64,000 nt of DNA from Acidilobaceae archaeon (lineage in GTDB: Archaea > Thermoproteota > Thermoprotei_A > Sulfolobales > Acidilobaceae): positions 512,001 to 576,000 of the forward strand of contig JAWAWX010000001.1 of assembly GCA_038897215.1 (NCBI GenBank), given 5' to 3'. The notes under the pieces are model-generated. The model had not been told where the DNA came from. It worked only from the letters and a program-made list of their open reading frames with translations, and did not search any database. Shown piece after piece: positions 1 through 64,000 of the stretch (position 1 is the first letter of the stretch; each line of letters opens with the position of its first letter). A program made the position numbers and the translations under genes.

Positions 1-858
1 CAGACAATGCTGGCACTTGAGCACATAAAGCGCATATACCCAAAGCTAGAGTTCGAGATAGTCACGGTTAAAACTAAAGGCGATATCGTTCGCGACAAGC
101 CTTTATACGAGATAGCCGACGTGGGCATCTTCGAGAAAGAGGTGAACCAAGCAGTGCTAAGGGGAGAGGCGGACATAGCCGTGCACAGCCTTAAAGACTT
201 GCCCGGCAGGTTTTCCGAGGAGCTAGAGATAGTCTACGCTCCACCGAGAGACCCCCCATTCGACGCTATAGTATTCAGAAAAAGCTCCCCCAAGTCTCTA
301 GAAGACCTCCCCCCGGGCTCCGTAGTCGGCACATCCAGCATCAGGAGAGCTGCTCAGATCAGGTTTGCAAACGATAGAGTCAGAGTGGAGAACATCAGGG
401 GAAACGTGGACACGAGACTGAGGAAGCTCGAGAGCGGAGCATACGACGCTATAGTAGTCGCTGAAGCAGGCTTGTTGAGGCTAGGAGTAAGCATCAACTA
501 CCAGAGGCTACCCCTAATCCCCTTCACTCCAGCTCCAGGGCAGGGCTTGATAGCAGTAGTCGCTCCCAGAGACAGCCCAATAGCGGAGATGCTGAGAGGG
601 AGAGCTGATAGAGCGACCTGGTCTATGCTGGTTGCTGAGAGGAGCTTCGTCGAGACTCTCAGAGCAGGCTGTAAGGCTGCCGTGGGAGCCGTCTCTACGT
701 ATAGAGAGGGAGAGCTGGTGATGGTCTCCTGCGTGCTCTCCCCCAGCGGCTCTAAGGGATTCTGGGTTAGAGCAAGAGAAGACGCCTCGAGAGCAGAGAA
801 GCTAGGAGCGGCTCTAGCGGAGACTATCAAGAGCTACATGGACAAGGTGCTAGACTAG
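1..858 (+). CDS. hemC: Hydroxymethylbilane synthase (porphobilinogen deaminase), 5'-truncated by the window edge
   Basis: Motifs TKGD, GIFEKEV, DIAVHSLKDLP, VGTSSIRR, IRGNVDTRLRKL. Frame is open back to base 1 and the N-terminal TRGS motif is missing. Confidence 0.95.
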   Translation, partial: QTMLALEHIKRIYPKLEFEIVTVKTKGDIVRDKPLYEIADVGIFEKEVNQAVLRGEADIAVHSLKDLPGRFSEELEIVYAPPRDPPFDAIVFRKSSPKSLEDLPPGSVVGTSSIRRAAQIRFANDRVRVENIRGNVDTRLRKLESGAYDAIVVAEAGLLRLGVSINYQRLPLIPFTPAPGQGLIAVVAPRDSPIAEMLRGRADRATWSMLVAERSFVETLRAGCKAAVGAVSTYREGELVMVSCVLSPSGSKGFWVRAREDASRAEKLGAALAETIKSYMDKVLD

Positions 859-1598
859 TGGCTGAGAGGAGAGGCAGAGTATACATCGTAGGAGGAGGCC
901 CCGGCGACCCCGAGCTGATAACCGTAAAGGGGCTCAAGCTGGTTCGAGAAGCAGACGTGATACTCTACGATAGACTAGCCCCCAGGGGGGTGCTCAAGGA
1001 GGCTAAGCCGGGAGCAGTCTTGGTCGATGTCGGTAAGAAGCCGGGAGGAGGGGGGCCTAGCCAGGAGGAGATAAACAAGATGCTCGTAGACTACGCGATG
1101 AGAGGGATGCTTGTAGTGAGGCTGAAGGGAGGAGACCCCTACGTCTTCGGGAGAGGCGAGGAGGAGTGCTTATTCGTGAAGTCTCACGGGATAGACTGCG
1201 AGGTAGTCCCGGGAGTGCCTAGTTTCATCGCTGCTGCTGCGAGAAGCGGGGTTCCGCTAACTAGTAGAGGCTTATCCTCAAGTTTCGCTGTAGTGACGGG
1301 GCAGGAGGACCCCGGTAAGGGCTTCAAGGCTGTTGACTTGGCTAAAGTGGCTTCAGCAGTTGACGTGATCGTCATCCTCATGGGAGTGTCAAGAGCTCGA
1401 GAGATCCTAGAGGAGATAGCCTCTGTGAGAGGCTACCAGGAGCTCGCAGCCGTCGTCATCAGAGCGACTATGGAGAGCGAGAAGGTGATAGCCGGAACCA
1501 TAGAAGACCTGATAGAAGCTTCTGAGAGAGGAGAGCTCGAGAATCCAGCCGTGATAATAGTGGGGAGAACGGTGGCTCTACGTGAGAAGCTCGCGTGA
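858..1598 (+). CDS. cobA: Uroporphyrinogen-III C-methyltransferase
   Basis: VYIVGGGPGDPELITVKG, DVILYDRL, RLKGGDPYVFGRGEEE, VVPGV; lies between hemC and hemD. Confidence 0.95.
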   Translation: MAERRGRVYIVGGGPGDPELITVKGLKLVREADVILYDRLAPRGVLKEAKPGAVLVDVGKKPGGGGPSQEEINKMLVDYAMRGMLVVRLKGGDPYVFGRGEEECLFVKSHGIDCEVVPGVPSFIAAAARSGVPLTSRGLSSSFAVVTGQEDPGKGFKAVDLAKVASAVDVIVILMGVSRAREILEEIASVRGYQELAAVVIRATMESEKVIAGTIEDLIEASERGELENPAVIIVGRTVALREKLA

Positions 1599-2346
1599 AA
1601 GAGCCGAGGTCCTGGTCTTCTCGCCCGACGACTCTCTGCTGAGAGACCTAGAAGCTGAGGGTGTGACCGCGCGCTGGATACCTCTCATCGAGCTCGCTCC
1701 TAGAAGAGGCGCCTCTCTAGAGGTTCTGAGGGCTCTCGAGGAGTGTAGAGTAGTAGCGTTCACTAGCCCTAGAGCTCTCGCAATCCTCCTAGAGGACGCT
1801 AGAGAGCAGAGAGTAGAGGATAGGCTACTGGAGGCTCTGAGAGGTAGCGTAGTCGGAGTAGCTGGCCCCAAGACTCTCAGAGCTGTAGAGGAGGCTCTCG
1901 GGAGACCGCCAGACGTCGTGGCTCCAGAGCCCTATGCTCGGAGTCTAGCTCGAGAGATAGCTAGAAGAGGGTATGATTGCGTAGTCGCTGCTAGGTCTGC
2001 TGCTGGAGTTAGGGAGTTCGCTGAAGAGCTAGAGAGTGGTGGAGTAAAGCTTCTCGAAGTTCCCGTCTACGAGCCTAGAGTCAAGAACGAGTCTATCGAG
2101 ATTTTAAGAGAGAGATTAGAGAACTCCAAGCGGCTCGTATTAGCTCTAACGAGCCCAATGATAGCTGAAATTGTCTGCAGCGTTCTAGAGGAGATAGGTA
2201 TCCGAGACGCGCGACTAGTAGCCATCGGAGCTACCACGGCTAGAGCTGTAGAGTCTAGGTGCCCTCCTCAAGCTGAGCTGAGAGTAGGCGATGGAACTCC
2301 CGCTACTCTAGCTAGAATGATAGCTGTGCTCGTGGGAAGCGTGTAG
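1582..2346 (+). CDS. hemD: Uroporphyrinogen-III synthase
   Basis: FTSPRA, VAGPKT, VYEP, LTSP, AIGATTA motifs; in an operon with hemC/cobA. Confidence 0.8.
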   Translation: MRSSRERAEVLVFSPDDSLLRDLEAEGVTARWIPLIELAPRRGASLEVLRALEECRVVAFTSPRALAILLEDAREQRVEDRLLEALRGSVVGVAGPKTLRAVEEALGRPPDVVAPEPYARSLAREIARRGYDCVVAARSAAGVREFAEELESGGVKLLEVPVYEPRVKNESIEILRERLENSKRLVLALTSPMIAEIVCSVLEEIGIRDARLVAIGATTARAVESRCPPQAELRVGDGTPATLARMIAVLVGSV

Positions 2347-2355
2347 AGCAGAGAG

Positions 2356-3618
2356 CTAGGATGACTCGATGAACTCTACTAGTTGCTCTGTGTACTCGCT
2401 CGTCTTCAGTACAGTCGCTCCAGCCATATGCCTGGCAAGGTCTTGAGTTACTTTCTTCTCAGCTATGGCTCTCCTCACCGCTCTCTCTACTATCTCGCTC
2501 ACCTCTCTCCAGCCCAGGAAGTAGCTCACGAGAAGCGATGCTGAGAGTATTGCTGCTGTAGGGTTGGCTACACCCATGCCGGCATACTTTGGCGCGCTTC
2601 CGTGAACAGGCTCAGCTACAGCTATCCCATCGCCCATGTTGAGTCCTGGAGCTATGCCTACTCCTCCCTCTAGAGCTGCTACAGCATCCGTTATTATATC
2701 GCCAGCCACGTTAGGCGTGACGAGTATCTCGTAGTCCCAGGGTCTAGTTATCAGTTGCTGGATCATGTTGTCTGTTATCCTATCGTTGACTAGGATCTTG
2801 TTTGGAGGAACTACTCCTCCATAGAGCATATTCACCTCCTCCTCTGTGACAACATAGTCTCTGAACTCTCTGAGAGCGAGTTCGTAAGCCCACTTCACGA
2901 AAGCTCCTTCAGTGTACTTCATCACGTTACCCTTGTGAACTATGGTGACTCTCTTGTTCCCATTGGCTATAGCCCATTTGAGAGCAGCTCTCATTATTCT
3001 CTCAGTACCCGTTCTGCTTATCACCTTCAAGCCTAGTCCAGCGTCACTTCTAACTCTTATCCCGAACCTCTTACTCAAGAAGTCTCTAATCTCCTCGGCT
3101 TCGAGGCTATCCCACTGCCACTCTATCCCGACATAGAGGTCCTCTGTATTCTCTCTAAACACGACGACGTCCAGCTTATCGGCATACACGAAAGGAGCCG
3201 GTTGCCCGTACCACTTCATCGGTCTTATGTTAGCGTAGAGGTCTAGAGCTATTCTGAGAGCAACATTGACACTCCTCCACCCAGAGCCCACAGGGGTCGT
3301 CATGGGGCCCTTCAATCCCGCTCTTATGACTCTAAGAGCCTCTATAGTAGCGAGTGGGAGTCTCTCACCGCAGAGCTCTTGAGCCTTATCTCCGGCTAGT
3401 AGCTCTACCCACTTAATCCTCCTCTTGCCTCCATAAGCTCTCCTTACTGCAACATCTATTACCCTAATAGCGCTAGACACGACTTCTGGACCTATACCGT
3501 CTCCTTCGATAAACGCTATCGTCGGCTCCTCGGGTACAAGTAATCTACCATTATCATACCTGATCAGAGATTCTCGCTCGAGAACCTGGAGGTCGCTGAG
3601 TTCACAAATCCGCATCAA
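2356..3618 (-). CDS. icd: NADP-dependent isocitrate dehydrogenase
   Basis: FIEGDGIGPEV, KGPMTTPVGSGWRSVNVALR, RENTEDLY, VHKGNVMKYTEG, EPVHGSAPKYAG, VTQDLAR. Confidence 0.95.
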   Translation of the reverse strand: MMRICELSDLQVLERESLIRYDNGRLLVPEEPTIAFIEGDGIGPEVVSSAIRVIDVAVRRAYGGKRRIKWVELLAGDKAQELCGERLPLATIEALRVIRAGLKGPMTTPVGSGWRSVNVALRIALDLYANIRPMKWYGQPAPFVYADKLDVVVFRENTEDLYVGIEWQWDSLEAEEIRDFLSKRFGIRVRSDAGLGLKVISRTGTERIMRAALKWAIANGNKRVTIVHKGNVMKYTEGAFVKWAYELALREFRDYVVTEEEVNMLYGGVVPPNKILVNDRITDNMIQQLITRPWDYEILVTPNVAGDIITDAVAALEGGVGIAPGLNMGDGIAVAEPVHGSAPKYAGMGVANPTAAILSASLLVSYFLGWREVSEIVERAVRRAIAEKKVTQDLARHMAGATVLKTSEYTEQLVEFIESS

Positions 3619-3754
3619 CCGTGGAAACCCCCAGAGCCTCTCGGAGGAGAAACTCTGTGCCTAATATCTACCATAGCTGGCTCAGCTGTTGACCCGAGAG
3701 GCGGAGGTCTTTTTAGGCAGGTAGCACTCTTCCCCCTTCCTTGGAGATAGAGGC

Positions 3755-5044
3755 GTGGGGAGTAGCGAAATCTGGAGTGAGCTACTGGCATTCGATGATG
3801 TGGCTGTTGTGCCGGGGAAGGCTTTTATCGAGCCGAGTCAGGTGGATTTGAAGAGCAGATTCTCTAAAAGCGTTGAGCTCTCAATCCCCATAGCTTCTAG
3901 CCCAATGGATACCGTGACTGAGTGGAGGCTAGCCACAGCTCTTGCTAGAGTAGGGGCTCTAGGAGTGATACATAGGAACCTTAGTGTAGAAGAGCAGGTG
4001 TCTCAGGTTCTGAGAGTGAAGAGCGAAGACCCCGGGATAGATAGGGAGGTTTTGATAGCCACGGGTGGCGATGTGAGAGAGCTCGTCGCGAGAGCTAGTA
4101 GAGAGGGTGTGGCATCAGCTCTGATCATGAGCGGCAAAGAGCCTCTAGCTGTGCTAGCTCTAGACGTAGGTAATGTAGAGTACTGGTTGGATAAAGCGCT
4201 CGGGTTAGCTAAGCTCGTCAAGCTAGTGGACATAGAACCGGCTTTAGATGAGAAGGGGAGGCTGAGAGTGGCTGCCGCAATCAGCCCCTTCGACTACGAG
4301 AGGATCACTAGGCTCGATTCTGTTGAAGTAGACGCTCTAGTAGTTGACGTCGCGCACGCGCATAACGAAAACGTCATCTCCTCTCTAGCCAACATCTCGA
4401 GAGAGCTCAGAGCAGACCTAGTAGTTGGAAACGTTGGATCGAAGGAAGCTGTAGTCGAGTACGTGTCGAGACTAGAGAAGATAGATGGTTTTAGAGTAGG
4501 CATAGGTAGCGGTAGCATATGCTCTACAGCTGAAACAACAGGAGCCTACATGCCGACACTAACAGCAGTTCTAGAGGCTAGAAGAGGGCTAGAAGAGGTA
4601 GGTTTGTGGGAGAAAGTGCCGATCATAGCAGATGGGGGGATTAGAGGAGCCTCGGACGCCGTTAAAGCATTCATCGCTGGAGCTTCATCTATAATGTCGG
4701 GCAGGCTCTTCGCTGGAGTAGAGGAATCAGCTGGTCTGAAGCTACGAATAGGAGATAGAGTATACAAACAGTATAGAGGGATGGCGAGCAAGGGGGCTAT
4801 GGAGAAGAGATTCGCTAGCGACAGGTACTCCAGACCCTCGAAGTCGATACTCGAGGGGGTAGAGGGCTTAGTCCCGTATGCTGGTAGCGTATACTCCATC
4901 ATAGCAGAGCTAGTAGCTGGGATAAAAGCAGGACTCGGGTATGCTGGCGCTAGAAACGTGAGAGAGTCTTGGAACTGCAGGCTAGCTAGGCTTACATCAG
5001 CCTCCAAGACGGAAGCTGGACCTCACGACGTGATAGTTAGGTGA
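3755..5044 (+). CDS. guaB: IMP dehydrogenase
   Basis: FDDV, SSPMDTVTE, GVIHRN, VDVAHAH, VGIGSGSICST (catalytic Cys), IIADGGI, YRGMAS, EGVEG. Confidence 0.92.
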   Translation: MGSSEIWSELLAFDDVAVVPGKAFIEPSQVDLKSRFSKSVELSIPIASSPMDTVTEWRLATALARVGALGVIHRNLSVEEQVSQVLRVKSEDPGIDREVLIATGGDVRELVARASREGVASALIMSGKEPLAVLALDVGNVEYWLDKALGLAKLVKLVDIEPALDEKGRLRVAAAISPFDYERITRLDSVEVDALVVDVAHAHNENVISSLANISRELRADLVVGNVGSKEAVVEYVSRLEKIDGFRVGIGSGSICSTAETTGAYMPTLTAVLEARRGLEEVGLWEKVPIIADGGIRGASDAVKAFIAGASSIMSGRLFAGVEESAGLKLRIGDRVYKQYRGMASKGAMEKRFASDRYSRPSKSILEGVEGLVPYAGSVYSIIAELVAGIKAGLGYAGARNVRESWNCRLARLTSASKTEAGPHDVIVR

Positions 5045-5054
5045 ATAGCTAGAA

Positions 5055-5615
5055 ATGCCTAGTGCTAAAGTCACGATCACAAGATTCAATAGGAGTATCT
5101 TAAAGCTGGGAGCACTCACGATAACAGTCCTCGAGCCCGCAGAGACTACAGTCGAGCAGATAGAGGGAGATATAATCGAGATTCTAGCTAGAGTCAGTGA
5201 AAACGAGGTCATGCAAGAAAATACTGCATACGTCGTAGCAGAGATAGTCGGAATGGGGGCAAAGCTTGTCTACGGGGATACGAGGACAAGAAGCAAGGAA
5301 AAACTTCTACTCCCACGCCCAGCGAAGCTAGCTAGAGTAGGAGTTGTTAAGACTAGTTCGCTAAAATACGACTCCAGGCTCGGAGGAGTAGTCTTTAGAG
5401 AAGAGGACATAGAGTGGTACACTGTACCCCGTGAAGTCTACGTCTTCGACCCGCGTCTAGAGATAGGGGAAGACGTAGCTTTCGTTATACTAGAGACAGA
5501 TTTGGGTAGAACAATAGTCAAGACCGCAGACCTATCGAAGTTCACCACAATAGAGTCTACAGAGGTGACACTAGCACCCAGCATTGACGAAGCTCCTTCC
5601 TCACGTGAGAAATGA
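5055..5615 (+). CDS. Hypothetical protein
   Basis: 186-aa ORF with typical codon usage directly after guaB; no recognised motif. Confidence 0.7.
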   Translation: MPSAKVTITRFNRSILKLGALTITVLEPAETTVEQIEGDIIEILARVSENEVMQENTAYVVAEIVGMGAKLVYGDTRTRSKEKLLLPRPAKLARVGVVKTSSLKYDSRLGGVVFREEDIEWYTVPREVYVFDPRLEIGEDVAFVILETDLGRTIVKTADLSKFTTIESTEVTLAPSIDEAPSSREK

Positions 5616-5749
5616 ATAATGGGGGGAGATCAGACCGGGAAATCTGTGGTTCTTATTGCAATCACGTATAACGGTATCAGAGCCTAATCATTTAAAAGGC
5701 TCTAGACTCTATTACTATTATACAATAGTTCTCTTGGTGAACAGTTTAA

Positions 5750-6487
5750 GTGAATGCTAAACCTAAGGTATTGATAGTAAACGGTTCTCCGAGAAAGTAC
5801 GGGTCTTCCGCTAAGCTCGCGAACGTAGCTGCTAAAGGGGTAGCTGACGCTGGTGGAGTAGCAGAGATCGTGTACCTCTACGACTATAATATAAAGCCGT
5901 GCATAGGCTGCATTTCGGATAACTCGAGATACTGCGCTTTCCCGTGCATAGTGAGTGATGACGATTTTAATAAGATAGGAGAGAAAGTGCTATACTCCGA
6001 TGGCCTTATCTTAGCGACTCCCGTTTACTGGTACGGCCCCACGGGTGTCTTGAAGAACTTCATAGATAGACTTACAAGCATGGAGAACATGATATTCCAC
6101 AAGCCGCGTAGGAGCCTACTAGAAGGTAAAGTCGCGGGGTTTATTGCCGCTGGCTTAGATTCAGGAGTTCTCATGACTATAGCTTATCTCATGTCTGTGC
6201 TAAACAGTATGGGTGCTATTATACCGCCTTGGGGTATGGCTTATACTCATAGCGAGAACGTAGATGCAGATGAGAGTGCATTAAGAGACGCGTATAATGT
6301 CGGGTATCTAGTTGTAGAGACTGTAAAAGCGCTTAAAGCTTATGGAAAACATATCGGTTACAAGCCGGATGTCGTGGTAGAAGAGCTCGCTAAGATAGCT
6401 AAAACGACTCTCGAAGAACATACAAGGAGCTCTAGGATTATGTGGATCGATAGCATGTTCAAGAAGAGTTCTATCTCACAGTCCTGA
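5750..6487 (+). CDS. Flavodoxin-family / iron-sulfur flavoprotein (NADPH-dependent FMN reductase fold)
   Basis: NGSPRKYGSS, CIGC-x7-C-xx-PC cysteine cluster, ATPVYWYG, LKNFIDRL. Confidence 0.88.
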   Translation: MNAKPKVLIVNGSPRKYGSSAKLANVAAKGVADAGGVAEIVYLYDYNIKPCIGCISDNSRYCAFPCIVSDDDFNKIGEKVLYSDGLILATPVYWYGPTGVLKNFIDRLTSMENMIFHKPRRSLLEGKVAGFIAAGLDSGVLMTIAYLMSVLNSMGAIIPPWGMAYTHSENVDADESALRDAYNVGYLVVETVKALKAYGKHIGYKPDVVVEELAKIAKTTLEEHTRSSRIMWIDSMFKKSSISQS

Positions 6488-6637
6488 AGCAGAGGAAAAG
6501 CCTGGTCGTGCTTCGACTTCTTGCAGAAATCGATGACAATTTCGGTCGTGCTACTTAATTGGTGATCACGCTATAGATGAAGGGATGTCTCGAGACAATC
6601 TTTACTTCGATAAGACGCTAAATCCAGAACAGTAAGA

Positions 6638-6961
6638 CTAAGAGTTCTCGATGTCTAGCCTCTTAGATGAGCGAAGAACTCTCTCCGACTCTAGGAAGAC
6701 TAGATGAATAACCATGTCTTTATGTGAACGAGTAAGGTGAAGAAAGTATCCTCTCTTAGTAGTGAAGACTCTACCACAGAGAGGGCACTTAAATGAAGAA
6801 CCTATGAGGACTCTTAGTTGGAGCCCCACGTTTCTGACAGCGTCGAGCAGATGTTTTGAGAGCAGTGGACTACAGTAGCTCTCGGGCTCAGTTAGAGCTG
6901 AAGCTATGGAGGCAACACCCCTCACTACCTCTTGCTCAACCAGCTTGTTTAGCGCGCTCAA
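6638..6961 (-). CDS. C2H2 zinc-finger protein
   Basis: FKCPLCGRVFTTKRGYFLHLTRSH is a C2H2 signature. Confidence 0.75.
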   Translation of the reverse strand: MSALNKLVEQEVVRGVASIASALTEPESYCSPLLSKHLLDAVRNVGLQLRVLIGSSFKCPLCGRVFTTKRGYFLHLTRSHKDMVIHLVFLESERVLRSSKRLDIENS

Positions 6962-7203
6962 GTCTCTCTAAGACCTCTTGCTCTTCTTCGAATAGCCAAA
7001 GATAATTAGATGACGTTATCGACTCTTAAAAAGACTAGCTACCGCTCGAGTTCAAGCTACCGACTAGGTTACTGCCGAAGGGTCTCCAGGCTTGCCTCTA
7101 TGCTTTGTTACCGCCGCGGTTTTCCGCTGGAAAGACTTTCCATGAGGTGTGTCTACTGGCTTACTTGACGCTTCTTAGTGAGGCTGGCTCTCACGCGCTA
7201 CTC

Positions 7204-8061
7204 TTAGAGCTGAATCTTACCTAGAATTTTCTGCCTCCCATTCTCAGTTATTATGGGGGTTATCTCGATGTATGTTGAGAGAATCGTGCTCTTTATCTTA
7301 GGCAATAGCACATGCTCTATCTGAAAGAAGCCAGCGCTACTATCCATGTAGACCTTGATGTGGATCGGTCTCTCTCCCCTCTCTACCTCTACGCGTTTTA
7401 TGCTGAGTGCTGATAGGGCGTGCATGTCCGCCTTCCCCTTACTGTACGGTATGCGAGCCCTCCCTTCAGCCATGTCTGTTCCATCTGCTATCTTGACTAT
7501 ACTAGACTCGATCGTGAGCGCGGGCACGTTGTAGGCTGTGGAGTAGACTATATTGGAGACCTCGCTAGCCATCCTGTAGTATAGTCTAGGCTCCTCGCCG
7601 GGGATTATGATGGGAATCAGTCTTTTGGCTATCTCGTAGGCTAGCAACGCTCCTAGCTCTTCGTGTCTCTCTCTATGGATAGCGTTGCCTACGTCGTGTA
7701 AGGCTGCTCCAAGGAGTAGCACTATCTTAGACTGCTCTAGATTCCTGACTACCCCCTGCCCTAAGCTAGAGGGGACTAGTCCTTCGCTAATCAAGAGGTC
7801 TAGCATTAGGAGAGAGACGCCGGAAACTATAGCTATGTGGACGGGCCCGTGATCGTTGTAGAGGAGTCTCGTGACAGCGTTCACGTTCGACATCTTAGCC
7901 AGCTCTTGGACCTCCAAGTCGCTCGTCAGAACGCTCCAGGCTCTAGCTATAGTGGGGTCTTTGCGCGCGTACTCTTCTATGAGATGTGGGCCCACGATGG
8001 GCAAGACTATCACCTCAAAGCTTGAGAATAGCTGGACGGAGACTCGACCTCTTTGCATCAC
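7204..8061 (-). CDS. HD-domain phosphohydrolase
   Basis: YNDHGPVH, LHDVGNAIHRERH, ADGTDMAEGRAR. Confidence 0.88.
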   Translation of the reverse strand: MMQRGRVSVQLFSSFEVIVLPIVGPHLIEEYARKDPTIARAWSVLTSDLEVQELAKMSNVNAVTRLLYNDHGPVHIAIVSGVSLLMLDLLISEGLVPSSLGQGVVRNLEQSKIVLLLGAALHDVGNAIHRERHEELGALLAYEIAKRLIPIIIPGEEPRLYYRMASEVSNIVYSTAYNVPALTIESSIVKIADGTDMAEGRARIPYSKGKADMHALSALSIKRVEVERGERPIHIKVYMDSSAGFFQIEHVLLPKIKSTILSTYIEITPIITENGRQKILGKIQL

Positions 8062-8066
8062 GCGTC

Positions 8067-9161
8067 TCAGATGGGTATGACTGGAGTCTCTCCGAATAGC
8101 TTGAAAGCCACCTTGTCTCCCGGCTCTACTCCAGCCAGCGGGACTACTCTGACTCCAAGAGGCTTCCTCTTAGTCTTCGAGTATGCTGCTACTTCTAAGA
8201 TCAAGCCGGCTACTCCCTCTACATCGGCTGGCACGACAGCCAGGTCTAGTCCAGCTAAGCACACTCCAGAGAGTCTAGCTAAGTCTCTGGCTGTAACACT
8301 CGACTCTACTACTCTGACTTTAAGCCTAGAGTCCTCGGCTATCGGGAGCTGGACCTCATTGTAGCCTAGTGAGGGGAGGGTTTCAGCAACCTTCTCTAGA
8401 ACATCGTTCACTACTCTGACCCCCCACGCGTACCCAGGCTTGGGCATCTTAGTCCCAGCGACTGCCTCTGTGAGACCTAGAGAAGACTCGTTCATCCAGG
8501 GGGAGACGCTGAGGTCCACTCCCCCCACCTCAGCGCCCAGAATTCTAGCAGCCTTCTCTGCTACATCGAGACCCACACGCCCAGCTCTAGCTACAGCTCT
8601 CTCTAGCTCTTCAAGCCCCCCTCTCTGATAGGCTTCAAGCAAGTAGTTAGGGTAGAGGAGCGATACTGTGACTATATCGCGGTCTCCTTGAGAATAAGCT
8701 AGGGGGAAGTAGGGAGTCACTATAGGCTCTCCTAGAGTATTGACGCCGATCCGAGTTGGATAGTTTACGTTCTCGTCTGCTATCTTGTGGAGAACAGTCG
8801 AGACTCTGAGAGCTGTGCTCCAGCTACGGTCGTCTAGGAGGATGCCCGCTATGAGGTCTAGTCTGGCTATCTCTGCTACAGCCTCCTCGAGCTGGGAGTG
8901 TGTAGCTGGGATATTCCCCACGGATGCCATGACCATGTCTGGCTTACGTTTATCTATATTCTTAGCTAGCTCCAAGAAGTTAACGTCGGGAAGCGGTGGC
9001 AAAACTAGCCTGATAGAGTTTACTGGGATCATCAAGTCTCTCTCGACCTCGCTCTTAACGTCGAGTAACCTATAGGCTAAACTCTCCACTCTCTCCCACC
9101 CCTCTTCGAACGTAGCGTGGGATAGATGCAGAACAACTGCTCTCACGGCAAACACTCTCAT
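8067..9161 (-). CDS. DUF711 (PFL-like) family protein
   Basis: TPYFP, GVDLSVSPW, GYNEVQLPIAED, SGVCLAGLD, KPLGVRVVP. Confidence 0.8.
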   Translation of the reverse strand: MRVFAVRAVVLHLSHATFEEGWERVESLAYRLLDVKSEVERDLMIPVNSIRLVLPPLPDVNFLELAKNIDKRKPDMVMASVGNIPATHSQLEEAVAEIARLDLIAGILLDDRSWSTALRVSTVLHKIADENVNYPTRIGVNTLGEPIVTPYFPLAYSQGDRDIVTVSLLYPNYLLEAYQRGGLEELERAVARAGRVGLDVAEKAARILGAEVGGVDLSVSPWMNESSLGLTEAVAGTKMPKPGYAWGVRVVNDVLEKVAETLPSLGYNEVQLPIAEDSRLKVRVVESSVTARDLARLSGVCLAGLDLAVVPADVEGVAGLILEVAAYSKTKRKPLGVRVVPLAGVEPGDKVAFKLFGETPVIPI

Positions 9162-9401
9162 CGCCTCCGCTGAAGCCGAGCCGCTAAGTGTAGGCTATAT
9201 GGTAGGCTATTAAGCTATCATACATCCGAGGTTCTATCGATCGGTCAAGCGATAGAGTTGAGTGCTGGGAATCCCGGGGCTTGCTTTACGCTGGTTTGAG
9301 CGCGCTCGAGTCATGCGAGCAAGTGAGCTAAGTGCGTGCTGAGCGGGAAGTACGTCTTTAGAGCTATAGAGTTAGTCGTAGAGAGCGCGTTTATGATGAA
9401 G

Positions 9402-9425
9402 AAAAAACTAGTCGAGATGACTAGT
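9402..9425 (-). terminator. Hairpin plus T-run, putative terminator
   Basis: ACTAGTC-gagat-GACTAGT inverted repeat followed on the minus strand by TTTTTTCTT, about 35 nt after the stop of 9459..9818. Confidence 0.4.
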
Positions 9426-9458
9426 CCTGTGTGATACTGTAGAAATCGATGTGACCCC

Positions 9459-9818
9459 CTAGCTTGATAGGATATCGAAGATTACGATGGCAGATGTGAG
9501 GAAGGCTAGCAGATGTGCTAGAGAGAGCTCTAAGACCTCAGAGATTAGTGATAGCTTCAGTCTCCTCAGCTTAGCTAGAGTAACTATGAGGGTCATTGTA
9601 GCTATGGCGTTTGCTACGAGTCCAGCTATGGTGGCTAGAGTGAGTCTATCCGGATAGATGGCCTCCCAGAGGGCCCAAACTCCAACAGCGTAAATCATGC
9701 CTAGAAACGAGCCCGTGCTGATAGCTATCACTACATGGGGTTTGAGGAGTTCTAATAGACTCCTGGCTTGGCTCGCGTTCACGTCTTCATAGCACCGGAT
9801 CTCCAGAGTATCATCCAC
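9459..9818 (-). CDS. Hypothetical membrane protein
   Basis: Three hydrophobic segments; follows the flavin reductase gene. Confidence 0.65.
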   Translation of the reverse strand: MDDTLEIRCYEDVNASQARSLLELLKPHVVIAISTGSFLGMIYAVGVWALWEAIYPDRLTLATIAGLVANAIATMTLIVTLAKLRRLKLSLISEVLELSLAHLLAFLTSAIVIFDILSS

Positions 9819-10333
9819 GACTCTTCTTTGAGTTCATAGATTCCAGAGTTCCAGTAGACTAAGGGGAGCTCTTTAGAGTTCGAGTACGCGTCGACAACCT
9901 TGCCTACGACTAGCACATGGTCTCCTATCTCTATCTCCTTGTAGAGTTCGCATTCTAGAACTAGAGGAGACTCTGGTATAATGGGAGCTACGATCTTCCT
10001 CCCTTTCTGTGGGACTATCTTAGCTGCCTCAAATTTATCCATTCTAGTTCCAGAAACTCCCCCGAATACGTTGAGAGCTACTTGTAGAAGCTTCCGCGGC
10101 ACTGTCATAACAGCGAAAGCCTTATACTCTCTGATTAGCTTAAGTGTATGCCTGCCTGGAGCTGATGTGAAGCCGACGAGAAGCGGGTCTCCGGAGAGCT
10201 GTGTAAACAACACGACAACCATGCCTCCCCGTTTTCCGGGCTTCTCGGGGTCTCCTGCTGTCACTATGAGGAGTGGCTGAGGCACTTTCTCTATAAACTC
10301 TAGTAGACTCGTGGACGCTACCTCTTCAACCAC
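9779..10333 (-). CDS. Flavin reductase-like FMN-binding protein
   Basis: PQPLLIVT, SGTRMDKF, LECEL, GDHVLVVGKV. Confidence 0.88.
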   Translation of the reverse strand: MVEEVASTSLLEFIEKVPQPLLIVTAGDPEKPGKRGGMVVVLFTQLSGDPLLVGFTSAPGRHTLKLIREYKAFAVMTVPRKLLQVALNVFGGVSGTRMDKFEAAKIVPQKGRKIVAPIIPESPLVLECELYKEIEIGDHVLVVGKVVDAYSNSKELPLVYWNSGIYELKEESWMILWRSGAMKT

Positions 10334-10379
10334 ATCTGCTTACCGTTAAACCCTCTTTAATACTATAGTTTAAATATCT

Positions 10380-11072
10380 TTGGTACGAAGAATACTAGTG
10401 ACCTCAACTTTCCCAGAATCCTTTCACAAAACGGTCTACAAAATTCTGAGTTATGCTCTAAGCTGTAGCCTACTAAGAGCCTACTTGTACTACAGAGGGG
10501 TGGTTTGCTTAGAGACCTCGAGGATCATTTGCTGGCTTAGAGGAGACCCGGAGTTTGTGGCTGTAGCTAGGAGAGCTAGGAGTCTCCTCGGTCTTCAGGG
10601 AGTAGCTGTCTTGATGGTATCCGATACTACTCGAGTTGATTGCGATGCTATCGTGTGTTGTGGCTGTAGCGCTGAGGAGATATGCAGAGACGACCCCTGG
10701 TCTTCGCTTTTCGAAGCTCTGTCTCCTCGAAGACGCTTCCATACATTGAGGATAGGTGTGGACCCAGGGTCTCTTTGCTCTCTTGCAGCTTACGCAGACA
10801 ACTTCCTCATCTGGCTTGAGAAAAACGAGTGCACAGTGATAACAACGAGAACAAAATGGCTCACGTCTATAGTCCCAGCTAGCCACGTCATAGTCAACGT
10901 GGGTAGCGGTCCTGGATGGGAGCGTGTAGCAAGAGAGCTAAGTAGTCTCGGCGTATCCTTTAGGATAGTTTCTGAAACAGAAACTAGCTCGAAGCCTCTA
11001 CATAGTAGATTGAGATATGAGATAAAAGACGAAGACCTTCTAGCCGCTATGACTATATCGCTGAGTTCTTGA
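10380..11072 (+). CDS. Hypothetical protein with C-terminal YqgF/RNase H-like domain (true start may be downstream)
   Basis: RIGVDPG, VNVGSG, VSETETS and DEDLLAAMTI motif series. Confidence 0.55.
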   Translation: MVRRILVTSTFPESFHKTVYKILSYALSCSLLRAYLYYRGVVCLETSRIICWLRGDPEFVAVARRARSLLGLQGVAVLMVSDTTRVDCDAIVCCGCSAEEICRDDPWSSLFEALSPRRRFHTLRIGVDPGSLCSLAAYADNFLIWLEKNECTVITTRTKWLTSIVPASHVIVNVGSGPGWERVARELSSLGVSFRIVSETETSSKPLHSRLRYEIKDEDLLAAMTISLSS

Positions 11073-11256
11073 AGACTCTCTATTCGACACCTAGCTATTC
11101 TAGTGCCTTCCCACTACTGACTCTTCTCCCGAGAGCGTTGCCTGAGACGCTCTAGATAGCGTCTCTCAAGGCATCTCTGACTAAAGATCTCTCGAGGTCA
11201 GAGAGAGGACCCGCGTGATCTGCTATCTTAGCGAAGCGTGGGGGTCTAGTAGAGTG

Positions 11257-12081
11257 CTATGAGTTAGACGAGTCAGGCTCTATGTGGATCGTCACCTCTA
11301 ACTTGTATTTCTCGACTAGCTCTTTCTCTATCAGCGATGCTATCTCGTGTGCTTTCTCAACGCTCATACTGCCGGGCAGTATTACGATCATGTCTCCTAT
11401 CAGCCTGTCTCCTGCTTCTCTAAACCTGAGAGATTTTACTAGATACCCTCTACTCTTTAGGTACTCCCTGACCTCCGCTGAAAGAGAAGGTTCTACTCTA
11501 TCGGCTACTATGTTTATGAGAGTCCAGGAGTTCCTAGCAGTCTCCCCCGCCCAGAAGACGACTAGGAGAATTGCTCCAGCCAGGTCGACTAGGTAGTGGT
11601 AGAAAGCACCGCCAGAGCTCGCAATGACTCCAATCGCGCTTTCTAAGAGCTCGCCATACGTGTATCTAGCATATACCTCTCCCTCTACTCCAGCTCTTCT
11701 CCCTAGGAGTACGGCTAGCCCGTAGAAGAGAGAACCTAGAATTGCTAAGAGTGGTGCTCGATACTCTACAGAGTATTCCCTTCCACTAGTCAACAAGATA
11801 TATGACACGAGGAAGCCCAATACTAGGCTATAAGTGCTCGTAGCTACAGCTATAGAGGCGAGCCTTAGCCTCCTATGTCCATACATGTGGTCTGCGTCAG
11901 GTTCTCTCAAACTAAGCTTGTAGAAGACAACCATAGCTATAGCCACGAGCAGGTTCGCGAAACAGGTGATAGCATCGACTAGGAGAGACTTAGAGCCGTA
12001 GAGTAAGCCGCCCGCCATCTTAGTTAAGCCGCCCGCGAAGCTTAAAGCGAGTATTGCTAGAAAGAGCTTCAGCTCGCTCAA
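11257..12081 (-). CDS. Cation diffusion facilitator family transporter
   Basis: GSKSLLVDA, PDADHMYGHRR, multiple TM helices, MSVEKAHEIA, TIHIEP. Confidence 0.9.
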   Translation of the reverse strand: MSELKLFLAILALSFAGGLTKMAGGLLYGSKSLLVDAITCFANLLVAIAMVVFYKLSLREPDADHMYGHRRLRLASIAVATSTYSLVLGFLVSYILLTSGREYSVEYRAPLLAILGSLFYGLAVLLGRRAGVEGEVYARYTYGELLESAIGVIASSGGAFYHYLVDLAGAILLVVFWAGETARNSWTLINIVADRVEPSLSAEVREYLKSRGYLVKSLRFREAGDRLIGDMIVILPGSMSVEKAHEIASLIEKELVEKYKLEVTIHIEPDSSNS

Positions 12082-12189
12082 CTACTACTCCTCACTATAA
12101 GCTTTGCAACAAAGGTCTTTTTAAATTCGATGATACAGCAGTCTGAGAGTCTGCTTTTGAGCTAGGCTAGAGGCTAGCGAGAGCTCCTG

Positions 12190-12250
12190 GATATCAGAAA
12201 GGCCAGGATAGCTCATCTTCTTCGCTTTGCCGTGTACTCATCATCATCTC
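12190..12250 (-). ncRNA. Candidate box C/D guide sRNA
   Basis: Minus strand reads ATGATGA-gtacacggcaaa-GCGA-aga-AGATGA-gctatcctggccttt-CTGA. Intergenic; TATA-like TATTTAAG about 25 nt upstream. Confidence 0.65.
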
Positions 12251-12285
12251 TAGCGCATACCGGGGGAGACTTAAATAACCAATTG

Positions 12286-13135
12286 CTAATCTCTCGTCTT
12301 GAGACGGAATCTCTTCACTCCAGATATCTCTATAGACTCGACCAGCCCTGCCTCCTCGAGCTTCTTGAGTCTCCTATAGAGTGGGGTTTTGGGTATGCCT
12401 GTGATCTGCTGGAGCTCTACGGCTGTAAGCCCCCCTCTTTCTCTCAGAGCCTCGATTATAGCTCTATCTCTCTCATCCAGATCTAGAGAGTGCGCTCCGC
12501 TATCCTTTCTTCGCGCGAAATTTACGCCTATATACTAGAAGAGCTACGAGCAAGCCGAATACTAAGAGTGCTAGAGCGATCGCGATATAGGGTAGCAGAG
12601 AGGGGGCTTCTGCTTTCTCGACTGGCGCTAGGACGTACTCTACCTCTATCTCAGTCCCTTTGGGGAAGACTAGGACTAGATTGTCTCCGCGAGCGAGAAC
12701 CCTGTAGTCCTGAGGCTTCACCGAGACTAGAACAGCCCCAGGGGGCAAAATGACCTCTACGGGGAAGCCATGGGGATTAACGACTAGAGTCCAGACCGCT
12801 CCGCTTTTCGATGTGAGTCTAGCTGAGTAAGCTTCGACTACGCTGAGCCTAGTGGTGGCTAGAAATCTGAGAATGCCTCTCGCTTCATCGTACTCATATG
12901 GGACAGGCTCGTTGTCGCAACGAACAATAACACTATCCGCGTTCTTAATTATAGTCGTCTCTATGTTCACAGGAGGGGTTTCAACCCTTATCTCGTAGAC
13001 GGCTTTCACATCGCCAGACTCCATCACGTAAATCTTTCCAGAGACAACCTGAGCTTCTACAATATGAGCTAGAGAGAGTAGAGCGAAGAGGAGGAATAAA
13101 GCTAGCTTCGCCTTCATGTAGCTAGTCGACCTCAT
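12286..13135 (-). pseudogene. Membrane-anchored winged-HTH protein (COG2512-like), interrupted by an apparent +1 frameshift near 12503-12534
   Basis: ORF 12500..13135 has a signal peptide, external domain and TM helix. The +1 frame continues with LDERDRAIIEALRERGGLTAVELQQITGIPKTPLYRRLKKLEEAGLVE to a stop at 12286. Confidence 0.75.
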
Positions 13136-13486
13136 CTAGCGCGCCTGCCCTCTCTGCCTCTTTATAACTCTCCTAAGCCTAGACCCTATCATTAAATCAT
13201 TGCGCTTAACGTACTCCGCTAGCTGGGAAAGCACTGCTTTGAACTCCTCATCTGAGATGCTGTAGAGCACCTTCTTGCCAACGCGTTTCTTGCTCAGAAT
13301 ACCTGCTCTACTCAGGAATCCTAGGTGATAGGATACTAGATTCACGGGTCTCCCTACTGCTCTCGAAACCTCCATGGGAGATGCTGGTCCGAGGAAAGCG
13401 ATACGCAGCAATACTCTTAGTCTAGTAGGGTCTGATAGCGATTTAAAGATTCTGATAAGCCCCTCTACAGGCAACTCGGTCTCCAA
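13136..13486 (-). CDS. ArsR/SmtB-family transcriptional regulator
   Basis: FKSLSDPTRLRVL, VSYHLGFLSRAGIL, RVGKKVLYSI. Confidence 0.9.
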   Translation of the reverse strand: METELPVEGLIRIFKSLSDPTRLRVLLRIAFLGPASPMEVSRAVGRPVNLVSYHLGFLSRAGILSKKRVGKKVLYSISDEEFKAVLSQLAEYVKRNDLMIGSRLRRVIKRQRGQAR

Positions 13487-13552
13487 ATCGGGGTCCCACG
13501 AGCTATCTTTCCCACAGAAGCGCTAATAAGATTTTAATTTTGAGAGTGGTTG

Positions 13553-14797
13553 CTAGAATAGCTGAACCTCTCCTCTGAGGATCTTATCGACGTACGATAC
13601 TATGTTCTCGAGCTTCTCCTCAGCTACTCCTATAGCTTCATTAGCTATATCTGGGCTTAGCTGAACTCCCTGCGCCATCTTAATCTTGATATCAGCTATG
13701 AGGGGGTCGTCGATGGGTCTCCCTATCTGGCTTAGTAGGGAGACGTAGACTTCTCTCACGCCTCTCGGCTCTAGGAGCGTGTATATAGATTCAGCTATGT
13801 CTCTAGCTACCACGTTGTATATCTTTCCAACATGGCTAACTGGATTCTTGCCTGCTGTCGCCTCGAGACTCATAGGTCGGAATGGAGTGATAAGCCCGTT
13901 GACTCTATTCCCTCTACCTGTGGCTCCATCGTCACCGTGCTCAGCGCTAGTACCGGTTACTGTGAGATAATATATCCCTCTTTCTCTCGAATCAGCTGTG
14001 TTGATATGAGCCTCGATCTCGTAGTCTGGCGCTATCTTCGAGGCTAGAGTGAGAACCTCTTCTCTCACATCACTCTTTATGGAGAAGTACTCGTCGGGAT
14101 CTAGTATCAGGCTACTGATCATAGCCGTGGCTATAGTTAAAGTTATCTTTTTACCTTTACGTAATCCCATCACCTTAACGTCCTCTCCGACAGCTGGATA
14201 TTTTTTCTTGAACTCTCTGCTATTGAGGAGCCTCTCAGTCTCTAGAACTAGCCTCTCTAGAGTAGATAAGGGCGCGAAGCCTAGCCCTACGCTCGTATCG
14301 TTAGCTAGAGGTACTCTAGCCTCAGCTTCAACTATAGACTTTAAGTCCGCGCTACCTTTGCCTATCTTATAGTCTATGATCACATGAGAATCGGGGTCTA
14401 AGAATCTGAAGTTCTTCTTCAACCACGACTTAGAAGCATCTACTATCAGAGTCCCGAAGGGAACGTATTCTACTCTACCATCGCTTATCACTTCAGTAGT
14501 GACTCTGCCCGATACTATTATCCTAATAGGCTGAAGAACCTCCCCTCCTCCAAACCATGGATTAGCTTGCCCTCCAACGAGAAGAACCTTGTCTACGTTG
14601 TGATGCAGGATTCTTCCGAATTTCTCGAGATAGTATTTGCTGAGAGCTACGCTAACAGCCTCAGACACGGCATCGCAGATGTGATCTGGGTGGCCGAGAC
14701 CCTTTCTCTCGACTATCTCTACCTCCATATCGGCAACGCTGGGCGCTCTCCACTCTTCAACATAGACGTTTCTAGTAACCCTATTCTCTCTAATCAA
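13553..14797 (-). CDS. mat: Archaeal S-adenosylmethionine synthetase
   Basis: [58 protein letters not shown]. Confidence 0.96.
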
Positions 14798-14924
14798 CTC
14801 TCTTCCCCGGGGGCTTTCCAGCCTCCTACTCCTATAAGGTTTTTATTTCTCAAACATACCCGCAAAGCCTCTGATGTACTCTCAAGAATGTATGCTAACG
14901 GTTGACAATGAAATAGTAAGATTT

Positions 14925-15001
<77 letters not shown>

Positions 15002-15390
15002 GCTCTCCGCTTGTTACCCGTCTTGTGTTGTGAGAACTTATAAGGATTATAAATGAGAAGACTGGTCATGGCCAAGGCTTGAGGCTAACTCTGACCTCCT
15101 ATCGAATACCTAGTAAAACCGTGAACCATACGGTATCGCGACGGGATGCGTCTTGTTGCAATCACCCTCAGACCGCGGGTGAACGATATGCTCAGCGCCT
15201 TCATCTACAGATCTCGTTGTAAGTAGCTAGTTATGCTACCGTGGCTTCAGCGGACTATTGCTAAGTCATTCTATGAAGTGTACTCTCAGAGAGCTCTAAG
15301 AGTCTCTGATGAATTGTTATAAGGTCTACTCTAGGTGCTCTTTGAAGGTAGCCGAGTATGACTATAGGGCTGTTGAAGGGAGTAAACTCG

Positions 15391-15615
15391 ATGGGTCATG
15401 TTGGATGGTTTACTGTCAAGTGTAGGATTTGCGCTACCCCCATAGACCTGCTTGGAGGCGTTGGTAGGTCGAAGAAGCAAGTAGCCTACGCTTGCCCCAA
15501 GTGTAGAGCTACTCTTGAAGCCTACTTCTGCCACGCTTGTAGCAGGACGGTTAAGTACAAGTGTCCTTATTGTGGAAGCAAGCTCCTCATAGTGACTCCT
15601 ATTTTTGAGGAGTAA
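15391..15615 (+). CDS. Small zinc-ribbon protein
   Basis: Four CxxC pairs (CRIC, CPKC, CHAC, CPYC). ATG at 15391 follows GGGAG; the ORF track starts at 15358. Confidence 0.75.
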   Translation: MGHVGWFTVKCRICATPIDLLGGVGRSKKQVAYACPKCRATLEAYFCHACSRTVKYKCPYCGSKLLIVTPIFEE

Positions 15616-15985
15616 AACGGTTATGGGCATAGCTGTTCTCGAGGAATACTTTGATAGATTCTATAGAGTAATCCGTGTAGACTCTCCTGGAGGCGATAGG
15701 CTTTACAGCATAGACTATTACGTTAGGCTATCTAAAGCCCCGAGATCGTGCTCTGAGGTGCTCGCACTAGACTCTGTTCAACTATGTTACGCTAAGCTGA
15801 ATCTCTGCGAAGCACTAATACTCATCTATGAGAATAGAAGGATAGAGCTGATCAGCCTTAGGCTAAAGACTAGAACAGACTCAGATCCAGTTGATGGCTC
15901 TCTCTCGAAAGCTAGAGCTCTGTGCGTAGAGGAGGCGCAAAGACTAGTTGAGGCTATGCGCTCTAGTCTCGGGAGGGAAGGATAG
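15605..15985 (+). CDS. Hypothetical protein
   Basis: ORF packed between the zinc-ribbon gene and dph6. Confidence 0.65.
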   Translation: MRSKTVMGIAVLEEYFDRFYRVIRVDSPGGDRLYSIDYYVRLSKAPRSCSEVLALDSVQLCYAKLNLCEALILIYENRRIELISLRLKTRTDSDPVDGSLSKARALCVEEAQRLVEAMRSSLGREG

Positions 15986-16676
15986 CGTTTACACTCTACA
16001 TAGAGCTATCTGGGAGGGACACAGTCTAGAGTGTCTAATAGTGTTTCATAGCATGAGAGACGATAGCTGGCTTTTTCACACACCAGCAACTAGACTCGTA
16101 GCTCTACAAGCTGAAGCCATGGGGGTTAGAGAGGAGTTAGAGGAGTTCACGATATCAGGCTCCAGGCACTCAGAGCTTCTCGAGCTAGAGGACGCTATGA
16201 GAAGAGTGGCTAGAAGACGTAAAGCCGAGGGTCTGGCGGTTGGAGTGATATCGAGTAGGTACCAGAGAGACAGGATGAGTCTTATAGCGTCGAGACTAGG
16301 GCTCGTGCTCTATACTCCCCTATGGAGCGTCAGCCAGGAGGAGCACATGAGGTCTCTCGTTAGAGAGGGCTTCAAGATAGTGATCACCAGAATCTCTACT
16401 ATGGGGCTTCACCCGAAATTCCTAGGAGTCGTCCTCAAGCCCGAGCACATAGAGGAGATAATCGCTCTCTCCAAGAGGTTCGGCTTCAATCCCGCATTTG
16501 AGGGAGGCGAGGCTGAGACCCTCGTCGTTGAAGCTCCCTTATTCAAGAAGAAGCTATGCTTGGAGGGTCGTGTGACTAGAGAGTCTCTCGATTCATACAG
16601 TTTGCACGTCGAGAGAGCCTGGCTGGAGCCAAGAGGGGGTGATGATTGCATATTCGTTAGAAGGAGCTTAGGCTAG
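15948..16676 (+). CDS. dph6: Diphthine--ammonia ligase (PP-loop ATPase)
   Basis: LVSGGKDS, DSWLFH, SRYQRDR, YTPLW, NPAFEGGEAETLV. Confidence 0.9.
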   Translation: MRLCALVSGGKDSVYTLHRAIWEGHSLECLIVFHSMRDDSWLFHTPATRLVALQAEAMGVREELEEFTISGSRHSELLELEDAMRRVARRRKAEGLAVGVISSRYQRDRMSLIASRLGLVLYTPLWSVSQEEHMRSLVREGFKIVITRISTMGLHPKFLGVVLKPEHIEEIIALSKRFGFNPAFEGGEAETLVVEAPLFKKKLCLEGRVTRESLDSYSLHVERAWLEPRGGDDCIFVRRSLG

Positions 16677-17417
16677 GCTTCTGCCTAGAAGCTTCTCGCT
16701 ATTCCCTCTAGCAACCTCGAGAAGGTCTGCTACACTCAATCCTCTAATCTCGGCAACGAGTTTGACAGTATCTCTCACCATGAGAGGGCTCAGCTTAAGC
16801 CCTCTATACTCATAAGGAGCATCGCTCTCGAAGACTATAGAGCTTAACGGTACACTCTTAGCTATCTGAGCGTGCTTCTCCTGAATTCTAATAGCGGGAT
16901 TTATGGAGACTTTGTAGCCTCTTAGCGCTATCAGCTGCGCTAAGTCTAGAGGACCCGTGTACCAGTGGAATAGAGCTCTATCTATCTCAAAGTCTTCCAG
17001 GAGTTCGAGGACCTCTCGCCAGGCATCGGGAGTGTGGAGTACAAGGAAGGACGAGGTCTCTCTAGCTAGGTTGAGGAAGCGGAGAAACACCTCCCGCTGG
17101 ATCTGCATGGTGTAGCTCGGCACGAATCTAGCGTCTATGCCAACCTCTCCTAAGCACGAGATACCAACTCTGTAAGCTATTCTGAGGACTTCATCGACTT
17201 CTAGCAGTCCACCACCACGCCTCAGATTCCAGGGGTGAAAGCCAGCACAGGGCACTACCCTATCGGGGTATATCTGGCTCAGCTCTAGCGTCCTCATCAG
17301 AGAATCTAGGTCATCGGAGACAGCGACTACCCGTAGCTCTCTATCTTTCTCTAGGATCCTGGATACTTCTTCGTATCCATACTCGTAGAGATGGCAGTGC
17401 ATATCGTAAACCAGCAT
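16668..17417 (-). CDS. tatD: TatD-family hydrolase
   Basis: DMHCHL, GFHPW, GEVGID, LHT, FHWYTG, ESDAPY. Confidence 0.92.
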   Translation of the reverse strand: MLVYDMHCHLYEYGYEEVSRILEKDRELRVVAVSDDLDSLMRTLELSQIYPDRVVPCAGFHPWNLRRGGGLLEVDEVLRIAYRVGISCLGEVGIDARFVPSYTMQIQREVFLRFLNLARETSSFLVLHTPDAWREVLELLEDFEIDRALFHWYTGPLDLAQLIALRGYKVSINPAIRIQEKHAQIAKSVPLSSIVFESDAPYEYRGLKLSPLMVRDTVKLVAEIRGLSVADLLEVARGNSEKLLGRSLA

Positions 17418-17499
17418 TTCTAGAAAGCCCTCCGGTCAGCTGAACTCACATCACTACTTTTAAGGTCTACGTGTTAAGCCTCGAAGAGAGGGCTCTGAC

Positions 17500-17706
17500 T
17501 TGAGCGGAAAACATGAGAAATACGTCTATGTTAGGAGAAGAGACGGGTGGTACGTTAAGGTTAGAGTATTTAAGAGTAGAGATGAGAAAGACTCTTCTAG
17601 ATACGTTCCTCTAAACACGAAGACAAGAGAGCCTCCTAGAACCTTTAGAGTGATCCATGAGAGCGAGCTACCAAGCGAGGTAGTCCAGAAGCTCTACACT
17701 GTATGA
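17500..17706 (+). CDS. Small conserved crenarchaeal protein (DUF5622-like)
   Basis: KHEKYVYV...GWYVKVRV pattern; TTTAAG TATA upstream. Confidence 0.7.
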   Translation: MSGKHEKYVYVRRRDGWYVKVRVFKSRDEKDSSRYVPLNTKTREPPRTFRVIHESELPSEVVQKLYTV

Positions 17707-17815
17707 CTATAGAACTCGCGCTCGGCTACAGCTTAGGCTCTCCCAAAGCCTGAGTATGGGCGATGAGCAAGCGACATGAATAGCTCGCTGTGCTCGATAG
17801 ACGTCTAGTCATAGC

Positions 17816-18058
17816 TTGGAGGGGTTTCCTGTGAACTCCTTGTCTGAGATATCTCGCCTGCTTAGAGTAGTGGTTGAGAATCGAGGAATATACTGTGATA
17901 AGAGGGGATTTCTGACATCCGAGGGGTTAAAGGTTGTGTGCTTAGCTATAAAGGTTTCTGGTAGGATGGGTGAGCACCGGCTTAAGAGGAGACTCGAGAA
18001 GGTGAGGAGAGAGAGAAGAGTCGACATTCTTCTCGAAGTCTTGAGAGAGCTAGAATAG
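17816..18058 (+). CDS. Hypothetical protein
   Basis: 80-aa ORF co-oriented with its neighbours. Confidence 0.55.
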   Translation: MEGFPVNSLSEISRLLRVVVENRGIYCDKRGFLTSEGLKVVCLAIKVSGRMGEHRLKRRLEKVRRERRVDILLEVLRELE

Positions 18059-18077
18059 CAGAGGGGCGGGGGGCGTA

Positions 18078-18587
18078 GTGGAAGAGGTCGAGGTTTGCTA
18101 TACTCTAGGCAGAGGGGGGCTGAGAGTCCCCAAGAGCCACGCTCTAGTAGAGTTCTACGGTAGCGTAGATGAAGCTATGGCTATGATTGGACTAGCCAGA
18201 GCTTTTCTGAGAGATGCCGAGCTCCAAGAGGAGCTTAGGAGGATACAGTTGATTCTCTATCGCGCAGCGGCCTCAATGTACGTCGGGCGGTCTCTCTTAA
18301 CCGAGGACGATTCAAGTTTTCTCGAGAGCCTCTTGAGAAAATATGAGTCGAGAAGACCCAGAGGCTTCATAGCGCCCTCAGGACCTCCTGAAGTAGCCGC
18401 GCTCCACGCTGGTAGAGCTGCAGTCAGGAGAGCTGAGAGAGTGCTTTGCGGGATCATACTGGGGTCTCAGGAGGACTGGATGATCAAGCTAGGAGAGGTA
18501 TTAAATATGATGAGTCAAGCTCTCTACGATATGGCGCTCGAGGCGTGCACGAGAAACAGAGACTGCAGGCTAGAGTCTCTCGGCTGA
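18078..18587 (+). CDS. ATP:cob(I)alamin adenosyltransferase (PduO-type)
   Basis: RVPKSH, FYGSVDEA, GFIAPSG, LHAGRAAVRRAER. Confidence 0.85.
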   Translation: MEEVEVCYTLGRGGLRVPKSHALVEFYGSVDEAMAMIGLARAFLRDAELQEELRRIQLILYRAAASMYVGRSLLTEDDSSFLESLLRKYESRRPRGFIAPSGPPEVAALHAGRAAVRRAERVLCGIILGSQEDWMIKLGEVLNMMSQALYDMALEACTRNRDCRLESLG

Positions 18588-18703
18588 ACGCGGAGAGCGT
18601 CTACGAGTAAAGAGCCTAGAATGCTGTAGTCGGGGTAGAGACTTGCAGAGGTCACCTTAATACACTTTAGGCTGGTTTTTCTGCAGTATTGTGGGATTAG
18701 CTC

Positions 18704-20086
18704 TTGAGAAAGAGACTTTTCGGAACTGATGGAGTGAGAGGGGTTGTCGGTAGAGACCTCAATCCAGAGATGGCGCTTAGGCTCGGGAGAGCTATTGGAG
18801 CCTTCTTCGGAAGAGGTAGTAGAGTACTTGTTGGAAGAGATGTCAGAGCAGGAGGCGATATGATAGCATCAGCTGTGATCTCGGGGCTTTTAGCGGAGGG
18901 GGTTAAAGTCTACTACGCTGGACTCCTCCCCACTCCTGCTCTCCAGTTCTCTGTGAGGACTCTCGGCTATGATGGGGGGGTCATGGTCACAGCGAGCCAT
19001 AACCCGCCTGAATACAACGGAGTTAAGGTGATTGCAACCGATGGGATTGAGGTCGATAGAGACTCTGAGGCGGTAATAGAGGAGCACTTCTACTCTCAGA
19101 GAGAGCCGTCTAGGCTCGAGTGGAGAGAGCTAGCTGAACCCGTCGAGACTAGAATCGGGCTCGTTGAGCACTACGTCAACTCTATAGTCGAGCATGTAGA
19201 CAGAGAAGTCATAGCCAGAGCGGGCTTCAGAGTAGTAGTGGATTGCGGTAACAGTGTCGGAGCTCTCGCTACGCCGCTCTTGCTGAGAAAGCTGGGAGCT
19301 AAGGCTCTCTCGCTGAACTGCCACATGGATCCAGAGTTTCCGGGAAGAGAGCCAGAGCCTACACCAGATTCTCTCAGAGAGGCGGCAGCTCTGGTTAGAG
19401 AGAGTAGAGCTGAGCTGGGAGTAGCGCATGATGGAGACGCGGATAGAGCTATATTCATAGACGAGAAGGGGAGAGTGCTCTGGGGCGATAGGAGTGGAGC
19501 AATCCTAGCCGTCTACGCTGCCTCGAGGTGGAGAGATTATCCTCGAGTAGTCTTCACTGGAGTCTCGAGTAGCCTCGTAGCAGAGGAGCACCTAAGAAAA
19601 CACGGGATAGAGGTCAGGTGGACTCCCGTGGGCTCTATAATCATAGCTCGAAGTCTGAAGAGAGAAGGGGGCATAGCGGGCTTCGAAGAGAACGGGGGCT
19701 ATATTCACGCTCCATTCCAGCTAGTTAGAGACGGAGCAATGGCGACAGCTCTAATGCTAGAAGCGCTAGCTAGAGAGAAGAGGAGCCTCTCCAGCTTGGC
19801 TGAAGAGCTCCCAGAGTATCACACTATCAAGACCAAGATCCCAGCTGTGGGTGAGATGAGAGAATGCGCTGTTAGAGCGGTCAAGGAGAGATATAGAGGT
19901 TACAGGATGATAGAGGTAGACGGGGTCAAGGCGATCCTGGATAAAGGCTGGGTTCTGGTGAGACCGAGCGGGACCGAGCCCGTGGTCAGGATAGTAGCGG
20001 AGGGGAGGACTAAGAGTGACGCTGAAGAGTTGCTAGCAGAAGCTCTCAGAGTCATAGAGGAGAGGTGCTTAGAGGCGAGAGCATGA
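18704..20086 (+). CDS. glmM: Phosphoglucosamine mutase / phosphomannomutase
   Basis: LFGTDGVRG, VTASHNPPEYNG, HDGDADR, FEENGG, VRPSGTEP. Confidence 0.93.
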   Translation: MRKRLFGTDGVRGVVGRDLNPEMALRLGRAIGAFFGRGSRVLVGRDVRAGGDMIASAVISGLLAEGVKVYYAGLLPTPALQFSVRTLGYDGGVMVTASHNPPEYNGVKVIATDGIEVDRDSEAVIEEHFYSQREPSRLEWRELAEPVETRIGLVEHYVNSIVEHVDREVIARAGFRVVVDCGNSVGALATPLLLRKLGAKALSLNCHMDPEFPGREPEPTPDSLREAAALVRESRAELGVAHDGDADRAIFIDEKGRVLWGDRSGAILAVYAASRWRDYPRVVFTGVSSSLVAEEHLRKHGIEVRWTPVGSIIIARSLKREGGIAGFEENGGYIHAPFQLVRDGAMATALMLEALAREKRSLSSLAEELPEYHTIKTKIPAVGEMRECAVRAVKERYRGYRMIEVDGVKAILDKGWVLVRPSGTEPVVRIVAEGRTKSDAEELLAEALRVIEERCLEARA

Positions 20087-20475
20087 GATTCTACTTCGTA
20101 GAGCTCCTAGCCTGCCCCAAGTGTAAATCCACAAGCCTCAAGATACACGTGCTCAAAGAGGAGACTAGAGAAGTCTCGAGCCCCGTGGAGAAGCTTAGAT
20201 GCAGGAGATTCTGCGGTCTCTACGAGAAACCCGCTTCAGAAGTCCCCATAGACGAGTGCTCTAAGTGCGTTAGGAGAGTCGTAGTAGACGGAGTCATAGT
20301 CTGCCTCAACTGTAACAGATGGTATCCCATCATAGACACTATTCCCGTGATGCTAACAGACAAGTATAGAGGAGGCTCAGAAGACAGAGGTTTCATCAAG
20401 AAATACTGGAGCACTATACCCAGCGACTTGAAGACTTTAATGAAAGTACCGGAGCCGGAAAGTCTTCTCAGCTAG
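20083..20475 (+). CDS. trm112: Trm112-family methyltransferase activator
   Basis: ELLACPKCK...CLNCNRWYPIIDTIPVML; ATGA overlap with the glmM stop. Confidence 0.88.
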   Translation: MRFYFVELLACPKCKSTSLKIHVLKEETREVSSPVEKLRCRRFCGLYEKPASEVPIDECSKCVRRVVVDGVIVCLNCNRWYPIIDTIPVMLTDKYRGGSEDRGFIKKYWSTIPSDLKTLMKVPEPESLLS

Positions 20476-20538
20476 CAAGGTAATATCGGGTTCTCTCAGC
20501 TAGAAGACTGTAAGAAAACTGAAAGCATAGGGGACAGA

Positions 20539-21036
20539 GTGGAGGCTGAGGAGAGAGAGCAGCCCAGCCTAGAGGAGATAGCTGAGTGGATACGGAGAAA
20601 GCTCGCGGAAGTCGAGGAGGAGGAGAGGGTCCTGAGAGCTCTCCTATCACTAGTCGAGGAGAGAGAGCTCTCGAGACCAGATGAGACCATGGAGGAGATA
20701 AGAGTGGGGAGGAGAAGAGTTGGGAGACTGCACGTGGGGAGAAGCTATGTCAGAGCAGTCCCCGAGACTCCCATAGCCCTCCTGGCTGAAGTGAGAGACT
20801 ATCTTCTGAGTCTAGAGGAGGAACTCAAGAACGCATCACTCAATACTCTAAACCCGCCTAGACTCCTAGTGAAGGAGAGACCCGATGGAACTCTACAAGA
20901 AGTTAGATTCGAGAATCTGCAGACAACTTTAGACTTCATAAAAGCGAAAGCTGGACTAAGGTATGCGATAGAGACTTCGGCTGAACTCTCTAGAAGTAGA
21001 GGGAGAGAGAAGGAGAAAGAAGTAGAAGTGCTCTAG
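20539..21036 (+). CDS. Conserved archaeal hypothetical protein with N-terminal coiled coil
   Basis: LEEIAEWIRRKLAEVEEEERVLRALL heptad pattern followed by a beta-rich domain. Confidence 0.7.
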   Translation: MEAEEREQPSLEEIAEWIRRKLAEVEEEERVLRALLSLVEERELSRPDETMEEIRVGRRRVGRLHVGRSYVRAVPETPIALLAEVRDYLLSLEEELKNASLNTLNPPRLLVKERPDGTLQEVRFENLQTTLDFIKAKAGLRYAIETSAELSRSRGREKEKEVEVL

Positions 21037-21060
21037 AAACGCTTAGCGTCAGCGCTAGAG

Positions 21061-21498
21061 CTAGATCGATATAGACGGCCATCTGCGCTCCTGTTCTTCA
21101 CGCGACTCGCTTGAAACCCATCTAGCCTGAAAGAGTACAGGGCTCAGCTTATTGTCGGCATACAGTTTCTCCAGAGTATTCTTTACTTCACTTGTGTGAC
21201 TCATGTCTAGATTGAGGAGTAGCTCTAGGATTCTCATAGTGGTTTTCCAGACCTCGAGTAGTTGCTCTTTAGTCAAGACGCTAGCAATCAGAGGGTCTTG
21301 CATCCAATCGTCGAAAGCCTTGAGTGTTCTTATGAGATGGCTGAACGCTGCTCTTGTATGAATCACCATGTCTAGCCTATCAGCGTTTTCTATCTTAGAG
21401 TCTACGTGTCTAAAGCTGTCTAGCATGTATTTCTGATAGCTAACCCACCTCTCCAGGCTCCTCAGGAAATCCTTTATGTCCCTCTGAGAACTGGACAC
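21061..21498 (-). CDS. DUF2153 family protein
   Basis: LERWVSYQK, ADRLDMV, RAAFSHLIRTLKAFDDWMQDP, LDMSHTS. Confidence 0.85.
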   Translation of the reverse strand: MSSSQRDIKDFLRSLERWVSYQKYMLDSFRHVDSKIENADRLDMVIHTRAAFSHLIRTLKAFDDWMQDPLIASVLTKEQLLEVWKTTMRILELLLNLDMSHTSEVKNTLEKLYADNKLSPVLFQARWVSSESREEQERRWPSISI

Positions 21499-21644
21499 CT
21501 TAACTCCCTACGGTATCTCGTGAGCGAGACCTAATTTGAGTTGCCGCTTTAGATTATCGACGAGTAGCTGTAGCTACGCGACGACTTGAGGAAAGAGAGA
21601 AGAACGCGGAGAGATGGAGGAGATTAGCGGGTAGAGCTCCAGGT

Positions 21645-23012
21645 CTAGACTCCTATCTTCGGGAGGTATGAGAGGTCTATCTCTTGAGGCTCGTAGTCAA
21701 CTAGAGTTCCCTCGAGATACTCTAGGTATCCTTGAAGATCTAGGAGCCCGTGTCCGCTGAGATTAAAGAGGATTACCTTCTTCTCTCCTGTCTTAGCGAT
21801 CTCTCTCGCTAAGTCCATAGCTGCCTTCACGGCGTGAGCGCTCTCTGGAGCGGGGACTATGCCCTCTGCTTGAGCGAAGATCTTCCCGGCTTCGAAGACC
21901 TCTGTCTGGTGGTATGCTCTAGCCTTCACGTAGCCTTCGGCTACAAGGAGGCATAGGCTTGGAGCATCTCCGTGGTATCGCAGTCCTCCAGCATGAATTG
22001 GCGGGACTCTGTACTTGTGGCCCACGGTGTACATCTTGAGGAGTGGTGTTAGCTGTGCCGTGTCACCGTAGTCGTACGCGTAGACTCCCCGGGTTAGAGA
22101 GGGGCACGCTTTAGGCTCTACGGCTATAAACTCTATGTCTTTCCTCCCTCTTAGTCTAAGCTCCATGAATGGATAGGATAGTCCCGCGAAGTTGCTCCCT
22201 CCTCCTACACATCCTATTACGTAATCGGGAAGCTCTTCGCCGATTAATTCCAGTTGTTTGATAGCCTCTAGGCCTATTACTGTTTGATGGAGGAGAACGT
22301 GGTTTAATACACTTCCCAGACTATATCTAGCCTTCTCGTCTGACAACACGTCCTCTATGGCCTCCGATATAGCTATGCCTAGACTGCCGGGATTATCCGG
22401 ATCTTTCTCGAGTATGCTTCTCCCTACTTTAGTGTAGGGCGAGGGGCTCGGCACTACCTCTGCTCCATAGAGCTCCATCAAGACTCTTCTGTAGGGTTTC
22501 TGCATGTAGCTAGACTTAACCATAAACACTCTAACCTTGATGTCGAAGAGAGCGCCAGCTAGAGAGAGCGCTGAACCCCATTGCCCAGCTCCTGTTTCTG
22601 TAGCTAGCCTCTCGACACCCTCCTCTTTATTGTAGTATGCTTGAGCTACCGCTGTATTCACCTTGTGGCTACCTGTAGGCAGAACCCCCTCGTACTTGAA
22701 GTATATTCGAGCAGTTGTGCCTAGAAGTCTCTCGAGTCTTCGAGCTCTAATGAGAGGCGTTGGCCTCCCTAGCTCTATCAAAACCTCTCTGACAGCCTCT
22801 GGTATCTTGATGTAGCGCTCTTGAGAGACCTCTTGCCGGACAAGCTCTCTAGCGAAGAGTCTGTAGAACATCTCGATAGGCGCTGGCTCACCGCTCGGTA
22901 GGAGAGGTGGAGGCAACGGTCTAGGAAGGTCCGGGACTATGTTATACCAGTATTCTGGGACTATCTCCTCAGCTTGAGGAGCCCTACGGAACCTTCTTAG
23001 AGTTAAATCCAT
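21645..23012 (-). CDS. trpB2: TrpB2 (stand-alone tryptophan synthase beta-like PLP enzyme)
   Basis: [58 protein letters not shown]. Confidence 0.95.
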
Positions 23013-23269
23013 TGGCTCAAAGAAGCCACCTCTCTGCTCTAAGGCCTAGCTGAGAGAGAGCACCTTAAAAACGTTTCGGTCAACCCTTTGACCCTACATC
23101 AGCAGCAAAACGCCTCAGACTATGTCGGCTCTATCATCCCGCCTATACTAAACTAAACTAAAGCCTTTAAGAGTCCTCTATGAAGGGTTTGAATGCTCCG
23201 GATAGCGATGCGAGCAACGAGGTAATAGCGCTAGCTCTTAAGAAGCGACAAAAGAGTTAGAGCCCAGCC

Positions 23270-24373
23270 ATGTATGTAATCGGGGGTGTCAGGGGTCTGG
23301 GCTCAAATGAGATAGTATGGCTTGATGCGTCGACGCCTAAACGGCTCCTCCTATCAGCAAGTCTGGCGGAAATCCTGAGAGCTAGAGGCTTCAGACCACT
23401 CGTCACGGTTAGGAGTTATGATTATAGCTTAATGATGTTGCCTAAGCTAGGAGTCCACGACTACATCGTCGTGGGGGTACATGGAGGAGGAACGCTCAAA
23501 GGAAAGCTTGTAGCCGATATTGGGCGAATGATAGACCTCATACCTGTCTTAGAGGATAAGAATGTAGTTGCTCTCATATCCTACCCCTCGCCTCCAGCTG
23601 TGAGGGTAGCATACGGTCTCGGGATACCCTATATCGCTATGGGAGATACCCCGCATGGAGAAGCAATGAATAGACTCTCTTACCCTCTAGCTAGAGTCGC
23701 CATACTGAGCGAATTCATAGCGGAGGATTTGGCTAAATACTTCCTCAAAGACTTCACAGTGATAGAGACCTACAGGGGGGTAGACGAGCTTCTCTGGGTG
23801 AAGAGATTCGAGTGTAACAAACATGAAGAAGATGTCACAGAAGCGGGTTTGAAGCCTTTAAGCTATGTAGTGCTAAGACCGGAGGAGTTCATGGCTCACT
23901 ACTATGACCGTAGAGGAGAGAGCATAGTAATCAAGCTAAGCGAAGTAGTGCTAAGTGAGGGCTATACGCCCGTCGTACTGCCTAGGTACGAGAGTCAGTT
24001 GATTGAAGTCAAGTCCATGAAGGGAGTCAAGGTCATCGAGAAGCCGATACTAGGACCTGCTCTCGAATGCCATGCTGTAGCCGTGGTCACGGGCGGGATA
24101 ACCATGGCTAGAGAAGCTGCACTACTAGGAGTCCCGGGCATATCGGTTTTCTCTAAACCAATAAGGATAGACGTAAAATTAGCAGAGCTAGGGTTACCTA
24201 TATCGTATGCTAGAGACTACGAGGAAGCCTCCTATATCTTGAGAAAGATACTCAGAGACCCCGAAAGCCATAGAGTAGAGTCTCGGAAACTCATAGAATC
24301 TCTAGAGACTCCAGAAAGCAAGGTGGTAGCGTGGGTTGAGGCTTTAGCCTCCGAGGCTAAGAGATCGAGGTGA
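23270..24373 (+). CDS. DUF354 family protein (GT-B-like)
   Basis: VWLDASTPK, GVHGGGTLKGKL, DTPH, YRGVDE, LRPEE, GITMAREAALLGVP. Confidence 0.85.
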   Translation: MYVIGGVRGLGSNEIVWLDASTPKRLLLSASLAEILRARGFRPLVTVRSYDYSLMMLPKLGVHDYIVVGVHGGGTLKGKLVADIGRMIDLIPVLEDKNVVALISYPSPPAVRVAYGLGIPYIAMGDTPHGEAMNRLSYPLARVAILSEFIAEDLAKYFLKDFTVIETYRGVDELLWVKRFECNKHEEDVTEAGLKPLSYVVLRPEEFMAHYYDRRGESIVIKLSEVVLSEGYTPVVLPRYESQLIEVKSMKGVKVIEKPILGPALECHAVAVVTGGITMAREAALLGVPGISVFSKPIRIDVKLAELGLPISYARDYEEASYILRKILRDPESHRVESRKLIESLETPESKVVAWVEALASEAKRSR

Positions 24374-24380
24374 TTAAAGC

Positions 24381-25052
24381 ATGCTGAGAGTAGGTATTGA
24401 CGAAGCCGGGCGCGGTAGCGTAATAGGAGAGCTCTTCGTAGCAGCAATCGTCATACGTGATGCAGACGAAGAGCATCTTCTAAAGCTAGGAGTCAAAGAC
24501 AGTAAGAGGTTAAGCGAGAGGCAGAGAAGAGACCTCTATCACACGCTTAAGAGATGGCCTTTCGCAGTAACAGCCATATCGCCAAGAGAGATAGATACAT
24601 TCAACGTGAACATACTCGAGGAAGTCAAGATACAAGCATTACTCGATAATCTTAAGAGAAGAGTGGGAGACGAGATCCTAAACGCTAGAATCGCGATAGA
24701 TAAATTCGGCGACTCCTCTAAACTCATATCTAGGCTTAGATCAAGAGGGTTCAAGGGCGCTATAATTGTTGAGGAGAAAGCCGACGAGAGATACGTGGAG
24801 GTAGCTGCAGCCAGCATAATAGCCAAACATCTTAGAGACACTCGGATTAGAGTCCTCAGTAGCATTTATGGTGTTGAGGGGAGCGGCTATCCTTCAGACG
24901 AGAGAACACTGAGATGGCTGGAGAGAGTGCTCGAAGAAGGCTCTAGACCATCTATCATCAGATACTCGTGGAGCACTCTAGAGAAGCTAGGTCATGCTAG
25001 AGCAGGCAGGAAGCTAAACGTATATCATAAAAGTCTAGACGAGTACTTCTAG
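24381..25052 (+). CDS. rnhB: Ribonuclease HII
   Basis: GIDEAGRGSVIG, GVKDSKRL, KADERYVEVAAASIIAK, GSGYPSD, IRYSWST. Confidence 0.96.
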   Translation: MLRVGIDEAGRGSVIGELFVAAIVIRDADEEHLLKLGVKDSKRLSERQRRDLYHTLKRWPFAVTAISPREIDTFNVNILEEVKIQALLDNLKRRVGDEILNARIAIDKFGDSSKLISRLRSRGFKGAIIVEEKADERYVEVAAASIIAKHLRDTRIRVLSSIYGVEGSGYPSDERTLRWLERVLEEGSRPSIIRYSWSTLEKLGHARAGRKLNVYHKSLDEYF

Positions 25053-25065
25053 ACGTGGAGTAGCT

Positions 25066-26121
25066 TTGGAGAAATACAGGACGCTACGCGAACTCCTACT
25101 AGAGACTCTCAGGGAGAGAGAAGTCTACAGTGTAGGAGTCAAGGTAATCCTCAGTAGAAGCGAGTTAGCGAGACAGGGATTTCAAAGAATAGCCTTAGAG
25201 ATTCTTCTCAATGATGCTGTTATATGCGATGAACACGTTTTCGGAGAGGTTTTCAAAACCGAAACCATTAGCTCACAAGAATACCGGATAGTGATACCAC
25301 CAGGCTCTACGAGAGCTGACTCTACTCTAACCCGTCGGCTAAGATGCTCCAAGAGAGTTCTAGTTTCTCGCGATAATCTTGAAAAACTCGTCTCAATAAA
25401 CGTAAAGCCTCTATTCGTGATCGAGCTAGGAGCTTCGCGAAGAAGGAATAACCTAGGGTCTGAGGGGCTTCTCGAAGGCATCGACTTAGATGTCGAGATA
25501 GCTGATGCCTTAGAGTACATCAGGAGACATCTGTGGGACGAGAATCTAGTGATAGCTAGCTCTTCGCCCACGATAGTCGAGACTCTCGAGAAAAACGTAG
25601 GCTATAATAGAGTTGTGGTTACGGCTAAGAGTTCTGCTGAGTTCCTTTGGGGTAAGGGGATAGAGAGAGTAGCAGTGATAACGAGAAACGCTTACAAGCC
25701 GCTGACTTCAGACGAACTCTACAGCTATGATGCATACGTTTTCCCGATTCTAGGAGGAGATAATGATATCAAGACGAGGAGCCTCGTAGAGTCTCTAGTG
25801 CCGTGGGGTAAGCTTAGGAGAATAGAGCTTAGAGGCTCTACTGTAGGAGTCCCAGAGAAGCTCTCTCGCCTTCTCTGCATACTGGTAAGAGCGTTTTACG
25901 ACTTCGATGGAGACATTGATAAAGCCGTAGTCTCGTGTATGTCCTCTAGAGACATAAGGAGAAGACTCTTGAGAGAGATAGAGTCTAGAGCTAAGGAGAG
26001 CCTCATGGGTCGATATGTGAGTATAGAAGACTACTTAGACATAGCGAGCTGGCTACCCGTAACTGTGCAGGAGTTTAAGAGGGTCTGCGACCTTCTCGGG
26101 TTGAAGACCAGAGGGATCTAG
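25066..26121 (+). CDS. trm10: Trm10-like tRNA position-9 methyltransferase (SPOUT), divergent
   Basis: QRIALEILL, IRRHLWDENL, RRIELRGSTVGVP, typical of crenarchaeal Trm10. Confidence 0.7.
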   Translation: MEKYRTLRELLLETLREREVYSVGVKVILSRSELARQGFQRIALEILLNDAVICDEHVFGEVFKTETISSQEYRIVIPPGSTRADSTLTRRLRCSKRVLVSRDNLEKLVSINVKPLFVIELGASRRRNNLGSEGLLEGIDLDVEIADALEYIRRHLWDENLVIASSSPTIVETLEKNVGYNRVVVTAKSSAEFLWGKGIERVAVITRNAYKPLTSDELYSYDAYVFPILGGDNDIKTRSLVESLVPWGKLRRIELRGSTVGVPEKLSRLLCILVRAFYDFDGDIDKAVVSCMSSRDIRRRLLREIESRAKESLMGRYVSIEDYLDIASWLPVTVQEFKRVCDLLGLKTRGI

Positions 26122-26239
26122 TCGAAGCACGGTATGCTACGAAGCTCCTCAGAAACCTTTTTCGGTATAATCGAATCGCTGAGTCTCCATGGGGGTTCAA
26201 GTATCTCGACGTTCTGCTCTCTCTACTCATGCTCTAAGA

Positions 26240-26713
26240 CTATTCCTCTTGAAGATTAAGAGAGCTATCTTCTATCAGGTCTTCTAGAACAAAGATCGGC
26301 TTGTTGGTGAGAAGAGCCAGGAAGACCGCGTGGCTCGGTATCATCTTTATAGAGATCGTTGCGTTATCCTCTCTAAACTTAACTGACGCTGAGTAGAGCC
26401 CTGTAGACTTGTCTAACTCGTCCACGACTATGCTCTCAATGTGCTGAGATAGAGCATCTCTAAAAGGCTCGTGTGAGAGCACTAGTGTGAAGAAGCTCTG
26501 CCTACGTGGAATTGAGGTCTCGCCCTTCAAGGCTCTAATTGCTTCAGCTACATCTGAGGGGATATTTACCATGTTGAAGACTCTCCCGTCTTCTAGTATC
26601 AAATCGAGTCCTAGAATGTAACCAGAATAGCCTGTATAGGGGTCTCTGAACTGCTTCCAGGAGACCACGACCTCCGTTACTTTAACTAATCTGCTCTCTT
26701 CGTCTCTCTTCAT
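26240..26713 (-). CDS. Bifunctional nuclease (DUF151) family protein
   Basis: LEDGRVF, IVVDELD..GLYSASV, IPSHAVFLALLTNKPIFV. Confidence 0.8.
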   Translation of the reverse strand: MKRDEESRLVKVTEVVVSWKQFRDPYTGYSGYILGLDLILEDGRVFNMVNIPSDVAEAIRALKGETSIPRRQSFFTLVLSHEPFRDALSQHIESIVVDELDKSTGLYSASVKFREDNATISIKMIPSHAVFLALLTNKPIFVLEDLIEDSSLNLQEE

Positions 26714-26748
26714 TCGCTGAACACCAGCATTCTCTAAGTTTTATTCTT

Positions 26749-27471
26749 CTAGTAGCTCTGACAGTCTTTAAGCATTATCTTCTCCAACAGTGTAAGAACT
26801 CTGAACGTTGCACCCCAGGCTGTTAGAGACTCTCCGCATAGCAGGGAGAACTTCCGCTTCGCTAGGCTGAGAGTCTCTGTCTCGAAGTCGCCTCTTGGAA
26901 AACACCCTATGCCGAGAGCGCCGCTCGTCTCGACGAGTATTCTAGCTACGTCCTCTAGTCTCGCCTTCTCTCCTTTCTCCCAGAGTAGGAAGAGTTCATA
27001 GCCGGTCTTCTCGAGAAACTCCGGGAGGCTATCTGCCACCTTGAGTATTAGAGGTCTCCCGCTATCATCGACTATCTTCTCTCTAACTAGAGCGCTCGCT
27101 ATGACCCCCTTGAATCTCTCGTATGTCTTTGGCAATCTCGTTATCGAGCTTATAGCAAAGACTCTGCCATCGAACACCTGGAAGTATACATCGAGAGCGT
27201 TTTCTGCTCTTAGAGGGGTATCGCTTAACGCTAATAGGCAAGCGTGAAGTATGTCTGGTCTGCCTCGCTTCCACCTCTTCTCCAGCTCTCTCATCGCTTT
27301 ATAGTGGATGCTCTTGTCGAGAAGCATTAGGTCGGAGCGCGTAGCATACCTTCTAGCGCTCTCTAATACCTTAGGGTGTCTTCTAATCTCTTCGGGTACT
27401 ATTTCGACTGCACACTCTAGGAAGATGAATGCCGGCTTCTTGACTCTATCCCCCAAAGCTCTCTCCTCCAT
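26749..27471 (-). CDS. nep1: 16S rRNA pseudouridine N1-methyltransferase Nep1/Emg1
   Basis: LLDKSIHYKAM, KRGRPDILH, TRLPKTYERFKG, IGCFPRGDF. Confidence 0.92.
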   Translation of the reverse strand: MEERALGDRVKKPAFIFLECAVEIVPEEIRRHPKVLESARRYATRSDLMLLDKSIHYKAMRELEKRWKRGRPDILHACLLALSDTPLRAENALDVYFQVFDGRVFAISSITRLPKTYERFKGVIASALVREKIVDDSGRPLILKVADSLPEFLEKTGYELFLLWEKGEKARLEDVARILVETSGALGIGCFPRGDFETETLSLAKRKFSLLCGESLTAWGATFRVLTLLEKIMLKDCQSY

Positions 27472-28319
27472 GCTTCAAGTTGTTCAACAGGTCTCCCCTC
27501 GTACTCGGCTGCTGTCAGCAGGCTCACACCACGCATGGCTGCAACTCGAAAATGCTCAGCTAGGTATCCTCTATAGCTCCTGTCTCTTAGGAGATGGTGG
27601 TCAACTATCAGGTAATCCGGTCTAGCTTTTTCTATCAAATAGAGTAGGTTAGCGAGGCCCTTCTCCGCGACTCCGCGGCTAAGCTTCGACCCCTCTAGAT
27701 AGGTTGCTGGACCACCGATTACCAGATATCGCGGCCTCCTTTCTGACCACTTGACTAGAATCTCGAGAGCCTCTCTATCAACCGGTCCTTGGGTATCGCT
27801 TGCGAAGATCGCTACCTCGTCCTCACACTCTATCCTAGCCATCAGCACTTTGCCTACAACGCTCTCCGCTTCTCCGTGCCAGACAGGGGGCGACATCTCT
27901 ATAGTCAGGTCTCTAGCTATAGAGAAGAGTCTCCCATCGCCGAACTCTACTCTAGCCTTATCGATTAAACCGCTTTTCTTCAAAAACCTATGGCTTCTCA
28001 TTCTCTGACTGAAGTTTATGTCGCGCTGAGGGTTCTTGACTATGAGCGTCTTCCCAGCGTAGAGATCTGCATGGTCCTTCATGTAGTGGTCGTAGTGGTA
28101 GTGTGTTATGATGATTAAGTGAGACTCGGATAGAGCTACTCTGATAGAGTCGAGCACCTCCTCGAGTCTCTTCAGCTCCAGTATATGAGGAGGGAGACCG
28201 AACCTGACTGGAGCTAGAGCAGCCCCTAGATCTACGCCTATTATGATATCCCTGCATTCTACGAGCGTAGCTAAGCTTCTAACACCCATGCTGTCTGCTC
28301 CTAGAATTCGTAGTCTCAG
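27417..28319 (-). CDS. MBL-fold metallohydrolase (UPF0282); start uncertain (ORF track gives 28289)
   Basis: SMGVRSLAT, ALAPVRFGLPPH, THYHYDH, WHG, FASDTQGP, DHHLLRD. The reading frame continues upstream of the ATG as LRLRILGAD. Confidence 0.88.
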   Translation of the reverse strand: MRLRILGADSMGVRSLATLVECRDIIIGVDLGAALAPVRFGLPPHILELKRLEEVLDSIRVALSESHLIIITHYHYDHYMKDHADLYAGKTLIVKNPQRDINFSQRMRSHRFLKKSGLIDKARVEFGDGRLFSIARDLTIEMSPPVWHGEAESVVGKVLMARIECEDEVAIFASDTQGPVDREALEILVKWSERRPRYLVIGGPATYLEGSKLSRGVAEKGLANLLYLIEKARPDYLIVDHHLLRDRSYRGYLAEHFRVAAMRGVSLLTAAEYEGRPVEQLEAWRRELWGIESRSRHSSS

Positions 28320-28421
28320 ATCTCGCCACCACCTACCTAATAGCTTCTAGTCTAGAACCCTTTAAGAAGGTCTTCGCCGCCACCGACTAGACTCAGATTC
28401 TGGTTAGAACCGTTAGAGCCG

Positions 28422-28724
28422 GTGAGGAGACGCTCTCCGAATATACTCACCGACTATAACGCGGGGGCTTCAGTGGAGTCTCTGATTCAAGCGGTCGAGG
28501 AGTGGACGACTAAAATCACGGCGCTAGCTTGGGCTCTTCTTCTCCTAACCTGGAGTATAGCCTGGACTCTTAGAGGATCCCCTATACCGTTAGCTAGGGT
28601 AAAGAAGTTTGGTAGTAGTCTCGCTGAAGACGCTGTATGGGCTGCTTTCTGGCTTGCGATAGGGGCTCTAGTATTCAAAGTGATAGTGTATATCGCAGCA
28701 ATCCTGACGAACGCCATCAGGTAG
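28422..28724 (+). CDS. cedA1: CedA1 DNA-import pilin (likely start GTG at 28473)
   Basis: AWALLLLTWSIAWTLRGSPIP, EDAVWAAFWLAIG; two TM helices; upstream of cedA. Confidence 0.9.
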   Translation: MRRRSPNILTDYNAGASVESLIQAVEEWTTKITALAWALLLLTWSIAWTLRGSPIPLARVKKFGSSLAEDAVWAAFWLAIGALVFKVIVYIAAILTNAIR

Positions 28725-28727
28725 AGA

Positions 28728-30098
28728 GTGGTGACTGAGAGTCTCGTCATTCTAGCCCTGAAGCTCGCTATGCTCACCTTCTATCTAGGTGTCTTGATAT
28801 ACGCGCTTCCTATCCCTCTAGCTAGGCTTAAGAAGCTCGCTCCCGAGTCTATGGTAGACGCTGTATACGCCTGCCTCCTAGCTCTAGTCATTTTCAGCAT
28901 ATACGATGCATCGAGCAGAATAGCCTACCATCTAGGCGGGTCTTGGGGTCTTTTTGAAACATGGCTTCTTAGCGCGCTAAGCGTATCTGCTACCGTGAAG
29001 ATACTCGAGAGCCTTCTACTCTTCCTCCCGTTTATCTCGAAGATCTCTCCTCTACTTAGCGCCATCATATCACCCTTATCCAAAATGGCTACTCTAACAA
29101 TCATGCTCTGCGTTCTGCTAGCCGCTATAGCTACCCTCGTCAGAGTGTATGGGTATATCCTGATCGGTCTGGGGCTCGTTCTCTACGCTCTCCCCTTTAG
29201 GATAGGGAGAGATGCTGGAGCATGGCTGATAGCGTTCTGCCTAGTCTTTAACATTGGCTTGCCGTTGCTACCTGTGTTTATCGCGCAATTAGAGCCAGAG
29301 AGGCATCAGCTCCTCTCACCCGATACGTTCACTGTTCTCAGAGTATCCGTGACGAGCGCCTACGGGCATCCCGCTAGCTTCGGGGTTTTAGTGATCAGAG
29401 ATGAGAGTGGGAGCGATATCGCTGTATACGAGCTCTCTGAGGATGGCTTAGCGATGTCTAGCTATACCTCAAACTCTAAGATTGTAGCGCTCCCTACCAA
29501 CAAGCCTCTGTATGCGTCTCTTCAGTACGCGGGAGTAGAGTTTAGGCTTGCTCCTCGACCTTTCACCGTTAGCTCTAAGGATAGAGAGGTACCTCTGACG
29601 TCTCCCCACTTGATCCTCGTAGCGAAACCCGGCGTTATAGTCTTCTCGTCTACCACATCGCATGAGCTGAGTTTTAAGGATGGAGCGTGGGTGATTAGAG
29701 TTAAATCGAATACCGGAGACTACATAGACGTCAGGTATCCTAGACTCTGCAACGTGAATGTGAAGCATTACGGTGATGTCGAGATCAAGAAGGGCATATG
29801 GAGGTGGAGAGGTGTAGAGGGAGAAGCTCTCAGATTCATCGCGAACAAGCCTTCAGAAATAGGCGTCGAGGTCTCTCTGGGAGCGTGTGAGACACCCGCT
29901 TTCTCCAGTGTCTCTACGAAAGACTATCTGGACTATGTGGCGACTCAGCTAGCTCTAGTGGACTGGAATATATTCAAGACGTATGTTCTATACTATCTCA
30001 CAGTGCCCGCGCTGTATGTGACAACTCTCTTCCTAGCTACTACTGCTGTAGCGAGACTTCTCGGAGGTAGAGGCAGGCTTAGTGTAAGAGTGGTGTAG
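28728..30098 (+). CDS. cedA: CedA DNA-import membrane protein with a large soluble insertion
   Basis: LAMLTFYLGVLIYALPIP, GGSWGLF, LYALPFRIGRDAGAWLIAF, GLPLLPVF, terminal ARLLGG. Confidence 0.88.
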   Translation: MVTESLVILALKLAMLTFYLGVLIYALPIPLARLKKLAPESMVDAVYACLLALVIFSIYDASSRIAYHLGGSWGLFETWLLSALSVSATVKILESLLLFLPFISKISPLLSAIISPLSKMATLTIMLCVLLAAIATLVRVYGYILIGLGLVLYALPFRIGRDAGAWLIAFCLVFNIGLPLLPVFIAQLEPERHQLLSPDTFTVLRVSVTSAYGHPASFGVLVIRDESGSDIAVYELSEDGLAMSSYTSNSKIVALPTNKPLYASLQYAGVEFRLAPRPFTVSSKDREVPLTSPHLILVAKPGVIVFSSTTSHELSFKDGAWVIRVKSNTGDYIDVRYPRLCNVNVKHYGDVEIKKGIWRWRGVEGEALRFIANKPSEIGVEVSLGACETPAFSSVSTKDYLDYVATQLALVDWNIFKTYVLYYLTVPALYVTTLFLATTAVARLLGGRGRLSVRVV

Positions 30099-30100
30099 TC

Positions 30101-31636
30101 ATGGTCTCTTTTATCGACGTGACTATAATAATTCTCGCCGGGCTATCGCTCGCTCTAATCGCTAAGAACATGTTCTCGACTAGAGACGCGTTGTATCCGC
30201 TGATCTCTCTCAGAAACTCTACGTGGCTAGAGCTCGAGGTCGATGGGAGGAGGTATAGGGGGGTAGCGCTTGTAGCCGAGCGGGTTCCTGAAGGAGACCA
30301 GGTCTTAGCGGAGAAGCTGGGAGAGATAGCGAGGTCTCTGGGAGCGGGTTTGACTATAGTGTCTACAGTGTTCACATCGAGTAAGAGCAAGCTCCTCAGC
30401 TACATAGACGACGAGCTTAGGAGAGCGGAGTTCGCTTACGACTCAACTAAGCATGTGAGATACTTTGAGAGAATCAAGTTCCTGAGAGAACTCTATAGGA
30501 GGGTCTCGGCTGACCATAGACCTCTCATCGGCTCGCTCGCTGTAGTGCTCTGGATTCCTGAAGACGGTAGGCCTGCTAGAGAGGTAGCTAGCTCTTTCAA
30601 AGCTCTCCTCGAAGCTGAGACGGGGATATCGTTCAAGGAGGTGAACACTAACCGCCTGCCGGAGCTCTTGAGACCTCTTCCACTAGAAGAGTCTTTGAAG
30701 CTAAGACCCCTCATGCTCTCTCAGAGAATGCTAGATGAGCACGAGGGAATAGTGATAGGTAGAAGCGTGGAAGAGCATAGCACTATCGCTCTCTCGTGGC
30801 CGAGAGATTTCGAGGCCCATATAGGAGTCTTCGGGTCTACGGGGAAGGGGAAGACTGTTCTGCTAGCAGGAATAGCTGCTCAGCTAGGAGCTAGGTCTGA
30901 GTCTCGACTAGATCCCTACATGGTGTTAGTCCTGGACCCTAAAGGAGACCTAGCTAGGCTCCTCTCTAGGGTTGCGACTAGAGTCGTGGATATCGATAGA
31001 GACGCGTGCATCCCGATGCCTCGCACTGACGGCTTGGCTCTAAAGCTTCTAGACTCTAGCAGAGAGACCTCTTGGAGCGAAAAGACAGAAGTCCGTGTAT
31101 GCCGAGGGTCTCTTCTAGAGCGTGGACTCATAGTATACGATTTCTCTCGATTAGAGAGTAGCGATAGAAACGTTGCCGTAGCTCTAGCTCTCTCAAGCCT
31201 TCTCGTCGAGGCTGAGGAAGAGGGGCTACCTGGAAGAGTCGTAGTCGTTGTGGATGAGGCTTGGAGGATATCCGCCAACCTGGCTTTCCACTTAACCCTA
31301 GCTACCAGAGAGGGGAGGAGTAAGAAGCTACATTTGATCTACGCTACTCAATCACCCATCGATGTCCCTCCAATAGTCTTAGATAACACGAAAACCATGA
31401 TGGTCTTCGGGGGATTCACTAGGAATTATGTAGAGCTAGCACATAAGCTGGGGCTAGCAAGTCCCGAGATTCTCCTCAAGCTACCAGTAGGGTATACTGT
31501 GTTAAAGATAGGCGATAGACCGCCATTGCTAGTACTAGTCTATAATTTCGAGGAGCAACTACTAGAGAAGAGTAATGAAGCATCCTTTCCTCGAGTGTGG
31601 AGGACTCTAGACGCTAGTGGCGCTAAATCGACTTAA
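30101..31636 (+). CDS. cedB: CedB VirB4/HerA-like ATPase
   Basis: N-terminal TM, HIGVFGSTGKGKT (Walker A), VLDPKGD, VVVDEAW (Walker B), REGRSK, ATQSP; follows cedA. Confidence 0.88.
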   Translation: MVSFIDVTIIILAGLSLALIAKNMFSTRDALYPLISLRNSTWLELEVDGRRYRGVALVAERVPEGDQVLAEKLGEIARSLGAGLTIVSTVFTSSKSKLLSYIDDELRRAEFAYDSTKHVRYFERIKFLRELYRRVSADHRPLIGSLAVVLWIPEDGRPAREVASSFKALLEAETGISFKEVNTNRLPELLRPLPLEESLKLRPLMLSQRMLDEHEGIVIGRSVEEHSTIALSWPRDFEAHIGVFGSTGKGKTVLLAGIAAQLGARSESRLDPYMVLVLDPKGDLARLLSRVATRVVDIDRDACIPMPRTDGLALKLLDSSRETSWSEKTEVRVCRGSLLERGLIVYDFSRLESSDRNVAVALALSSLLVEAEEEGLPGRVVVVVDEAWRISANLAFHLTLATREGRSKKLHLIYATQSPIDVPPIVLDNTKTMMVFGGFTRNYVELAHKLGLASPEILLKLPVGYTVLKIGDRPPLLVLVYNFEEQLLEKSNEASFPRVWRTLDASGAKST

Positions 31637-31674
31637 AATAAGCTCTCCTCCCCTGATCCCAAGTAGGGGGTAAG

Positions 31675-32439
31675 ATGCCTAAGATCGTGGTATTCTCAGG
31701 TCCCGCGGGAGCGGGGAAGAGTAGCTTGACAGCCGCCTATGGGAGATGGCTTCGCGAAGTACAGCATATAGAAGCATCGCTAGTCAACATCGACCCAGCG
31801 GCAGAATTCGTGCCCTACGAGCCTAGCTATGATATCAGACTCTTCGTTAACACTAGAGACTTGATGACAAAGCTCGGCTTAGGTCCTAATGGAGCTCTAA
31901 TGAAAGCATTAGAAATAATGAGTAAAGACATGGAGAGATACGTGAAAACGATAGCCGGGCTTCCGGGAGACTACGTGTTGATCGACACTCCGGGCCAGAT
32001 GGACATCTTCCTACTCTCAGGATTCGGCGCTGACTTCATAACGACTCTCAGAGAGTTCTCGAGTGAGCGCGTCCTAGTCTTCTTCGTCTTAGACGCTACG
32101 ACTATGCATCGACTCGAAGACTACGCTTTCGCAGTGATCCTAGCTGCCTCTATGCGAGGAAAGCTCGGAGCAGAGGTTGTTCCTGTAGTCAATAAGATAG
32201 ACTTGGCTCCGAGAATCATGTTCACAGGCGACCTTAGAAGAGACTCTAGGATACTCTCTAGACACCTGGGAGAGAGCAAGACACTCTACGGGGAGCTACT
32301 AGCGGAGCTACTCTCTGTTCTATCGAGATTCGTGAAGAGCGCTAGAGTGCCTCTAGTCTCAGCTAAAACAGGAGCCGGCGTCGAGGACTTGCATAGAGTA
32401 GCGCACGAGTTTCTCTGCGCGTGCGGTGACCTCACGTGA
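31675..32439 (+). CDS. GPN-loop GTPase
   Basis: GPAGAGKS, NIDPA, LGPNG, DTPGQ, NKID, VSAKTG, terminal HEFLCACGDLT. Confidence 0.92.
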   Translation: MPKIVVFSGPAGAGKSSLTAAYGRWLREVQHIEASLVNIDPAAEFVPYEPSYDIRLFVNTRDLMTKLGLGPNGALMKALEIMSKDMERYVKTIAGLPGDYVLIDTPGQMDIFLLSGFGADFITTLREFSSERVLVFFVLDATTMHRLEDYAFAVILAASMRGKLGAEVVPVVNKIDLAPRIMFTGDLRRDSRILSRHLGESKTLYGELLAELLSVLSRFVKSARVPLVSAKTGAGVEDLHRVAHEFLCACGDLT

Positions 32440-33104
32440 TTAACCCTGTAGTGACGAGGTCTCTCTCCCTAGCTCTATTCGTACTCCTACTCTTCGTTCA
32501 AGCCTCGATAGCAGTAACTTCCTTTGATGCAGCCGCGGAGGTGGTGAGAGTCATCGATGGAGATACGCTAGAAGTCCTGATCTTAGAGAGCAGAGTGGAG
32601 GGTGTGTTAGCAAACTCGATCGAGAGAGTCAGGTTCGCTGACATCAACGCTCCCGAGCTGGGGACGCCGGAGGGCGATGTCTCTAAGCTCTACCTGGAGT
32701 CTCTTCTACCTCGAGGAGCTAGAATATACCTGGATATCGACAATGTAAGAGTGAGAGATAGGTATGGGAGAGTAGTCGCTGTGGTATACCATAGAGTGAA
32801 CGATACCTGTCTTCTCAACGTGAACGCTCACATGGTCAGAGCAGGTCATGCAACCGTATGGGATCACGACAATGAATTCGATCCAAGCACGTGGAGAGAG
32901 TGTGTAGACTTCGTGCTAGAGTCGGAAAGTGTAATACCGTCCATCTCGAGATTCCAAGTCTTCTTAGCCATCGTCGTCCCAGCGATTACCGTAGCTCTCG
33001 TGGCGATGATCGCTATGAGGAGAAGAAGGAGAAGAACGAGGAGCCCGCCTAGCTTGCGCTCTGCTCGAAGAAGAGGACCTTATGGAGAGCAGAGCGAGAG
33101 CTAG
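32436..33104 (+). CDS. Thermonuclease (SNase) family protein, secreted and membrane-anchored
   Basis: VVRVIDGDT, RVRFADINAPE, DRYGRVVA, VNAHMVRAGHA; N-terminal signal sequence, C-terminal TM followed by a poly-Arg tail. Confidence 0.9.
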   Translation: MINPVVTRSLSLALFVLLLFVQASIAVTSFDAAAEVVRVIDGDTLEVLILESRVEGVLANSIERVRFADINAPELGTPEGDVSKLYLESLLPRGARIYLDIDNVRVRDRYGRVVAVVYHRVNDTCLLNVNAHMVRAGHATVWDHDNEFDPSTWRECVDFVLESESVIPSISRFQVFLAIVVPAITVALVAMIAMRRRRRRTRSPPSLRSARRRGPYGEQSES

Positions 33105-33111
33105 AACGCTA

Positions 33112-33555
33112 CTATCTCTTAGGCTTCTGCTTCTTCCCCAGCCAGAGAGCCTTTAGAGAAACGCCGTTAACCATGACAACCTTGTATCTCACACCGGGCA
33201 GGTCTCCCATAGACCTGCCTCTGCTACCGCCTATTCCCTCGATTATGACTTCATCGTGCTCATCTATATACAGTATCCCTCCATCGTATGGAACGAACGC
33301 CGTGACTACCTTCTTGTTCTTAGCTAGCTGAACGCGGACACACTTTCTTAAAGCTGAATTAGGCTGACGTGACTCAATTCCAACCTTCTCTAGCACAATG
33401 CCTCTAGCCATGGGTGCCCCTTCTAGAGGGTCGTATCTCTCTTTAAGCCTCAACATGCGTACTCTGAAGTCTCTCTGACTCCATCTAAACTTGAGCCTCT
33501 TTCTTCTAAGCTTTCTGGCAGCATACAGACCTTGGGGGGATTTCTTGCCAGTCAT
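33112..33555 (-). CDS. rps12: 30S ribosomal protein S12 (uS12)
   Basis: [35 protein letters not shown]. Confidence 0.98.
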
Positions 33556-33606
33556 GAGTACTCCCCTGCTCTCCTCGGCGTGAGAGCCTTTAACCCCTAC
33601 TCTGCT

Positions 33607-34044
33607 CTACCTCACTTGAACTCTCGAGATTCCGAAAAGAGTCTTTAGTAGTAGCCTAGCTCTCTTTATGTTCCTACCGTTTTTCCCTATTGCTCTACCT
33701 TTGTACTCTTCTCTAATCTTGATGATCAGAACCTTCCCCTCTCTAGATTCTTGAAGCTCGAAGTTCTCAATGCTCTCTGCTGGGAACAAGTATCTTATCA
33801 TTTCTTCGAGTTTATCGGGGTATCTGACTATCTCGACAGGCCTCTTGAAGACTTGACTGAGAATTCTGACATTCTTGCCGTTCTTGCCGACCGCTCTTCC
33901 ATAATCGCTCTTATCGACTAGGAATATTACTCGATTGTTTTCAGAGTCTATGATGCACCTATACGCTGTGCATCTAGTTAGCTCACTGAAAGCCGACATT
34001 AGTCTTAGCTCCTCAACGGTTATCCTGCTAGAGTCGATGCTCAA
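33607..34044 (-). CDS. nusA: Archaeal NusA
   Basis: Two KH GxxG motifs (AVGKNGKN, AIGKNGRN); position between L30e and S12. Confidence 0.93.
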   Translation of the reverse strand: MSIDSSRITVEELRLMSAFSELTRCTAYRCIIDSENNRVIFLVDKSDYGRAVGKNGKNVRILSQVFKRPVEIVRYPDKLEEMIRYLFPAESIENFELQESREGKVLIIKIREEYKGRAIGKNGRNIKRARLLLKTLFGISRVQVR

Positions 34045-34055
34045 GGGGGCACCCT

Positions 34056-34376
34056 CTAGGCTCTAGAGGCTAGCTCGACTATCCTGGAGGCTCCTGGGTC
34101 GATTACAGCGATTATAGAAACCGGGAATGGCTTGCCTATGACTCCGCCTAGGTCTACGCTTCTCCCTTCGTAGACCATAACGGGGGTTCCGGAGAGTTTA
34201 GCGTAGTAGAGAGCTTTCTCTTTGATCGCTGGCGGGGCTCCACTAGCGATGATTACGAGTTTCGCTTCTCCTCTGGCTAGAGCCTTGAGAGACTTCCTGT
34301 AGCCTAGATAGTACTTACCGCTCTTGACTAGAGACTTGATCTCCCTCTCTAGCACAGCGCTTGACACTACAGACAT
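34056..34376 (-). CDS. rpl30e: 50S ribosomal protein L30e
   Basis: SGKYYLG, AKLVIIAS, YYAKLSG, LGGVIGKPFPVS, DPGAS. ATG at 34376; the ORF track starts at 34394. Confidence 0.96.
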   Translation of the reverse strand: MSVVSSAVLEREIKSLVKSGKYYLGYRKSLKALARGEAKLVIIASGAPPAIKEKALYYAKLSGTPVMVYEGRSVDLGGVIGKPFPVSIIAVIDPGASRIVELASRA

Positions 34377-34383
34377 CCCAGCT

Positions 34384-38264
<3,881 letters not shown>

Positions 38265-38280
38265 TTGAGTCCTCACCTCC

Positions 38281-41200
38281 CTACTCGCTATCTCCTCCTA
38301 GCACTCGCTGTATCAACGAGATCTTGTCTGCTACCTTGATCTCAGGCTTTATACCCATGCTGAGGAGCTCTTGTAGAAGTAGTTTGAACGCGTAGGGGAC
38401 CTTCACGGGTTTCACATCACCCTCCTCTCCGTGTATCGGGCACTCGTAGACTCCCTTCTTTCTATTAAACCAGGATATGTGTCCGCAGAGATTGCATACA
38501 TACATCGTGTAGACGTCGCTGGACTCCAAGAGTCTCTCTCTTATGAGCATCGATGCACCGTGACCCACGAGGCTGTCTCTCTCCATCTCTCCGAATCTCA
38601 GCCCTCCTTGTCTAGCCTTGCCCTCTGTTGGCTGCCTGGTCAGAAGCTGGACTTTGCCTGTAGCTCTAGCGTGCATCTTGTCTGAAACCATGTGGTATAG
38701 CCTCTGGTAGAAAGATATCCCGATAACCACGGGTCTCTCTATGATCTCCCCTGTCCTCCCATCATACATCACCTCTCTCGAGCTAGGGTCGTGACCGGAC
38801 TTCAGCAGCTCTATTCTCAGAGACTCGACGCTCTCCTTGAAGAATGGTGTGGCATCAACGTATCTAGCCTTGAGAGCACCGACTTTTCCGGCTATAACCT
38901 CTAATAGCTGACCTACAGTCATCCTGGAGGGTATGGCGTGAGGATTCATTATGACATCGGGAGTCACTCCTTCCTCGGTGTACGGTAGGTCGTATGCTGG
39001 ATACAGCATGCCTATGACTCCCTTCTGGCCGTGTCTTGTAGCGAACTTATCGCCTATCTCTGGGATTCTCTGGTCTCTGACTCTCACCTTGACTAGCTTG
39101 TTCTTCTCTAAAGTCTTAGTTAAGATTACTGTATCAACAACCCCAGACTCTCCGTATCTGAGCTGGACGCTCGTATCTCTGTAAGACATGAGAGCTGATG
39201 ATATCACTCTCTCTTCGCCCATGAATCTAGGGGGGCTTTCTCTGCCGACGAGAACATCCCCTCCACTTACCTCTACCTCAGGCCAGATAACGCCGTCGGG
39301 GGAGAGCTTTCTGTAGTAGTGGTCTCCCTTATGGTCGTAGAGCTTGGGTGAAGGGACTGTTATCTTGTCGCTTAAGCCTCCGGGATAGTCCTGCTCTTGA
39401 GCTATGTAGGTGCGGAAGAAGTAGGCTCTTGCTAGCCCGTAGTCTACAGAGGTCTTATTGAACACTATGGCGTCCTCCATGTTGTAGCCTTCGAAGGGCA
39501 GTATGGCTAAGACCATGTTCTGACCTGAGGGTCTTTCATTGTAATCGATAATCTCTAGCCCTCGGGTTTGAACTATGGGTCTCTGAGGGTACTGGAGTAG
39601 ATACGAGTGGCTATCGGTCCTGAACCTGTAGTTGAGCGCGTAGAGCCCTAGAGCTTGCTTAGCCATAGCTGATTGATAGGTATTCCTAGGGCTCTGGTTA
39701 TGCTCTATGTAGGGTATAGTTGAAGCAGCTACTCCGAGTATACCTGGAGTCCAGAGCTCTAGATGTGTGTGTTCTCGCGTCAGGTCGCTGGGGAGTTCTG
39801 CTATGTAAGCGTTCTCTTCCTCGTCAGGGTCTAGGAACTCTATCACTCCCTCCTCTACTAGATCCCAGAAGCTGACCTCTCCCGATTTCAGCTTCTCTAT
39901 ATGCTCTTCTGTGAGCTTAGGCACTCCGTTCTCGACTATGATGAGGGGCCTCATGAGCCTGCCTTCATCAGTATTTATGTACACCTCGTCTATGAACTCT
40001 GTCTTTATATGAGCAACGCTTATCTCGAAACATCTATGCTCTAAAGCTCTGCCAGAGCATAATACATTCATTCTCCTCTTTTCTCTAATAGCTTTGACTA
40101 GCTTCTCTCCATCAGAGTGATAGCCTATAGGTCTACCGTTAAGGAGAACCCTAGACCCTCTCGCCATGACCTCGGGCGGGACTCCTGTAGCGATCGCTTC
40201 GGAGACTAGCTCGTCTAGCTTCTGGACTCCGAAATCGTTGTAGAGCATTTCCTCTACAAAGCTCTCGCTAACGCCAACACTTATGTAGGCGTATAGCGCT
40301 AGGTTCTTCACTAAACCGCAGTTTATACCTTCGGGTGTCTCGAAGGGGCAGAGTCTACCCCAGTGTGTTCCATGGAGGTCTCTGGCCTCGAAGTGTGCCT
40401 GCACTTTGCTCAGAGGGGATACTACTCTGCGTAGATGGCTGAGGAGGCTTACCCAATTGGTTCTATCCAGCGCCTGGCTTATCCCGGTTCTCTCTAGGCT
40501 CCAGTTACCTGTGGCTATAGCTGTCCTCAACCTCTCTGATATTATATCGCTCCTGATCAAGTTGACTATACGCACCTTCCTTCTCTGAGATATCGCCTCC
40601 TCCATCCTGCTCTGAATGTTTCTAACCAGAACCTCGTACGATTCTCTGAAGATCTCGGCTATCAGGTCTCCCGCTAGCCTGATTCTCTTGTTTGAATAGT
40701 GGTCCTTATCGTCGGGAGCTCTCTTGCCCAGATAACATTCTATAACTCTTCTAGCCATCTCGGCTAAGTAGTAGGCTTTCTTCTTTCTATCTTGAGGACT
40801 TGAGCCTAGGTGAGGTAAGAGCTGTCTATCTAGGAACTCCTCTGCTCTCTCTATCCTAACCTCTACCGGCTGGCCTGGCGCGAGCCTGTTGCCTAAGAAC
40901 TTGAGAGCATCCTCCGTGGTTTTCACGGAATCCGCTACTTTCTCAAAGCTCGGCAATAGCTCTCGCTGCACCTCGGGGTCTGTCGAGACTGCTAGAACGA
41001 TCTCGATATCCTTCTCTAAGCCTAGAGCTCTCATGAGAATCACGAAGGGTATCCTGTAGTTGAGCTTAGAGACTGTAACCTCTAGACTGCCATCACTCAT
41101 TCTATCAACAATAACCTGTCTTCTTACTCCGAGTGACGTAGAGACTACTTTAGCCGAGTGGGTTATCTTAGCTGTTCCGGCTTGAGCCGGGCCTACTATG

Positions 41201-41790
41201 ATTCTATTAACGGCTAGGTCTTCTTGAGCCACGATGACTTTCTCGTTACCATTTATTATGAAGTATCCTCCGGGGTCTCGGGGGTCCTCCCCTATGGCTA
41301 TTAGTTCCTCTGGGCTAAGTTTACTAAGAGGGTCTATGACCGATCTAACCATCACAGGGAAGTCTGCTATCTTCACTATCCTCCTCTCAACCTCGACGCC
41401 GTCTTGGATAAGAGTGACTTCAGCGTAGAGGGGAGCAGTGTACGATATGTCTCTTATCCTACACTCGTAGGGGGTTATTGGATGCTGATATCCGTCTGCT
41501 TCTTTAACCATAGGTCTTCCGAATGCTTGCTCTAGCTTCTCGGGGATTCTTACAACCACCCTTATGTCGGGCGCGCCGGCCAGCTGAGCTCTCCTTACTC
41601 TCCACCAAGCAGGTCTGATCTCCGAGTTGGCTTTAACGATCTCCGAGAGCTTCCTAGACACGAACTCATTGTAGGAGTCTAGGTGCTGTCGAGCTAGCCC
41701 AAGAGACTCAAGGTACGATTTAAACACAGCCCAGAGCTCTTCTTGGCTCAAGTGTCGCTGCTGAGCTCTTCTCCGTGTCAATAAAGTCAC
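38281..41790 (-). CDS. rpoB: RNA polymerase subunit B (Rpo2), unsplit
   Basis: GGYFIING, ETPEG, GDKFATRHGQKG, RFGEMERD. Confidence 0.98.
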   Translation of the reverse strand: MTLLTRRRAQQRHLSQEELWAVFKSYLESLGLARQHLDSYNEFVSRKLSEIVKANSEIRPAWWRVRRAQLAGAPDIRVVVRIPEKLEQAFGRPMVKEADGYQHPITPYECRIRDISYTAPLYAEVTLIQDGVEVERRIVKIADFPVMVRSVIDPLSKLSPEELIAIGEDPRDPGGYFIINGNEKVIVAQEDLAVNRIIVGPAQAGTAKITHSAKVVSTSLGVRRQVIVDRMSDGSLEVTVSKLNYRIPFVILMRALGLEKDIEIVLAVSTDPEVQRELLPSFEKVADSVKTTEDALKFLGNRLAPGQPVEVRIERAEEFLDRQLLPHLGSSPQDRKKKAYYLAEMARRVIECYLGKRAPDDKDHYSNKRIRLAGDLIAEIFRESYEVLVRNIQSRMEEAISQRRKVRIVNLIRSDIISERLRTAIATGNWSLERTGISQALDRTNWVSLLSHLRRVVSPLSKVQAHFEARDLHGTHWGRLCPFETPEGINCGLVKNLALYAYISVGVSESFVEEMLYNDFGVQKLDELVSEAIATGVPPEVMARGSRVLLNGRPIGYHSDGEKLVKAIREKRRMNVLCSGRALEHRCFEISVAHIKTEFIDEVYINTDEGRLMRPLIIVENGVPKLTEEHIEKLKSGEVSFWDLVEEGVIEFLDPDEEENAYIAELPSDLTREHTHLELWTPGILGVAASTIPYIEHNQSPRNTYQSAMAKQALGLYALNYRFRTDSHSYLLQYPQRPIVQTRGLEIIDYNERPSGQNMVLAILPFEGYNMEDAIVFNKTSVDYGLARAYFFRTYIAQEQDYPGGLSDKITVPSPKLYDHKGDHYYRKLSPDGVIWPEVEVSGGDVLVGRESPPRFMGEERVISSALMSYRDTSVQLRYGESGVVDTVILTKTLEKNKLVKVRVRDQRIPEIGDKFATRHGQKGVIGMLYPAYDLPYTEEGVTPDVIMNPHAIPSRMTVGQLLEVIAGKVGALKARYVDATPFFKESVESLRIELLKSGHDPSSREVMYDGRTGEIIERPVVIGISFYQRLYHMVSDKMHARATGKVQLLTRQPTEGKARQGGLRFGEMERDSLVGHGASMLIRERLLESSDVYTMYVCNLCGHISWFNRKKGVYECPIHGEEGDVKPVKVPYAFKLLLQELLSMGIKPEIKVADKISLIQRVLGGDSE

Positions 41791-41791
41791 C

Positions 41792-42055
41792 TCACTTCTT
41801 CTTCTCGAACGACACCACGATCCTATAAGCTACACTCACGCCTCCTCTAGGAGTTCTCCGCTTTATCTCAATTATGTCTCCGGGCTTGGCTCCTAGGAGT
41901 CTGACTACGGGGTCGTTAACACTTATCTGAGGAAGTTGCCACGGCTTAACTCCTAGACTTCGAAGAACTTCTACAGCCTCCTCTAAGCTGAGTACTCGAT
42001 GTTCTGGCACCAATTCGTGCTCTAGTATCTTTCTACTCAAACCGCTGGAGCTCAT
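41792..42055 (-). CDS. rpoH: RNA polymerase subunit H (Rpo5)
   Basis: [27 protein letters not shown]. Confidence 0.97.
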
Positions 42056-42430
42056 GTACTAAGACCTCACCTCCCCTCACTGCAAAGCGCTAGCCTTAAA
42101 TTCCTGACTCTCATCGAGGAAATCAAGGGTACTTCAGGCTCTCTGCAAGCCATGGCCTGCTCTCTCACACTATAATAGAGTATGCTCGCTCACTCCCTAA
42201 TAACTTTTCTTCGAGCGTTGAGCACGAGTTAGGGGTCTCGCCACATTAGAGGCTCTACTGGAGTAGCGGTAAATAATAAGGCGTGTTGTAGAACACGCGC
42301 TTGTACGCGTAAAGAAGGTCGAGATGAATTAGTCTTGAAGATTAGCAGTAAAAAAGAGTCAAGCTCCGCGAGAAGGGTGCTCCCGCTAAATTTCCCGAAG
42401 CTCTTTTTTAAGACAAAGGGGTATGATGAG

Positions 42431-42805
42431 TTGGAGTATAGATTTGTCCATCTTCTTAGTAAAGAGGCTAGAAAGAAGATCATCGAGGAGGCTTTATCAC
42501 GTAGAAGTCTGAGAGAGCTCTCGGAGACTCTAGGAGTCTCTGTAGCTGCTATAAGCAAGTACAAATCAGGTATCACTCATCCAAGCGACGAGACTCTAGC
42601 TCGCTTACTTGAAGTTGCGGAGGAGGAAGAAGCTAGAGAATACGTGAGGATCATGGTAGAGGACCTAGTCTCAGGGATATCTGAACTCATATCGTGGGCT
42701 CTTGAGAGAAACTTACTAGATGCTAGTGTAATAGCTAAAGTAGAAAAGCTTCATGCTAAAACATTAGCTGCTATGACTAGTAGGAAGAGATTATCGAAGA
42801 TGTAG
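42431..42805 (+). CDS. HTH (XRE-like) transcriptional regulator
   Basis: ELSETLGVSVAAISKYKSGITHPSD. TTG at 42431 follows GGGGT; the ORF track starts at 42335. Confidence 0.82.
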   Translation: MEYRFVHLLSKEARKKIIEEALSRRSLRELSETLGVSVAAISKYKSGITHPSDETLARLLEVAEEEEAREYVRIMVEDLVSGISELISWALERNLLDASVIAKVEKLHAKTLAAMTSRKRLSKM

Positions 42806-42826
42806 CTTGAAAGCCGAACTCACGCA

Positions 42827-42925
42827 TGGAGCCGCCGGCGGGATTCGAACCCGCGACCACCGGCTTTCCCGCTGACCCGTTATCCGCTACGAGGCCGGCG
42901 CTCTACCGGGCTGAGCTACGGCGGC
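42827..42925 (-). tRNA. tRNA-Thr(CGT) with 22-nt intron at 37/38
   Basis: GCCGCCGTAGCTCAG...CCGGC-CT-CGT-A[gcggataacgggtcagcgggaa]A-GCCGG...GGTTCGAATCCC...CTCCA; the intron forms a BHB with central helix CTCG/CGGG. Confidence 0.95.
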
Positions 42926-43047
42926 TCCTATCACTGAGGATTTCAGCAAACAAGTTATTAAATGTTTCCTCTTTAGCGCAAATCGTATCCTAAGACGCTC
43001 TCTACTCGAAAAAGCATAGGAGCCCTTGCTAATGCTCAAATCTCGTG

Positions 43048-43124
43048 TGGCGGGCCCGCCGGGATTTGAACCCGGGACCTACGGGTTAAGAGCCCGCCGC
43101 TCCACCAGGCTGAGCTACGGGCCC
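43048..43124 (-). tRNA. tRNA-Lys(CTT)
   Basis: GGGCCCGTAGCTCAG...GCGGG-CT-CTT-AA-CCCGT...GGTTCAAATCC...GCCA; intact, no intron. Confidence 0.97.
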
Positions 43125-43209
43125 GCTCATACCGTGATCTCTTAGCTTCACTCTCCTAGGGTATTTAAGATTTCGTGTGAAAAGATGAGAGAGTGCCGGT
43201 TTAGCGTTC

Positions 43210-44241
43210 CTACCATAGTGATTTAGTAAGACCGAGAGATTGATCGGTTTTCTTTATGGAGGCTTCTGGAGACTTCTCTATGCCCGCTAGAGCTCTTATA
43301 GCGTCTATGTTTTCAGGGATCACTATTGATTCTTGATGAACGGCTTGGAAGAGATTGACCTCCCTTCCAGAAACCGAGACTGAGTCCTCAAAGACTATAA
43401 GTTCGGGCACATCGTATCTATGCCTGACTTCTCTAGCCGCTTCTATTATCCCAGCTGTTCCCATTATCTTCACTCGTGTAGCCGGGATCAATATGAATCT
43501 AGGAGATTCTCTGAGAACCTCTATCACATCTCTTCTCTCAACATCCCGCGATAGCTTGAGTGTTACGTGATGAACGTGCATGAGCGTCGTTGGAACTATG
43601 ACTGCAGCTGTGTAAATGTCTAGCCATGGGAGAACGCTTTTCACATCGTGAGCGTGGTGGCTAGGAGTTCTAGGAGGGTCTAGCTCTACGGAGTTGATTG
43701 GACCCCTCTCTACCTCCTTTGGGTCTGCTCCTCTCCTGATGATTACTGCGTGAACCTTCTCTACGCCGAAGTGTTTGTGGAGAGTACAGATTAGTCTCAA
43801 GAGAGCCGTGGTGTTGCAGGATACTACTCTCGCGCTATTCTTGCCGAGAGCTTCCTCATAATTGCATAGAGAGCTGAAAGAGACCTGAGCTACGTGAGCC
43901 TTCTCTCCCCCCTCATAGACCTGCTTGACTCCATGCTTTTCGTATATAGGCTTGTTCCTTTCACCAACACCTGCAGGAGTAGCGTCTACTACTAGATCGA
44001 CTTTACTGAGCAAATCGTCTAAAAGCCCCGCTACCTTTACTCCAAGCTCCTCGAAATACTTTACGTTCTCCTGTTTACTCACATAGACCTTGATTCCTTT
44101 CTTCAGAGCCTGGAGAGTAGCGTAGCTAGGAGAGACTTCAGCTATGCCCTCTAGCACCATATCGTCTTGCTTGAGAATAGCGTCAGCAACTCTTTTACCA
44201 ATCGTACCGTAACCCACTACGCCTACGCGAACAAATGGCAT
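43210..44241 (-). CDS. gap: Archaeal type II glyceraldehyde-3-phosphate dehydrogenase
   Basis: GYGTIGKRVADA, RVVSCNTT, PSHH, PTTLMHVH, VHQESIVIPENIDAIRA. Confidence 0.96.
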   Translation of the reverse strand: MPFVRVGVVGYGTIGKRVADAILKQDDMVLEGIAEVSPSYATLQALKKGIKVYVSKQENVKYFEELGVKVAGLLDDLLSKVDLVVDATPAGVGERNKPIYEKHGVKQVYEGGEKAHVAQVSFSSLCNYEEALGKNSARVVSCNTTALLRLICTLHKHFGVEKVHAVIIRRGADPKEVERGPINSVELDPPRTPSHHAHDVKSVLPWLDIYTAAVIVPTTLMHVHHVTLKLSRDVERRDVIEVLRESPRFILIPATRVKIMGTAGIIEAAREVRHRYDVPELIVFEDSVSVSGREVNLFQAVHQESIVIPENIDAIRALAGIEKSPEASIKKTDQSLGLTKSLW

Positions 44242-44352
44242 CTCGCTCAGCCGGTGAGAGAATACTCAAATCACTCCTTTAAAATATTTCCCGAAATAAA
44301 AGATTAAGCTGGAAGAGCTACCTAACACGTGTCTTCGTAATCCACACTATAG

Positions 44353-45591
44353 CTAGGTTATGTTGAAGATACTAGCTGAGCGAGATAGAGCCTCAAGGCA
44401 TGGCAGTTTCTCTCCTGAGAAAGCATAGAGAAGCGCTCCGCCGGCAGTACTGAGATGCCCTGCTCTCTCTCTGAGAGTTTCTGGCATCGATTCAACCACA
44501 GAGATTAAGTGTCCTCCGCCAAAGATAGTGTACGCTCTCGACCTCAATGCTCGCATGACTAGCTCCTCGGTGCCTCTCCTGAATCTGGGGTCCTCGATGA
44601 CCCCAGCTGGACCCTTCATGACTATGAGTCCTGCTCTATCTAAAAACGCGCTATATCTCTGTATGGTCTCTGGGCCTATGTCTTTGGGGGGTCCTGATAG
44701 TTTTTCGAGTGTCTCGACTTCAGCGCTATCTCTAGACGCGACCATGAAGTCTGTGGGGGTAAATATCCTGTCTGCATGTTTTTGGAGAATTTGTCTAGAC
44801 AAAGAAACCAACCCCTCATCCCGCGCTTGCTTGGGGGCTATACTCGGGGGTATGAGGTTAGCGCTAGCTAGGAGAACTAGAGCCGTGACTCCCGTGGTTA
44901 GAACAATGTCAGCAATGCCTCTCGATAGCATCTTGTCAATAGCCTTGAGCGCGTCATCGACCTTAGAGCCTCCTAGCACGAAGACTCGCGGGCGGTTCTC
45001 CGCTTCAATCGCTTTAGACAAGGCCTTCAGCTCTTTCTCCATGAGTCTTCCCGCTACGCTAGGTAGCGCTATAGGGAAGCCTACAAGACTAGCTTGGCTT
45101 CTATGGCATGCTGAGAAAGCGTCATTCACGAATAGCGAGAAATATCGAGATAGCTTTGATACGAAATAGCTTCTCGCATGATGCTCTGGAGCTTCCTCAA
45201 TAATCTCCTCTGCTAGAAGTCTTACGTTCTCCAACACTAAGACCTCTCCAGGTCTTAGGCTCTCTATTGCTTTAATTGCCGACTCGAAGCATATATCCTC
45301 GACGAAGAGAACTTCTCGGTTAAGCACTTTGCTTAAAGCTCGAGAGTGCTGCCTTAGGCTAGTAAAGTCTTTATCGAAGGGTCTACCCTGGTGGCTAACG
45401 ATAACGAGCGCTGCTTCTTTCTCGAGAAGCTCCTCTATAGTCTCCTTATGTGCCTTGATTCTCGTGTAGTCAAGGATCTCTCCTGTATTCGGGTCAATGG
45501 GGGAGTTGAAGTCTACTCTGAGTAAGACACGACGCTTTCTAACTTCAACATTGTCAAGTGTAGCTATCTTGAGACCTCTGAAAGACAGCAA
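44353..45591 (-). CDS. pgk: Phosphoglycerate kinase
   Basis: LRVDFNSP, SHQGRP, LENVR, NDAFSACHR, LGGSK, DIGPET, STAGGA. Confidence 0.96.
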   Translation of the reverse strand: MLSFRGLKIATLDNVEVRKRRVLLRVDFNSPIDPNTGEILDYTRIKAHKETIEELLEKEAALVIVSHQGRPFDKDFTSLRQHSRALSKVLNREVLFVEDICFESAIKAIESLRPGEVLVLENVRLLAEEIIEEAPEHHARSYFVSKLSRYFSLFVNDAFSACHRSQASLVGFPIALPSVAGRLMEKELKALSKAIEAENRPRVFVLGGSKVDDALKAIDKMLSRGIADIVLTTGVTALVLLASANLIPPSIAPKQARDEGLVSLSRQILQKHADRIFTPTDFMVASRDSAEVETLEKLSGPPKDIGPETIQRYSAFLDRAGLIVMKGPAGVIEDPRFRRGTEELVMRALRSRAYTIFGGGHLISVVESMPETLRERAGHLSTAGGALLYAFSGEKLPCLEALSRSASIFNIT

Positions 45592-45882
45592 AGAGAGGAC
45601 ACCGAGTGAAGAATAAACACTCTCAACTAATAAATCTCAGAAAAGAGATTAAGCTGGAACCGTTTCCTGCTCTAGGTCGACCTAGAGCAGGAAACGGTTC
45701 CACAAGCCCCCCACGATCTTCCATGAGTCTCAGAAACCTGGGAGGTCACTGGCGCATCTACTTGCTTAAGAACTCTATAAGCTTTACGGAGCGTGATCAC
45801 TAGAAGATACACAAAAACCTTAGTGAACCTTAATCCACAAAACGGTAGCCAGACCCTAAGATGCAGATTTGAGGGTATGGTT

Positions 45883-46551
45883 ATGATTGAGGTCTCGTGG
45901 TGCGGTCACTCATACGTCGTGCTAAATATTGTTGAAAGAGGTCTGACTATAGCTATAGACCCTCACGACGGCATTAGTGTGGGGTTGCCAAGCTGTCGGC
46001 TAGAAGCGGATATAGTCCTGGTGACGCATGATCACTACGATCATAATGCTATCGATATGGCGAGAGGGTCTCGTAGCGTGGTGCTGAAAGCCGTTAGCGG
46101 AAAGAAGAGCATTTCTGGAGTCGATATAGAAGGCTATCTATTCTACCACGATAAAAGCAAGGGCAGGTTGAGAGGCTTAACTACAGCGTACTGCATCAGG
46201 GTAGACAATATCAGGATCTGCCATCTGGGCGACATAGGCCACATACCTGAAGAACGCCAACTCGAGGGGCTGAGAGACGCCGACGCCCTATTCGTGCCTG
46301 TGGGTGGAGTCTACACTATAGATGGTAGAGAAGCCTGGGAGCTGATACAGATACTGAAGCCCAGACTCGTCGTGCCAATCCACTACTGGACACCCGGCTC
46401 GCTACTACCCCTAGATCCTCTCAACGTCTTCCTAGATACCGCGAAAACGCAGAGAATAAGACTTGAATCAAACAAGTTCCGGCTACCTCTAGAGAAGAGT
46501 CTCGAGAAAACAACCATCATGATACCACGCCTATCTGAGCCTCTACGATGA
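45883..46551 (+). CDS. MBL-fold metallohydrolase
   Basis: WCGHS, IDPHDG, THDHYDHN, HLGDIGH, PVGGVYT, PIHY. ATG at 45877 or 45883; the ORF track starts at 45793. Confidence 0.9.
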   Translation: MIEVSWCGHSYVVLNIVERGLTIAIDPHDGISVGLPSCRLEADIVLVTHDHYDHNAIDMARGSRSVVLKAVSGKKSISGVDIEGYLFYHDKSKGRLRGLTTAYCIRVDNIRICHLGDIGHIPEERQLEGLRDADALFVPVGGVYTIDGREAWELIQILKPRLVVPIHYWTPGSLLPLDPLNVFLDTAKTQRIRLESNKFRLPLEKSLEKTTIMIPRLSEPLR

Positions 46552-46563
46552 AGGAAAGGTAGA

Positions 46564-46653
46564 TGGCGCCGGGGGCGGGATTCGAACCCGCGCGCCCCCC
46601 GTAGGGGCAACGGGTCTCCAGCCCGTCCCCTTGGTCCGCTCGGGCACCCCGGC
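46564..46653 (-). tRNA. tRNA-Ser(GGA)
   Basis: GCCGGGGTGCCCGAG...ACGGG-CT-GGA-GA-CCCGT, long variable arm, GGTTCGAATCC, GCCA end; downstream of rps10. Confidence 0.96.
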
Positions 46654-46818
46654 GCAGAGTCTACTCTTATCCAAAAGCTAGCTGTGGCTCTCCTGGCTTT
46701 TATGTATTGATCGTTAGCAGAGCCTCTAGGCTTTCTTGCTGAGAATCACGATAGGAAGAAATCTCGATGAATATATCTTAGAAACGGACGATGAAACTAC
46801 AAGTATAGAGGTGAAGAG

Positions 46819-47133
46819 TTATCTAGATAGCTGCTTTATCTCTATATAGACGTCGGGCGGGACCTGTATCCTCATTATCTTCCTCAATACCCTCTCGTCA
46901 GCCTCTAAGTCTATTAGTCTCTTGTGTATTCTCATCTCCCAGCGCTCCCAGTGCTTCGACCCCTCTCCATGCGGTAATCTTGGTACAGCTATCTTGAATT
47001 TCTTTGTGGGTAAAGGTATTGGACCTTTTATTTTTACTCCTGATTTCTCAGCGATATCCTTTATCTGCATTGCTACATTCTCGAGGTTCTCTACGTTGTT
47101 GCTCCATAGCCATATTCTCAGCTTAAAAATCAT
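46819..47133 (-). CDS. rps10: 30S ribosomal protein S10 (uS10)
   Basis: [25 protein letters not shown]. Confidence 0.97.
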
Positions 47134-47177
47134 TGTCGGAAACCCCAGTAGTTTTATTGAAGTAGTCTTTGGTGGTG

Positions 47178-48497
47178 CTACTTAGCCTTAACGTCTACCC
47201 TCATGGGTTTAACGTCTGTCACTATTCCTATCCCTATGGTTCTATTCATGTCTCTCATAGCGAATCTGCCGAGTGGCGGGAAGTCGCTGAACTTCTCTAT
47301 GACTAGTGGCTTGATTGGTTTGAACTTGACTATAGCCACGTCTCCGGGCTTGAGGAACTGGGGCTTCTCTTCGAGCACTTTGCCTGTTCTGGGATCTAGC
47401 TTAGCTACTATCTCGGTCATTCTAGCGCTCACGCTAGCTGTGTGTACGTGAATTACTGGAGTGTAGCCTGGAGCTATAGCGCTTGGATGCCATACCACGA
47501 AAAGTCTTGCTGTGAATTCTTCTGCTACAGTTGGTGGCGAGTCTGGGTGGCCGACTACATCGCCTCGCTTGACGTCATCCTTCGAGACACCTCGTAGAGC
47601 GAAGCCTATGTTGTCTCCCGGCTCTGCTTTAGGCAGGTCTTGGTAGTGCATTTGAATGCTTCTGACTTCTGTAAGGATGCCAGCCGGCATTATTACTATC
47701 TTGTCTCCGACCTTGAGAACTCCCGACTCGACTCTACCCACTGGTACAGTGCCTGCTCCTGGTATCGAGTAGACTCCTGCTATCGGGATTCTGAGAGGCT
47801 TATCTACAGGCTTAGCCGGAGGCTTGAGAGAGTCTAGAGCTTCTACCAGCACGGGACCATCGTACCAAGGCATGTTGGGGCTTCTCTCTATCAGGTTCTC
47901 TCCAGTCCACGCGCTTATAGGTATGAAGGGTATCTTCTCGGGATCGTAGCCTATGCTCTTCATGTACTTCTTAAGTATGCCTAGAACCTCCTCGTATCTC
48001 TGCTTGCTATAAGGAGGCTCTGTTGCATCCATCTTGTTAACGGCTACGATGACCTGCTCTATGCCTAGAGTCTTGGCTAGAAGCAGGTGCTCTCTAGTCT
48101 GACCCTCTGGGCTCATGCCAGCCTCGAACTCTCCTTTCCTAGCCGAGACTACGAGAACAGCTGCGTCAGCCTGGCTAGCTCCTGTTATCATGTTCTTGAC
48201 GAAGTCTCTATGCCCTGGTGCATCGATGATCGTGAAGTAGTACTTCTTGGTCTCGAACTTGACGAAGGCGGGGTCGATCGTGATACCTCTTTCTCTCTCC
48301 TCTTTCATCTTGTCTAGAATCCATGCGAATTTAAAGCTCTCCTTACCCTTCTGTCTAGCGAGTTCCTCTATCTCCTTCAGCTTCTTCTCATCTACATACC
48401 CTAGTCTGTAGAGTATGTGGCCCGTCATAGTGCTCTTTCCGTGGTCCACGTGGCCTATTATTACTAGATTCAAGTGAGGCTTAGATGGAGCCGCCAT
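47178..48497 (-). CDS. tuf: Translation elongation factor aEF-1alpha
   Basis: [37 protein letters not shown]. Confidence 0.98.
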
Positions 48498-48675
48498 ACC
48501 CTCTTCACCTCACCTCTCCAAAGGGGCTAGAGCCCGGTATTTATAAGTTACCACTCTATCCCGCAATAGGACTCATGAAATGCCACTAGATCGCTAACGA
48601 GTCGTGGAGCGTCGAGGAGAGTATCGCATATATATTTACGAAGCGCGGTCTTCTGGTTTGTAGGAGGAGTTTAGC

Positions 48676-49644
48676 TTGTCGGGGAGAGAGTTCGTTAGGA
48701 GAGTTCAGCTCCTAGGAAGGTTCACCTACGCTGTAACCCTCCCCAAGGAGTGGGTTAGAGCTCACGGTCTTACAAGAGGGTCGAAGGTCTTTATTGACGT
48801 TCTGCCAGATGGAAGTCTTAGAATCAAAGCTACTCCTCTTCTCTCCGAGCACTATGCTAGCAAGCAGGTGGAGCTCTTCTCGGGAGAAGAGCTAGACCAG
48901 GTTTTCTTCGAGACTCTAGCTTCTCTAATTGCTGGCTACGACTTCGTCCTGATTTCATTCAATGAGCTAACATCTGGATACACAGAGTCTCTTCTAGAAA
49001 AATTGTCTAAATCTATTCCCGGAGTCGAGCTGATTAAGGGAGAGCTAGACGCGAAAGTAATGTTAGCTAGAGAGAAGGAGCGGGAGAAAGATCCGAGAGC
49101 TCTCGAATCGAGCTTAAATCTCGCATTGAAGCTCTTAACGGATACTCTTAGAAACCCGGATAAACTAGAGCTAGCGGAGATAGCTTTCAATAATGCTAGA
49201 CGGATGCTAATGGAGAACGAGATTCATAAGAGGCTAGGCTCGACCTTAGGAGGAAGAGTTGTCTCCTCTCTCGATATCCACTGTGTCACCGTAGCCTTAC
49301 AGATCATGAAGAACATAGTGTTTGTCTACAGAGCTGTCAAGCACTTCTCGGAAGGCTTGAAGATTGACGATATGGATATAAGCGAGTTACTCAGAGACTT
49401 AGAGAACAAGCTAGAGAGCTTCTTCTGGCTCTCTTTAAGACTCTTTCGAGAACCGTCTTGGGAAGCATATCGAGATATCGTTAAGCTGTACTTAGAGATA
49501 GTTAGGAGAACTAGTGTGTTACGCGTGTCTGAGCATGCTAGGATACTCATCGATATCCTTAACCGAAGCTTGACAGACCTCGTGATAGAGCTAGGAGTAT
49601 ATGTCTCAGCCCTAGGGGTAGTGATGGCCAGGCTTGGGGGTTAG
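48676..49644 (+). CDS. AbrB-domain / PhoU-like regulator
   Basis: RRVQLLGRFTYAVTLPKEWV...DGSLRI N-terminal AbrB domain, LIAGYD, helical C-terminus. Confidence 0.75.
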   Translation: MSGREFVRRVQLLGRFTYAVTLPKEWVRAHGLTRGSKVFIDVLPDGSLRIKATPLLSEHYASKQVELFSGEELDQVFFETLASLIAGYDFVLISFNELTSGYTESLLEKLSKSIPGVELIKGELDAKVMLAREKEREKDPRALESSLNLALKLLTDTLRNPDKLELAEIAFNNARRMLMENEIHKRLGSTLGGRVVSSLDIHCVTVALQIMKNIVFVYRAVKHFSEGLKIDDMDISELLRDLENKLESFFWLSLRLFREPSWEAYRDIVKLYLEIVRRTSVLRVSEHARILIDILNRSLTDLVIELGVYVSALGVVMARLGG

Positions 49645-49658
49645 GAGCTAGCGCGATG

Positions 49659-51056
49659 TTAGTGAAAATCAACAACTCTTATTATATCCGAGTCTTCGAG
49701 TTTCTGGGCAGTCATGTATCTGTAGGATACCTCTTTGAGGTCTTGATTGCTCCCATAAATCATCACTGTGTGCAGTCTCGCTCTAGCTTTAGTTAGAGAG
49801 TTTCTCACAATATTCACGTTGATTCTATCCTCTCCATCAGATATGAGTATTATGTCGCTGACCCCTTGAGCTCTTCCACTCTTACTTATATCATTACATG
49901 CTGTCAACAACGCTCTCATTATGTCCGTGCCCCCTCCTGCTGCTACTCTCGCTAGGCTTGCGAGAGCATTAACGACCTCCGAAGCTCGCGGGTTTCTACT
50001 GACTTTGATCAAGCTGTAGACTGAAGAGTCAAAGTATCGCGCGTAGAAAGCTCTAGATTCCCCGATCGCTCTCTTCAGCAAAGCTACTGCTACTGCGCGA
50101 GCCCAGTCTATCTTCTCTCCAACCATGCTACCGCTCTTGTCTAGTAAGACGTAGATCGGTCCTTTCGAGACGTCTTCATGCTTCGAGTAGAGTAATAGCT
50201 TAGATTCGGCAAAAGCCACCATGAAGTACTCTGTTGGAAGCGCTAGCTGTGAGTAGTGAAGTCTCTCTAAGTCGCTTCCTACTTCTATCCCCTCGACCCA
50301 CCCCCTCCTCACTCTAATCTTCCTTCCTCTCGCTCCGGGGATGTCTAGACCCTCGATTTTCTCGAGTATCTTGGATACATCTGTGAGCCTAGAGAGCTCT
50401 AATATCTTCTCAGCAGTGTCCTCGAAGCTTAGAATAGAGCCTGTTCCAGCTAGTTTTGAGAAGAGCTCCGCCTTGATTCTCTTCGCTGTCTCGGCATCTC
50501 TCATCGCTTGGTCTAGCGCTTTATCGACCACCTCCTCGAAGTTGTCTACAGCCTCTTCCCCCGATTCGGCTTTCTCTGAGAGCTCTCTCCCGTAGGACTT
50601 GCTGCCTCTACACCCCCGTCTCTCCTCATCTGTCGACTCGTGTTCTAGCTCTTCACGACTGAGCATTGATGTTAGCTTCTCTAGTATAGATGCAGCTGCT
50701 ACGGTGCTAACAAGGCTATCGGCTACGGTATAGTTTCTGATATGGTGAAGCTTGGGGTTTTTGAGTAGTTGCGCGATTATAACATATCTCTCTGCATACT
50801 CGCTATCCGGCTTCTCTTCACTCACACCAGGGTAGTCGACGATCATGGGGATTGGCAGGTTTAAGAGGTAGAATATGTCTGTCGCCAGCTCTGGCCTTAA
50901 AAGCTTGCGATTGCTTTCAGGTTCTTCTCTCGAAAGCGGGTCTCCTCTGAGAGCTCTCTTTATCTCTAGAACGATCCGGATTATCCTCTCTCCTCTATAG
51001 ATTCTTAACTCGTCGAGGACCCCTACGCCAGCTATGACGCTCCTCTTTTGAGTCAA
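49659..51056 (-). CDS. VWA-domain protein (ViaA-like)
   Basis: GSDLERL, LLDKSGSM (MIDAS), GGTDI, ILISDGED; follows a MoxR ATPase. Confidence 0.88.
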   Translation of the reverse strand: MTQKRSVIAGVGVLDELRIYRGERIIRIVLEIKRALRGDPLSREEPESNRKLLRPELATDIFYLLNLPIPMIVDYPGVSEEKPDSEYAERYVIIAQLLKNPKLHHIRNYTVADSLVSTVAAASILEKLTSMLSREELEHESTDEERRGCRGSKSYGRELSEKAESGEEAVDNFEEVVDKALDQAMRDAETAKRIKAELFSKLAGTGSILSFEDTAEKILELSRLTDVSKILEKIEGLDIPGARGRKIRVRRGWVEGIEVGSDLERLHYSQLALPTEYFMVAFAESKLLLYSKHEDVSKGPIYVLLDKSGSMVGEKIDWARAVAVALLKRAIGESRAFYARYFDSSVYSLIKVSRNPRASEVVNALASLARVAAGGGTDIMRALLTACNDISKSGRAQGVSDIILISDGEDRINVNIVRNSLTKARARLHTVMIYGSNQDLKEVSYRYMTAQKLEDSDIIRVVDFH

Positions 51057-51067
51057 TCTTTCAACCT

Positions 51068-52207
51068 CTAGCTAAGCTTGGAGTTTATTACGTCGAGTAG
51101 CTCATCTATGTCGTCTAGAAGCTCTGAGTAGACTCTCCTTACCTCCTCGTCTTCCTCGAAGTCTTTGACTATGCTGACTATCCTATTCCTGGCGTTCCGT
51201 AAACTCCTGCTATAGTCTATGAGGCGAGGATCGTATGGAGGAAGGCTTCTTATCTTGCTCGCAGCGAGCTTTACGTTAGCCTTGATCTCGCTGAGCTCTC
51301 TCAATACTCTCTCCTTCGTCTTCAACTCGTCCATTAGTATTACTGAGACCTTTTCGAAATCCTCTATAGTCTTAGGAGCAACGTATTTGACGACAAGCAG
51401 GTCTTCTACAGTAGCCGTTGTCCTACCGTTGGCTATAGCGTGAGCGGCTATTACTTTCAATAGCTTCCCCTTCCTCCTATCAGACATATGTATGCCTTTT
51501 GATTCGAGAGCAAGCAATAGTTTGATGAGATGATTCTTGATGTTGTTCAGGTTGACTGATAGGACTAGCTTGTTTATGCTTCTTAAGTCTTCCATAGACA
51601 TTGTTGGTTTGGAGACGCTCACTTCCCCCCTCTCTATTTTCCAGCTCGCATCTAGGAGCCGAGGCCAGAGCTCTTGACTAAGAGGCTTCACGTAAGCTCT
51701 TAAGAGGAATCTATCGTAGAGAGCTTCGAGTTCGGGGTCCTCTGGCACTCTATTCGAGGCGCTAAAGAGACTCCATAGCTTTGCCTTTATCTCCGTGTAT
51801 CCATCGTATATCACTCTCTCCATCATCAAGCTCAGGAGACAGTTCAAGATGGCGCTGTTCGCGTTGAAGATCTCATCGAGGAAAGCGATCTCCGCCTCGG
51901 GCAGCTTATCCTTAGTGACTCTGACGTAGACTCCTCTCAATAAGGCGTTAACGTCGAGGGGGCCGAAGAGCTCACTCGGCTCAGTGTACTTCGTCAACAG
52001 GTATTTGAAGAATTTGGCGTTAAGAAGCTCTGCTGCTCTCCTGACTAGAGCGCTCTTAGCCGTGCCGGGCTCTCCGATCAGTATAGCGTGCTCTCCCGTG
52101 ATTAGAGCTAGAGTTGTTACGAGAGCTTCCTCCCGCCTTCCTACAAACGGGGCTTCGAGCTCGCTCAGAAACCTCTGGATCTTGGCTATAGCTGAGTCAA
52201 GAGACAT
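51068..52207 (-). CDS. MoxR/RavA-family AAA+ ATPase
   Basis: [45 protein letters not shown] at 52207; the ORF track starts at 52306. Confidence 0.9.
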
Positions 52208-52376
52208 CCCTGGGCTAGCTAAGCCTTCGGAGTCAATTCTCTCGCTATAGCTGAGTCTAAGAGGGTTCACGAAGCCTTTCTGGTTTAGTGGTAGAGGAGC
52301 TAGCACTAACCCACACCCAGCACTATTAACCTGATAGGGTTTGATGTCGGAGGAATTTTAATCTAACTCTCGGCTC

Positions 52377-53273
52377 TCAGTAGCCAGCCGGGTTCACAGC
52401 GATAAGTAGAGTTAGAGAGACTAGGAAGAGACGACAGAAGAGAGAGTTGTCTCTGAGAGTCTTTGATGAGATGTTGCGTCTCTCTCTAGTCAAGGACATC
52501 AATACTCTTAGAGCGTAGAAGGCGATAAGAGATACCGGTACGAGTATCAGCGGGCTTAATAGCTTTAGAATGATAGAGGATGCTAGAGAAACCGCTAAGA
52601 AGACCAGGATAGCGGCGTAACCAACCCATACTCTATCCCCTAGGATTACTGGGAGAGTTCTTCTACCGTACTTGGCGTCAGCCTCAGCATCTGGGATCTG
52701 GTTTACATAAAGGCTAGCTACAGAGAGCAATCCATAGATAGCTCCTATAGGTATGGCGGGAAGGTAGAGTTCTCGAGACGCTATGTAAGCACAACCCAGA
52801 AATACTAGCACTCCTTTAGCGAAGACTCCCAGCTCTCCTAACCCTACTCTGAGCAAGTACGGGTCGTATAGAATGATTATTAGTGCTCCTATTACCACGA
52901 AGAGGAATATCGTGAGCCCGTAGAGCAGACTAAAATAGAGCCCTATCGATGCCGCTATCACGAACGTTGCTATAGCTAAGAGTATGGCCTCTGCTAGCGA
53001 GAGCTTACTCTCAACTAGTAGCTTTGTGCCGCCACTATATGGAGTTCGAGAAGTCTCTCTATCCAGCCCACTGAGATGGTCTTGAATATCATTAATAGCG
53101 TTCACAGAGAGGTGAGCAATAGATACCCCCAATACAGCCAACAGAGACTCGAAAACCAGACACTCGCTCTCTCTACAAGCGAAGATCGCGCCACCTAGCC
53201 CCGCTAAGACTGTACTTAGAGAGGTCTGTGGTCTCAAGAAGCTCCAGTAAACTCTCAGCTTCTCTCTAATCAT
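52377..53273 (-). CDS. UbiA/MenA-family prenyltransferase
   Basis: LRPQT, NAINDIQD..SGLD, TPYSGG, LGELGV, NQIPDAEAD..GRRTL; multiple TM helices. Confidence 0.88.
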   Translation of the reverse strand: MIREKLRVYWSFLRPQTSLSTVLAGLGGAIFACRESECLVFESLLAVLGVSIAHLSVNAINDIQDHLSGLDRETSRTPYSGGTKLLVESKLSLAEAILLAIATFVIAASIGLYFSLLYGLTIFLFVVIGALIIILYDPYLLRVGLGELGVFAKGVLVFLGCAYIASRELYLPAIPIGAIYGLLSVASLYVNQIPDAEADAKYGRRTLPVILGDRVWVGYAAILVFLAVSLASSIILKLLSPLILVPVSLIAFYALRVLMSLTRERRNISSKTLRDNSLFCRLFLVSLTLLIAVNPAGY

Positions 53274-53311
53274 TCATGACCCTCGATTTCTTCTAGTATA
53301 AGCGCTTCCAC

Positions 53312-53325
53312 TTAAGCTTTTAAAC
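53312..53325 (+). promoter_or_regulatory. BRE/TATA promoter of the tRNA-Gln 3' half
   Basis: TTAAGCTTTTAAAC, ending about 26 nt before the leader at 53351; may also serve the divergent prenyltransferase gene. Confidence 0.6.
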
Positions 53326-53350
53326 GTCGACTCGTTGCTTCATCAAGATC

Positions 53351-53411
53351 GCGGGGCGCGGGGCGGCAGGGAGCCCCCGTGACCGGGGTTCGAATCCCCG
53401 CCCGGCTACCA
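53351..53411 (+). tRNA. 3' half of split tRNA-Gln (leader 53351-53373, exon 53374-53411)
   Basis: C-CCCCG-TGAC-CGGGG-TTCGAAT-CCCCG-CCCGGCT-A-CCA. No D arm or 5' acceptor strand upstream; the leader is complementary to the trailer at 61517-61534. Confidence 0.93.
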
Positions 53412-53421
53412 TAAAACTTGT

Positions 53422-54270
53422 TCACCAATACTCGACGAGCACTCTCTTGATTGAAGCTATCTGCTGTAAAGCGTCTCTTACCACTTTATTTGTTGAACTC
53501 TTTTCTACGATAATCACGCGGGAGGGCTCAGGATAGCTTCTCTCAAGCGCTTGAATCACTGTATTCTCGTTGATAGCTTCGCTTAGTTGATGCTTAGAGA
53601 TTATGTGTCCAAAGCATAGCTCTGTTTCGAGCATAGCTTTAGTGAATCTTCTGGGATAGTGTGGACCCCCGAGACCAACGGCCGGAGTACATGCTGGGAT
53701 ATTTTCCGAGTTGTTGACCACGTTGCTTACGGCTGTGACGAGAGCTAGAATTGCTCTAGAGTCTCTCCACTGCTTCTCGCAGCTACCGACTTCGATGAAG
53801 ACTAGAGGCTTGCTAGTCTCTGTCGGCCCGTGATGTGTAGCCTCTAGCGTTAACTCGTAGTCTTTCTCTAGCTTCATCTCCAGTGTTGCCTTAGAGTACT
53901 CGACTAGCAGAGCTTTCGCTAAAGCTGGGTATGAGACAGCGAGCTTGAAGGGCTTCCCTCCAGCTACAGTGCTTGTAGGGTTCCCGGTATGGTGAACACT
54001 AAGAGTGCCTCTACACTCTCGAGAAGCGTGACGAGAGAGAGCTATCACAGGTCTTAGCTCGCTTCTAGGACTCACGTCTAGAATATCTAGATTCAAGAGC
54101 TCTCCGGAATAGCCTGCTATCAATCCTCGCTCGTAAGAAAAACACTCTTCAGCATAGGGGCATCTCCTTGGCTTAGCTCTCAGCCGTTCTACCAGAGCCC
54201 TCGAGGCGAGAACACCAACAGGGTCGTCGAGAGAGTAGATTATGTCTATCTCCAAAAAGGCTTCACCCAA
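53422..54270 (-). CDS. dtdA: D-aminoacyl-tRNA deacylase (DTD2)
   Basis: LSRHAS, LSVHHTGN, LEATHHGPT, FIEVGS, GLGGPHY, GHIISKH. Confidence 0.92.
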   Translation of the reverse strand: MGEAFLEIDIIYSLDDPVGVLASRALVERLRAKPRRCPYAEECFSYERGLIAGYSGELLNLDILDVSPRSELRPVIALSRHASRECRGTLSVHHTGNPTSTVAGGKPFKLAVSYPALAKALLVEYSKATLEMKLEKDYELTLEATHHGPTETSKPLVFIEVGSCEKQWRDSRAILALVTAVSNVVNNSENIPACTPAVGLGGPHYPRRFTKAMLETELCFGHIISKHQLSEAINENTVIQALERSYPEPSRVIIVEKSSTNKVVRDALQQIASIKRVLVEYW

Positions 54271-54784
54271 TCTTGTTTTTGGCGATAGCGAGTAGGAAGA
54301 GTGTCTTCAAGTCTCTAATCCCTCCGTCTCTCGCTATAGCTAGCGCTTCGTCTAAGCTCATGTATACAACTTCAATTACCTCATGTGGCTCGAGTTCTCG
54401 GGCTACCGGCTCGGGGTCCCAGGCGATAAAGAGGAACATGTATTCTGTTGAGTAGCCGGGTGATACGAATCCCTCGCCTACGAGCTCAAAGCTTGAAGCC
54501 TTCAGCCCTGCTTCTTCTCTTAGCTCTCTAGTAGCTGTTACGAGAGGACTCTCTCCCTCTTTCAGAGTCCCTGCTGGAGCTTCTAGAAGCCACTCGCGAA
54601 CAGCCGGCCTATACTGTTTGACTAAGGCTACCCTCTTCTCTCTCCTCCAGAGAGGGAGGATGGCGACACTCTTCGGGAAGACTACTCTATCGACCAAGAT
54701 GTTGATACCGTTAGGTAAGACTTCCTCATAGCACTCTAGCAGAACTCTTCTGCATCTAAAGCTACGAACCTCTCGGGAAACCAA
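54263..54784 (-). CDS. NUDIX hydrolase (ADP-ribose pyrophosphatase-like)
   Basis: KQYRP, EAPAGTLKEGESP..TATRELREEAG, SPGYSTE. Confidence 0.92.
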   Translation of the reverse strand: MVSREVRSFRCRRVLLECYEEVLPNGINILVDRVVFPKSVAILPLWRREKRVALVKQYRPAVREWLLEAPAGTLKEGESPLVTATRELREEAGLKASSFELVGEGFVSPGYSTEYMFLFIAWDPEPVARELEPHEVIEVVYMSLDEALAIARDGGIRDLKTLFLLAIAKNKIG

Positions 54785-54890
54785 TTAGGTCACCGACGCC
54801 GCTGGGTTTCTCGAGTCGCTTATAGGAACTCTAGAAGCTCCGGTCTCGATTACTCTCAGCCCTGAAGAGCCATGGCTAAGATTGAGGTCA

Positions 54891-55451
54891 CTACGTGCAC
54901 GCTATGGCAGACATTCTCAAACACGTGGATAGATTGGAGCTAGTGATCTCGAGTTCTCTAGCTAACTCTGGTAGAATAGTCTTGAAGAGGTGCAGGTTTT
55001 CTAGCAAAGAGTCTCTCATAGCTAGATCTACTTCTACCTTTCTCGATTCGCTGTACGCTACTAGCTTGACTCTACTACCCTCAAGCTCTAGAGCGTAGGC
55101 TCTCGTAGCTACTCTGATAGAGTTCTCTTTAAGAGCGATTACTAGAGGCCTGTCTGTAGACCTGAAGACCGTGAACTCTCCCGGTCTCTCTGCAACCCTA
55201 TAGTTATAACATCCGGTACTGCAGAGCTTCTCGGCCCCTACGCTAATACAGGAGCCTTTCCCTCTAACTGAGCATGAAGACTTCCCAGCGATGTCTCCCA
55301 CTAATTTCACTAACCTCATGAGCTCCGATAGAAGGGAGATCGTTACTAGAGCCTGAGATCCCTTCCTGGGAGTCTTGGAGATCAGAGACTCTAGTAGCTC
55401 CCGCTCTCTGGAAATGACGCTATACTCCATAGCTTTAACCCACCCACACAT
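54891..55451 (-). CDS. Hypothetical protein
   Basis: 186-aa ORF, co-oriented with its neighbours. Confidence 0.7.
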   Translation of the reverse strand: MCGWVKAMEYSVISRERELLESLISKTPRKGSQALVTISLLSELMRLVKLVGDIAGKSSCSVRGKGSCISVGAEKLCSTGCYNYRVAERPGEFTVFRSTDRPLVIALKENSIRVATRAYALELEGSRVKLVAYSESRKVEVDLAMRDSLLENLHLFKTILPELARELEITSSNLSTCLRMSAIACT

Positions 55452-55486
55452 AAGCTAGAGCATTTATTTTTGTATACCTCCCCTAG

Positions 55487-55808
55487 CTAAGTTCTACTCT
55501 CATACATCTCGCTGACTCTCCTGAGTCTCTCTAACTCGAGCTCTCTCTTCTTTCGCCGCCTAGAGCCTATAGAGCAGGCTTTACAGACTCTACGCACGCT
55601 ATCTACTTGCACCGAGCACTCAGAGCAAACCAGGCTCCCGCAGGAGATACAGGAAGCTACTGAGAGTCTTTCACCACATACTCTGCAAAGAGCTGCAGAG
55701 CACACAGAGCACACTTCGAGACTTGTAATGTGTCTTCTGCAAACTCTTCTACCACACTTAGCGCAGACGCTTTCCGCCTCGCGGTCACAGAAAGTGGCAA
55801 GAATGCAT
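55487..55808 (-). CDS. Cys-rich multi-zinc-finger protein with apparent +1 frameshift at codon 6
   Basis: Multiple CxxC motifs. ATG at 55808 gives MHSCHF, and the +1 frame continues CDREAESVCAKCGRRVCRRH... Confidence 0.7.
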
Positions 55809-55813
55809 ATGGG

Positions 55814-56401
55814 TCAGCCTAGTTCCAAGCTCTCAGCTAGAGGCTTCTCAGCTCTCGCCAGCCTCCCCGTCTGCTCTCTCTCTACTAGCTCGCATGTAAT
55901 CTCGAGGTCGCTCTCTGAAGTTCTGAGAATACAGTGAGCTCTGGAGATTGAAATCACGCCTACTAGAGGAGATAGTATGAAGTTAGCTGAAACCTCGTTT
56001 TCAGCAGTAATCCTAACCCTCTGAGTCTTGATCTTCCTGAATCCTGGGATCTTGACTATGACTGAATCAGTCTCTATGTCTGACTCGAGCTTGACCGTCA
56101 CTATATCTCCTCTCATTTCTATTAACTCGTTCTGCTTGATACTCATTCGAGCCCCCTGAGAGTCGACCTCGAACTTGTAGTCCGGCACGTAGATCTTCAA
56201 GACGTCCTCCATAGTGGAGTCGATACGCGACTCTACGGGAACTAAGGTCTCCATTCTTAGCTTTAATGGAGTCATTTCAATCAATATGGTCGACGCGCCA
56301 ACAATAAACACGTGGCTAGTCTCGTAGACTCTCCCCCCTACTCTCACTCTACTGCCATCGACAACCACACTAATGTATCTATCTGAGTGAAGCATCGTCA
56401 T
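55814..56401 (-). CDS. Hypothetical beta-rich protein
   Basis: 195-aa ORF, first gene of a tightly packed run. Confidence 0.7.
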   Translation of the reverse strand: MTMLHSDRYISVVVDGSRVRVGGRVYETSHVFIVGASTILIEMTPLKLRMETLVPVESRIDSTMEDVLKIYVPDYKFEVDSQGARMSIKQNELIEMRGDIVTVKLESDIETDSVIVKIPGFRKIKTQRVRITAENEVSANFILSPLVGVISISRAHCILRTSESDLEITCELVEREQTGRLARAEKPLAESLELG

Positions 56402-56547
56402 CTAATAAGCACCATCTCCCTCTGAGCAGTTCTCTATCCAAAGCTAATTACAGTTATGCATAGCTTTAACATTATTAAGCTTTTAGCGTCATCACATCCC
56501 AAGACCTGCTATTCGCAACGACATACTATCCGCTCTATATGTCTTCC

Positions 56548-56991
56548 TCATTTAGGAATACGGTGTCTATATCCTACCCCGCTACCTCTAAGCTTATCTC
56601 TTCTAGACTTAAACCCGACCCCGGGTCCCGACTTCTTCTTAGTACTAGTAGGTCTTCTTTCGGGAATCTCTTCAGCTATGGGGAATCCCGCCTCTTCGAG
56701 TTTCTTTACTGAGCTAGAGCTACCCGCATTGACCTGAAGCTCTCCTCTATAGCTCGTAATCCAGCAATTCGTTATCTCAACTACCTCTCCTTTTCTCAAA
56801 CTACCCGCAAGCCTTCCCCAAAGCGTGAGCTTAACCCTACCGGTCTCATCGCCAACCACGGCTTCGCTTAAAGTTCTAAGACCTCTTCTTGTCTCGACAA
56901 CTTTCTTCTCCCACACCTCTAAGACACGAACTCTGAGAGTGACGCCTTCAAGCCCTTCTTTCAAATCACAAATCTTAAACACAACACTCAT
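56548..56991 (-). CDS. ssb: Crenarchaeal single-stranded DNA-binding protein (single OB fold)
   Basis: KICDLK, VTLRVRVLE, EAVVGDETGRVKLTLWG, GEVVEITN, YRGELQVNAG. Confidence 0.93.
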   Translation of the reverse strand: MSVVFKICDLKEGLEGVTLRVRVLEVWEKKVVETRRGLRTLSEAVVGDETGRVKLTLWGRLAGSLRKGEVVEITNCWITSYRGELQVNAGSSSSVKKLEEAGFPIAEEIPERRPTSTKKKSGPGVGFKSRRDKLRGSGVGYRHRIPK

Positions 56992-57474
56992 ATATTACGC
57001 ACTCTCATACACGCAATCTCTCCACTTGAGGCCTAGGTTTAAAAAAGAACATGAAGTCTTGTCTCCACCCATTCCTCGACAGACGGTTCTTCGTAGCTCT
57101 TCATACTCTCAGCTACTGTCTTCTAGCAGTCTCTTCTCGAGGCAACAACAGTACTTCCCGGCTTCACCATAAGGAACTCTACAACTCTCCTCTCTCACGA
57201 GCTATGATTAGATGAACGTGTAACGTCACTACATACCATAGTACTAAGAACATAGAAGCGATATCGTAGACTATTGAGAACAAGGATAGAACCCTCTACT
57301 GTTAATAATGGCTCTAGCGTTCTCAAAGCCTGAAACAGAAGGAAACCGTATCGTGTAGTGAGCGCTCTTGAGACTCAGGAGTTAGAAGTGAGGAGGCATA
57401 GAGACAACCCTACTTGACTCGAGCCGAGCGTCTAGCGCTACTGTAGCAGAGACTTTTCCCCATGGAACGTTGCT

Positions 57475-57759
57475 TTATGTTGGCTCTGTGGTACGTCCTT
57501 CGATGTGATACTTCAACACATTCAATATAGTGTTTGCTAAGTGCTGCGGCTTTGTGTACCACTTATCATAAGAGTATTTTTTGCCTTGGAAGCTTATCTC
57601 TACAAAGTCTTTAACGTCCCTGATGCTCATGAAGGGCTTTCCTCCTCTGTTGAGTTCGAATGTGTCTTTGTCTTTTCGTAGTAGCTTTATCTCATATTTT
57701 TCTAGCTCGGGTTTGATTGCATCAAATACCTGTGTTAGATAGTCGCTCAACTCCATCAC
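57475..57759 (-). CDS. Hypothetical protein
   Basis: 94-aa ORF with GGGGTG RBS and an upstream TTTATA box. Confidence 0.7.
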   Translation of the reverse strand: MMELSDYLTQVFDAIKPELEKYEIKLLRKDKDTFELNRGGKPFMSIRDVKDFVEISFQGKKYSYDKWYTKPQHLANTILNVLKYHIEGRTTEPT

Positions 57760-58056
57760 CCCGGAGCTATGCTTTGTTAGCTTACAGAGATATAAATCTT
57801 CATGAGGCTATCGAGACTTTGAGGTTAGGCTTTAGCTTCTACAAGGCACAATCCTGCAGTCACATAACGAGGCTCTAGAGTTTTAGCTTAGCGTGAGAGC
57901 GCGAGAGTCTCCTCTCATTAACTAAGCTAAGAGCTACGGGTGAAGCTTGCTGTTTCTGGCGAGAGCTAGAGGGATGAGTCTCTCCTAGTTATGCGCTTCG
58001 AGCTACAGATTAGTATAAAAGCTGAGCTTCATATCCGAGAGAGGGGCTCGAAGAGC

Positions 58057-58653
58057 ATGAGTGAGGAGAGAGGGCTGAGTTTTGAGCCTAGTGAGCCGTT
58101 GCTTTTCGGCAAGTGGAGCTTCGTGGGAGTCGAGATCAGAGACCCGAGCTTAAAGAAGTATATCTGCCTTAAGCCTGTCTACCTTCCTCATAGTGGAGGA
58201 AGACATGAGCATAGAAGGTTCGGTAAAGCCAATGTCAGTATAGTAGAGCGATTGATTAACAAGCTCATGTATCCTGGTAAAAATGGAGGCAAGAAGCACC
58301 TGGCCTATAACATAGTGAAGACTGCTTTCGATATAATACATTACGAGACTCGAGAGAACCCCCTCCAAGTCTTGGTGAGAGCTATCGAGAACTCTGCTCC
58401 TCGAGAAGAGACCACGAGGATAATGTATGGAGGTATAACATACCACGTCTCAGTAGACGTGTCGCCCCAAAGACGAGTAGACTTAGCACTTAGATTCATA
58501 AGCGAGGGAGCTAGACTCTGTGCTTTCAGAAACCCTAAGCCGATAGAAGAGTGCTTAGCTGAAGAGATCATAAAGGCTTCGAGAAACTCTCCAGAGAGCT
58601 ATGCTGTTAGACAGAGGGAGGAGATAGAAAGGATAGCTCTCAGCTCGAGATAA
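58057..58653 (+). CDS. rps7: 30S ribosomal protein S7 (uS7)
   Basis: [57 protein letters not shown]; ATG at 58057. Confidence 0.98.
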
Positions 58654-58905
58654 CACGGCTATGCTCGAACACAGCAAGGAGAGAAGAGGCTCGCTTACTT
58701 CATGACAGACTTCTAGCAACAACTTGCATCTCTAGCGTAAGTTCTTGCCGACTCTCATCGATAGTCTCAGTTTTAAACTACGAGAAGAAAGCGAGACCGA
58801 TCTTTCTGCTAGACTCTACGAGATGCACGAGTCTAAATTGGAGAAAGCTATAGGGACGTTGTCTCGAGACAACCATGCTCACTATTCTCTAAGATAGAGG
58901 TTATA

Positions 58906-60102
58906 TTGTGGAAAGTTCTAGAGGAGGAGGATAAACTAGAATATTCTCACTCGCGTGAAGATATAAGTGGTAATGCGTGCTGGGAAGATATGGAAGGGAG
59001 TTCGCCTGTGCCTCGGAGACCTCTCGTAGTGGTAGTCGACATAGACGATGATATCTTTGAAGTGACGGGGTCTAGTGTTATAGCTGGGTCTGAGAACGTT
59101 CTCTCGGCTGCTCTCGCCTACGCTAGAGCTAGACCCGAAGATGCAGACCTTAACGCTATATTCTACGGTCTCAGCCTCTATTGGCGATTCCGGGAGAGAA
59201 AGCTTGACCCAGAGATAGCCATAGTTGGAGGGCATAGAAGCGACGAGGTTGAAGCACAGCTGAGACTCAAGGAGAGAGTGAAGAAGCTAGTCGAGGAGCT
59301 GGGTGGTAACGTAGAACTCTACATAGTTGGAGACGGGCTAGACGAGGTTATGATAGGAGAGATTCTGAGCGATATAGCGCCAATAGCTGTGTCTAAGAGA
59401 ATAGTGGTCGAGCAACACCCGGGAATAGAGACTAGCTACGTTCTATTATCGAGGTACATCAGGAAAGCTGTCGAAGACCCTAGACTTGCTAGATACTCTC
59501 TCGGCATACCCGGCGTTCTACTCGCTCTACTAGGGGTTCTCGCCATCTTCGATATGCTAGACCTAGCGATAAAGATATCTCTAACGATATTAGGGATAGC
59601 CATGATAGTCAAAGGATTTAATCTAGAGGACTACGCTACACTACTCCTAACTAGAGCCTTGAATTACGTTAGAGAACCTCCCTACGTTAGGCTAGCAGCG
59701 TTGATAATATTTGTGGCGCTCGTGAGCGTGAGCATATACGTTCCTCTTGATGCTTCGAGGAGAGAAGGGACTACAGCTGCTCTCCTAGCTCTCCTAGGCT
59801 TCTCAGCTCCCCTAACCTTCATAGGACTCTCTTTAGCTTTACTCATAGGGAACGTTCTCCGCGAGATTCTGCATGGAGAATTCAGGTCGATAGACTCTCT
59901 AGTCCTCTCCGTAACTCTACTACTGATAGCCATAGGGTTCTATAGCCTAGGCTCAACGCTCGAGGAGTTCGTAGCAGTAACGGGAGACCTTAGCTCTGAC
60001 ATCTTGATAAAAGCTATAGTAGAGAGCAAGTTCATCATATTCTTAGCCCTAGGAGGACTCACTGCCGGCGTTCTTGAAGTAGTGTTGAGGAAGCTGGTTT
60101 AG
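58906..60102 (+). CDS. DUF373 family membrane protein (start probably near 58990)
   Basis: VVDIDDD, PEDADLNA, DGLDE, IVVEQH..IETSY, LGIPG, KGFNLE; C-terminal TM helices. Confidence 0.85.
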   Translation: MWKVLEEEDKLEYSHSREDISGNACWEDMEGSSPVPRRPLVVVVDIDDDIFEVTGSSVIAGSENVLSAALAYARARPEDADLNAIFYGLSLYWRFRERKLDPEIAIVGGHRSDEVEAQLRLKERVKKLVEELGGNVELYIVGDGLDEVMIGEILSDIAPIAVSKRIVVEQHPGIETSYVLLSRYIRKAVEDPRLARYSLGIPGVLLALLGVLAIFDMLDLAIKISLTILGIAMIVKGFNLEDYATLLLTRALNYVREPPYVRLAALIIFVALVSVSIYVPLDASRREGTTAALLALLGFSAPLTFIGLSLALLIGNVLREILHGEFRSIDSLVLSVTLLLIAIGFYSLGSTLEEFVAVTGDLSSDILIKAIVESKFIIFLALGGLTAGVLEVVLRKLV

Positions 60103-60482
60103 TTTGCTCAGCATCTTTGCTCGAGTTCTAGCCAACAAGCAAACTTCAAGACTTCTAGAATATCAAATCCATGTAGGAAGCCAGGAACACTAATCAGAGG
60201 TTTTAAGAACTGTCTCCCGTTCTGGGTCTCTCCGAGTTGGCCTAGAGCGGGTCATTGCATCTTTCTCAAGTTCTCTTTCCGCTGTCTTCTATGAGTCTCG
60301 CGAACTCGAGGTGCCTCGTAGACTTTACGAGGTCGGCAAGCGCGTACGCCTGATCGTAGCGAGAAGTCTAGGAAGCAGGAGAGAACCTCGATAAACCTTA
60401 ATCCACAGAATAGCTAACCGGTTCTTCCTCGCTCTCGGGTTATCTGATATAAGGCGGGCTAGTTCGCTAGCCGTGAGAGGGA

Positions 60483-61091
60483 GTGGGTTTGAGTTTAAGA
60501 CATGTAGGTATAATACCTGACGGTAATCGCCGATGGGCTAAACGCCATGGTACGAGTCTTCGAGAGGCGTATTTGAGAGGATTGCAAGTCTTCGAGATGA
60601 TAGCTCTAAGTCTGTTCGAGCGGGGCATCCCATTGCTTACTGTATACGCTCTTAGCTATGAGAACTGCATATATCGCGATAGGAGAGAGTTAGAGGTATT
60701 GGAGAACGTGCTAGAGCTCGGTCTCGATATCCTCAAGAGCTGGGTTGAGAAAAACATCGTAGCTGTTAGATTCTATGGCGAGAAGAATCTACTATCTGAG
60801 AAGCTGAGAAGCAGGGTAGAAGAGCTACTCGACTCTTCTTGGTCATCTTTTAGGCTAAACGTAGGTCTTTGCTATAAGCATGGAGTGGACCAGAACAACG
60901 TAAGTCAACTACACCCAATAGATTTGATAATAAGAACAGGAGGCTATTCTAGGTTAAGCGGCTTCTTTCCTAGTCTATCTAGTTATGCTGAGATATACGT
61001 GACTGAGAAGCTCTGGCCTGATTTTACTGAGGGAGACTTAGAGGAGGCGATTACATGGTTTATGAGGCAGAGGAGAAATTTTGGTAAGTAG
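60483..61091 (+). CDS. uppS: cis-Prenyltransferase (undecaprenyl diphosphate synthase family)
   Basis: HVGIIPDGNRRWA, YALSYEN, IDLIIRTGG..RLSGF, LWPDF, RRNFGK. Confidence 0.9.
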   Translation: MGLSLRHVGIIPDGNRRWAKRHGTSLREAYLRGLQVFEMIALSLFERGIPLLTVYALSYENCIYRDRRELEVLENVLELGLDILKSWVEKNIVAVRFYGEKNLLSEKLRSRVEELLDSSWSSFRLNVGLCYKHGVDQNNVSQLHPIDLIIRTGGYSRLSGFFPSLSSYAEIYVTEKLWPDFTEGDLEEAITWFMRQRRNFGK

Positions 61092-61438
61092 AACCTGCGG
61101 AGAGGCGCATTTCGCAAATCCTACGCGAGATACCCCCGATGATTAACGTAGAGCACTCGCTTACGATGCTCTAAGCATCGTTCTACTCAACTCGCGTAGA
61201 CTTAGGTGTTGGCGTGAACTCGTGAGCGATAATCGAGTTCAAGAACGCAAAATACTCATCTATATTTAGCTTTAGAGAGCAAAGAATAGCAACCTATAGC
61301 TTCGAGACATCTCCTGAACAATATCGCTGAGTCTTGCGACTACTTTGCGGGAACAGCGGGAAAGGAGGATAGTTTCATGACATTTCCTTGAGAACACAGT
61401 CTCCTCGAGAGACGCTCATTAGAAGTAGTCAATAGCCT

Positions 61439-61452
61439 TTAACCTTTTAAGC
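61439..61452 (+). promoter_or_regulatory. BRE/TATA promoter of the tRNA-Gln 5' half
   Basis: TTAACCTTTTAAGC, ending about 26 nt before tRNA position 1 (61478). Confidence 0.65.
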
Positions 61453-61477
61453 ACTCTTCAAGTAGTATCGAGATGGT

Positions 61478-61534
61478 AGCCGGGTCGTCTAGCGGCCCAG
61501 GATGCGGGGCTTTGGAGCCGGCCCCGCGCCCCGC
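61478..61534 (+). tRNA. 5' half of split tRNA-Gln(TTG) (exon 61478-61515, trailer 61516-61534)
   Basis: AGCCGGG-TC-GTCT-AGCGGCCCA-GGAT-G-CGGGG-CT-TTG-G, then a GC-rich trailer in place of a T arm. The acceptor and anticodon strands pair exactly with the exon at 53374-53411. Confidence 0.93.
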
Positions 61535-61537
61535 TCT

Positions 61538-61768
61538 CTAGGTCTTCTTGTAGAGTCTCCTAGCTATGATGAAGTAGATAAGCAGATAGGAGAGAACAGG
61601 AGAAACCATCACTAGAGCCAGCCCGAGTATGGCGATAGCCAAAGAGTCTATTTTGCTAGCTATGATTGCTAGAAGAGTTCCCATCATAGCTATAGATAGA
61701 GTCATTGATACTTTTAGCAGTACAATCGCTAAGAACAACGGATCCCTTCGCTTTCCCCGCTTCTGCAA
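61538..61768 (-). CDS. Small hypothetical membrane protein (start uncertain)
   Basis: Two hydrophobic helices and a basic C-terminus; overlaps the end of the CinA-like gene. Confidence 0.45.
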   Translation of the reverse strand: MQKRGKRRDPLFLAIVLLKVSMTLSIAMMGTLLAIIASKIDSLAIAILGLALVMVSPVLSYLLIYFIIARRLYKKT

Positions 61769-62522
61769 CTACCGTCTCCACGGCTTTCCTAGCTACCTCT
61801 AGGTATTTCTCTACTTCTGTGGGATCGCATACTGTTGAGAGCTCTACTACGACTGAGGGCTCGGCGTACTCTAGACCTCGAGGATATGATTTGATGAAAA
61901 ATAATCCCTTTAGAGATTCTCTTAGTTCTAAGAGAGATTGAGCGATGTCTGCTTCGAGGACATCTCTAATCTCAATTCTGCACTCAACAATAGCTGAGGG
62001 CCTACCCGCTCGTGCTACGAGAAGTTGGACTAGCTTCTCAAAGATAGCTCTGACTTCTCCAGGCGGTCCTGGGAGAGCTATGACTAGTTTGTCTCCATGA
62101 GTTAATACGATTCCGGGAGCTGCCCCCACGGGGTTCTCCACGATCTGAGCGCCCTCAGGAGCCATCGCTAACTTGATTCTACTCTCTCTCAACTCTATGC
62201 CGTATTTCTTACAGTATCTCTCAACAAAACTGAGAGCGTCCGAGTGGAGTACTAGCTTCTTCCCCGTAGCTCTAGCTATAGCCTCTAGTGTGACATCGTC
62301 GGGCCCCAAGCCTAGCCCGCCAGTAGTGACTACGACCTCTGCTCGTGCTAGAGCTCTGCGAAGCTCTTCCTCAATATCATCTATTGAGTCGGGGACAGTG
62401 ACGACCCTCGAGACCGAGAATCCCAGCTTTGTGAGTCTATCGGCGAGCCAGGCGGCGTTAGTGTTTACTACTCGCCCTCTCAGAAGCTCTGTCCCCACTG
62501 ATATTATCCAAGCTTCTCTCAA
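61656..62522 (-). CDS. CinA-like molybdopterin-binding domain protein
   Basis: SVGTELLRGRVVNTNA, VTTGGLG..PDDVT, NPVGAAPG, LPGPPGE. Confidence 0.88.
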   Translation of the reverse strand: MREAWIISVGTELLRGRVVNTNAAWLADRLTKLGFSVSRVVTVPDSIDDIEEELRRALARAEVVVTTGGLGLGPDDVTLEAIARATGKKLVLHSDALSFVERYCKKYGIELRESRIKLAMAPEGAQIVENPVGAAPGIVLTHGDKLVIALPGPPGEVRAIFEKLVQLLVARAGRPSAIVECRIEIRDVLEADIAQSLLELRESLKGLFFIKSYPRGLEYAEPSVVVELSTVCDPTEVEKYLEVARKAVETVVAEAGKAKGSVVLSDCTAKSINDSIYSYDGNSSSNHS

Positions 62523-63685
62523 GCTCTTCCTCCTCTACTCTCGCTCAATACCTCCTCGTATACCCTGACTATCTGCTCAGACACTATGCTCCAGGAGTAC
62601 CTCTCTTCAGCCACCTCTCTAGCTCTCCTACCCATCTCTCTCCTCAACGCCTCGTCTTGAAGGAGAGTGACCACTGCTTCAGCTAGCTCTCTAGCAGAGC
62701 CTGGCGGCACGAGAAGCCCCGTCTTCCTCTCCTCAACTACCTCCTTAAGCCCTCCGACGCTTGTCGCGATTACAGGCCTCCCCGTTGCCATAGCCTCGAT
62801 CGCCGTTATTCCGAAGCACTCGTTGTAAAGACTTGGAACAACGACTATCTTCGCGCTCCTCAGAATCCTGATTTTCTCGCTCTCTGAAAGCCAGCCTACT
62901 AGCTTGACTCTATCGGAGACTTTGAGAATCCTAGAGAGAACGTTGGCTACGGTCTTCATGTAGCCCTCGCCGACTATCACTATCTCTAAGTCCTTTATCT
63001 CTCTCATTATTAAAGGCGCCGCATTGATAAGCACGTGGACACCCTTTCTGTGAACAAGCCTCCCGACAAAGACAATCCTGTTTTCTTCGGGCTCTCTCTC
63101 TGGCGGGCTATACTTCTCGGTGTCGACTCCATTAGGGATGACTACGTGCCTAAACCTAGCATCTCTCCCTACTAGGTTCTCGACGAATTTCCGCGCTTCT
63201 TGACTCACAGATATCACTGCCTGAGCATACCTCAAGTAGTACCTAGCTGGAGTCAGGTAAGACAGCGTGCTCCATATGCTCGAATCATAGAAGAAAAATA
63301 GCGTGTGATTAGTTATAACTCTAGACACTCCTAGGTCGTGAGCATACTTCAAAGACATGAGCGGCAATAATGTGAAAATATGGTGTGAGTGGATTAAGTC
63401 GAACTTTCCGCGGAGCAAGGTCTCCTTAATGCTGGAAACGTTAGGCGGGATTATCAGAGATTCTAGAGGTATAACCGAGTCTACTGTGAAGCTGGGAACA
63501 GATGGGAGAGTGTCGACATCTCTAAAGCCTATACGACGCGAGATTATAGAGACCTCTAAGCCACGCTTAGCTAGCCAGAGAGCCAGGTATCTGACGTGAC
63601 TCTGGACCCCTCCGGTACTCGATGGATGCCAGTCTATTACCAAACCTACCCTCAAGGCTATTCCCGGGAGAAACTGTGAGTGCAA
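62519..63685 (-). CDS. Glycosyltransferase family 4
   Basis: GGVQSHV, HSHH, IPNGVD, FVGRLVHRKG, ECFGITAIEAMATG, YSW. Confidence 0.92.
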   Translation of the reverse strand: MHSQFLPGIALRVGLVIDWHPSSTGGVQSHVRYLALWLAKRGLEVSIISRRIGFRDVDTLPSVPSFTVDSVIPLESLIIPPNVSSIKETLLRGKFDLIHSHHIFTLLPLMSLKYAHDLGVSRVITNHTLFFFYDSSIWSTLSYLTPARYYLRYAQAVISVSQEARKFVENLVGRDARFRHVVIPNGVDTEKYSPPEREPEENRIVFVGRLVHRKGVHVLINAAPLIMREIKDLEIVIVGEGYMKTVANVLSRILKVSDRVKLVGWLSESEKIRILRSAKIVVVPSLYNECFGITAIEAMATGRPVIATSVGGLKEVVEERKTGLLVPPGSARELAEAVVTLLQDEALRREMGRRAREVAEERYSWSIVSEQIVRVYEEVLSESRGGRA

Positions 63686-63752
63686 CGAGCTTAAATTACT
63701 GAGAAAGTATGTGAAAGTATGTAGAAAGCTCTGTCGTAGAAGAAAACAGTGT

Positions 63753-64000
63753 CTAGTCTAGGTCGAGCTTACTGCTTGAAGTTGGTTTCTCCTCCTCTTC
63801 TTCCTTTTTCTCTTTCTCCTTCTCCTTCTTTGGTGGCGCTGCAGCTATCACGTCGTCTATCTTTAACACGCTTATAGCTACTTCTGCAGCGCTTTTGACT
63901 ACCTGCTTCTTGACGAGAAGCGGCTCGAAGACTCCTAGGCTTAGCATGTCTTCTGAGAGCTTACCTCCTAGCACATTAACGCCCGCTTTGATATTACCTT
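63753..64000 (-). CDS. ths: Thermosome (group II chaperonin) subunit, C-terminal fragment
   Basis: DMLSLGVFEPLLVKKQVVKSAAEVAISVLKIDDVIAA plus a charged tail; continues past the window end. Confidence 0.93.
   Translation of the reverse strand, partial: GNIKAGVNVLGGKLSEDMLSLGVFEPLLVKKQVVKSAAEVAISVLKIDDVIAAAPPKKEKEKEKKEEEEEKPTSSSKLDLD

Follow-up and report, generated by a model that had tools for sequence, protein, structure and literature searches.

The window analysed here is a 64,000-nt stretch of the circular 1.16-Mb genome of a hot-spring archaeon of the Acidilobaceae, the contig ends of which overlap by 127 nt. It contains, 8.1 kb apart, the two halves of a gene for tRNA-Gln(UUG) (Table 1). 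Joined, they give a 76-nt tRNA with a 7/7 acceptor stem (including A1–U72), A73, an encoded CCA, a D stem of four pairs, two of them G·U, and anticodon and T stems of 5/5 pairs each. This tRNA differs from the intact tRNA-Gln(CUG) of the same genome (C1:1038059-1038134) at position 34 alone, and the 3′ halves of the two genes are identical. A sequence-only reading of the window had placed both halves at these positions, described the 76-nt cloverleaf, and counted 17 G–C pairs between the flanks; all of this was reproduced on recomputation. The interval between the halves carries genes on both strands, as that reading had also listed: dtdA, ssb, rps7, and a uppS-type prenyltransferase gene.

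Table 1. Features at the tRNA-Gln(UUG) half genes (positions in the window)
Feature	Position	Strand	Remarks
5′ exon of tRNA-Gln(UUG), positions 1–37, anticodon UUG	61478..61515	+	Same in sister species G001 and independent assembly L204
3′ exon of tRNA-Gln, positions 38–76 including encoded CCA	53374..53411	+	Same in G001 and independent assembly L201
5′-half trailer: bulge A (61516), then 18-nt G–C-rich pairing strand	61516..61534	+	
3′-half leader: 17-nt pairing strand (53351–53367), central-helix strand AGGG (53368–53371), bulge AG (53372–53373)	53351..53373	+	
BRE/TATA-like promoter, 5′ half	61438..61451	+	Motif starts 40 nt before position 1; score 9.5
BRE/TATA-like promoter, 3′ half	53311..53324	+	40 nt 5′ of leader duplex; score 11.4
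dtdA (D-aminoacyl-tRNA deacylase), convergent on 3′ half	53422..54270	-	PF04414, E 1e-57; synteny in G001
UbiA-family prenyltransferase, divergent from 3′ half	52377..53273	-	PF01040; synteny in G001

The flanks of the two halves are complementary: trailer positions 61517–61534 pair with leader positions 53351–53367 as 4 + 13 G–C pairs with one bulged G. G–C-rich pairing of this kind, over about 12–14 bp or more, characterizes archaeal split tRNAs. The calculated energy of this duplex is −45.1 kcal/mol, a strength reached by 0 of 20,000 random genome windows (best −35.0, mean −10.6 kcal/mol), and its 13-mer core occurs at two sites in the genome, both in the flanks of the split gene (0.09 expected). 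At the 37/38 junction a bulge-helix-bulge (BHB) is predicted, with bulges GG/A and AG/C, 3-4-3 geometry, and four of four central pairs (C32–G, U33·G, U34·G, and U35–A, and hence two wobble pairs). The BHB claimed in the sequence-only reading thus stands as regards its bulges and central helix; however, in the unconstrained minimum-free-energy co-fold the acceptor stem and long duplex are present but the exact BHB is not (cloverleaf plus BHB −73.8 versus −85.1 kcal/mol at 37 °C).

Assembly support, a sister species, and promoters

Three independent assemblies give the same layout of the halves, with matches of 99.99–100%: L201 spans the 3′ half, L204 the 5′ half, and the Logan unitig L202 the 8.1-kb interval. 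Either the G–C-rich inverted repeat or the repeated tRNA-Gln sequence might be suspected of having caused a misassembly, as the exons repeat the Gln(CUG) gene and the unitig ends exactly within both halves. Against this, the two GenBank assemblies each cross one half with identical flanks, the unitig supports the interval, and a second species also has the split; misassembly is largely refuted, and we regard its probability as negligible.

The second species is represented by G001 (Acidilobaceae, JAWBBK01), the RpoB of which is 88% identical to that of the host genome. Both exons are identical to those of the host, and the 3′ half has the same neighbors, dtdA and the UbiA-family gene. In G001 the 5′ half sits on the other strand, at a distance of 4.85 kb; the permuted order emphasized in the sequence-only reading is therefore incidental. 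The G001 flanks have changed in sequence yet retain pairing over 15 bp (−34 kcal/mol); relative to the host duplex, a compensatory change on both sides turns one C–G pair into U–A, and the central helix differs (GGAG in place of AGGG) but also pairs; covariation in this lineage is read from a comparison of two species. The Gln(UUG) split predates the divergence of the host species and G001.

Promoters were called at the motif level, using a matrix built on 45 tRNA upstream regions; a sigma-70 promoter scan was set aside as not applicable to archaea. The motif of the 5′ half scores above 62% of the tRNA promoters of the genome and is matched by 0.7% of random windows; for the 3′ half, in the divergent intergenic region common to the UbiA-family gene, the corresponding values are 84% and 0.2%. 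These motifs bear on the possibility of a single cis transcript, either an 8-kb permuted precursor or an intron spanning the circle. The shared strand and the leading 3′ half recall the permuted genes of Thermofilum pendens; however, permuted archaeal genes have spacers of 1–7 nt and one promoter (PMC3218864), and the present locus has none of their hallmarks (one transcript, one promoter, short spacer), with two promoters, intervening genes on both strands, and halves on opposite strands in G001. A cis transcript is accordingly judged highly improbable.

The source of tRNA-Gln(UUG) and its putative trans-splicing

The circular contig encodes 45 contiguous tRNA genes, and Gln(UUG) alone is absent from the usual 46; marker completeness of the genome is 89.7%, though the contig closes as a circle. 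As the sequence-only reading had expected, no intact Gln(UUG) gene was found on the whole circular contig by ARAGORN, T-arm, mismatch, or D-arm scans. ARAGORN at a relaxed threshold returned 481 mostly spurious calls, with no credible Gln(TTG) among the calls listed. Neither ARAGORN nor Rfam detects either half, in line with the earlier statement that standard annotation would miss the gene; across positions 52000–63000, Rfam returned one chance miRNA match and nothing else. tRNA-Lys(CTT) is intact, also as stated there, as is tRNA-Asp(GUC). The long open reading frames of the genome contain about 990 CAA codons.

Alternatively, the halves might be attL/attR scars or pseudogene debris of an element integrating at the anticodon loop, with another tRNA reading CAA. 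Archaeal tRNA genes often serve as integration sites (PMC3218864, PMC3293823), and the 3′ half has an identical copy in the intact Gln(CUG) gene, which fits such an origin. Yet the 8-kb interval holds housekeeping genes at 47% G+C, against 48–49% in its flanks, with no integrase or foreign DNA between the fragments; the sole tyrosine-recombinase match in the genome lies about 130 kb away; and there is neither a restored full tRNA nor a replacement UUG gene. Moreover, the exons are unchanged between the species while the flanks covary, and a search of viral contigs returned no tRNA-Gln 5′ half. We consider integration scars very unlikely.

The lack of an intact Gln(UUG) gene, the two promoters, the canonical BHB, the presence of splicing enzymes, the independent assemblies, and the conservation and covariation of the halves together support a genuine split tRNA-Gln(UUG) gene, the halves of which very probably pair and are trans-spliced. 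Each half would be transcribed from its own promoter, and the 5′-half trailer would anneal to the 3′-half leader through the 17 G–C pairs; this duplex, together with the acceptor and anticodon stems, would set up the predicted BHB at 37/38. The genome encodes both subunits of the crenarchaeal EndA endonuclease (catalytic, C1:1116594; structural, C1:582250), in two PF01974 genes with frames of 183 and 187 aa, and the ligase RtcB (C1:226663). By analogy with Nanoarchaeum equitans and Aeropyrum pernix, these enzymes would act on the present substrate: the two-subunit endonuclease would free the exons by cuts 3′ of G37 and 5′ of C38, leaving RtcB to ligate them. The product would be the sole reader of CAA codons in the cell.

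Interrupted tRNA-Gln genes across the order

A survey across the order found fully separated tRNA-Gln halves in 17 genomes, which fall into four clades. Two 5′ halves (UUG and CUG) accompany one 3′ half in five genomes, including that of the cultured Fervidicoccus fontis, and in F. fontis both Gln isoacceptors are present as halves only. Other genomes carry at the same tRNA-Gln site short introns, spacers of 145–175 nt bearing a promoter, or introns of about 700 nt with an antisense LAGLIDADG endonuclease, such as the 727-nt endonuclease intron of the cultured Pyrodictium abyssi. The 35 tRNA-Gln junctions examined, whether split or with a long insert, all retain a full BHB despite differing flanks, and in 23 of them the cognate partner is the best among all leaders. 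One candidate for a distant split, G182, has instead an endonuclease intron broken over two contigs and was left out of the split count. A 34-nt stretch of the G039 spacer matches the intron of G182 at the DNA level (E 2e-6). The 5′-half-plus-trailer motif of the host had no exact match in JGI metagenome contigs.

The survey also bears on the possibility that the halves, inert or accessory, leave CAA to tRNA-Gln(CUG) edited from C34 to U. Both isoacceptors differ at position 34 alone, and C-to-U editing of archaeal tRNA does occur, at position 8 in Methanopyrus. Editing would nevertheless not account for the retention of promoters, a BHB, and a duplex that covaries, and F. fontis has no contiguous gene for either isoacceptor; we find this alternative scarcely credible.

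For the split gene itself, we infer an origin in which a 37/38 intron acquired a promoter of its own and ordinary inversions then separated the halves, before the divergence of the host species and G001; other clades of the order would have followed this course independently. More broadly, position 37/38 of tRNA-Gln may be a recurrent splitting hotspot in the former Desulfurococcales, Acidilobales, and Fervidicoccales, with a mobile LAGLIDADG intron as the driving force, a proposal we hold tentatively, at slightly less than even confidence. The recurrence is shown by the survey; the causal part would fall to the endonuclease. Possibly, the promoter region of the antisense LAGLIDADG intron, just 5′ of the 3′ exon, allows this exon to be transcribed on its own; once the endonuclease gene was lost, the promoter-bearing 145–175-nt spacers would remain; rearrangement would scatter the halves, as at the present locus; and lastly one 3′ half would serve both isoacceptors, as in F. 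fontis. No remnant ties the endonuclease to the host locus: no LAGLIDADG gene or remnant was matched in the host genome or G001, be it between or beside the exons or within 300 nt of flank, and the short spacers, together with the DNA beside separated halves in 15 genomes, yielded nothing convincing when searched for such remnants (best E 0.07).

Relation to known split tRNAs

A close likeness is to the split tRNA-Asp(GUC) of A. pernix, a member of the same archaeal branch that we take to belong to the same GTDB family as the host. It shares the 37/38 junction, a canonical hBHBh′ motif, a G–C-rich duplex (about 14 bp), and a 3′ half with its own promoter, but is of another isotype and has adjacent halves (about 160 nt apart, against 8.1 kb). 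In Staphylothermus marinus and S. hellenicus, tRNA-Lys(CUU) is likewise split into halves kilobases apart on one strand with the 3′ half first (PMC3218864, Table 1), and these two sister species both retain the split, with a duplex change that preserves pairing (PMC3218864); however, the junction of this tRNA is at 30/31 and synteny is fully kept, whereas between the host and G001 the 5′ half differs in both location and strand. In N. equitans, a reduced symbiont of another phylum, the same isoacceptor, Gln(UUG), is split, at 32/33 (PMC3218864, Table 1), and the one-3′-half design of its tRNA-Glu(CUC/UUC) (PMC3218864, PMC4390854) is seen again, for Gln, in F. fontis and in four further genomes. 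Unlike that design, the present genome keeps an intact, intronless CUG gene and has no second 5′ half, and sharing of the 3′ half, considered and rejected here, is needless.

Caldivirga maquilingensis, a free-living crenarchaeon, also uses BHB-guided trans-splicing, for split and tri-split tRNA-Gly, tRNA-Ala, and tRNA-Glu, with leaders similar to the introns of its relatives (PMC4033280, PMC4390854); it differs in isotypes, in belonging to the Thermoproteales, and in having up to three pieces. As regards origin only, the tRNA-Gln BHB introns of relatives of the host resemble archaeal rRNA BHB introns with LAGLIDADG endonucleases (I-DmoI type; PMC4496867, 16S), which differ in interrupting rRNA genes; the endonucleases in tRNA-Gln are antisense, and the host locus has no such gene or remnant.

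The sequence-only reading had thought the split likely to be independent, knowing of no split tRNA-Gln in a crenarchaeon. The split is not unique to this genome, being present in G001 and in at least four clades, and split tRNA-Gln(UUG) is already known from N. equitans; only the crenarchaeal 37/38 form appears undescribed, no paper on a crenarchaeal split tRNA-Gln having been found. The present locus thus adds an isotype and a junction unreported for crenarchaea, and fills an annotation gap missed by ARAGORN and Rfam. Reviews count split tRNAs in seven archaeal genomes (PMC4033280), a list that the 17 genomes with fully separated Gln halves more than double through one tRNA. What passed for a rare oddity recurs: several other lineages have this tRNA interrupted at the identical position. 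Whether split tRNAs arose early or late is still debated; here, split forms adjoin intact sister clades, which favors a late, repeated origin. If the hotspot proposal is true, it would provide a stepwise, testable, late origin of split tRNA genes, and the cultured F. fontis and P. abyssi make the split and intron system accessible to such tests.

Two halves of one tRNA and their junction

The two halves of tRNA-Gln(UUG) lie where the sequence-only reading had placed them, and joined they give a 76-nt cloverleaf with A1-U72, A73 and CCA, in which the acceptor, anticodon and T stems are all fully paired. U34 is the sole difference from the intact tRNA-Gln(CUG) of the genome. Pairing analysis reproduced both the duplex claimed between trailer (3′ of the 5′ half) and leader (5′ of the 3′ half), with 17 G-C pairs and one bulged G, and the bulge-helix-bulge (BHB), modeled as 3-4-3 with two G-U pairs within the central helix. 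The duplex reaches -45.1 kcal/mol, against a best value of -35.0 among 20,000 random windows, and no other site in the genome carries its 13-nt core. Co-folding, suggested as a check, bore out the dimer, predicted to be preferred over the monomers by ~16-21 kcal/mol (37-85 °C), but placed the exact BHB fold ~10 kcal/mol above the computed minimum; such models render tRNA folds poorly, and the intact mature sequence misfolds likewise.

Coordinates of tRNA genes, halves and associated features
Feature	Position	Strand	Locus
tRNA-Gln(UUG) 5′ half	window 61478-61515		
tRNA-Gln(UUG) 3′ half	window 53374-53411		
Intact tRNA-Gln(CUG)	C1:1038059-1038134		
tRNA-Thr(CGU)	window 42827-42925	-	
tRNA-Thr(UGU)	C1:484591-484691	-	
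tRNA-Trp(CCA)	C1:795988-796089	-	
tRNA-Pro(CGG)	C1:412641-412744	-	
MoxR/RavA-type AAA ATPase and VWA-domain gene pair	window 49659-52306	-	
Splicing-endonuclease subunit gene	C1:582250		L204:10289-10798
F. fontis (G034) 5′-UUG half	C1:963128	-	
F. fontis (G034) 5′-CUG half	C1:102158	-	
F. fontis (G034) shared 3′ half	C1 ~1009084	-	
Pyrodictium abyssi (G066) tRNA-Gln(UUG) with endonuclease insert at 37/38	C1:1414762-1415565		L142
Second tRNA-Gln 3′ half (G073 C33)			L197:2420

The genome (G000) is a single contig (C1) of 1,159,524 bp, probably circular because its ends overlap by 127 nt; the window covers C1:512001-576000. It holds 45 contiguous tRNA genes, counting mis-called intron-bearing genes read by eye (Thr-CGU, Thr-UGU, Trp, Met and two Pro); from the usual archaeal 46, Gln(UUG) alone is missing. 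As had been anticipated, no other tRNA-Gln(UUG) was found in the whole genome, whether by ARAGORN or by scans for T arms and for mismatched copies. Long ORFs, called mechanically and hence giving approximate counts, contain ~990 CAA and 2,840 CAG codons, and under standard wobble rules CAA is not readable by a C34 anticodon. Among the intron-bearing genes, tRNA-Thr(CGU), identified by sequence, has an intron after position 37 and is called tRNA-Tyr or tRNA-Ser by ARAGORN; tRNA-Thr(UGU), tRNA-Trp(CCA) and tRNA-Pro(CGG), in part mis-called, carry non-canonical intron(s) in the D arm or anticodon stem.

A matrix built on the upstream regions of the 45 tRNA genes detected a TATA-like motif 40 nt upstream of each half, the modal distance for tRNA genes, with scores above 62% (5′ half) and 84% (3′ half) of real tRNA promoters. 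Two splicing-endonuclease subunits and RtcB are encoded; one subunit gene lies ~6 kb past the window end, and its distance of ~9 kb to the 5′ half is probably a coincidence. An assembly artefact is ruled out by two other GenBank assemblies of 99.99-100% identity, L201 running through the 3′ half and L204 through the 5′ half, and by a Logan unitig spanning 53385-61507 with zero mismatches. Between the halves lie rps7, ssb, dtdA and uppS, together with DUF373 and a Nudix hydrolase; G+C there is at background level, and no integrase was found near it. We regard the split gene, as judged from sequence, as real and very probably functional.

Conservation in the sister species

The closest rps7 relative is on an Acidilobaceae MAG contig (JAWBBK010000001.1, 88% identical). 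In the sister species (G001), of the same genus, the tRNA-Gln exons are identical and the 3′ half is flanked by the same UbiA and dtdA genes; the MoxR/RavA-VWA gene pair adjoining UbiA is also syntenic. Although trailer and leader have diverged, they retain a duplex of 15 bp (-34 kcal/mol), in which U-A replaces one C-G pair; the strand of the central helix reads GGAG rather than AGGG, with all four pairs kept. A duplex scan gave -44 kcal/mol for the G000 trailer with its own leader and -26 with that of G001. The split is therefore older than the two species, and the retention of pairing despite changed flanks points to selection for it. The 5′ half of G001 lies 4.85 kb from the 3′ half, on the opposite strand and in another gene context; the permuted order initially presented as a feature of the gene is thus incidental.

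Distribution across the order

Exact patterns, which miss variants such as U32 or C33, were run on 256 genomes of the order with a completeness of 80% or more; they found intronless Gln(UUG) in 80, a short 37/38 intron in 77 and the UUG 5′ half in 196. Variants in the family (L146-L150) include C33 for U33 in two genera, where the genes have short introns, and U32 for C32 in two further genera, where they are intronless. Close study, limited to genomes with the 5′ half but neither contiguous form, gave four further states. In G183, G086, G039 and G117 the halves are neighbours separated by spacers of 145-175 nt, and TATA-like boxes precede the 3′ exon; such loci (L018, L021, L022, L127) resemble the A. 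pernix Asp gene. Fully separated halves occur in 17 genomes including G000, many of the split-form genomes being fragmented MAGs and kin not independent; the split is not confined to this genome. Five of the 17 (G034, G044, G064, G087, G228) have UUG and CUG 5′ halves that pair with a single 3′ half, its uniqueness confirmed in four by a three-mismatch search. In one of the five, Fervidicoccus fontis (complete 1,319,206-bp chromosome; L180, L184, L165), both isoacceptors are present only as 5′ halves pairing with the shared 3′ half. The full BHB is kept at all 35 junctions examined. In G054 both isoacceptors are split (L138+L168, L196+L169), each with its own 3′ half and complementary leader, and the second 3′ half in G073 has an A-T-richer leader.

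Endonuclease introns, origins and known split tRNAs

In the remaining one of the four states, G006, G181, G182, G076, G070 and G066 carry 650-750-nt inserts at 37/38 with an antisense LAGLIDADG endonuclease (PF14528, PF05204); G066 is Pyrodictium abyssi, whose copy is frameshifted. Loci with such inserts include L142, L010, L125, L141, L205-L217 and L242. ARAGORN calls these genes Leu, Pro or Stop. Close homologues of the endonuclease sat at this tRNA-Gln(UUG) position in 6/6 cases looked up, as did those in further metagenome loci; weaker homologues lie in tRNA-Gln(CUG) at L244 (G041) and L245 (G185), in inserts of ~760 and ~1,180 nt. No paper on endonuclease-bearing archaeal tRNA introns was found in the mainly open literature.

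In an RpoB tree (60 hand-picked genomes, FastTree, 1,125 columns), separated forms are found in four clades: G000+G001, sister (support 1.0) to genus g7, in which all six members sampled are intact; G069+G087, sister (1.0) to an intact genus; G228+G229; and the Fervidicoccus family. Six lineages carry endonuclease introns in a scattered pattern. Within one genus, G182 has an endonuclease intron, G183 a 145-nt spacer and G009 a short intron, the intron termini of G182 and G183 being similar. Because this is one gene with chosen taxa and weak deep nodes, the tree conveys patchiness, not an event count; the simplest reading is that the split arose late and repeatedly, or that an intron spread laterally. 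Searches of G000 and G001 and of the flanks of all separated halves found no endonuclease or remnant, so a mobile endonuclease intron as the source of the G000 split is something we only infer.

At every point comparable from sequence, the gene appears to work like archaeal split tRNAs. The closest cases include the split Asp(GUC) of A. pernix and T. aggregans, with the same junction, and Staphylothermus Lys(CUU), with the same spacing; N. equitans splits Gln(UUG) at 32/33 and has a shared 3′ half for Glu (PMC3218864). In agreement with the sequence-only reading, mainly open literature, with subscription papers largely outside reach, yielded no crenarchaeal split tRNA-Gln, nor any Fervidicoccus split tRNA (the F. 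fontis genome paper lying outside that scope). The gene is a new member of an already known, rare class, and it gains in interest because the split recurs and because its route of origin can be tested.
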